Counted from the first letter of the stretch, positions 1-45,004 are shown. The stretch is 45,004 nt of DNA from Thermoleophilia bacterium (GCA_041648235.1 JBAZPK010000002.1:1-45004), one strand, 5' to 3'. The notes: generated from the sequence alone by a model not told the origin. Program-made: numbers and translations.

Positions 1-421
1 CGCCGCCTGCGGCCGCCAGGCCTCCGGCGGGTCCCCGAGGCGCGGGACCGCGGGTGGGGGCACGGGCGGCCGCCCGGGCGCCGCCGGTCCGCCGGTGCCC
101 GCCTCAGCCATGCCCGCTGTCAGGTCGCGCTGGAAGTCGATGGCTCGTCCCTTCCCTTGTCACATCCCGCCGGGGCCAGTATCGGCACGAACCGCCCGGC
201 GCTCCGCCTGTCCGGCAGGCTCGTCGCCGGGAAGCCGGATCCCACAGGATCTCTGATCGGCCCCAAGCGTACACGCACACGGTACCCCATCGAGGTGCCG
301 CACGACGAAGACGAGTGCGTCCGGGTGATGGACGGGATCGGCCGACCTTCGGGCTTGGGCGTGGCTTGACGGCGTTGGGCGACAAGAGGCGCTCGAGGAG
401 GCGCGGCCCCACAGGCCCGTT

Positions 422-449
422 TTGCCGGTCCTTGCCGGTCTGCTATACT
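422..449 (+). promoter_or_regulatory. Candidate promoter P1 upstream of rpmG (-35 TTGCCG, 16-nt spacer, extended -10 TGcTATACT)
   Basis: Read directly: ttgccg 422-427, tgc 441-443, tatact 444-449. The string TATACTGCC recurs at 3072-3080 and 15626-15634. Confidence 0.35.
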
Positions 450-505
450 GCCCCGCCGTGGCCGGCGCGGTGTGACGCCCGCGCCCGGGGGCCTCGTGGG
501 TCACG

Positions 506-535
506 TTGACCCTCGCGGCGAGCGCTTGGTATCCT
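506..535 (+). promoter_or_regulatory. Candidate promoter P2 upstream of rpmG (-35 TTGACC, 18-nt spacer, extended -10 TGgTATCCT)
   Basis: Read directly: ttgacc 506-511, tgg 527-529, tatcct 530-535. It lies about 30 nt before the rpmG start and its RBS. Confidence 0.45.
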
Positions 536-564
536 TACATGCTTCTTTCTGAAAGGATGAGAAC

Positions 565-714
565 GTGCGTCAACTCGTCACCCTCGCTTGCCAGGAGTGC
601 AAGCGTCGCAACTACCATACGAACAAGAACAAGAAGAACGACCCGGACCGCATCGAGCTCAAGAAGTATTGCCGTTGGTGCGGTACCCACACTGTGCACA
701 AGGAGACGCGCTAA
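565..714 (+). CDS. rpmG: 50S ribosomal protein L33 (bL33), Zn-ribbon form
   Basis: Hand translation of an ORF too short for the track. GTG565 to TAA712-714 gives [49 protein letters not shown], with CxxC...CxxC. The RBS-like gaaaggatga lies just upstream. The position before tRNA-Trp/secE/nusG is canonical. Confidence 0.9.
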
Positions 715-734
715 GCGTCTTGATCTGTGCTTCT

Positions 735-810
735 AGGGCTGTAGCTCAATTGGTAGAGCACCGGTCTCCAAAACCGGGGGTCGGGGGTTCGAGCCCCTCC
801 AGCCCTGCCA
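735..810 (+). tRNA. trnW: tRNA-Trp (anticodon CCA), with encoded 3' CCA
   Basis: Hand-folded cloverleaf. Acceptor stem AGGGCTG/CAGCCCT, D-arm GCTC-AATTGGTA-GAGC, anticodon arm CCGGT-CTCCAAA-ACCGG, T-arm GGGGG-TTCGAGC-CCCTC, discriminator G807, CCA 808-810. A tRNA-Trp between rpmG and secE is the conserved arrangement. Confidence 0.93.
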
Positions 811-830
811 ACGACCATCGGAGCGGTTGA

Positions 831-1190
831 GTGGCGAAGACTGCGAACAACAGCAAGGGCAAGGTGGGCAAGGCCAGGGCCGCCGGCAAGCAGGCGCCGG
901 CCGGCAAGCCCGTCGCCAAGCGCACCGACTCCAGGCTGGCGCGCGGTAAGGCGGCGCAGAAGTCGCGCCTTCAGGCCCGCGCCGCCAGGCCCAGGGAGAA
1001 GCGCGGCTTCGGCAAGTTCCTGCGCGATGTACGCATCGAGATGGGCAAGGTCACCTGGCCCACGCGCAAGGATCTCATGCAGTCCACGCTGGTCGTGCTC
1101 GTGGCCGTCGCCATCGCCACCGCGTACACGGGCGTCCTCGACTTCGCCTTCTCGAAGCTCGTCGACGTGGTCCTCAACGTCCTCACCTGA
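831..1190 (+). CDS. secE: Preprotein translocase subunit SecE with Lys/Ala/Arg-rich N-terminal extension
   Basis: 119-aa ORF with a GTG start right after an in-frame stop. It has the conserved FLRDVRIEMGKVTWPTRKD segment followed by a single TM helix (STLVVLVAVAIATAYTGVL). It sits immediately upstream of nusG. Confidence 0.9.
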   Translation: MAKTANNSKGKVGKARAAGKQAPAGKPVAKRTDSRLARGKAAQKSRLQARAARPREKRGFGKFLRDVRIEMGKVTWPTRKDLMQSTLVVLVAVAIATAYTGVLDFAFSKLVDVVLNVLT

Positions 1191-1202
1191 TCGGGGCCCA
1201 AC

Positions 1203-1727
1203 TTGTATAGCTGGTACGTCGTCAACACCTACTCGGGCCACGAGAACAAGGTCAAGGCCAATCTCGAGCATCGCCGGCAGTCCATGCACCAGGAGGACCG
1301 CATCCATCAGATCGTGGTGCCCACCGAGCAGATCGTCGAGACCAAGGACGGCGAGAAGGTCACCACCGAGCGCCGCGTCTTCCCCGGCTACGTGCTGGTC
1401 CAGATGGAGCTCACCGACGACACCTGGTCGCTGGTCAAGAACACGCCGGGAGTCACCGGGTTCGTCGGCGCCCAGAACAAGCCGGTCGCCCTCTCGCGCG
1501 CCGAGGTCGACCGCATCATGCACACCGCCTCGGTGGAGCGCCCCAAGCAGAAGGCCGAGTTCGCGGTCGGCGAGGACGTCCGCGTGACCTCCGGCCCGCT
1601 CAGCGATTTCTCCGGCGAGGTCGTCGAGGTCAACCTCGATCAGAGCCGGCTCAAGGTCATGGTGTCGATCTTCGGCCGCGAGACGCCGGTCGAGCTCGCC
1701 TTCGACCAGGTCAAGAAGACATCCTAA
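1203..1727 (+). CDS. nusG: Transcription termination/antitermination factor NusG
   Basis: 174-aa ORF. The NGN domain start is [14 protein letters not shown] and the C-terminal KOW is [24 protein letters not shown] start. Conserved secE-nusG-rplK order. Confidence 0.95.
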
Positions 1728-1749
1728 CCAGGCAGTAAGCGAGGCAGCA

Positions 1750-2175
1750 GTGGCCAAGAAGGTCCTCACTAAGATCAAGCTCCAGATCTCCGCCGGCGCC
1801 GCCAGCCCGGCGCCGCCGGTCGGCCCCGCGCTGGGCCAGCACGGCGTCAACATCATGGAGTTCTGCAAGTCGTTCAACGCCCAGACGCAGGGCTCGGGCA
1901 GCTCCATCGTGCCGGTCGAGATCACCGTGTACGAGGATCGCTCGTTCACATTCGTCACCAAGACGCCCCCGGCGGCCGTGCTGCTGCGCGAGGCGCTCGG
2001 CCTTGACAAGGGCTCCGGCGAGCCCAATCGCAACAAGGTCGGTACGGTCACACGCGAACAGGTCCGCACCATCGCCGAGACCAAGATGCCAGACCTGAAC
2101 GCCAACGACGTCGACGCCGCGATGAAGATCATCGAGGGCACCGCCCGCAGCATGGGCGTCGAGGTCGCGGATTGA
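1750..2175 (+). CDS. rplK: 50S ribosomal protein L11 (uL11)
   Basis: 141-aa ORF with the [22 protein letters not shown] motif. Conserved position. Confidence 0.97.
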
Positions 2176-2310
2176 CCGGCGAAGCCGGGTCAACGTCGCC
2201 GTCGGCGTAGCCGACCGGCGACACTAAGCTCAAGATATGGCCGGGCCGCAGGCCCGGCCGCCGACGTGGGAGGCGACTCGGTCGCCGTCTGTACCACAGG
2301 AGGTACGCGA

Positions 2311-3018
2311 ATGGCCAAAGCAGGCCGCACTTACACCGCCGCCAAGCGCACCATCGAGCCCGGCCGTCTCTACTCCCCGCTCGAGGGCATGCGGCTCCTC
2401 AAGTCTTTCGAGGGTGCCAAGTTCGACGAGACCGTCGAGGTCCACTTCCGGCTCGGCGTCGACGTGCGTCACGCCGACCAGATCGTGCGCGGCACCACCG
2501 TCCTGCCGCACGGCACCGGGCGCGAGGTCCGCGTCGCCGTGTTCGCCGAGGGCGACAAGGCACGCGAGGCGCAGGAGGCGGGCGCCGACCTCGTGGGCAC
2601 CGACGATCTCGCCAAGCAGGTCCAGGAAGGCGTCTTCAATTTCGACATCGCCATCGCCACGCCCGACATGATGGGCACCGTGGGTAAGCTGGGCCGCATC
2701 CTCGGTCCCCGCGGCCTCATGCCCAACCCCAAGTCGGGCACCGTCACCTTCGACGTCGGCAAGGCCGTGCGCGACGCCAAGGGCGGCAAGGTCGAGTACC
2801 GCACCGATCGCTCCGGCATCGTTCATCTGAGCATCGGCAAGAAGTCGTTCAGCGAAGAGCAGCTCATCGACAACTACGGCGCCGTCCTCGACGAGGTCAT
2901 CCGTGCCAAGCCGGCGGCGGCCAAGGGCAAGTACATCAGGAGCGTCCATATAGCGGCGACCATGAGCCCCAGCATCGAGCTCGACCCCGGGCGCACGCGC
3001 GACCTGCTGGAGAGCTGA
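2311..3018 (+). CDS. rplA: 50S ribosomal protein L1 (uL1)
   Basis: ORF 2266-3018. I place the start at ATG2311 ([12 protein letters not shown]...) because AGGAGG sits at 2298-2303. Recognisable uL1 sequence ([34 protein letters not shown]). Confidence 0.95.
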
Positions 3019-3047
3019 GCCCGCGGGGCGGACGCGGCCGCCGGCAG

Positions 3048-3077
3048 TTGCGGCCGCGCTCTTCGCCGTTCTATACT
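3048..3077 (+). promoter_or_regulatory. Candidate rplJL promoter (-35 TTGCGG, 18-nt spacer, -10 TATACT)
   Basis: Read directly: ttgcgg 3048-3053, tatact 3072-3077, followed by GCC. It lies between the rplA stop and the rplJ leader. Confidence 0.4.
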
Positions 3078-3183
3078 GCCGCTTCGCGGCGTGCGCGCCG
3101 CGGCCGATGACGGTCGGTGCTCCTCCGGGAGCCTAAAGGACCCTGAGGGTCCGCCACCCGAGGCGAGACGAGCCGGTTCCCGG

Positions 3184-3216
3184 CCCGCTTCCGCTTCGGG
3201 AGCGGGTCTTTTGTTT
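3184..3216 (+). terminator. Intrinsic-terminator-like attenuator hairpin in the rplJ (L10) leader
   Basis: Stem cccgcttcc/ggagcggg (9 bp including one G-U) with a 5-nt loop at 3184-3206, followed by the T-rich run tcttttgttt at 3207-3216. It ends 17 nt before ATG3234. Confidence 0.5.
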
Positions 3217-3233
3217 GCGACTGAGAGGTCGAG

Positions 3234-3764
3234 ATGCTGAGAGAGAAGAAGGAAGGCGTGATCGCCGAGGTGGCGGAGCTGCTCGCAGGTACCGAGAACC
3301 TGTTCGTCAGCGACTACCGCGGCCTCACGGTCGCCGAGCTCAAGGAGCTCCGCGACAAGCTGCGGCAGAGCGGCGCCAGCTTCAAGGTGGTCAAGAACAC
3401 GCTCGGCGGCATCGCCGCCGACCGCTCCGGGCGCGAGATCGTCAAGGGGATGCTCGCCGGCCCCACCGCGGTCACGTTCTGCGGCGACGACCTGGTCGGC
3501 GCCGCCAAGGCGCTGGCCGAGTTCGCCCGCACCCACCCGCAGCTCGAGGTACGTGGCGGAGTGCTCGCCTCCAATCTCGTCGACGCCGCCGGCGTCAAGG
3601 TGCTGGCCAGCCTGCCGTCGCGCGACGTGCTCATCGCACAGGTCGTCGGCACCATGGCCGCGCCGATGACCGGCTTGGTCACCGTACTCCAGGGCACGAT
3701 CAGCGGGTTCGTGCGTGCCCTCGATCAGGTGGCGCAGCAGCGCGCCGCCGCCTGCGAGGCCTGA
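3234..3764 (+). CDS. rplJ: 50S ribosomal protein L10 (uL10)
   Basis: 176-aa ORF (LFVSDYRGLTVAELKELRDKLRQSGASFKVVKNTL). RBS gagagg upstream. Conserved rplJ-rplL pair. Confidence 0.96.
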   Translation: MLREKKEGVIAEVAELLAGTENLFVSDYRGLTVAELKELRDKLRQSGASFKVVKNTLGGIAADRSGREIVKGMLAGPTAVTFCGDDLVGAAKALAEFARTHPQLEVRGGVLASNLVDAAGVKVLASLPSRDVLIAQVVGTMAAPMTGLVTVLQGTISGFVRALDQVAQQRAAACEA

Positions 3765-3827
3765 GGCTCCCGCCGCCGTCCACACTGTCCAGCAAGGCTT
3801 TCAAGCCCTACGCGAGGTGAACTGACA

Positions 3828-4217
3828 ATGGCAGACAAGACCCTTTCCAAAGAAGAGCTCATCGAGGCAATCAAGGGCATGACCGTGCTCGAGCTCAGTG
3901 AGATGGTCAAGGCGCTCGAGGAGGCTTTCGGCGTCAGCGCCGCGGCCCCCATGGCTGTCGCCGCCCCGGCCGCCGGCGCCGCCCCGGCAGAGGAGGTCGA
4001 GGAGCAGACCGCCTTCGACGTGGTCCTGACCTCCTTCGGCGACCAGAAGATCCAGGTCATCAAGGTCGTGCGCGCGCTCACCGGTCTCGGCCTCAAGGAG
4101 GCCAAGGACGTCGTGGAGGGCGTGCCGAACGCCGTCAAGGAAGGCGTCACCAAGGACGAGGCCGAAGAGGCCAAGAAGCAGCTCGAAGAGGCCGGCGCGA
4201 GCGTCGAGATCAAGTAG
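3828..4217 (+). CDS. rplL: 50S ribosomal protein L7/L12 (bL12)
   Basis: 129-aa ORF with an Ala/Pro hinge and the C-terminal domain [25 protein letters not shown]. Confidence 0.97.
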
Positions 4218-4245
4218 CACTCCGCTCCGATCAGCTTTTCGCACC

Positions 4246-4285
4246 GTGAGGGGCCGGGGCGCCGGGAGGCGCCCCGGCCCCTCAC
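4246..4285 (+). terminator. Perfect 18-bp GC-rich hairpin after rplL (terminator/attenuator candidate)
   Basis: gtgaggggccggggcgcc (4246-4263), loop ggga, ggcgccccggcccctcac (4268-4285). Reverse complement checked by hand. There is no T-tract. Confidence 0.6.
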
Positions 4286-4328
4286 GCATCCGGCACCATG
4301 GCCGCACCGCGGCTTCTCTCCGGGTCTC

Positions 4329-4357
4329 TTGCATGGCCTTCTCGCCTGTGGTATATT
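4329..4357 (+). promoter_or_regulatory. Candidate rpoBC promoter (-35 TTGCAT, 17-nt spacer, extended -10 TGgTATATT)
   Basis: Read directly: ttgcat 4329-4334, tgg 4349-4351, tatatt 4352-4357. It is followed by an AT-richer stretch and lies about 90 nt upstream of the rpoB start. Confidence 0.45.
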
Positions 4358-4448
4358 TTTTGGCCGTGCGTTACCCGCGGCCATACCTCAATTCCTCTGG
4401 TGTGGTGTGCTCTCTTTCTCAGGTCCACGCTAGTAAGAGGAGACTCGC

Positions 4449-8171
<3,723 letters not shown>

Positions 8172-8196
8172 CCCCGCGAAGGCAGAGGGAGCGAAC

Positions 8197-12465
<4,269 letters not shown>

Positions 12466-12489
12466 GAGAGTGTGACCAGAACAGGCTGC

Positions 12490-12531
12490 GAGGCTGCGGC
12501 CGCCCGAGCTCCGTCTTGCGGCCGCAGCCTC
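12490..12531 (+). terminator. Perfect 14-bp hairpin after rpoC (terminator candidate)
   Basis: gaggctgcggccgc (12490-12503), 14-nt loop, gcggccgcagcctc (12518-12531), then gtttcg. Reverse complement checked by hand. Confidence 0.55.
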
Positions 12532-12544
12532 GTTTCGCTAAACT
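12516..12544 (+). promoter_or_regulatory. Candidate str-operon promoter (-35 TTGCGG, 17-nt spacer, -10 TAAACT)
   Basis: Read directly: ttgcgg 12516-12521, taaact 12539-12544. It overlaps the 3' arm of the rpoC hairpin and lies about 40 nt upstream of the rpsL ATG. Confidence 0.4.
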
Positions 12545-12584
12545 ACGCGACTGCTGTCTGAAGCGGCCCGACCAGAGAGGTCAG

Positions 12585-12962
12585 ATGACAACCATAAGCC
12601 AGCTCGTCCGCAAGGGGCGTGAGAGCAAAGTGAAGCGCGCCAAGACGCCGGCGCTCAAGGGGTCCCCCCAGAAGCGTGGGGTCTGCACGCGCGTCTACAC
12701 CACGACTCCCAAGAAGCCGAACTCCGCCCTGCGCAAGGTCGCCCGCGTCAGGCTCGTCAACGGTATGGAAGTCACCACGTACATCCCCGGCATCGGCCAC
12801 AACCTGCAGGAGCACTCGGTGGTGCTCGTGCGCGGCGGCCGCGTCAAGGATCTTCCGGGTGTGCGTTACAAGGTCATCCGCGGCACGCTCGACGCGTCCG
12901 GCGTCAGCGACCGCAAGCAGGCGCGGTCGCGCTACGGCGCCAAGGGAAAGGGAGGCAGGTGA
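12585..12962 (+). CDS. rpsL: 30S ribosomal protein S12 (uS12)
   Basis: ORF 12438-12962. True start taken as ATG12585 ([13 protein letters not shown]...) with GAGAGG upstream. The [36 protein letters not shown] motif is present. Confidence 0.96.
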
Positions 12963-12965
12963 GCC

Positions 12966-13436
12966 ATGCCGCGTAGGGGAACCATCACGCGTCGGGAAGT
13001 CCTGCCCGACCCCGTCTATAACAGCAAGCTTGTCACGCAGGTGATCAACAAGGTGCTCCTCGACGGCAAGAAGTCCACCGCCGAGCAGATCGTCCACGGC
13101 GCTCTCGAGATCGTCCGCGAGAAGACCGGTCGCGATCCCGTCGAGGTGCTCCAGGAGGCCGTGCAGGCGCTCACCCCGCACCTCGAGGTGCGCAGCAGGC
13201 GCGTCGGCGGCGCCACCTATCAGGTGCCCGTTGAGGTGCCCGGTCGCCGCGCCCGCACGCTCGCCATCCGCTGGCTCGTCGGCTTTGCCCGCGACCGCCG
13301 CGAAAAGGTCATGCCCGAGCGTCTCGCGGCCGAGATGCTCGACGCCCTCGCCGCCCAGGGCGGCGCGTTTAAGAAGAAGGACGACATCTTCCGCATGGCG
13401 CAGGCCAACAAGGCGTTCGCCCACTACCGCTGGTAA
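12966..13436 (+). CDS. rpsG: 30S ribosomal protein S7 (uS7)
   Basis: 156-aa ORF ([25 protein letters not shown]...). It starts 3 nt after the rpsL stop. Confidence 0.97.
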
Positions 13437-13442
13437 GCCCCG

Positions 13443-13478
13443 AAGGCCCCTCACTGACGGTAGTTGGTGAGGGGCTTT
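13443..13478 (+). terminator. Hairpin plus short T-run between rpsG and fusA (attenuator/terminator candidate)
   Basis: gcccctcac (13446-13454), 12-nt loop, gtgaggggc (13467-13475). The stem is extendable by aag/ctt pairing and is followed by ttt. Confidence 0.4.
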
Positions 13479-13504
13479 CGCATGGAAGGAACACGATAGA
13501 CGAC

Positions 13505-15580
13505 ATGCGACAGTATTCGCTGCAGAACACGCGCAACATCGGCATCATGGCGCACATCGACGCCGGCAAGACGACGACCACCGAGCGCGTCCTGTACTAC
13601 ACGGGCAAGACGCACAAGATCGGCGAGGTCCACGAGGGCGCGGCGGTGATGGACTGGATGGCGCAGGAGCAGGAGCGTGGCATCACCATCACCTCGGCGG
13701 CCACCACCGTCACCTGGCGCGACACGCAGATCAACATCATAGACACGCCCGGGCACGTGGACTTCACCATGGAGGTCGAGCGCAGCCTCCGGGTGCTCGA
13801 CGGAGCCATCGCCCTGTTCTGTTCGGTCGGGGGCGTCGAGCCCCAGTCGGAGACCGTCTGGCGACAGGCCGACAAGTACGGCATCCCGCGCATCGCCTTC
13901 GTCAACAAGATGGACCGCATCGGCGCCGATTTCTTCCGCGGGCTCGAGATGATGGTCGACCGCCTGGGTGCCAACCCCGTGGCGCTGCAGATCCCCATCG
14001 GCCGCGAGGCCGAGTTCCGCGGCATCATCGATCTCATCGAGATGAAGGCCCTGGTCTACCAGGATGAGCTCGGCACCGACTTCGAAGTGGCCGACATCCC
14101 CGACGACCAGCGTCCGCAGGCCGACGAGTACCGCCTCAAGCTCGTCGAGGCCGTCGCCGACCACGACGACCACCTCCTCGAGGCGTATCTCGAGGGCGAG
14201 GAGATCACCCCCGATCACCTGCGGGCGGTGATCCGCCAGGCGACGCTCGACATCAGCATCACGCCGGTCCTCTGCGGCTCGGCCTTCAAGAACAAAGGCG
14301 TGCAGCCGCTCATGGACGCCATCGTCGACTTCCTGCCCTCGCCGTCGGACGTGCCGCCCGTGGTGGGCGTGAGGCCCAACGGCGACGAGGCCAGCCGGGC
14401 GGCCGACGACGAGGCGCCGTTCGCCGCCCTCGCGTTCAAGGTCGCCGTCGACCCCTACGTCGGCAAGCTCACCTACTTTCGCGTCTACTCGGGCACGCTC
14501 AAGGCCGGCTCCTACGTCCTCAACACGAGCAAGGACAAACGCGAGCGCATCAGCCGCATCCTTCAGATGCACGCCAATCACCGCGAGGACCGGCAGGAGA
14601 TCTACGCCGGCGAGCTGGCGGCGGCGGTCGGCCTCAAGGTCACCGGCACCGGCGACACGCTCTGCGACACGGCGCATCCCGTCATCCTCGAGTCGATGGA
14701 GTTCCCGGAGCCGGTCATCTTCGTGGCCATCGAGCCCAAGACCAAGGCTGACGAGGAGAAGCTCGGCAACTCGCTGCAGCGCCTCGCCGAGGAGGACCCC
14801 ACCTTCCGCGTGCACACCGACGAGGAGACGGGCCAGACGATCATCGCCGGTATGGGCGAGCTCCACCTCGAGATCATCGTCGACCGGCTGGTGCGTGAGT
14901 TCAACGTCGACGCCAACGTGGGCCGGCCCCAGGTCGCCTACCGTGAGACCATCCGCAACAAGGTCGACAAGGTCGAGGGCCGATTCGTCCGGCAGAGCGG
15001 CGGCCGCGGCCAGTACGGCCACGTCGTCATCGAGATGCAGCCGAACGAGCCGGGTGCCGGCTACGAGTTCGAGAGCCGCATCCAGGGCGGCGTCATCCCG
15101 CGGGACTACATCCCCTCGGTCGATGACGGCATCCAGGAGGCGATGAGCACCGGCGTCCTCGCGGGCTACCCGGTGGTCGACATCAAGGTGGCACTCATCG
15201 ACGGCAGCTACCACGAGGTCGACTCGTCGGACATGGCGTTCAAGATCGCCGGCTCGCTGGCCTTCAAGAACGCCGCCCAGAAGGCCAAGCCCGTGCTGCT
15301 CGAGCCGATGATGGCCGTCGAGGTCGTCACTCCGAGTGAGTTCATGGGCGACGTCATGGGCGACCTCAACTCGCGGCGCGGGCACATCGACGGCATGGAG
15401 CCGCGCGGCAACGCCCAGGTGATCACCGCCACGGTGCCACTCTCGACGATGTTCGGGTACGCCACCGACGTGCGCTCCACGACGCAGGGTCGCGCCACCT
15501 ACACCATGCAGTTCAAGCACTACGCCGAGGTGCCCGCTTCCATCGCCGCCGAGATCGTCGCCAAGGTGCGCGGTGGGTGA
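13505..15580 (+). CDS. fusA: Elongation factor G
   Basis: 691-aa ORF with G motifs [23 protein letters not shown] and NKMD. Conserved rpsL-rpsG-fusA-tuf order. Confidence 0.98.
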
Positions 15581-15601
15581 CCTCGCCACCCGCCGCTTCA
15601 G

Positions 15602-15631
15602 TTGCCCCTGCGGGGCGGCTTCATGTATACT
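15602..15631 (+). promoter_or_regulatory. Candidate internal tuf promoter (-35 TTGCCC, 18-nt spacer, -10 TATACT)
   Basis: Read directly: ttgccc 15602-15607, tatact 15626-15631, followed by GCC. Confidence 0.4.
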
Positions 15632-15712
15632 GCCGACCTTTGGTGCGGCAGGCAGCCGTACCGATTTTTGTGTTATCTCAACCTCCGGGTTTCGGGAAAA
15701 GGAGTAGCAGAC

Positions 15713-16918
<1,206 letters not shown>

Positions 16919-17008
16919 GCAGCATCGAATTGACTGGGCCGGGCGTGCATCTCGCACGCTCTCGCAACGGACACACCCGGCCACGTGAACAGGACAGAGA
17001 AGGCTAGA

Positions 17009-17317
17009 GTGGCTCAGCAGAAGATCCGCATCAGGTTGAAGTCTTACGATCACGAGTTGATCGAGCGCAGCGCGCAATCCATCGTGGAGACCGCGCAGCG
17101 CAGCGGCGCGACCATCTCTGGGCCCGTGCCGCTGCCCACCGAGAAGAACGTCTACTGCGTCATCAAGAGCCCGTTCAAGGACAAGGACTCGCGCGAGCAT
17201 TTCGAGATCCGCACGCACAAGCGGCTCATCGACATCCATCAGCCGACGCCCAAGACCGTCGACCAGCTGATGCGGCTCGACCTGCCGGCCGGTGTCCACA
17301 TCGAGATCAAGCTGTAG
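17009..17317 (+). CDS. rpsJ: 30S ribosomal protein S10 (uS10)
   Basis: ORF 16985-17317. Start taken as GTG17009 ([15 protein letters not shown]...), which gives about 102 aa with the purine-rich gagaagg upstream. The 16985 start is an alternative. Confidence 0.93.
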
Positions 17318-17322
17318 AGACT

Positions 17323-17937
17323 ATGACTGGCATCATCGGCAAAAAGCTCGGCATGACCCAGCTCTTCGACGACGACGGCAACGTCGTGGCCGTCACCGTC
17401 GTCCAGGCTGGCCCGTGCCCGGTCACGCAGATCCGCACGGTCGACAACGACGGCTACGAGGCCGTGCAGTTGGCCTTCGAGGAATGCAAGGACAAGCACA
17501 TCAGCAAGCCTGAGCTCGGCCACCTCAAGAAGGCCGGCCTCAAGCACGGCATGCGCCACCTGGTGGAGTTCGCTGGCCCCGGCGATCTCGAGGTCGGCGA
17601 CACCGTCACCGTCGAGGCGTTCGAGGACGGCCAAGCGGTCACCGCCACCGGGGTGAGCAAGGGCAAGGGCTTCCAGGGCACCATCAAGCGGCACAACTTC
17701 GGCCGCGGCCCCGAGAGCCATGGTTCGCACAACGTTCGGCAGCCGGGTTCCATCGGCGCCAGCGCGTACCCCAGCCGTGTGTTCAAGGGTATGCGCATGA
17801 GTGGGCATATGGGGGCGCAGCGCGTCACCCAGCAGGGCCTCAAGATCGTCCGTCGCGACGTCGAGAACAACCTGCTGCTCATCAAGGGCTCAGTGCCCGG
17901 CGCCAAGAACTCTGTCGTCGTCATCAAGGGTAGGTAG
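17323..17937 (+). CDS. rplC: 50S ribosomal protein L3 (uL3)
   Basis: 204-aa ORF (MTGIIGKKLGMTQLFDDDGNVVAVTVV...) with the KGKGFQGTIKRHNF motif. Confidence 0.97.
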   Translation: MTGIIGKKLGMTQLFDDDGNVVAVTVVQAGPCPVTQIRTVDNDGYEAVQLAFEECKDKHISKPELGHLKKAGLKHGMRHLVEFAGPGDLEVGDTVTVEAFEDGQAVTATGVSKGKGFQGTIKRHNFGRGPESHGSHNVRQPGSIGASAYPSRVFKGMRMSGHMGAQRVTQQGLKIVRRDVENNLLLIKGSVPGAKNSVVVIKGR

Positions 17938-17939
17938 CA

Positions 17940-18971
17940 GTGAGCGCCGACGAGACCAACAAGACGCCGGAGGCCGAGGCCGCCGCCGAGGCCGAGAAGG
18001 CCCCGGCCGGCGCGCCGGCCGCCGGGCCTGCCGCCGGCGAGGCTGCAGCTGCGGATGAGGCCCCAGCCGCCGCAGACGCGAAGCCAGCCGCGAAGAAGCC
18101 CGCAGCCAGAAAGCGGGCTGCGGCCAAGACGCCGGCCGCGGCCAAGAAGCCGGCCGCTGAGGCCAAGGCAGCGGCGAAGCCCGCCAAGGCCGCCGCCAAG
18201 AAGCCTGCCGCCGTGGCCAAGGCCGCGGCAAAGCCGGCGGGCAGAGCCGCCAAGGCCGCCGCCAAGAAAGCCGCGGCCGCGCCGGCGCCGGTCGAGAAGG
18301 CCGCGCGTCCCGCCAAGGCCGCGAAGACGCCCGCTCCGGAACCGCGCCACGGCACGGCCGGTGTGGCCACGGTCGTCGACGCCTCCGGCAAGGAGCTCGA
18401 GACGCGCGCCCTCGGCGCGGCCCTCTTCGCCGTGCCGGCGGACGTCAACACCCTGCACCTCGCGGTGCGCGCCGAGCAGGCCGCGCGACGTCGCGGTACC
18501 GCCTCGAGCAAGACGCGCGGCGAGGTGGCCGGCTCCACGGCCAAGCTCTACCGCCAGAAGGGCACGGGCCGCGCCCGCGCCGGCAGCGTCAAGTCGCCGC
18601 TGCGCACTGGTGGCGGCGTGGCCTTCGGGCCCAGGCCGCGCAGCTTCGACATCAAGATCAACCGCAAGGTCGTGCGCAAGGCCCTGGCCATGGCGCTCAG
18701 CAACCGCGCGGAGAACGGCAACGTGTACGTCGCCGCCGGGCTCGAGCTCGAGGCGCCGAGCACGACGACGCTCAATGCGTTTCTCGTGAACCTCGACATC
18801 GCCGCCCCGGTTCTCGTCGTCACCGCCGACGAGCCGTCCGTGGCGAAGTCGGTACGCAACCTGCGCTACGCCGAGACGTCCGAGGTCGGCGCGCTCTCCA
18901 CCGAGCAGGTGCTTCGCGCTCGCTCGCTGGTCCTCACCGAGAAGGCGTTCGCCGCCCTGAACGAGGCGTAA
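17940..18971 (+). CDS. rplD: 50S ribosomal protein L4 (uL4) with ~135-aa Ala/Lys/Pro-rich N-terminal extension
   Basis: 343-aa ORF. GTG start 2 nt after the rplC stop. The core uL4 sequence starts near aa 140 ([29 protein letters not shown]). The extension keeps coding-like GC3 bias. Confidence 0.9.
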
Positions 18972-18974
18972 GAA

Positions 18975-19262
18975 ATGGTTGAAGCAGAGAAGATCATCAT
19001 CCGGCCGATCATCAGCGAGAAGAGCTACTCGCAGATCGACAACTCTCGGTACACCTTCGAGGTGCACCGGGACGCGCACAAGACCATGATCGCGCAGGCT
19101 ATCCACCAGCTGTTCAACGTCACCGTGGTCGGCGTGGCCACAGCGAACATCCCTCCGAAGCCCAAGCGGCGGGGGGCCATCAAAGGCCGCACCGCGGCCT
19201 GGAAGAAGGCCGTCGTGCAACTCGCGCCCGGCGACAAGATCGAATTCTTCGAGGGCAGGTAA
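18975..19262 (+). CDS. rplW: 50S ribosomal protein L23 (uL23)
   Basis: 95-aa ORF ([24 protein letters not shown]) in the conserved position. Confidence 0.96.
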
Positions 19263-20101
19263 TGGGCATCAAGCGATTCAAGCCGACCTCGCCCGGCCGC
19301 CGGTTCATGACGGTCGACACGTTCGAGGACATCACGCGCAGCGAGCCGGAGCGCTCGCTCGTCGCGCCGCTCAAGAAGAACGGTGGCCGCAACAGCTACG
19401 GGCGCATCACCACGCGCCACAAGGGTGGCGGCCACAAGCGGCGTTACCGCATCATCGATTTCCGCCGCGACAAGGACGGCGTGCCGGCGAAGGTCGCGCA
19501 CATCGAGTACGACCCGAATCGTTCGGCCCGCATCGCCCTGCTCCACTACGTGGACGGAGAGAAGCGCTACATCCTGGCGCCGCAGGGTCTCAAGGTGGGC
19601 GACACTGTCGAGTCCGGCGCCGCCGCCGACATCAAGCCCGGTAACGCCCTGCCCCTCGAGAACATCCCGTCGGGCACCACGGTCCACAACATCGAGCTGC
19701 AGCCAGGGCGCGGCGGGCAGCTGGTGCGCAGCGCCGGCACGAGCGCCCAGCTGCAGGCCAAGGAAAAGGGGTACGGCGTGGTTCGGCTGCCCTCCGGGGA
19801 GCTCCGCCGCATCCGGCTCACGTGCCGCGCCACGGTCGGCGAGATCGGTAACTCCGACCACTCGAACATCGCCGGCGGCAAGGCCGGCCGCACCCGCTGG
19901 CGCGGTATTCGCCCGACGGTGCGCGGCACGGCCATGAACCCGGTCGATCACCCGCACGGCGGCGGCGAGGGCAAGACCACCGCCGGCCGGCACCCGGTCA
20001 CGCCGTGGGGCGTGCCTACGCTTGGGTACCGCACGCGCCCCAAGCACAAGTCTTCCGACAAGTTCATCATCCGCGGCCGCAAGCGCGGCAAGCGCGGGTA
20101 A
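19262..20101 (+). CDS. rplB: 50S ribosomal protein L2 (uL2)
   Basis: 279-aa ORF ([16 protein letters not shown]...) with the [19 protein letters not shown] motif. It overlaps the rplW stop by 1 nt. Confidence 0.98.
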
Positions 20102-20116
20102 GGCAGGAGGCACCTT

Positions 20117-20395
20117 TTGAGCAGGTCAGCAAAGAAGGGTCCGTTCGTAGAAGAACGCCTCTTGAAGCGCATCGAAGACATGAACGCCGCCGGCCAGAAG
20201 AAGATGGTCAAGACCTGGTCGCGGGCCTCCACGGTGTTCCCCGACATGGTCGGCCACACGATCGCCGTCCACGACGGGCGCAAGCACGTGCCCATCTTCA
20301 TCAGCGAGTCGATGGTCGGTCACAAGCTGGGCGAGTTCGCGCTCACCCGCACGTTCCGCGGTCACATCAAGGGCGACCGCTCGGCCAGAAGGTAA
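20117..20395 (+). CDS. rpsS: 30S ribosomal protein S19 (uS19)
   Basis: 92-aa ORF with a TTG start ([17 protein letters not shown]..., [23 protein letters not shown]). Confidence 0.96.
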
Positions 20396-20401
20396 CGGGT
20401 C

Positions 20402-20746
20402 ATGGCAGTAAGAGCACAAGCGAAGTACATCCGGGTCACGCCGCGCAAGGCGCGCGAGGTCGTCGACCTCATCCGCGGCAAGTCCGTGGCCGAGGCACGC
20501 AGCACGCTGTTCTTCGCCAATCGCAACGCCGCGCGCGTGGTCGCGAGGGTCCTGAACTCCGCGGTCGCCAATGCCGAGCATAACAACGCGCTCTCGGCTG
20601 ACGATCTCTACGTCAAGGAAGCTCGCGTCGACGAGGGCCCCACCCTCAAGCGGTGGCAGTTCCGGGCCATGGGCCGCGTGAACCAGATCCGCAAGCGCAG
20701 CAGCCACATCACGATCGCGGTCGAGCAGAGGGAGGTCCGTTCCTAG
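20402..20746 (+). CDS. rplV: 50S ribosomal protein L22 (uL22)
   Basis: 114-aa ORF ([26 protein letters not shown]). Confidence 0.96.
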
Positions 20747-21735
20747 TGGGCCAGAAGGTGCATCCGGGCGGCTTCCGTGTCGGCGTCATCCACGACTGGA
20801 AGTCCCACTGGTATACAGAGAAAGAGTTCAAGGAGTTCCTGGCCGAGGACGAGCGCATCCGCGGGCACATCCTGCGCAAGCTCTCTCACGCCGGCCTTTC
20901 GCGCATCATGATCCGCAAGGATCAGAACAACGTCACCATCGACATCCAGACCGCGCGCCCGGGTATCGTCATCGGCAAGAGTGGCTCCGAAGTGGACGCT
21001 TTGCGCAAGGAGATCCACGGGCTGACCGGGAAGAACATCCAGGTCAACATCATCGAGGTCAAGCGCCCCGAGCTCGACGCCGTGCTGGTGGCCCAATCCA
21101 TCGCCGAGCAGCTCGAGAACCGCGTGAGCTTCCGGCGGGCCATGAAGCGCGCCCTCACGAGCGCCATGCGTTCGGGCGCCGCGGGCATGCGCGTCCGCTG
21201 CGGTGGCCGCTTGGGCGGGGCCGAGATGGCTCGCACGGAGCACTACAGCGAGGGCCGCGTCCCCCTGCACACCCTGCGCGCCGATATCGACTACGGCTTC
21301 AAGGAAGCGCGGACCACTTTCGGCCGGATCGGCGTCAAGGTCTGGATCAACAAGGGTGAGATCCTGCCCGAGGGTTACCCGATGGACGAGGCCAAAGCGC
21401 GCCAGGAGCGCGACGAGCAGCGCCGCGACGACCGCGGCGGCCAGCGCCGCGGCCCTCGCCGTGACGGCGGTGGCCGCCCCGGCGGTGGCCCCGGTGGTCC
21501 CGGTGGCCGCCCCGGTGGTCCCGGTGGTCGTCCCGGTGGCCCCGGTGGTCGTAGTGGTGGCCGCCCCGGCGGCGGCCCTGGTGGCCGTCAGCAAGGTCGC
21601 CCCGCGCCTTCCGGCCCCAGCGCCCCGATGGGCCGCCGGGTCCCCGAGCGCAAAGCTGCGCCCGCGCCCGGCGCACCCAAGCCCGAGGCCAAGCCGACCA
21701 AGCCGGCCGAGCCCACCACCGAGCAGAGCAGCTGA
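20746..21735 (+). CDS. rpsC: 30S ribosomal protein S3 (uS3) with ~115-aa Gly/Pro/Arg-rich C-terminal tail
   Basis: ORF 20653-21735. Start taken as GTG20746 ([23 protein letters not shown]), overlapping the rplV stop by 1 nt. KH and C-terminal domains are recognisable. The tail starts near 21382. Confidence 0.94.
21466..21588 (+). repeat. In-frame degenerate tandem repeat (GGPGGRP-type heptads, about 21-nt period) inside the rpsC tail
   Basis: Hand-read codons ggc ggt ggc cgc ccc ggc ggt ggc ccc ggt ggt ccc and onward encode [41 protein letters not shown] (41 codons). Confidence 0.85.
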
Positions 21736-21755
21736 CGGTAGAGAGGACGTAGACG

Positions 21756-22181
21756 ATGCTCCTGCCGAAGAGAGTCAAGCACAGAAAACAGCAGCGCGGC
21801 CGCATGGCCGGCACCGCGAAAGGCGGCACCACCGTCGACTTCGGCCAGTTCGGCCTGAAGGCGCTCGAGTGTGGGTGGGTCACCAACCGCCAGATCGAGG
21901 CCGCCCGTATCGCCATGACGCGCTACATCAAGCGTGGCGGCAAGGTGTGGATCAACGTGTTCCCACACAAGCCGATCACCCGTAAGGCCGCCGAGACCCG
22001 CATGGGCGGCGGCAAAGGTTCGCCCGAGTCCTGGGTGTCCGTAGTCAAGCCCGGCAAGGTGATGTTCGAGCTCGCCGGCGTGAGCGAGCCGGTGGCCCGC
22101 GAGGCCATGCGCCTGGCCGCTCACAAGTTGCCCGTGAAGTGCAAGTTCGTGACCAGGGAGGGGAGTCTCTTTGAAGGCTAG
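21756..22181 (+). CDS. rplP: 50S ribosomal protein L16 (uL16)
   Basis: 141-aa ORF ([17 protein letters not shown]...) with the [19 protein letters not shown] motif. Confidence 0.97.
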
Positions 22182-22386
22182 CAAGCTCCGCGAGCTCTCC
22201 GACGACGAGCTCATCCTGCGCCTCAAAGACACGCGCAAGGAGCTCTTCAACCTGCGGTTCCAGCACGCCACCGGGCAGCTCGACAATCCGCATAAGTTGA
22301 ACGCGACGCGCCGCGAGATAGCCCGCCTGATCACCATGCAGGCGGAACGCGAGCGCGCTCGCAAGGCAGCCGGTGGTGAAGCCTGA
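22171..22386 (+). CDS. rpmC: 50S ribosomal protein L29 (uL29)
   Basis: 71-aa ORF. The TTG start overlaps the rplP end by 11 nt ([32 protein letters not shown]). Confidence 0.93.
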
Positions 22387-22847
22387 TGGCGACGACGAAG
22401 AAGACCGACAGCGGCAAGCCTGCCGCCAAGCAGTCAGCCGCGCGTAAGCCCGCGGCCAAGAAGGCGGCGGCCAAGAAGGCCGGCGCCGCCAAGAAGCCGG
22501 CCCCCAAGAAGGCCGCTGTGAGCGTGGCTGTGGCCCCGGCCAAGAAGGTCTCGGCCGCCAAGCTCAAGGCCAAGGCCGAGCGCCCGGTGCCCGAGAAGGT
22601 GCCGGGCCGCAAGGAGCGTCGCGGCGTGGTCGTGAGCGACGCCATGGACAAGACGATCGTCGTGCGCATCGACGTGGCTCAGAAGCACGAGCGCTACGGC
22701 AAGGTCGTGCGCCGTTCGAGCAAGCTGCATGCGCACGATGAGCTCAACGCCGCCGGCATCGGCGACCTGGTGCGCCTCGTGGAGACGCGCCCGTTGAGCG
22801 CGAGCAAGCGGTGGCGCCTTCTCGAGATCCTCGAGAAGGCCAAGTAA
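22386..22847 (+). CDS. rpsQ: 30S ribosomal protein S17 (uS17) with ~75-aa Ala/Lys-rich N-terminal extension
   Basis: 153-aa ORF. The ATG overlaps the rpmC TGA by 1 nt. The core starts at [21 protein letters not shown]. Confidence 0.92.
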
Positions 22848-22871
22848 GAGTAGAGCCGGCAGAGGAAACAC

Positions 22872-23240
22872 ATGATCCAGGTTGAGTCGAGATTACGAGT
22901 CGCCGACAACACGGGCGCCCGCGAGATCCTCTGCATCCGGATCCGCGGCGGTTCCAAGCGGCGGTATGCGGCGGTGGGTGACATCATCGTGGGCACCGTC
23001 AAGCAGGCGACTCCGGGCGGGAACGTCAAGAAGGGCGATGTGGTGCGCGCCGTCGTGGTGCGCACCAAGAAGGAGTTCGGTCGCAAGGACGGCACGTACA
23101 TCGCGTTCGACGAGAACGCAGCCGTCTTGATCGACAACCAGAACAACCCGCGCGGGACCCGCATCTTCGGCCCTGTGGCCCGCGAGCTGCGCGAGAAGAA
23201 CTTCATGAAGATCGTGTCGCTCGCCCCTGAGGTGCTGTGA
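22872..23240 (+). CDS. rplN: 50S ribosomal protein L14 (uL14)
   Basis: 122-aa ORF ([24 protein letters not shown]). Confidence 0.98.
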
Positions 23241-23575
23241 TGAGCAAGATCAAGATCAGGAAGGGCGACCAGGTCAAGGTCGTCAGCGGCAAAGAGGCCG
23301 GCAAGACCAGCAAGGTGATGCGTGTCGACGTCGAGACGGGCCGTGTCGTTCTGGAACGGCTCAACATGATGAAGAAGCACACCAAGCCCAACCCGAAGAA
23401 GAACCCGCAAGGCGGCGTGATCGAGCGCGAGGCTCCCATCGATGCCTCCAACGTGATGCTCGTCTGCCCCGCCTGCGGCCAGCCGACGCGTGTCGGCTAC
23501 CGGCTGCTCGAGGGCGGCGGCAAGGTCCGTAAGTGTCGCCGCGAGAACTGCGGCAAAGACATCGACAAGGCATAA
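23240..23575 (+). CDS. rplX: 50S ribosomal protein L24 (uL24), Cys4-containing variant
   Basis: ORF 23237-23575. ATG23240 ([25 protein letters not shown]) overlaps the rplN TGA. GTG23237 is an alternative start. Confidence 0.95.
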   Translation: MSKIKIRKGDQVKVVSGKEAGKTSKVMRVDVETGRVVLERLNMMKKHTKPNPKKNPQGGVIEREAPIDASNVMLVCPACGQPTRVGYRLLEGGGKVRKCRRENCGKDIDKA

Positions 23576-24124
23576 GTGACGATGGCCAGGCTCAAGGACA
23601 AGTATTTCAAGGAGATCGTGCCCGAGCTCAAGCAGGAGTTCGGGTACCGCAACGTCATGGAAGTACCGCGGGTCAGCAAGGTGACGCTCAACATGGGCGT
23701 CGGCGAGGCCAAGACCAACGCGAAGCTTCTCGACGACGCCGTGGAGGAGCTGGCTCTCATCGCCGGCCAACGCCCGGCGATCACCAAGGCGCGCCGATCC
23801 ATCGCCAGCTTCAAGCTGCGTGAGGGCATGTCCATCGGCTGTCGCGTCACGCTGCGCGGGGAACGCATGTACGAGATGATCGACCGGCTCGTGTCGATCG
23901 CCCTGCCGCGTATCCGCGACTTTCGCGGGATCTCGCCCGATCAGTTTGACGGACGTGGCAACTTCGCCATGGGCGTGCGCGAGCAGACGATCTTCCCCGA
24001 GATCGATTACGACTCGGTCGAGCAGTTCCGCGGTCTGAACGTCGTGATCACGACCACCGCCAAGACGGACGAGGAAGGGCGCGCTCTGCTGGCCAAGCTG
24101 GGCATGCCCTTCCGTTCGAACTAG
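23576..24124 (+). CDS. rplE: 50S ribosomal protein L5 (uL5)
   Basis: 182-aa ORF ([42 protein letters not shown]). The start is GTG23576 or ATG23582. Confidence 0.96.
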
Positions 24125-24137
24125 GAGCATCTGAAGC

Positions 24138-24323
24138 ATGGCTAAGACATCCCTCGTGGTGAAAGCCGGGCGTAAGCAGCGCTACAAGACGCGCGAGTAC
24201 AATCGTTGCGCCAGGTGCGGCCGCCCGCGCGCGTACTACCGCAAGTTCGGGATCTGCCGCATCTGCCTGCGCGAAGTGGCGCACCAGGGCGTCATCCCCG
24301 GTCTGACCAAGTCGAGCTGGTGA
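24138..24323 (+). CDS. rpsN: 30S ribosomal protein S14 type Z (uS14, Zn-binding)
   Basis: 61-aa ORF with [20 protein letters not shown] (CxxC...CxxC). Confidence 0.96.
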
Positions 24324-24336
24324 GGAGGCGAGGACC

Positions 24337-24735
24337 ATGTCCATGACAGACCCCATCGCCGACATGCTCACGCGCATCCGTAACGGCAGCACGGCACGGC
24401 ATTCGGTGGTCGAGATCCCCTCGTCCCGGATGAAGGTCGAGATCGCCCGTCTCATGGTCGACCAGGGCTACATCGTCGGCTACGAGACCAAGCAGGGAGA
24501 GCACGGTGAGGTCATCCACGTCGAGCTCAAGTACGGTAAGAACAGAGAGCGCGTCATCTCCGGCATCAAGCGCGTCTCCAAGCCCGGGCGTCGTGTGTAC
24601 GCCAAGAAGGAGTCGTTGCCCAAGGTGCTCGGCGGGCTCGGCACAGCGATCATCTCCACGTCACGCGGCCTTGTGACCAGCGCTGAGGCGCGGAAACTCG
24701 GTCTGGGTGGCGAGGTGATCTGCTTCATCTGGTGA
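24337..24735 (+). CDS. rpsH: 30S ribosomal protein S8 (uS8)
   Basis: 132-aa ORF ([15 protein letters not shown]...). Confidence 0.97.
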
Positions 24736-24744
24736 GGACGGGAC

Positions 24745-25278
24745 ATGTCGAGGATCGGTAAAGCTCCAATCCCGCTGCCCGACGGCGTCGAGTTCAACTA
24801 CGACAACGCCGTCGTGACGGTGAAGGGCCCCAAGGGCGAGCTCACCCAGCGGGTCCCGCGCGAGATGCTCGTCGAGGTCGACGACGGCGTCATCCAGGTC
24901 AAGCGGCCCACCGAAAGTGGGCAGCATCGCTCCCTGCACGGGCTCACGCGCACGCTCATCGCCAACATGGTGACGGGCGTCACGGACGGTTTCGAGAAAC
25001 GCCTCGAGATCGTCGGCGTCGGCTACCGCGCCAGCGTCAAGGGCGACGCCCTCGAGCTGCTGGTCGGCTACAGCCACCCGGTGCTCATCGAGCCGCCGGC
25101 GCACATCAGCTTCGAGACGCCGCAAGCCACCGTGGTCGTGGTTCGGGGCATCGACAAGCAGGTGGTCGGCGAGACCGCCGCCAAGGTGCGCTCGATCCGT
25201 CCGCCCGAGCCTTACAAGGGCAAAGGCATCCGGTACGCCGGCGAGTACGTGCAGCGCAAGGTCGGCAAGCGTGCCTAG
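24745..25278 (+). CDS. rplF: 50S ribosomal protein L6 (uL6)
   Basis: 177-aa ORF (MSRIGKAPIPLPDGVEF..VTVKGPKGEL). Confidence 0.97.
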   Translation: MSRIGKAPIPLPDGVEFNYDNAVVTVKGPKGELTQRVPREMLVEVDDGVIQVKRPTESGQHRSLHGLTRTLIANMVTGVTDGFEKRLEIVGVGYRASVKGDALELLVGYSHPVLIEPPAHISFETPQATVVVVRGIDKQVVGETAAKVRSIRPPEPYKGKGIRYAGEYVQRKVGKRA

Positions 25279-25308
25279 GCTGCCTGAGAGAAGAGGAACG
25301 TCAACAAG

Positions 25309-25662
25309 ATGAGCGCAAACAGCATCAGAGAGGCCCGCGCCAAGCGGAAGAAGCGTATCCGCGGCCGGCTGGAAGGCACCCCCGAGCGACCGCGCGTCTC
25401 GGTGTTCCGTTCGAACAAGGCGATCTACGCCCAGGTCATCGACGACCGCGAGGCGACCACGCTGGTCGCCGCCCGGTCGGTCGAGGTCGAGGGCGGCGGG
25501 CTCAAGAAGGCCGAGGTCGCCAAGAAGGTCGGCGAGCTGCTGGCGCAGCGGGCCAAGGACAAGGGCATCGAGCGGGTCGTGTTCGACCGGTCCGGCTATC
25601 TGTATCACGGCCGGGTGAAGGCTCTCGCCGAGGGCGCCCGCGAGGGCGGCCTGGTTTTCTGA
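25309..25662 (+). CDS. rplR: 50S ribosomal protein L18 (uL18)
   Basis: 117-aa ORF ([44 protein letters not shown]). Confidence 0.97.
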
Positions 25663-25680
25663 CAAGGAGTAAAGGACCCC

Positions 25681-26244
25681 GTGGCTAGAGGATCATTCAG
25701 CGAAGGCAACGAGCTCAAAGAGCGCGTTGTCGATATCAACCGCGTCGCCAAGGTCGTCAAGGGCGGCCGGCGGTTCTCCTTCACGGCCCTGGTCGTCGTC
25801 GGTGACGAGAACGGCCACGTGGGCGCCGGCTACGGCAAGGCGCGCGAGGTGCCGCTGGCGATCCAGAAGGCGATCGAGGACGCGAAGAAGAACCTGTTCA
25901 CGGTGCCGCGCTACAACGGCACCACCACCACCCATCAGACCATCGGCCGCTTCGGCGCCGCGCGCGTGCTGCTCAAGCCGGCGGCGCCCGGTACCGGGGT
26001 CATCGCCGCCGGCGGCGTCCGCGCCGTGCTCGAGCTGGCCGGTGTCCGCGACATCCTCACGAAGTCGCTGGGGACCACCAACCCGATCAACCTGGTGCGC
26101 GCGACCGTCGCGGGCCTGCAGTCGCTCAAGACACCTGAGGGCCAGGCGCGTCTGCGCGGCATCTCGGTGAGCAAGGTGCTCGGCCTCGATCAGCGCGAGG
26201 CGCCGGCCGGCGAGGCCGCCGCGGCGCCCGCCGGGGAGGCGTGA
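25681..26244 (+). CDS. rpsE: 30S ribosomal protein S5 (uS5)
   Basis: 187-aa ORF ([27 protein letters not shown]). Confidence 0.97.
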
Positions 26245-26444
26245 CCCGCATGGCCGGCTATCTCGAGATCACGCAGGTCAAGAGCGCCATCGGCCGGCTT
26301 CCGGCGCATCGCGGCACGCTGCGCGCCCTGGGCCTCAAGCGCATCCGTCACACCGTGGTGCACGAGGACACCCCCGTCATCCGCGGCATGGTGAACAAGG
26401 TCGCGTACCTCGTCGAGGTGCGCCCGGCAACGAAGAAGTCGTGA
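26241..26444 (+). CDS. rpmD: 50S ribosomal protein L30 (uL30)
   Basis: 67-aa ORF. The GTG overlaps the rpsE TGA (GTGA), and ATG26250 is an alternative start ([28 protein letters not shown]). Confidence 0.94.
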
Positions 26445-26445
26445 C

Positions 26446-26922
26446 ATGGCTGAAATAGGACTTCACAACCTGCGCCCCAACCCGGGCTCCACGAAGAATA
26501 CCAAGCGCCTCGGCCGCGGCAAGGGTAGCGGCCAGGGCAAGACCTCCGGCAAGGGCCACAAGGGTTACAATGCGCGCTCCGGCGGCGGCGTGCGCCCCGG
26601 CTACGAGGGTGGCCAGATGCCGCTCTACATGCGGCTCGGCAAGCTGCGCGGCCCGCACATGAAGAAGAGCATGCCCATCGGCCCCTTCCGCACCTACGCG
26701 GTGCCGGTCAACATCGGCCGTCTGGCGGCGGCGTTCGGGCCCGGCGCCGAGGTCACCCCTGAGGCGCTCGTCGCCAAGGGCATCGTCAAGAACACGCGCA
26801 CGCCGATCAAGATCCTCGGCGGCGGCGATATCGCGGTCGCGCTCACGGTGCGCATGCACCTGTACTCGCGCAGCGCCGTTGAGAAGATCGAGGCAGCCGG
26901 CGGCACAGCCGAACTGCTCTGA
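26446..26922 (+). CDS. rplO: 50S ribosomal protein L15 (uL15)
   Basis: 158-aa ORF (LHNLRPNPGSTKNTKRLGRGKGSGQGKTSGKGHKG). Confidence 0.97.
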   Translation: MAEIGLHNLRPNPGSTKNTKRLGRGKGSGQGKTSGKGHKGYNARSGGGVRPGYEGGQMPLYMRLGKLRGPHMKKSMPIGPFRTYAVPVNIGRLAAAFGPGAEVTPEALVAKGIVKNTRTPIKILGGGDIAVALTVRMHLYSRSAVEKIEAAGGTAELL

Positions 26923-26944
26923 GCGGCGCGGAGGGAGCGGGGCC

Positions 26945-28210
26945 GTGAACAACAAGCTCTGGCAGTCGCTCGTCAACGCCTGGAAGATCCCGGACCTTCG
27001 TACGAAGGTCCTCTTCACGGCGGCGATGGTCGCGATCTATCGCATCGGGTCGCACGTGCCGGTCCCGGGCGTCGACCTCGATGCTCTGCAGCAGTTCTTC
27101 GAGCAGGGCGGCGCCGGCGTCATCGGCTTCCTCGACCTGTTCTCTGGTGGCGCGCTGGCGCGCGTCGCCCTCTTCGCCCTGGGCATCATGCCGTACATCA
27201 CGGCGTCGATCATCATGCAGCTGCTGACGGTGGTGATCCCCAAGCTCGAGGAGCTCGCCAAGGAAGGCGAGCAGGGCCAGAAGGTCATCACCAAGTACAC
27301 ACGTTGGCTCACCGTGCTCTTGTCGCTGGTGCAGTCGCTGGGCTACATGGTGCTGTTCCGCAGCCAGAACGCGCTCCCCGACCTCAACTGGTGGCGTGGG
27401 GCCTTGATCGTCATGAGCCTCGTCGCCGGCGCCGTGTTCGTGATGTGGCTCGGCGAGCTCATCACGGCGCGCGGGATCGGCAACGGCATGTCGATCATGA
27501 TCTTCATCAGCATCGTGTCGCGGATCCCGTCCGGGGCCGTCAAACTGACCACCCTGAGCATCGTCACGATCGTCCTCTTCGTCGTCATCGCCCTGGCGGT
27601 GGTCGTGGGCGTCATCTGGATCACGAGCGGCGAGCGGCGCGTCCCGGTGCAGTACGCCAAACGAGTGGTGGGCCGCCGCATGATGGGCGGGACGAGCACC
27701 TTCATCCCCCTCAAGGTGAACATGGCCGGCGTCATCCCGGTGATCTTCGCCTCGTCGGTGATGATGATCGTCCCCACCTTCACGCAGTTCCTGGGCACGG
27801 GGGGCATCGCGGGCTGGTTCAGCGACACCTTCGGGCCGAACACGTTCCTGTTCATCATGCTGGAGGCTGTGCTGATCATCATCTTCACGTACTTCTACAC
27901 GGCGGTCACGTTCAACCCCATCGACCAGGCCGACAACCTGAAGAAGTATGGTGGGTTCGTGCCCGGCGTGCGGCCGGGGCGTCCCACGGCCGAATACCTC
28001 GACCGCATCCTCACGCGCCTCACGCTCCCCGGGGCGCTGTTCCTCGCCGCCCTGGCTGTGTTGCCGTGGCTGCTCGGCCGGCCGCCGATCAACGCGCCCT
28101 TTTACTTCGGCGGCACGTCGCTGCTGATCGTGGTGGGCGTGGCGCTCGACACGATGCGTCAGATGGAGGCCCAGCTGCTCATGCGCCACTACGAGGGCTT
28201 TCTCAAGTAG
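26945..28210 (+). CDS. secY: Preprotein translocase subunit SecY
   Basis: ORF 26879-28210. Start taken as GTG26945 (VNNKLWQSLVNAWKIPDLRTKVLFT...). The multi-TM profile is visible, with the GIMPYITASIIMQLL motif. Confidence 0.96.
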   Translation: MNNKLWQSLVNAWKIPDLRTKVLFTAAMVAIYRIGSHVPVPGVDLDALQQFFEQGGAGVIGFLDLFSGGALARVALFALGIMPYITASIIMQLLTVVIPKLEELAKEGEQGQKVITKYTRWLTVLLSLVQSLGYMVLFRSQNALPDLNWWRGALIVMSLVAGAVFVMWLGELITARGIGNGMSIMIFISIVSRIPSGAVKLTTLSIVTIVLFVVIALAVVVGVIWITSGERRVPVQYAKRVVGRRMMGGTSTFIPLKVNMAGVIPVIFASSVMMIVPTFTQFLGTGGIAGWFSDTFGPNTFLFIMLEAVLIIIFTYFYTAVTFNPIDQADNLKKYGGFVPGVRPGRPTAEYLDRILTRLTLPGALFLAALAVLPWLLGRPPINAPFYFGGTSLLIVVGVALDTMRQMEAQLLMRHYEGFLK

Positions 28211-28217
28211 CCCAGGG

Positions 28218-28883
28218 ATGAGCGAAGCCCAGCACAACCTCATCCTGATCGGTGGCCCCGGGGCGGGCAAGGGCACCCAGGCCGAACGCATCGTCAAGCG
28301 CTTCGGCCTGCCGCACATCTCCACCGGCGAGATGCTGCGCACCGCCGTCGCCCAGGGCAGCGAGATGGGCCGGGCGGCGCGCCGGTACCTCGAGGCCGGA
28401 GCCCTGGTGCCCGACGAGGTCGTCATCGGGGTGGTGCGCGACCGGCTGGCCGAGGACGACGCCCGCGAGGGCTTCCTGCTCGACGGCTTCCCGCGCACGA
28501 TCGAGCAGGCGGAGCGCCTTGACGCGATGCTTGCCGAGGAGGGCCGACGCGTCACGAACGTGATCCTCATCGACGTGCCGGCTGACGAGCTCATCCGCCG
28601 TACCGCCGGGCGGCGCTCCTGCAGCCGCTGCGGCAAGCTGTACAACGTAAACTTCGATCCGCCGCGCGTGGAGGGCGTCTGTGACGTCTGTGGCGGCGAG
28701 CTGGTGCGGCGCGCCGACGACAACGAGGAGACGATGCGCAACCGCCTCGCTGTGTACGAGCGCCAGACCTCGCCGCTCATCGAGTACTACGCCACGCGTG
28801 GCGTGCTGGCGAGGGCCTCAGGCGGCGACAGGCTGCCGGACGAGGTGTTCGCGCAGGTCGAACAAATCCTCACAGGTGTCTGA
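28218..28883 (+). CDS. adk: Adenylate kinase (Zn-lid type)
   Basis: 221-aa ORF with P-loop GGPGAGKGTQ and Cys4 lid CSRCGKLYNVNFDPPRVEGVCDVCGG. Confidence 0.97.
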   Translation: MSEAQHNLILIGGPGAGKGTQAERIVKRFGLPHISTGEMLRTAVAQGSEMGRAARRYLEAGALVPDEVVIGVVRDRLAEDDAREGFLLDGFPRTIEQAERLDAMLAEEGRRVTNVILIDVPADELIRRTAGRRSCSRCGKLYNVNFDPPRVEGVCDVCGGELVRRADDNEETMRNRLAVYERQTSPLIEYYATRGVLARASGGDRLPDEVFAQVEQILTGV

Positions 28884-28889
28884 CAGCGC

Positions 28890-29663
28890 GTGATCATCCG
28901 CAGGTCGGCAGCCGAGGTCGCGAAGATCGATGCCGCGGGCAGCATCCTGGCGGACTGCCTCGACATGCTCGCCGCGGAGGCCCGCCCGGGGGTCGCGACG
29001 CGCGATCTCGACGAGCTCGCCGAGCGATTCATCCGCGAGCGTGGCGGGGTGCCGACCTTCCTGGGGTACCGGGGCTTCCCGGCCTCCATCTGTGCCTCGC
29101 CGAACGACATGGTGGTGCACGGTATCCCCGGGGCAGAGCCGATCGGTGAAGGAGACGTACTGAGCATCGACGTGGGTGTGACGCTCGACGGCTACGTGGC
29201 CGACTCCGCCATCACATTGCCCATGGGCGCCGTCGACGCCGAGGCGCTGCGCCTGCTCGACGTCACGGCCGAGTCGCTCGAGGCGGCCATCGCCGAATGC
29301 CACGAGGGCCGCCGCCTGGGCGACATCTCGCACGCCGTGCAGGAGGTCGTCGAGGCTGCGGGTTTCGCCGTGGTCCGGTCTCTGGTCGGGCACGGCGTGG
29401 GCAAGGAGATGCACGAGGAGCCGCAGATCCCCAACTACGGGGATTCGGGGCGCGGACCGCGGCTCGAGGGAGGTATGGTCTTCGCCATCGAACCGATGGT
29501 CAACGCCGGTGGTCACGAGGTGTTCGTCGCCGAGGACGGTTGGTCGATCTTCACCACCGACGGGTCGCTCTCGGCGCACTTCGAACACACGGTGGCGATC
29601 GGGAAGACGCGGCCGCGAGTCCTGACGCGCCGCCGCTCGGAGGGTGGCGGCGCGCCCGCGTAG
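28890..29663 (+). CDS. map: Methionine aminopeptidase, type I
   Basis: 257-aa ORF. Metal-ligand blocks [37 protein letters not shown] and HFEHTV. Confidence 0.95.
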
Positions 29664-29716
29664 CGGGGCCTCCGGGCGCGGTTCGACGGCCGCCGCGTCT
29701 CTGCTTTGGGCCTGGT

Positions 29717-29744
29717 TTGTCGGGCCGGTTGTTTGTGGTAGTAT
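29717..29744 (+). promoter_or_regulatory. Candidate infA/alpha-operon promoter (-35 TTGTCG, 16-nt spacer, extended -10 TGgTAGTAT)
   Basis: Read directly: ttgtcg 29717-29722, tgg 29736-29738, tagtat 29739-29744. It lies about 33 nt upstream of the infA ATG. Confidence 0.4.
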
Positions 29745-29776
29745 GTCAGGCCGCTGTCTGTCGACGAGTAGGGAGT

Positions 29777-29998
29777 ATGGCGAACAAAGAAGAGGCCATC
29801 GAGATCGAAGGCGAGGTCGTTGAGGCTTTGCCGAACACCATGTTCCGTGTGCATCTCGATAACAACCACGAAGTGCTCGCCCACATCTCCGGCAAGATGC
29901 GTATGAACTACATCCGCATCCTGCCCGGCGACAGGGTCAAAGTGGAGTTGTCGCCCTACGACCTCAACAGAGGCAGGATCACGTACCGGTTCAAGTAG
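29777..29998 (+). CDS. infA: Translation initiation factor IF-1
   Basis: In-frame ATG29777 inside ORF 29297-29998, with GGGAG upstream. It gives the 73-aa [73 protein letters not shown]. Confidence 0.96.
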
Positions 29999-30069
29999 CG
30001 GCCGCCAGCGGTCGCCCGGAGGCGAAGCGCGGCGCCTATGGGCGCGCCGCGCTCGAGCGAGGATCACCG

Positions 30070-30183
30070 ATGAAGGTAAGAGCATCAGTCAAGCCGATCT
30101 GCGAGAAGTGCAAGATCATCCGCCGTCACGGCACGGTACAGGTGATCTGCTCGAACCCGCGGCATCGTCAGAGGCAGGGGTAA
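30070..30183 (+). CDS. rpmJ: 50S ribosomal protein L36 (bL36), Zn-binding form
   Basis: Hand translation of an ORF too short for the track: [37 protein letters not shown], with stop TAA30181-30183. Confidence 0.93.
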
Positions 30184-30189
30184 GTCCGC

Positions 30190-30561
30190 ATGGCACGTAT
30201 CGCAGGCGTCAACATCCCGCCCCAGAAGCGGGTCGAGATCGGGCTCACGTACATCTACGGCATCGGCCGGTCGACCTCCAACAAGGTCCTCGTCGTGGTC
30301 GGCATCGACCCGAACACCAAGGTCCGCGACCTCACCGAAGAAGAGATCGTGCGCTTGCGTGAGGCCATCGACCGTGAAGTCACGGTCGAGGGCGACCTGC
30401 GGCGCGAGCGCTCGCAGAACATCAAGCGACTCATGGACATCGGCTGCTACCGGGGCATTCGCCACCGTCGCGGCATGCCGGTGAACGGTCAGCGGACGCG
30501 CACCAACGCCCGTTCGCGCAAGGGTCCCAAGAGGACAATCAGCGGCAAGCGCAAGAAGTGA
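30190..30561 (+). CDS. rpsM: 30S ribosomal protein S13 (uS13)
   Basis: 123-aa ORF ([26 protein letters not shown]). Confidence 0.97.
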
Positions 30562-30587
30562 CCGCCGAGCCGGAGGAGTAGAGCAGA

Positions 30588-30986
30588 GTGGCCAAGCCTC
30601 AGAGAGCCAAAGGACGTCAGCGCCGCAAGGTCCGCAAGAACATCGCCATCGGCCAGGCGCACATCAAGACATCGTTCAACAACACGCTGGTGACGCTCAC
30701 CGACAAGGAGGGCAATGTCATCGCGTGGGAGAGCGCCGGGTCTGTCGGCTTCAAGGGCTCGCGCAAGAGCACGCCCTTCGCGGCCCAGGTGACGGCCGAG
30801 TCGTGCGCCAAGAAGGGCATGGAGCACGGCCTTCAGAAGGTCGAGGTGTTCGTTCGCGGGCCGGGCTCCGGCCGCGAGACGGCGGTGCGCTCGCTGCAGG
30901 CCGCCGGCCTCGAGATCATGAGTGTCAAAGATGTGACGCCGGTGCCGCACAACGGGTGCCGTCCCCGCAAGCGTCGCCGGGTCTAG
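30588..30986 (+). CDS. rpsK: 30S ribosomal protein S11 (uS11)
   Basis: 132-aa ORF ([44 protein letters not shown]). Confidence 0.97.
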
Positions 30987-30996
30987 GAAGGTCCAC

Positions 30997-31617
30997 TTGG
31001 CCAGAGATACTTCACCACAGTGCAAGCAGTGCCGCCGCGAGGCTGAGAAGCTCTTCCTCAAGGGTGAGCGCTGCCTCACGGACAAGTGTGCCGTCGAGCG
31101 TCGTTCTTACCCGCCAGGGGAGCACGGCCGCGGGCGCATCAAGCAGAGCGAGTACCTCCTTCAGCTTCGTGAGAAGCAGAAGGCTCGGCGCTACTACCAG
31201 GTGCTCGAGAAGCAGTTCCATCACTACTACGAGATCGCGAGCCGCAAGCAGGGCATCACCGGTGAGACCTTGCTCTGTCTCCTCGAGATGAGGCTCGACA
31301 ACGTCGTCTACCGCCTGGGGTTCGGCGCTTCGCGCCGTCAGGCCCGTCAGTTGGTCCGTCACGCACATTTCCAGGTCAACGGCAAGAAGGTCGACGTCCC
31401 GTCGTACCAGGTGCGCCCCGACGACATCGTCTCGGTGCGCACGAACAGCAAGGCCGTGGAGACCGTCCGCGCCGCCACCGACCTCACCTCGTCGGTGTCC
31501 CCGTGGCTGCTGGTCGACCATGACAACCTGACCGGCAAGATCCTGCGCGCCCCCGTGCGGGCGGAGATCGACGCGCCGGTGCAGGAGCAGCTCATCGTCG
31601 AGCTCTACTCCAAGTAA
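30997..31617 (+). CDS. rpsD: 30S ribosomal protein S4 (uS4), Cys4 N-terminus
   Basis: 206-aa ORF with a TTG start (CKQCRREAEKLFLKGERCLTDKC) and an S4 RNA-binding domain (RLDNVVYRLGFGASRRQARQLVRHAHFQVNGKKV). Confidence 0.96.
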   Translation: MARDTSPQCKQCRREAEKLFLKGERCLTDKCAVERRSYPPGEHGRGRIKQSEYLLQLREKQKARRYYQVLEKQFHHYYEIASRKQGITGETLLCLLEMRLDNVVYRLGFGASRRQARQLVRHAHFQVNGKKVDVPSYQVRPDDIVSVRTNSKAVETVRAATDLTSSVSPWLLVDHDNLTGKILRAPVRAEIDAPVQEQLIVELYSK

Positions 31618-31659
31618 ACGCTGCAGCTGACCCGCGGCGAAGACCTTACAGGAGGCCAG

Positions 31660-32607
31660 TTGCTACAGTTTCAGATGCCCAACATCACGCGCGAACAGCT
31701 CGCCGGAAACCGGGCGCGCTTCGAGGTAGAGCCCCTCGACCGCGGGTTCGGGCATACGTTCGGCAACGCGCTGCGGCGCGTGCTGCTCTCGTCGCTCGAG
31801 GGCGCCGCCGTGAGCTCGGTCAAGATCGAGGGCGTCGCCCACGAGTTCACGACCGTCAAGGGCGTGAAGGAAGACGTAACGGACGTCATCCTCAACCTCA
31901 AGGAGCTCGTCTGCCGCCTCCACGGTGAGCTGGACGAGGTCCAGGTGAGGCTCTACAAGGACAAGCCCGGCAAGGTCGTGGCGGCCGACATCGACATCCC
32001 GGCCGAGCTGGAGATCCTGAACCCGGATCATCACATCGCGACGCTTTCTGACGGCGGGGCCATCGAGATGCTGCTGACCGTGCGGCGCGGCACCGGCTAT
32101 GTGCCCGCCGAGGGCAACAAGACGCCCGAGACGGTGATCGGGGTCATCCCGATCGACTCCATCTTCAGCCCCATCAAGCGGGTCTCGTATCACGTCGAGA
32201 GCGCCCGCGTGGGCCAGCGCACCGACTACGACAAGCTCATCCTCGACATCACGACCAACGGCGCGCTGCTCCCCGAAGAGGCGCTGCGCGAGGCCGCCGA
32301 GATCCTCGTCGACCGGATGTCGATCTTCACCGACCCGGACCGCACGCGGGCGAGCGAGGAGTTCCCCATCGAGGGCCTCGCCACTTCGCCGGCGGGCGGC
32401 GGCATGGACGACGTGCTCATCGAGGAGCTCGAGCTCGGCGTCCGTTCGTACAACTGCCTCAAGCGTGAGGGCATCCAGACCGTCGGCGACCTGGTCTCCA
32501 AGACCGAGGCCGAGCTGCTCAACATCCCGAACTTCGGCAAGAAGAGCATCGACGAGGTCAAGGAGAAGCTCTCCGAACGTGGGCTCTCTCTGCGGGGTGA
32601 CGAGTAA
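31660..32607 (+). CDS. rpoA: DNA-directed RNA polymerase subunit alpha
   Basis: 315-aa ORF. TTG start after AGGAGG. The NTD ([17 protein letters not shown]) and CTD ([22 protein letters not shown]) are recognisable. Confidence 0.97.
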
Positions 32608-32608
32608 C

Positions 32609-32959
32609 ATGCGCCATCAGAAGTCAGGCCGCAAGTTCAACATGGCGCCCGACCAGCGCAAGGCGCTGCTTTCGGGCCTCGCCTGCCAGCTGCTCGAGCA
32701 CGAGAAGATCAAGACCGGCGTTGCGCGCGCCAAAGAGGTACGCCCGCTGGTCGAGGAGGTCATCACGCTTGGCAAGCGCGGCGACCTGCACGCTCGCCGG
32801 CTGGCCATCTCCATGCTGCGCAACAAGAAGATCGTCTACAAGCTGTTCAACGATGTGGCCCCGCGCTACGCCGAGCGCAAGGGCGGCTACACGCGCATCA
32901 TCAAGCTCGGGCCGCGCCCAGGGGACGGCAGCGAGCAGGCGTACATCGAGCTGGTGTAG
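32609..32959 (+). CDS. rplQ: 50S ribosomal protein L17 (bL17)
   Basis: ORF 32465-32959. Start taken as ATG32609 ([21 protein letters not shown]...), 1 nt after the rpoA stop. 116 aa. Confidence 0.96.
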
Positions 32960-32984
32960 TACCACTCTTCAGATGGGTGACGCG

Positions 32985-33016
32985 AGGGGCGGGCGGCCGA
33001 AGGGCCGCCCGCCCCT
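32985..33016 (+). terminator. Perfect 14-bp hairpin after rplQ (terminator candidate)
   Basis: aggggcgggcggcc (32985-32998), loop gaag, ggccgcccgcccct (33003-33016). Reverse complement checked by hand. Confidence 0.6.
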
Positions 33017-33065
33017 TCCGCGTTCCGAGGCCCCGACGGGGAGGGGCGGGCCGCGGAACGCGGAA
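33016..33065 (+). terminator. Second, abutting 12-bp hairpin after rplQ
   Basis: ttccgcgttccg (33016-33027) pairs with cggaacgcggaa (33054-33065). The 26-nt loop contains a small inner cccc-gac-gggg hairpin. Confidence 0.45.
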
Positions 33066-33077
33066 CATCCGCGGCTG

Positions 33078-33107
33078 TTGCACATACCCATGGGGGTATG
33101 CTAGGGT
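33078..33107 (+). promoter_or_regulatory. Candidate promoter of the Hdr/Qmo-like block (-35 TTGCAC, 18-nt spacer, extended -10 TGcTAGGGT), with an inverted repeat in the spacer
   Basis: Read directly: ttgcac 33078-33083, tgc 33099-33101, tagggt 33102-33107. The inverted repeat is CATACCC (33083-33089), N4, GGGTATG (33094-33100). Confidence 0.35.
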
Positions 33108-33243
33108 CTGCTTGTACCAGGAGACACAAGCGGTTCGGGCCCCGGGCAGATCCGGAGCGCGGAGCCGGATGTGAATCTCCCTCACAGGCATGCCTGGGGC
33201 GGGCGTGCGCACCAAAGCACGAGCGTTCAACGGCGACAAGGAG

Positions 33244-33507
33244 ATGGTCAGCATGACACCCGAAGAGCTCAACGCGATCCAGGCTGAGAAAGTGGTAGAC
33301 GCGCGCGGCACCTCGTGCCCCGGGCCGATCCTCGCCGCCAAGAAGGGCATCCCCGGCGTCTCGGTGGGCGGCGTCATGGAGGTCCAGGCGACCGACTCGG
33401 GAACGACCAAGGACCTCCCCGCGTGGTCCAAGAAGATGGGCCACGACTACCTCGGCGTGGTCGAGGAGCCCGGCTACATGCGCCTGTTCGTCAAGAAGAT
33501 GAAGTGA
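33244..33507 (+). CDS. TusA/SirA-family sulfur-carrier protein
   Basis: ORF 33190-33507. Start taken as ATG33244 after AAGGAG. 87 aa. The family hallmark VDARGTSCPGPIL (Cys-Pro-x-Pro) is present, with GGVMEVQATDSGTTKDLPAWSKKMGHDY downstream. Confidence 0.85.
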   Translation: MVSMTPEELNAIQAEKVVDARGTSCPGPILAAKKGIPGVSVGGVMEVQATDSGTTKDLPAWSKKMGHDYLGVVEEPGYMRLFVKKMK

Positions 33508-33509
33508 CG

Positions 33510-33947
33510 ATGGCTGAGGCAGCGGCAGAAGTGGGCCAGGCATACGACCCGCGGATCCTGGTCTTCAGCACCAACAACATATCCGACCCGGGAATCGACC
33601 TGGCGGGCAGCTCGCACATGCATTACTCGCCCAGGGTGATGGTGATCAACCTGCCCTGCACGAGTGCGGTCAAGCCGGGCTGGATCCTGTATGCCGTGGA
33701 GCAGGGCTTCGACGGCGTCTTCATCGCCGCCGACGGCGAGGAGTGCGCCTACCTGCCGGACTGCGCCGAGCGTACGTCCGGCATCATGAGCGATGCGCAG
33801 AAGCTGCTTGAGCAGAAGGGCTACGAGCCGCAGCGCGTGCGCATGGCCGCGATCTGCTCCGTCTGCGCGGAGCCTTTCACCAACTACATGCACGAGTACG
33901 CGACGTCCCTGACAGGCCTGGGACCGGCCCGGAAGGCGACCTCATGA
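33510..33947 (+). CDS. MvhD/FlpD-family iron-sulfur protein (HdrA partner), with an atypical Cys pattern
   Basis: In-frame ATG33510 within ORF 33315-33947, 2 nt after the TusA-like stop. 145 aa. The family-like pattern is ILVFS..N...PGIDLAG......Y.PRV.VI.LPC...V...WILYAVEQGFDGVFIAADGEECAY. Extra Cys occur in LPDC and AICSVC. Confidence 0.7.
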   Translation: MAEAAAEVGQAYDPRILVFSTNNISDPGIDLAGSSHMHYSPRVMVINLPCTSAVKPGWILYAVEQGFDGVFIAADGEECAYLPDCAERTSGIMSDAQKLLEQKGYEPQRVRMAAICSVCAEPFTNYMHEYATSLTGLGPARKATS

Positions 33948-36676
33948 AGTACGACGCCCTCGTGGTCGGCAGCGGCATCGGCGGGATGGAGTCGGCCCTC
34001 AAGCTCGGCGACATGGGCTACAAGGTGCTCGTCGTCGAGAAGGAGCCGAGCGTCGGCGGCAAGATGATCCTGCTCAGCAAGGTCTTCCCGACGCTCGACT
34101 GCGCCAGCTGCATCTCCACCCCCAAGATGGCCGCGACCATCCATCACCCCAACATCGACGTCCTCACCTACGCCCAGGTGGAGGGCATCCGCGGAGACGG
34201 TGACGGCTATCACGCCAAGATCCGCCAGAACCCGAAGTTCGTCGACGCCGCCGCCTGCACGGGCTGCCGCCAGTGTGAGATGGCCTGCAACGTCGCCGTC
34301 CCGGACGAGTACAACGCCGACATGGTGTCGCGGCGCGCAGCCTTCATCGCCTTCCCGCAGGCAGTGCCGAAGAAGGCGGTCATCAGCCGCGCCGGCGTCT
34401 CGCCGTGCACCTCTGAGTGCCCCGCGGGCATCAAGGCCCACGGCTACGTCGCTCGCGTGCGCAGCGGCGAGTACGATCAGGCCTTCGACCTGGTCCTGGA
34501 GACGACGCCGCTCGTCGGCAGCCTCGGGCGGGCGTGCTACGCGCCCTGCGAGGAGCAGTGCACGCGGGGCGAGCTCGAGGGACCGCTGCCGATCCGCCGC
34601 CTCAAGCGCTTCATCGCCGACCGGCGGTATGGCCAGGCGGAAGCCAAGGCCGTCGAGAAGCCCGAGCAGAATGGCATGACGGTCGCCGTCGTGGGCTCGG
34701 GGCCGGCCGGCCTCACGGCCGCCTGGCAGCTCGCCCGCAAAGGCTACGGTGTCAAGATCTTCGAGGCCGCGTCACAGGCGGGCGGCATGCTCCGCCTCGG
34801 CATCCCGGCGTACCGACTCCCGAACGACGTGATCGACGACGACGTTGCCAACGTGACGGCGATCGGCGTCGAGATCGAGACTGACTCGCGGGTGGAAGAC
34901 ATCGCGGGGCTCAAGGACGACGGCTTCGACGCCGTGCTCGTCGCGACCGGCACGCACAAGGCTGTGCAGCTGCGCGTGCCGGGCGAGGAGCTCGACGGCG
35001 TCCAGAGCGCCCTCACCTTCCTCGCCGACGTCAAGCTCGGCAAGCCTGTCGACCTCGCCGGAAAGCAGGTGCTCGTCGTGGGCGGCGGCAACGTCGCCAT
35101 CGACGCGGCGCGCACGGCGCGCCGCCTCGGCGCCGCGGCCGTCCACCAGGCCAGCCTCGAGTGCTGCGACGAGATGCCCGCCCACGACTTCGAGGTCGAG
35201 GAGGCCAAGGCCGAGGGCATCACGCTGCACGACGGCTGGGGCGTCGACCACTTCTCCGGGAACGGCCGAGTGCAGAGCGCGGAGCTCAAGGTCTGCTCCT
35301 GCGTCTTCAACCCCGAGGGCAGGTTCGCCCCCGAGTACGACGAGAGCAAGAAGCAGCGCGTCGACTGCGACGTCGTCATCGTCGCCGCCGGCATGGGCGC
35401 CGACACCGCCGCGTTCGGCCTCGAGACCAACGGCAACCGGACGCTCAAGGCCGACCCCGGCACCCTGCAGACGGCGGTGCCGCACGTCTTCGCCGCCGGT
35501 GACGTCGTCACCGGACCGACGATGATCACCACCGCCGTCGGCCAGGGCCGCCGCGCGGCCTTCATGATCGACCGCTACCTGCAGGGCGACGAGCTCGACT
35601 CGGCCGCCTTCGACGAGGCTCTGCCGGTCGTGGACCGAGCTGAGGTGCTCAAACGCCAGGACGTGTACGACCGGCGAGAGCCGCTCGAGCCCCACGCTGC
35701 CATGAACGCCTCGCCGACGGACTTCGCTGAGACCGAGGCGCCGATGACCGAGGAAGAAGCCTTCCTCGGCGCCGCCCGTTGCCTCGACTGCGGCATCTGC
35801 TCCGAGTGTCACGCCTGCGTCGACGCCTGCCCGGCGGACGCGATCAAGCTCGACATGCGCGGCGAGGACATCGAGGCGGACGTCGACGCGGTCGTGTTGG
35901 CCACAGGCTTCCGTCTGTTTCCCGCCGATGCCAAACCGGAATACGGCTACGGCCGCTACAAGAACGTCATCACCGGCATGCAGATGGACCGCCTGCTCGC
36001 CCCGACGCGGCCGTTCAACTCGGTCGTGCGGCCGGGCGACGGCAAGGTGCCGGACCGTATCGGCTACGTCATGTGCACCGGTTCCCGCGAGGCCCAGGTC
36101 GGCAACCCGCTCTGCTCGCGGATCTGCTGCATGTACTCCGTGAAGCACAACCAGCTGGTCATGGGTGCCCTGCCCCTCGCCGACGTGACCGTCCACTACA
36201 TGGACGTGCGCGCCGTGGGCAAGGGCTACGACGAGTTCTACCAGCAGGCCAAGGACATGGGCGCCATGTTCATCAAGGGTCGCGTCGCGAAGATCACCGA
36301 GAAGGACGACGGCGACCTCATCGTCCGCTACGAGGACATCGAGGGCGACGGCGGCATCGTCGAGGCCGAGTACGACATGGTCGTGCTCGCCGTCGGCGTG
36401 CAGCCCAACACCGAGGCGGCCGACCTGTTCGAGGCCGGCGCCCTCGGCCTCGACGAGTACTTCTACGTCGGCGAGGCCGACGAGGACCTCGACCCCGGCC
36501 GCACCAACCTGCCCGGGGTCTTCGTCGCCGGTTCGGCCTCGGGCGTCAAGGACATCCCCGACTCGATCCTTCACGCCGGCGCGGCCGTTGCTCAGGCCGC
36601 CGCGCACATCGAGAAGGCCCGGGCCGCGGACGCCGCCGGAGTACGGTCAGCCGCGAACGTGAAGGTGACAGCATGA
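33944..36676 (+). CDS. HdrA-family flavoprotein with a nested GltD/NfnB-like NAD(P)H:FAD/FeS module
   Basis: 910-aa ORF. Its ATG overlaps the upstream stop (ATGA). HdrA marks: N-terminal FAD fold VVGSGIGGMESALKLGDMGYKVLVVEKEPSVGGK, signature CTGSREAQVGNPLCSRICCMYS, and FeS motifs CTGCRQCEMAC and CSECHACVDACP. Residues ~150-548 look like the glutamate synthase small subunit/NfnB: GRACYAPCEEQC, VAVVGSGPAGL, GGMLRLGIPAYRLP, VLVVGGGNVAIDAAR, VFAAGDVVTGP. Confidence 0.8.
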   Translation: MKYDALVVGSGIGGMESALKLGDMGYKVLVVEKEPSVGGKMILLSKVFPTLDCASCISTPKMAATIHHPNIDVLTYAQVEGIRGDGDGYHAKIRQNPKFVDAAACTGCRQCEMACNVAVPDEYNADMVSRRAAFIAFPQAVPKKAVISRAGVSPCTSECPAGIKAHGYVARVRSGEYDQAFDLVLETTPLVGSLGRACYAPCEEQCTRGELEGPLPIRRLKRFIADRRYGQAEAKAVEKPEQNGMTVAVVGSGPAGLTAAWQLARKGYGVKIFEAASQAGGMLRLGIPAYRLPNDVIDDDVANVTAIGVEIETDSRVEDIAGLKDDGFDAVLVATGTHKAVQLRVPGEELDGVQSALTFLADVKLGKPVDLAGKQVLVVGGGNVAIDAARTARRLGAAAVHQASLECCDEMPAHDFEVEEAKAEGITLHDGWGVDHFSGNGRVQSAELKVCSCVFNPEGRFAPEYDESKKQRVDCDVVIVAAGMGADTAAFGLETNGNRTLKADPGTLQTAVPHVFAAGDVVTGPTMITTAVGQGRRAAFMIDRYLQGDELDSAAFDEALPVVDRAEVLKRQDVYDRREPLEPHAAMNASPTDFAETEAPMTEEEAFLGAARCLDCGICSECHACVDACPADAIKLDMRGEDIEADVDAVVLATGFRLFPADAKPEYGYGRYKNVITGMQMDRLLAPTRPFNSVVRPGDGKVPDRIGYVMCTGSREAQVGNPLCSRICCMYSVKHNQLVMGALPLADVTVHYMDVRAVGKGYDEFYQQAKDMGAMFIKGRVAKITEKDDGDLIVRYEDIEGDGGIVEAEYDMVVLAVGVQPNTEAADLFEAGALGLDEYFYVGEADEDLDPGRTNLPGVFVAGSASGVKDIPDSILHAGAAVAQAAAHIEKARAADAAGVRSAANVKVTA

Positions 36677-38412
36677 GCGCCCGCAAGATCGGCGTGTACG
36701 TCTGCCAGTGCGGCGGCAACATCGGCGACTACGTCGACGTCGACGAGGTCGTGGCCGCCGCCGAGAAGGAGCCGGGCGTGACCGTCGCCAAGACGGCGAT
36801 GTTCACCTGCTCCGACTCGACCCAGAGTGAGATCGTCGCCGACGCGCAGGAGCAGGGCCTCGACGGGCTCGTCATCGCCTCCTGCTCGCCCAAGCTCCAC
36901 ACCTACACCTTCCGCGACGTCGCCAGGCGCGCCGGCATGAACCCGTTCCAGTACACGCAGGTGAACGTCCGCGAGCAGTGCTCGTGGACGCACACCGACG
37001 ACCACGAGGGTGCGACCGAGAAGGCGGTGCGCCTCGTGCGCGCCGGTATCAACCGCACGCGCCTCACCGAGCCGCTCGAGCCGATCGTCGTCGAGACCAC
37101 GCCGAGGAGCCTCGTCGTCGGCGGCGGCATCGCCGGCCTGCGCGCGGCCCTCGGCCTCGCCGAGATCGGCCTCTCCGTCTTCCTTGTGGAGAAGGAGCCT
37201 CAGCTCGGCGGCTGGGTCGCCGGCTTCGGCGAGATGTACCCGCACGGGCGCAACGGCGCCGAGCTGATCGCCAAGCTGGAGGAGAAGGTGCGCGCGCACC
37301 CGGCGGTCACCGTCTTCACCAGCGCCGAGCTGGTCGCCAAGGGTGGCAGCTTCGGCAACTACGAGGTGACGGTCGCGATCCACGGCGAGCAGCTCGAGAC
37401 CATCCGCCTGGTCGTCGGCTCCATCGTCATCGCCACCGGCTTCGACACGTACCAGCCCGCCGCCGGCGAGCTCGGCTCTGGCCTGGACGGCGTCCTCACG
37501 ATCGCCGAGTTCAAGAAGCTGCTCGATGAGTCAGCCGGCCCCCTGCAGTACGGCGGCCGGCCCGTGAAGACCGTCGCCTACATCTACTGCGTCGGCAGCC
37601 GCCAGGGAGAGGGCGTCGAGGGCGGCAACACCTACTGCTCCCGCTACTGCTGCACCGCGGCCGTGCACGCCGCGACCCAGGTCGCCGACTTGCCTGCCAA
37701 AGTGCACCAATACCACTTCTACCGCGACATGCGGACCTACGGGAAGTACGAGCTTCTCTACGCCGAGGCGCTCGAGAGGGGCTCGGCGTTCGTCAAGTTC
37801 CCCGACGATGAGCCGCCGGCGGTGGAGAAGGACGCGAAGTCCGGCCGCCTCACGCTGACGGCGCGCGACCTGCTGTCCGAAGGCGAAGAGGTCGCGCTCA
37901 CCGCCGATCTCGTCGTTCTCGTCACCGGTATGGTCCCCCGCGAAAACGAGAGCCTGATCAGCGCGCTCAAGCTGCCCGTCGGGCAAAGCGGGTTCTTCAA
38001 CGAGATCCACCCCAAGCTCCGCCCGGTCGAAACGGTCGTGGACGGCGCCTACATCTGCGGCGCCTGTCAGGCGCCGCGGACCTCGTCCGAGGCGGTCGCC
38101 TCGGGGCTGGCGGCGGTGACCCAGAGCGCCGCCGTCCTCAAGCGCGGCTTCGCCGAGCTGGATCCGCTGGTGGCCACCGTCGACACCGACGCGTGCACCT
38201 GGTGCGGCGCCTGCGAGAACACCTGCCCGTACGCCGCGATCGCTCGCGAGCAGCTCGACGGCAAGGAAGTCGCCGTCATCTCCAGGACGGCCTGCAAGGG
38301 TTGCGGAGGCTGTGCCCCCGTGTGCCCCACGGACGCCATCGATCTGCAGGGCTACACCGACGCCCAGATCAAGGCCATGATCGACGGCATGATGGAGGTG
38401 GTGTGCCGATGA
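36673..38412 (+). CDS. HdrA-family flavoprotein (canonical architecture)
   Basis: In-frame ATG36673 within ORF 35779-38412, with an ATGA overlap to the upstream stop. 579 aa. N-terminal Cys-rich domain KIGVYVCQCGGNIGDYVD...ASCSPKLH. FAD fold LVVGGGIAGLRAALGLAEIGLSVFLVEKEPQLGG. Signature CVGSRQGEGVEGGNTYCSRYCCTAA. C-terminal 2x[4Fe-4S] motifs CTWCGACENTCP and CKGCGGCAPVCP. Confidence 0.85.
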   Translation: MSARKIGVYVCQCGGNIGDYVDVDEVVAAAEKEPGVTVAKTAMFTCSDSTQSEIVADAQEQGLDGLVIASCSPKLHTYTFRDVARRAGMNPFQYTQVNVREQCSWTHTDDHEGATEKAVRLVRAGINRTRLTEPLEPIVVETTPRSLVVGGGIAGLRAALGLAEIGLSVFLVEKEPQLGGWVAGFGEMYPHGRNGAELIAKLEEKVRAHPAVTVFTSAELVAKGGSFGNYEVTVAIHGEQLETIRLVVGSIVIATGFDTYQPAAGELGSGLDGVLTIAEFKKLLDESAGPLQYGGRPVKTVAYIYCVGSRQGEGVEGGNTYCSRYCCTAAVHAATQVADLPAKVHQYHFYRDMRTYGKYELLYAEALERGSAFVKFPDDEPPAVEKDAKSGRLTLTARDLLSEGEEVALTADLVVLVTGMVPRENESLISALKLPVGQSGFFNEIHPKLRPVETVVDGAYICGACQAPRTSSEAVASGLAAVTQSAAVLKRGFAELDPLVATVDTDACTWCGACENTCPYAAIAREQLDGKEVAVISRTACKGCGGCAPVCPTDAIDLQGYTDAQIKAMIDGMMEVVCR

Positions 38413-38681
38413 GCGCGACCGGCACTGAGCCAAGCCAGACGCCCATCCGGCACACGCGCGAGATCATCCGCGACGAGCAGTTCATGAGGGCCCGGATCCT
38501 CAAGGTGCTCGCCGCCGGGCCCCAGACCATCCCGGAGATCGCCGCCGCCGTCGGCAGGCCCAGCCACGAAGTCGTGTTCTGGGTGATGGGCCTGCGCAAG
38601 TACGGCTGGTTGGCCGAGATCAAGGAAGTCGACGACGAAGGGTACTTCCGCTATCAAACGGTTCCCAGAGAGGGGTCCTGA
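38409..38681 (+). CDS. Small (90-aa) winged-helix-turn-helix protein
   Basis: In-frame ATG38409 within ORF 38193-38681, with an ATGA overlap to the HdrA stop. The wHTH-like pattern is RARILKVLAAGPQTIPEIAAAVGRPSHEVVFWVMGLRKYGWLAEIKE..DEGYFRY. Confidence 0.6.
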   Translation: MSATGTEPSQTPIRHTREIIRDEQFMRARILKVLAAGPQTIPEIAAAVGRPSHEVVFWVMGLRKYGWLAEIKEVDDEGYFRYQTVPREGS

Positions 38682-38707
38682 GGGACCGCCGTGAGAGGAG
38701 ACAGCTC

Positions 38708-39190
38708 GTGGACACGACCAAGAAGACCATCATCCTGTTCAGCGGCGACTTCGACAAAGTCATGGCGGCCTTGATCATCGCCAACGGCGCCGCCGCCATG
38801 GGCGACGACGTCACCATCTTCTGCACCTTCTGGGGCCTCAACATCCTGCGCAAGACCGAGAAGGTCCAGACCGACGCCAAGAAGAGCACCCTGCAGTCGA
38901 TGTTCGGCAGGATGATGCCCAAGGGCACGAAGAAGCTCGGCCTCTCCAAGATGAACTTCGCCGGCGCCGGCAGCCCAATGATGAGGAAGGCCACCAAGGA
39001 CGCCGGCGGCATGTCGCTCGAGGAGCTCTTCGACAGCGCTCGGGAGCAGGGCGTGAAGTTCATCGCCTGCACGCTCTCCATGGACATCCTCGGCTTCAAG
39101 CAGGAAGAGCTCCTGGACGACATCGAGTACGCCGGCGTCGCCGCCTACCTTGGCGAAGCCGACGAAGCCAACGTCAACTTGTTCATCTAG
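38708..39190 (+). CDS. DsrE/DsrF-like (DrsE_2-type) protein
   Basis: 160-aa ORF. GTG start after GAGAGGAG. The family-like pattern is KTIILFSGDFDKVMAALIIANGAAAMGDDVTIFCTFWGLNILRK ... VKFIACTLSMDILG. Confidence 0.7.
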   Translation: MDTTKKTIILFSGDFDKVMAALIIANGAAAMGDDVTIFCTFWGLNILRKTEKVQTDAKKSTLQSMFGRMMPKGTKKLGLSKMNFAGAGSPMMRKATKDAGGMSLEELFDSAREQGVKFIACTLSMDILGFKQEELLDDIEYAGVAAYLGEADEANVNLFI

Positions 39191-39201
39191 GTCGGAGCAC
39201 G

Positions 39202-40338
39202 ATGGCTACAACAATCAATCCTGAGCTCGTCGACGAGCTCCGGGCATTCGGTGCCAAGGACGTCAGCAAGTGCTTCAATTGCGGCAACTGCTCGGCGGTG
39301 TGCGTGCAGGCGGACGGGGAGTACATACTCCCGCGTCGCCCCGTGCACGCCGTCCAGCTGGGGCTCGAGGACAAGCTCAAGGGCTCGCTCGAGCCCTGGC
39401 TCTGCTACTACTGCGGCGAGTGCTCGGAGCAGTGCCCGAAGGAGGCCGACCCCGCCGAGACGATGATGAGCATGCGCCGCTGGCTCACGTCCAAGTACGA
39501 CTTCAGCGGCATCGCAAGCCTCTTCTACCGCTCCTGGCGCTGGGAGGTGCTCGCCATCGTGCTGGCCGCCATCCTCACCGGTGTCGGTTTCATGCTGTTC
39601 GGGATGTCCCAGGGCAGCATCAGCGACTACGACGGCCCGAACGCCTTCTTGCCGAGCGCCAAGATCCATGCATTCGACTGGTCGATGGCGACGGTGCTTG
39701 TCGTCCTCCTGGGCATCAACGTCTCTCGCATGTGGCGCTTCGTCATGGGCGGCGACCGCGACCGCGCGCCGCTCAGCTCCTACGTCGCCGGCCTGTACAC
39801 GCTGCCGTACCACTTCTTCACGCAGATGAAGTTCCGGCGCTGCGAGCGCAGACGGCCGTGGGCCGTGCACCTGGCCCTCATGCTGAGCTACGTGACCATG
39901 CTCGTGCTCATCATGTTCTTCCTCCGCGAGATGGCGAGCGGCCCGTCCATCGACTGGCGGGTCCACCTGTTCGGGTACCTGGCGTCGGCGGGGCTCATCG
40001 TAGCCGTGGTCATCAATCTTCGTGGCCGCCTCAAGAAGGACTCGCCGCAGCACGCCCACTCGCACGAGTCTGACTGGATGTTCCTCATCCTGCTCCTGGT
40101 CGTCGCCACGACGGGCGTGCTGCAGCACATCCTCCACCGCTTCGGCCTCGACGCGGCCGCCAACGTGCTGTACGTCGTGCATCTCATGGGCGTCGTGCCG
40201 ATGCTCGTGCTCGAGGTGCCGTTCGGCAAGTGGTCGCACCTCGCCTACCGGCCCCTGGCCGCCTACTTCGTCCAGGTGCGCGTGCACGCCGAAGCGACGG
40301 CGACGAATCCGGAGGAGGCCCGCCCCGAGGCGGCGTGA
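39202..40338 (+). CDS. QmoC-like membrane protein: HdrC-like 2x[4Fe-4S] domain fused to a NarI/HdrE-like six-helix cytochrome b domain
   Basis: 378-aa ORF. N-terminal motifs CFNCGNCSAVC and CYYCGECSEQCP. Six hydrophobic helices follow, with conserved-looking His residues (AVHLAL, RVHLFGY, LQHILH, VVHLMG). The terminal motif PFGKWSHLAYRP is typical of the NarI/HdrE/DsrM family. Confidence 0.75.
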   Translation: MATTINPELVDELRAFGAKDVSKCFNCGNCSAVCVQADGEYILPRRPVHAVQLGLEDKLKGSLEPWLCYYCGECSEQCPKEADPAETMMSMRRWLTSKYDFSGIASLFYRSWRWEVLAIVLAAILTGVGFMLFGMSQGSISDYDGPNAFLPSAKIHAFDWSMATVLVVLLGINVSRMWRFVMGGDRDRAPLSSYVAGLYTLPYHFFTQMKFRRCERRRPWAVHLALMLSYVTMLVLIMFFLREMASGPSIDWRVHLFGYLASAGLIVAVVINLRGRLKKDSPQHAHSHESDWMFLILLLVVATTGVLQHILHRFGLDAAANVLYVVHLMGVVPMLVLEVPFGKWSHLAYRPLAAYFVQVRVHAEATATNPEEARPEAA

Positions 40339-40430
40339 GGCGGACCAGGGCGGGGCGGAGCTGAGCCGGCTGAGCCGCCCGGCGGTCGGCCTCGAGGCGG
40401 CCTGCCAGCCCTGACCGCGGCGGAACCGGC

Positions 40431-40459
40431 GCGCGACCCGCGCCTGGCGCGGGTCGCGC
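40431..40459 (+). terminator. Perfect 13-bp hairpin downstream of the QmoC-like gene (terminator candidate)
   Basis: gcgcgacccgcgc (40431-40443), loop ctg, gcgcgggtcgcgc (40447-40459). Reverse complement checked by hand. There is no T-tract. Confidence 0.5.
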
Positions 40460-40552
40460 AGGCCCGGGGGGCTGCCCTCCGGCGGGGCAACGGTCGTGCG
40501 CGCCCCGCCGCAGGGCGGCCTCGTCAGGCCGATGCGGTAAGCTGCCCTCAGC

Positions 40553-41449
40553 ATGACCGCCCCGCCTGCGCACCCGGCCGCCTCCCCCGCCGACCCAGCC
40601 GCCGCGCCCGCCTTCCCGGCGGCGCGGCTCCTCGACGTCTCCGGGCTCCACTACCGCTACCCTGGGGCACCGGCCGACGCACTGGCCGGCCTCGACCTGC
40701 AGGCCGCCGAGGGCGAGTTCGTGGCCGTGGTGGGGGCGAACGGCTCGGGTAAGTCCACGCTCGCGCGCCTGCTGGGCGGCCTGCAGAAGCCCACCGCCGC
40801 CCGCCGTGCGCTGGCCTGCGGCCACGACCTGCTGACCGAAGAGGGGCGCCTCGTGGCGCGCCGGGACGTGGGCGTGCTCTTCCAGAACCCCGAGAACCAG
40901 CTCGTCGCCGAGTGCGTGGAGGAGGACGTGGCGTTCGGCCTCGAGAACCTCTCCTGGCCGGCGCCGGAGATCCGCCGGCGTGTGGACGAGATGCTCTCCC
41001 GCTTCGGCCTCGTGAGTCTGCGGCGGCGTGAGCCGCACCTGCTCTCGGGCGGCCAGAAGCAGCGCACGGCGCTGGCCGGCGTACTGGCCATCCCGCGCCG
41101 GGCGCTGGTGCTCGACGAACCCACGGCGATGCTCGACCCGGCCGGCCGCCGCGAGGTGCTCGCGGCCGTCGACGGCCTTCGTGCCGAGGGACTGGCGATC
41201 GTCTTCATCACCCAGGAGATGGACGAGGTGGTGGGCGCCGACCGGGTGATCGCGCTGGAACGCGGCACGGAGGTGTACGCCGGCCCTCCCCAGGGGCTGT
41301 TCGACGATGTGCAGCTCGTGCGCCGGCTGCGCCTTGGCCTGCCGGCGTCGGGCGAGCTGGCCTTGGCGCTCGCGGCGCGGGGCCGCCGCCTTGCCAGCTT
41401 GCCGCTGACCCTGGACGACTTGCTCGACGAGCTCGGCGGGCCCAGATGA
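40553..41449 (+). CDS. ecfA1: Energy-coupling factor (ECF) transporter ATPase
   Basis: 298-aa ORF with Walker A GANGSGKST, signature LSGGQKQR and Walker B LVLDEPT. It is the first of two tandem ABC ATPases followed by ecfT. Confidence 0.88.
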   Translation: MTAPPAHPAASPADPAAAPAFPAARLLDVSGLHYRYPGAPADALAGLDLQAAEGEFVAVVGANGSGKSTLARLLGGLQKPTAARRALACGHDLLTEEGRLVARRDVGVLFQNPENQLVAECVEEDVAFGLENLSWPAPEIRRRVDEMLSRFGLVSLRRREPHLLSGGQKQRTALAGVLAIPRRALVLDEPTAMLDPAGRREVLAAVDGLRAEGLAIVFITQEMDEVVGADRVIALERGTEVYAGPPQGLFDDVQLVRRLRLGLPASGELALALAARGRRLASLPLTLDDLLDELGGPR

Positions 41450-42321
41450 AGCCTCGCGGCGACGCCGAGCGGCAGCTCGCCGGCCCCGAGAGGTCGTCGG
41501 CCGGCATGGGCCTGGCCTGTGCTGGCGTGTCGTTCAGCTATGCGGAGGGCGGCGAGCGCCTGCCGGCTTTGCGCGACGTGAGCTTCGCGCTCGAGGCCGG
41601 CGGCTCCCTGGCTCTGGTGGGCGCCTCGGGCGCCGGCAAGACCACGCTGCTGCAGGTGATCCGCGGCCTCGACGAAGCGGACGGCGGGGCGGTGCTGCTG
41701 GACGGGGCGAGCTCCGGCGACTCTCGCTACGAGGCCCTGCGACGTGAGGTGGGCCTCGTCTTCCAGATCCCCGAGCTGCAGCTCTTCGCCGCGACGGCCT
41801 TCGACGACGCCGCCTTCGGGCCGCGCCAGCTGGCGTGGCCGGAGGGCGCCGTCGCGGCCGCCGTGGATGCGGCCCTCGAGGTCGTGGGGCTGCCGCCGGC
41901 CGCTTTCGGCGGGCGGCACCCCTACTCGCTCTCGGGTGGCGAACAGCGCCGGCTGGCGCTGGCCGGCGTCCTCGCCATGCGGCCGCGGCTCCTGCTGCTG
42001 GACGAGCCCTTTGTCAGCCTCGACCCCGGCACGCGCCGCGACCTCGTGGCCATCCTCCAGCGGCTCAAGGGTGACGGCGTCACCCTGGTCCTGGCCACTC
42101 ACGACGTCGACCTCGCCTGGGCGCTCTGCGACGAGGTGCTCCTGCTGGCGGAAGGCCGCGTGGCGGCCGTCGGCGCCTGGGACTTCGGCGCCGCCGGCGC
42201 CCCCCTGCTGGCCGCGAACCGCCTCCGCGAGCCCTTCCTCGTGGAGCTGTGGCGGCGACTCGGCCGCGACCCCGCTACGGCGCCGCGTGACTTTGCGGCC
42301 GCCGCCGAGGCCCTCGCGTGA
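41446..42321 (+). CDS. ecfA2: Energy-coupling factor (ECF) transporter ATPase
   Basis: 291-aa ORF. Its ATG overlaps the ecfA1 TGA (ATGA), and ATG41506 is an alternative start. Walker A GASGAGKTT, signature LSGGEQRR, Walker B LLLDEP. Confidence 0.88.
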   Translation: MKPRGDAERQLAGPERSSAGMGLACAGVSFSYAEGGERLPALRDVSFALEAGGSLALVGASGAGKTTLLQVIRGLDEADGGAVLLDGASSGDSRYEALRREVGLVFQIPELQLFAATAFDDAAFGPRQLAWPEGAVAAAVDAALEVVGLPPAAFGGRHPYSLSGGEQRRLALAGVLAMRPRLLLLDEPFVSLDPGTRRDLVAILQRLKGDGVTLVLATHDVDLAWALCDEVLLLAEGRVAAVGAWDFGAAGAPLLAANRLREPFLVELWRRLGRDPATAPRDFAAAAEALA

Positions 42322-43100
42322 AGGCGAGCATCGCACAGTACTACCCCGGCGACTCCGCCGTGCACCGCTTCGACCCGCGGGCGAAGTTCGTCGCCGTCTC
42401 GGCGCTGGCTCTGGCGCTGTTCGTGCGCGATTCGTTCGCCAGCCTCGCCGTCTACGCCGCCGCCGCGGCTCTCGCCTATGGGCTGAGCCGGGTGCCCCTA
42501 CGCTGGTTCTGGCGCGCCTTCAGACCCCTGCTCTGGCTGGTAGGGCTCACCTTCGTGGCGCAGCTTGTCTTCGCCCCCGGCGAGGCGTTCTTCAGCGTCT
42601 GGTTCTTCCACCTCTCGTGGCGTGGACTCGAGCTCGCCGCCTTCCTGAGCCTGCGCCTCGTGGTGCTCGTGCTGATCGGTTCGGTGCTCACGCTCACGAC
42701 CGCGCCCATCGCGCTCACCGACGGCCTCGCCTGGCTCGGCCGGCCGCTGCGCCGGCTCCGGGTGCCCACCGACGAGCTGGCGCTCATGGTCACCATCGCC
42801 CTGCGCTTCATCCCAACACTTCTCGTGGAGCTGGAGACGATCATGCGCGCTCAGCGCGCCCGCGGAGCCGATTTCCGCAGCGGCGGCCTGCGCCGCCGCG
42901 TCCGCGCCCTGGTCCCGGTCCTGATACCGCTGTTCGTGCTCAGCTTCCGGCGCGCCGACGAGCTCGCGCTCGCCATGGAGGCGCGCTGCTACCGCCCGGG
43001 GATCGCCCGCACGCGCCTGCATCCGCTGCGCGCGAGCTGGCTCGACGCGGTGCTCCTGGGCGCCACCGCCGCCGTCATCGCGGTGGCGCTGCTCGTGTAG
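42318..43100 (+). CDS. ecfT: ECF transporter transmembrane component EcfT
   Basis: 260-aa multi-TM ORF. GTGA overlap with ecfA2. CbiQ/EcfT-like start YYPGDSAVHRFDPRAKF and Arg-rich coupling segment MRAQRARGADF. Confidence 0.88.
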   Translation: MKASIAQYYPGDSAVHRFDPRAKFVAVSALALALFVRDSFASLAVYAAAAALAYGLSRVPLRWFWRAFRPLLWLVGLTFVAQLVFAPGEAFFSVWFFHLSWRGLELAAFLSLRLVVLVLIGSVLTLTTAPIALTDGLAWLGRPLRRLRVPTDELALMVTIALRFIPTLLVELETIMRAQRARGADFRSGGLRRRVRALVPVLIPLFVLSFRRADELALAMEARCYRPGIARTRLHPLRASWLDAVLLGATAAVIAVALLV

Positions 43101-43109
43101 GATGCCGGC

Positions 43110-43919
43110 GTGAGCGGAGGCGCAGTGACGGGGGGGCGGCAGGGCGTGGGGGCGGAGCAGCCGGACCAGAGCCTGCGGCCGGCCACGTACCGGCTCGACC
43201 TCGCCTACGAGGGCACGCGCTTCCACGGCTGGGCCCGGCAACCCGGGCTGCGCACCGTGCAGGAGGTGCTCGAGGAGGCCCTGGCGACGGTACTGCGTGA
43301 GCCCGTCCGGCTCAGCGTCGCCGGCCGCACCGACGCCGGCGTGCACGCCTGGGCGCAGGTCGCATCCTTCACCTGCGGCCGGCGCGACGTGCGCCCTGAC
43401 CTCCTCCGGCACTCGCTCAACGCCCTCCTGCCGCCGGACGTCGCCGTCCGCGAGCTCGCGCCGGCGCCGCCCGGCTTCGTCGCCCGCGAGGCGCGCTCCC
43501 GGACCTACCGGTACCGGCTCTGGCTGGCGCCGGTGAAGCCGGTGGCCGAGCGCGCCTACGTGTGGAACGTCCGCGGCGCCGTCGACACGCGGATCCTCGG
43601 GGAGGTCGCGGCGCTGCTGCCCGGCCACCGCGACTTCGCGGCGCTGACGCCCTCGGCGCACCTCTACCACAACTGCGTGCGGGAAGTACGTGCTGCCGCG
43701 TGGTCTCCAGACCCCGGCGGCGAGGAGTGGGTGTTCGAGATCACCGCCGGCAGCTTCCTGCACAACATGGTGCGCGTGGCCGTGGGTTCGGCCGTGGACG
43801 TCGCCCAGGGCCGGGCGACGGCGGAGGAGTTCGCCGCCGCCCTCTCCGACGGTGAGCGCCGGCGTATGGGGCAGACGGCGCCGGCTCGCGGCCTCGCGCT
43901 GGTGGCCGTCGAGTACTAG
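43110..43919 (+). CDS. truA: tRNA pseudouridine(38-40) synthase TruA
   Basis: 269-aa ORF with YRLDLAYEGTRFHGWARQPG and the catalytic block AGRTDAGVHAWAQV. The start codon is uncertain (GTG43110 or a downstream GTG). Confidence 0.9.
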   Translation: MSGGAVTGGRQGVGAEQPDQSLRPATYRLDLAYEGTRFHGWARQPGLRTVQEVLEEALATVLREPVRLSVAGRTDAGVHAWAQVASFTCGRRDVRPDLLRHSLNALLPPDVAVRELAPAPPGFVAREARSRTYRYRLWLAPVKPVAERAYVWNVRGAVDTRILGEVAALLPGHRDFAALTPSAHLYHNCVREVRAAAWSPDPGGEEWVFEITAGSFLHNMVRVAVGSAVDVAQGRATAEEFAAALSDGERRRMGQTAPARGLALVAVEY

Positions 43920-44030
43920 CGGCGGCGGTCAGGCCGGCGGGCGGGGCGCCGCCGGAGCACGGGATGGGGTGGACCGCCCGCCGGCGCACGGCACCGGGCG
44001 CGGCGCCGCCGGCACACGGCCGGCCGCCGG

Positions 44031-45004
44031 TCACTGGTTCAGGAAGCTCCGCACCTGGCGTTGCAGCTTTGACTGCTCGGGCGGGAAGACGTAGGCGACC
44101 CCACCCTCGTACCCGGGCTCGCCGGCCAGCACCAGCTTCTTGCCGCTGTCGGCACGCCACTTGAGGTAGGCGAGCTCCAGGATCTGGTTGGTGGTGAGGT
44201 CGGTGTCGACGCCGCTCATAAAGCGCCTGCCGATGAGGGGCAGCTTGGTGATGTTGGACGGCCGCGCGAGCTTCTTCTGCAGCGCCTGCACGAACTGCTG
44301 CTGCCGCCTGGCGCGGTGGAAGTCGTCGTCGGCGTAGCGGATGCGCACGTAGAGCATCGCTGACCTGCCGTCGAAGTGATGCATACCTTTCTCGAAGGTC
44401 ACGGGGCGAGCGTCGCTGCCGGCCACGGTGGAGATCGTCTTGGGGACCCGCATGTCGACGCCGCCGACGGCGTCCACGAGCCGCGGGAAGCCTTTGAAGT
44501 TGACGACCATGACGTGGTTGATGGGGATGCCGAGGAAGCGCTGCACCGTCTCGAGCGCCAGCGAGGGGCCGCCCCAGAACATCGCGGCGTTGATCTTGTC
44601 GGTACCGCGCCCCGGGACGTCGACGCGCGTGTCGCGGGGGATGGAGAACTGGTTGATGGTGTGGGTCCCGGGGTCGAAGTGCATGAGCATGATCGTGTCC
44701 GAGCGCGCCGGCTCGCCGTCCTTGCTGTCGACCCCGAGGAGCAGGAGGGTGGTGCCGCGGCGCCAGATCCAGCCCCTGTCGGGAGCGAGCTGGGCGCGGG
44801 TGTCCTTGTCGATGCGGAGGTTCGACTTGTCGACGGCGTGATCGAAGCGCTTGTACCCCGGCCAGGCGAGGACCGTGAGGACGACGCCGGCGATGAGGAG
44901 CGCGAGGAGGAGCCCCAGGGGGATGTGCCACCAGCGGAAGCGCCGGCGGCGCCGCGGCGCACCGCCGCCGGCGGCCGCCGAGTCGCGGCGCCCGGAGGCG
45001 GACT
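44031..45004 (-). CDS. LCP (LytR-CpsA-Psr) family cell-envelope phosphotransferase, 5'-truncated by the window edge
   Basis: The track ORF 44031-44690 shows LCP blocks (FSIPRDTRVDVPG..DKINAA, VVNFKGFPRLVDAVGGVD, RIRYADDDFHRARRQQQF). My hand translation of the same frame upstream of 44690 stays open to position 45004. It contains a membrane anchor (RRRRRFRWWHIPLGLLLALLIAGVVLTVLAW) and no start codon, so the N-terminus lies outside the window. Confidence 0.85.
   Translation of the reverse strand, partial: SASGRRDSAAAGGGAPRRRRRFRWWHIPLGLLLALLIAGVVLTVLAWPGYKRFDHAVDKSNLRIDKDTRAQLAPDRGWIWRRGTTLLLLGVDSKDGEPARSDTIMLMHFDPGTHTINQFSIPRDTRVDVPGRGTDKINAAMFWGGPSLALETVQRFLGIPINHVMVVNFKGFPRLVDAVGGVDMRVPKTISTVAGSDARPVTFEKGMHHFDGRSAMLYVRIRYADDDFHRARRQQQFVQALQKKLARPSNITKLPLIGRRFMSGVDTDLTTNQILELAYLKWRADSGKKLVLAGEPGYEGGVAYVFPPEQSKLQRQVRSFLNQ

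Follow-up and report, generated by a model that had tools for sequence, protein, structure and literature searches.

The seven co-directional genes between rplQ and ecfA1 (+ strand, 33244-40338) on balance appear to form a complete operon, which would encode the quinone-linked ("Q") variant of a widespread, uncharacterised Hdr/Qmo-type complex. The core of this complex consists of TusA, MvhD, HdrL, HdrA, and a small winged-helix (wHTH) protein. Judging from its sequence, the Q-variant complex is probably NAD(P)H-linked and regulated by sulfane sulfur. The pairing of HdrL with mvhD and the replacement of QmoC by HdrBC in Qmo were already known; for the whole seven-gene set, no description was found in the literature that could be searched. 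The block and its flanks were laid out as follows:

Upstream flank: rpoA and rplQ (rplQ at 32609-32959)
32985-33016, + strand: GC-rich hairpin directly 3' of rplQ, with a 14-bp perfect stem and a 4-nt loop
33078-33107, + strand: promoter-like element read from the sequence, TTGCAC (33078-33083), an 18-nt spacer, and TAGGGT (33102-33107)
33084-33099, no strand assigned: CsoR/CstR-type operator, the perfect palindrome ATACCCATGGGGGTAT inside the promoter spacer
33244-33507, + strand: tusA, sulfur carrier (PF01206, 4e-18), catalytic Cys25 in a CPGP motif
33510-33947, + strand: mvhD-like gene for a [2Fe-2S] electron-transfer protein (PF02662, 1.2e-28), five conserved Cys
33944-36676, + strand: hdrL (910 aa), HdrA-type FAD domain with a nested GltD/NfnB-like module
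36673-38412, + strand: hdrA (579 aa; HdrA2, 5e-139), N-terminal FeS, FAD, and C-terminal 2x[4Fe-4S] domains
38409-38681, + strand: 90-aa winged-helix protein without Cys, its start overlapping the hdrA stop (ATGA)
38708-39190, + strand: DsrE2B-like sulfur-carrier protein (DrsE_2; PF13686, 2.4e-61)
39202-40338, + strand: QmoC-like membrane subunit, a cytoplasmic HdrC-like 2x[4Fe-4S] domain and six predicted transmembrane helices with conserved His
40431-40459, + strand: GC-rich hairpin with 14-bp perfect arms 3' of qmoC, candidate operon terminator
Downstream flank: ecfA1, ecfA2, ecfT, and truA

All seven ORFs of the first-pass annotation were present on the + strand at these coordinates, in the order TusA, MvhD, HdrL, second HdrA, 90-aa winged-helix protein, DsrE2B-like protein, and QmoC-like FeS/cytochrome b protein. 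The flanking genes confirmed its placement of the block within a translation cluster, and the genes checked outside the block in the window (the whole stretch of 45,004 nucleotides analysed) belonged to the translation and transcription apparatus. Start/stop overlaps (ATGA) were re-read at the three consecutive junctions at 33944, 36673, and 38409, and suggest translational coupling within the block. Codon usage was host-like, as had been proposed from the flanks, with GC3 values of 0.88-0.96 and codon frequencies that correlated with those of the translation genes (r = 0.946). The family assignments were supported by Pfam/NCBIfam matches (TusA, MvhD, HdrA/GltD, HdrA, DrsE_2, and QmoC), and the domain anatomy of the proteins was as described. 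The tusA gene was present, but its start is more probably 33253 than 33244, judging by how the start is spaced from the ribosome-binding site and by a TusA length of 83 aa among relatives. When the window was searched by tblastn with HdrB and HdrC queries, no match passed an E-value of 1e-5 with half-length coverage. Apr, Sat, and Dsr genes were found neither in the window nor among the annotated recurrent neighbour families of relatives, in agreement with the earlier statement that CCG, Apr, and Dsr partners are missing from the window. The window spans nearly all of a 45,059-bp contig.

TusA scored 65.5 bits against PF01206 (gathering cut-off 28.6) and 42.8 against the NCBIfam TusA equivalog, below the cut-off of 78; its best solved match was 1pav_A, and TusA 3lvj_C was matched too. 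The DsrE2B-like protein scored 206.7 bits against PF13686 (cut-off 25) and 86.6 bits against the NCBIfam DsrE2 equivalog, under the cut-off of 210, with 3pnx_A (8.6e-38) and DsrE2B 2qs7 (3.7e-15) as the closest solved chains. The catalytic residues of both carriers, Cys25 of TusA (54 relatives) and Cys121 of the DsrE2B-like protein (46 relatives), were invariant, which strengthened the proposed sulfur-carrier link. The MvhD module is a separate protein of 145 aa, encoded upstream of the flavoproteins.

Both the 910-aa and the 579-aa proteins matched HdrA models and solved HdrA chains. HdrL matched Pyr_redox_2, Fer4_20, HdrA2 (1e-129), and a GltD-like NAD(P)-binding family (1.6e-133), and its GltD/NfnB-like module, comprising FeS clusters, FAD, and an NAD(P)H site, sits inside the inserted ferredoxin domain. 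Residues 4-149 of HdrL aligned with residues 145-290 of M. wolfeii HdrA (5odc_A) and residues 614-892 with residues 288-568, whereas the N-terminal domain and the C-terminal ferredoxin domain of HdrA were missing. An FPTLDC53ASC56 pair and a CxGSR...CSxxCC motif of HdrL were conserved in relatives. The 579-aa protein had been described as a canonical HdrA. This description did not hold, in that the inserted ferredoxin domain and the Cys194/Cys197 pair are missing compared to 5odc_A; its own Cys pattern was conserved among relatives. Because each protein has domains that the other is without, HdrL and HdrA look like complementary halves, HdrA supplying the N- and C-terminal FeS domains absent in HdrL, and HdrL holding the insert and the Cys pair. 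By analogy with QmoA and QmoB, we infer that the two would form a heterodimer.

The QmoC-like protein matched the NCBIfam qmoC model from positions 5 to 358 of 360 (2.4e-51) with 175 bits against a cut-off of 300, and its FeS domain matched HdrC of 7bkb (4e-10). The six transmembrane helices were taken from the AlphaFold2 model; a fold search of the protein returned no significant match, with NarI matched weakly. Conserved residues, distant relatives included, were the eight FeS Cys, His156, His223, His286, His327, and His346, and Cys214, an invariant extra Cys in a cytoplasmic loop. Across the block, cofactor Cys and His were conserved in 23-84 relatives. For the 90-aa protein, sequence searches gave a weak HTH_20 match only and no Pfam family. 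Its AlphaFold2 model was a confident winged helix (pLDDT 86.6), and Foldseek matched this model to SmtB, MarR, and Zalpha wHTH domains (probability 1.0, E about 1e-3), bearing out the winged-helix assignment. It has 466 homologs (329 cluster representatives at 50% identity), virtually none with a Pfam assignment and most without source names. Of the 60 complete loci, 55 encoded the protein, which marks the operon family and could be a regulator instead of a subunit.

The block had been predicted to connect to both NAD(P)H and the quinone pool, which is reasonable on its domain content. Electrons would pass from NAD(P)H to the GltD-FAD and through FeS clusters to the flavins of HdrL and HdrA, and then through the C-terminal clusters of HdrA and the QmoC clusters to two predicted b hemes and menaquinone, or possibly in the opposite direction. 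A third, low-potential partner may be coupled to the HdrL/HdrA electron chain. TusA and the DsrE2B-like protein would deliver persulfide sulfur to the complex or another partner, or take it away.

Regulation by sulfane sulfur was suggested by the region upstream of tusA. The block had been said to possess its own promoter-like element, and such an element is readable at 33078-33107 and encloses the CsoR/CstR-type operator. A strict sigma-70 consensus scan, however, did not report it, and we therefore regard it as no more than plausible. The operator ATACCCATGGGGGTAT occurred once in the window, with matches in 0 of 100 shuffles, and it matched the core of the S. mitis cst operator ATACCCTTATGGGGTAT (PMC8643695). 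Similar sites were located upstream of the operon in loci L016, L019, L020, L025, L030, L076, and L081, and in L039 a CstR-like gene with a Cys..Cys pattern and no His adjoined tusA, the only locus with a CstR-type gene in that position. The commonest choice among relatives was an ArsR-type regulator, with ArsR/SmtB genes upstream in 33 of the 60 complete loci and matches that included the HlyU/BigR/SqrR group. In the window, no CsoR-family gene was found by tblastn with two CsoR/CstR sequences as queries. The operator appears to fit persulfide-sensing CstR and copper-sensing CsoR alike; the probable repressor of the operon is a CsoR/CstR-family protein with its gene elsewhere, and the probable inducer is sulfane sulfur. 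The block had also been described as bracketed by perfect GC-rich hairpins. Both hairpins are real, but the upstream one belongs to rplQ: related locus L038 has it right after rplQ as well, and the two sequences diverge beyond it. Since it is common to L038, this hairpin is the rplQ terminator and not a block boundary. The hairpin at 40431-40459 is without a trailing T-run and was not reported by a terminator scan.

We further searched for relatives of the block using one genome per species. The gene set recurred: 381 relatives were found, 80 loci were inspected, and gene order was conserved in these 80, of which 60 were complete. All 80 came from metagenome-assembled genomes, mainly Thermoleophilia, representing uncultured soil, peat, and lake-sediment bacteria of the Actinomycetota and of some Chloroflexota and Bacillota. 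TusA, MvhD, HdrL, HdrA, and the small winged-helix protein were the shared core. Of the 60 complete loci, 56 encoded TusA and 54 DsrE; among the 20 Q loci, each of the two carriers was encoded in 18. The complete loci ended in HdrC and a single-motif CCG protein (38/60; one Cys motif, five conserved Cys) or in QmoC (20/60), and none of the 60 combined HdrB and QmoC in one operon. In a neighbour-joining HdrL tree without support values, the QmoC variant fell into at least three clades, suggesting that HdrCB and QmoC were swapped in each of these. Because relatives place HdrC and the CCG protein there, the QmoC position would be the exchangeable high-potential end of the complex. The initial proposal of a distinct complex without HdrB thus stood in that the set matched no described system that we found, but the block is a minority variant of a family in which the majority carries HdrC and a CCG protein. 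The position next to rplQ, the constancy of which had been posed as a question, recurred in just one other locus among the 80; it is lineage-specific and not a property of the system.

We compared the block with known Hdr-type systems. HdrL was the name given in 2009 to an HdrA/glutamate-synthase fusion with adjacent mvhD in Desulfobacterium autotrophicum (Strittmatter et al. 2009, PMC2702500), and the block likewise has an HdrA/GltD fusion with an NAD(P)H site beside mvhD. The D. autotrophicum loci, however, are tied to dsrABC, fdh, or other hdr genes, some encoding selenoproteins, and the set of TusA, DsrE, wHTH, and QmoC was not described for them (PMC2702500). The order of an input module, an MvhD-type protein, an HdrA flavin, and an HdrC-type di-cluster protein is shared with FlxABCD-HdrABC and MvhAGD-HdrABC, and solved HdrA structures align well to HdrL and HdrA. 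In the block, by contrast, the input module is fused into HdrA, the functions of HdrA are spread over two polypeptides, and QmoC replaces the two-CCG HdrB, relatives carrying the single-motif CCG protein. Compared to methanogen HdrABC, the N-terminal domain, the ferredoxin insert, the C-terminal ferredoxin domain, and Cys197 are split over HdrL and HdrA. The sHdr system, like the block, is an Hdr-type complex genetically tied to TusA and DsrE-family sulfur transferases, and it is under ArsR-type regulation. It differs in having sHdrB1/B2, sHdrC1/C2, and always the lipoate-binding protein LbpA, none of which was matched in the block, and Pfam annotation of ten recurrent neighbour families gave no LbpA. 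Conversely, sHdr is without the NAD(P)H module, MvhD, and QmoC, all three present here. CstR-regulated cst operons share the operator core ATACCC-N4/5-GGGGTAT in the promoter and a gene for a TusA-type carrier; cst-type operons contain TusA- and DsrE-type sulfur carriers. In the persulfide-stress operons of Firmicutes, however, the partners are a persulfide dioxygenase, sulfide:quinone reductase, or CoA-persulfide reductase, with no Hdr/Qmo complex, and our window is without a cstR gene.

A further proposal is that the TusA-MvhD-HdrL-HdrA-wHTH core is a new flavin-based bifurcating or confurcating family, which connects NAD(P)H to an exchangeable high-potential partner and uses sulfane sulfur on TusA/DsrE2 as substrate. 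We put this forward as doubtful but possible; the partner would be menaquinone via QmoC, or a protein-bound per- or trisulfide via the single-cluster CCG protein. It is unlikely that the Q-variant complex acts directly on a persulfide bound to TusA or DsrE, reducing or oxidising it in the absence of a CCG site, by bifurcation or confurcation among NAD(P)H, menaquinone, and the sulfur substrate. Such a reaction would be consistent with the carriers, kept with their invariant catalytic Cys in 18 of the 20 Q loci, with regulator types that include known persulfide sensors, with the three flavins at hand in HdrL and HdrA, and with the invariant Cys214 of QmoC. The block, however, encodes no CCG motif and no redox-active CxxC pair apart from cluster ligands, and the B variant, with its CCG protein at the QmoC position, looks like an exchange of electron sinks rather than a site for a common substrate. 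Menaquinol is too weak a reductant for persulfide unless another reaction drives it. Since the QmoC variant has no identifiable site at which a sulfur substrate would be converted, the role of TusA and the DsrE2B-like protein there is inferred from association; the carriers are kept with or without the CCG protein, and persulfide hand-over for reduction is therefore speculation.

We thought it rather unlikely that the enzyme balances redox by oxidising NAD(P)H with menaquinone, possibly with ferredoxin as co-acceptor as in EtfABCX/Fix, leaving TusA and DsrE as accessories in a co-regulated stress operon. Even without sulfur proteins, cofactors link the NAD(P)H site to the membrane domain in an unbroken chain, the codon usage of the block is like that of highly expressed genes, and EtfABCX, which bifurcates electrons from NADH to ferredoxin and menaquinone (PMC10734219), is a precedent. 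Bystanders are nevertheless hard to reconcile with a TusA gene that heads the operon and a DsrE gene within it in nearly all relatives, which span several phyla, and the HdrA with the exit clusters has lost the ferredoxin insert, the part commonly assigned to the low-potential branch. In composition the block resembles QmoABC, with two HdrA-related flavoproteins, an MvhD-type module, a QmoC-like protein predicted to join an HdrC-like FeS domain with a cytochrome b membrane domain, and QmoC alternating with HdrCB among the block's relatives. The published QmoABC complex is without qmoC in some Gram-positive sulfate reducers, which reportedly carry HdrBC in its place. That the block is an ordinary QmoABC for an AprAB encoded elsewhere, serving sulfate reduction or sulfite oxidation, is very improbable despite this composition and the JGI annotation of many homologs as QmoC: the window and the annotated recurrent neighbour families have no link to aprAB, Sat, or Dsr, no flanking family recurred in more than 15 of roughly 80 loci, the QmoC-like protein stays at 175 bits under the 300-bit equivalog cut-off, MvhD is free-standing whereas in Qmo it is fused to the second flavoprotein (QmoB), and described Qmo is without the nested NAD(P)H/GltD module and the TusA, DsrE2B-like, and winged-helix genes.

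Hdr/Qmo-type complexes are central to anaerobic energy conservation, and how Qmo works, and with which partners, is still under debate. As a Q variant, the block belongs to an operon family that is a natural experiment, in which one flavoprotein core is paired with a membrane subunit tied to quinone in some loci and with a soluble CCG protein in others; beside either terminal subunit, nearly all loci retain sulfur carriers and an NAD(P)H input belonging to the core. Concrete targets for structural work are the small winged-helix protein and the division of HdrA over two polypeptides. With members in hundreds of species-level genomes from uncultured Thermoleophilia and their kin, the family has a function that is relevant to sulfur and redox cycling in the soils, peat, and lake sediments where these bacteria live. 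If the core is indeed a new bifurcating family, it would represent an unrecognised sulfur-linked energy or redox metabolism in abundant uncultured Actinomycetota of soil, peat, and lakes, and in some Chloroflexota and Bacillota.

The seven co-directional ORFs of the block (tusA, mvhD, hdrL, hdrA, a gene for a 90-aa winged-helix protein, a DsrE2B-like gene and a QmoC-like gene) were present on the + strand between rplQ and ecfA1, and the three ATGA overlaps among them were real. The window, which covers nearly all of the 45,059-bp source contig at a GC content of ~64-77%, was otherwise essentially one translation/transcription gene array (rplA, rplL, rpoB, rpoC, fusA and tuf, on to secY, rpsK, rpsD, rpoA and rplQ). 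The block and its neighbors were as follows:

32609-32959, rplQ, upstream neighbor of the block
33244-40338, + strand, the seven genes of the block
from 40553, ecfA1, ecfA2, ecfT and truA, downstream of the block

The codon bias of the block had been described as similar to that of its flanks, and its codon frequencies indeed correlated with those of the translation genes (r = 0.946). Third-position GC was extreme (0.88-0.96) in every gene tested in the window, and recent horizontal insertion of the block was unsupported by composition. Two perfect 14-bp hairpins, both genuine inverted repeats, had been proposed to bracket the block, but the upstream one was the rplQ terminator, found nearly identical after rplQ in L038, one of the relatives inspected. 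Scanning for consensus promoters and terminators gave nothing relevant at either end of the block, and in Rfam neither the block nor its leader had a match near a gathering score, so that no riboswitch or known leader RNA was identified.

Profile searches supported the TusA, FlpD/MvhD, HdrA, GltD-like, DrsE_2 and qmoC assignments of the first-pass annotation:

TusA: PF01206, E 4e-18
FlpD/MvhD: PF02662, E 1e-28
910-aa protein (HdrL): HdrA2 in two stretches, 1e-129; GltD-like NAD(P)-binding family at residues 144-649, 1.6e-133
579-aa protein (HdrA): HdrA2, 5e-139
DsrE-like protein: DrsE_2 (PF13686), 2e-61; nearest solved chains 3pnx and DsrE2B 2qs7
378-aa QmoC-like protein: NCBIfam qmoC over its full length, E 2.4e-51, at 175 bits below the 300-bit equivalog cut-off

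When HdrL was aligned with HdrA of M. wolfeii (5odc_A), residues 4-149 corresponded to HdrA 145-290 and residues 614-892 to HdrA 288-568, and a GltD-like module of ~460 residues is therefore nested in the inserted ferredoxin domain of HdrA. Compared with 5odc_A, HdrL was devoid of the HdrA N-terminal domain and of the C-terminal ferredoxin domain; it retained the FPT(L/N)DCxxC pair (Cys53/Cys56, equivalent to Cys194/Cys197). The 579-aa HdrA possessed the N-terminal domain, the CxGSR...CSxxCC cluster motif and the C-terminal 2x[4Fe-4S] domain. However, it did not deserve its initial description as canonical, in that, relative to 5odc_A, it had neither Cys of this pair nor any part of the ferredoxin insert. 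The complementary domain content of the two proteins suggests that HdrL and HdrA form a heterodimer. In the QmoC-like protein, eight FeS cysteines, the additional Cys214 and His156, 223, 286, 327 and 346 were conserved even in relatives at ~30% identity. Its model contained six long membrane helices, and on our reading of the charged loops by the positive-inside rule the N-terminal FeS domain would be cytoplasmic. Fold search with this model returned nothing at E <= 0.001, with NarI and EtfD matched weakly, so that the NCBIfam match and the conserved histidines are the basis for calling it a cytochrome b. The 90-aa protein had no cysteine and belonged to no Pfam family; its AlphaFold2 model was confident (pLDDT 86.6), showed winged-helix topology and matched SmtB, MarR and Zalpha domains in a fold search (probability 1.0, E ~1e-3).

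We found that the operon belongs to a large family in which the downstream module varies. HdrL was represented by more than 100 protein clusters (clustered at 90% identity) at >=80% identity, with source names mostly "Thermoleophilia bacterium", and 381 relatives were identified when one genome per species was scanned. The best 80 of these 381 loci were all metagenome-assembled and came from Thermoleophilia, other Actinomycetota, some Bacillota, Chloroflexia and others. Classification of the same 80 by tblastn identified tusA, mvhD, hdrL, hdrA and the gene for the small protein as the constant core, followed by either a 103-aa HdrC and a 323-aa CCG-domain protein (CCG type) or a QmoC-like protein (QmoC type, as in the window).

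Gene content of the 60 loci with complete flanks
CCG type: 38/60
QmoC type: 20/60
Both modules in one operon: 0/60
TusA present: 56/60
DsrE-type protein present: 54/60
Small protein present: 55/60

The QmoC type occurred in at least three separate clades of a neighbor-joining HdrL tree without support values, which argues that the exchange occurred repeatedly. Adjoining the CCG-type operon of the relative L022 was a second, divergent hdrL-hdrA-small-qmoC cluster (19372-23419, - strand; QmoC 31% and HdrA 42% identical to those of the window), so a single genome can harbor both types. In agreement with the first-pass annotation, which had seen no CCG-domain protein, tblastn queries with HdrB and HdrC found nothing in the window that passed E 1e-5 and half-length coverage; the block is less anomalous than the term "HdrB-less" implied. 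The CCG protein of the majority variant carried five conserved cysteines in a single CX34CCX33CXXC motif in its C-terminal half (L001:15085-16056, a CCG-type relative, and 47 other loci) and scored weakly against TfrB, LdhH and DsrK models. This protein departs from the standard two-cluster HdrB, and with its single Cys motif it differs from methanogen HdrB. NCBIfam NF045663 (diclust_near_Sec), a 759-aa fused protein, was partly matched both by HdrL (3.7e-53) and by the L001 CCG protein (5e-13), and from these two matches a single-chain GltD-HdrC-CCG relative seems to exist elsewhere.

Adjacency to rplQ was not general. Among the best 80 of 381 loci, just L038 shared the rplQ-ecfA1 site, and the nearest QmoC relative (90% identity) and other QmoC-type loci lay in unrelated neighborhoods; the position is a feature of the lineage and not part of the system. 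In L038 (8300-17100, uncultured Actinomycetes MFD09964.bin.1.366), the slot was occupied by an ArsR gene and a CCG-type operon. The end of rplQ was also nearly identical to that of the window, with divergence beginning directly after the terminator hairpin, and at the nucleotide level the upstream flank was 88% identical to that of the window, the stretch from tusA through the small gene 78%, and dsrE 89%. The regulator and the terminal module appear to have been swapped at this site.

No universal partner enzyme emerged from the flanks of the best 80 of 381 loci, where no family occurred in more than 15 loci. Recurrent families were an apparent transporter, TrmO_N, Nitro_FeMo-Co, MoaE, DUF1847, PadR, MMPL, a second DsrE type and an SQR-like flavoprotein. 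The latter (~480 aa; L055:2885-4351 and five other distant loci) lay near distant CCG-type operons and matched type III sulfide:quinone reductase weakly (E 4.5e-15, far below cut-off); these operons had a different DsrE type (PF02635) upstream of tusA. A cluster often found downstream of the operon (L001:17524-21359, L002:10720-14679, L087:3998-7663) encoded DUF5320, a small ferredoxin, two MinD/CbiA-type FeS ATPases, one radical-SAM protein and Nitro_FeMo-Co domain proteins, often accompanied by TrmO_N, MoaE and DUF1847 genes.

An ArsR/SmtB regulator was encoded directly upstream of the operon in 33 of the 60 loci, with solved matches by sequence that included HlyU, BigR and SqrR and also SmtB, NolR and other ArsR-family metal sensors; none was encoded in the window. 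In the window, a perfect palindrome, ATACCCATGGGGGTAT (33084-33099), was located exactly between TTGCAC and TAGGGT hexamers. It occurred nowhere else in the window, and none of 100 shuffles contained it. The palindrome matched the core of the S. mitis cst operator ATACCCTTATGGGGTAT, which is bound by the persulfide sensor CstR (PMC8643695). Similar sites were found 5' of the operon in seven relatives (L016, L019, L020, L025, L030, L076, and L081). In L019 the operon also followed an apparent tRNA gene and terminator (9023-9096), and in L030 translation of the sequence immediately 5' of the operator (8960-9050) gave an ELCVCDV motif resembling ArsR, which may be the terminal part of a regulator gene or a vestige of one. 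In the relative L039, a CsoR-family gene (8728-8994, - strand) was divergent from tusA, with an imperfect ATACCCCCGTATGGT site between them; its product was CstR-like, having Cys36 and Cys65 and a Gly at the copper-ligand His position. The operator match, the similar sites and the CstR-like gene point to control of the operon by sulfane sulfur. A copper-sensing CsoR may instead act at the palindrome. The palindrome may also be a site of ArsR-type regulators, as it was found upstream of arsR in L016, L020, and L025; by sequence, it belongs to the CsoR/CstR type.

Cofactor-binding anatomy and conserved gene association are what can be read directly from the sequence. In the mechanism we propose, HdrL and HdrA would form a heterodimeric core, electrons would pass from NAD(P)H to menaquinone via QmoC, and expression would depend on sulfane sulfur. 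Since either HdrC and the CCG protein or QmoC occupies the same slot after the C-terminal clusters of HdrA, this slot appears to be a high-potential end that can be exchanged. Both variants keep TusA and DsrE, and thus their substrate is unlikely to be handled by the CCG protein alone. Bifurcation or confurcation with three flavins is possible.

QmoC has been lost in some Gram-positive sulfate reducers, where HdrBC stands in its place. The block shares this module logic with QmoABC, the TusA/DsrE link with sHdr, and the fusion type followed by mvhD with the loci of Desulfobacterium autotrophicum for which the name HdrL was coined (PMC2702500). However, defining features of each nearest system, Flx/Mvh-HdrABC included, were lacking in the block, in line with the first-pass view that its composition fits none of HdrABC-Mvh, Flx-Hdr, sHdr and Qmo-Apr. 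Full-text literature searches did not find this gene set described, though an earlier mention in the review of HdrA modules by Appel et al. 2021 is possible. Together, our results indicate that the operon family is real, widespread and uncharacterized, and that it is assembled from familiar modules.
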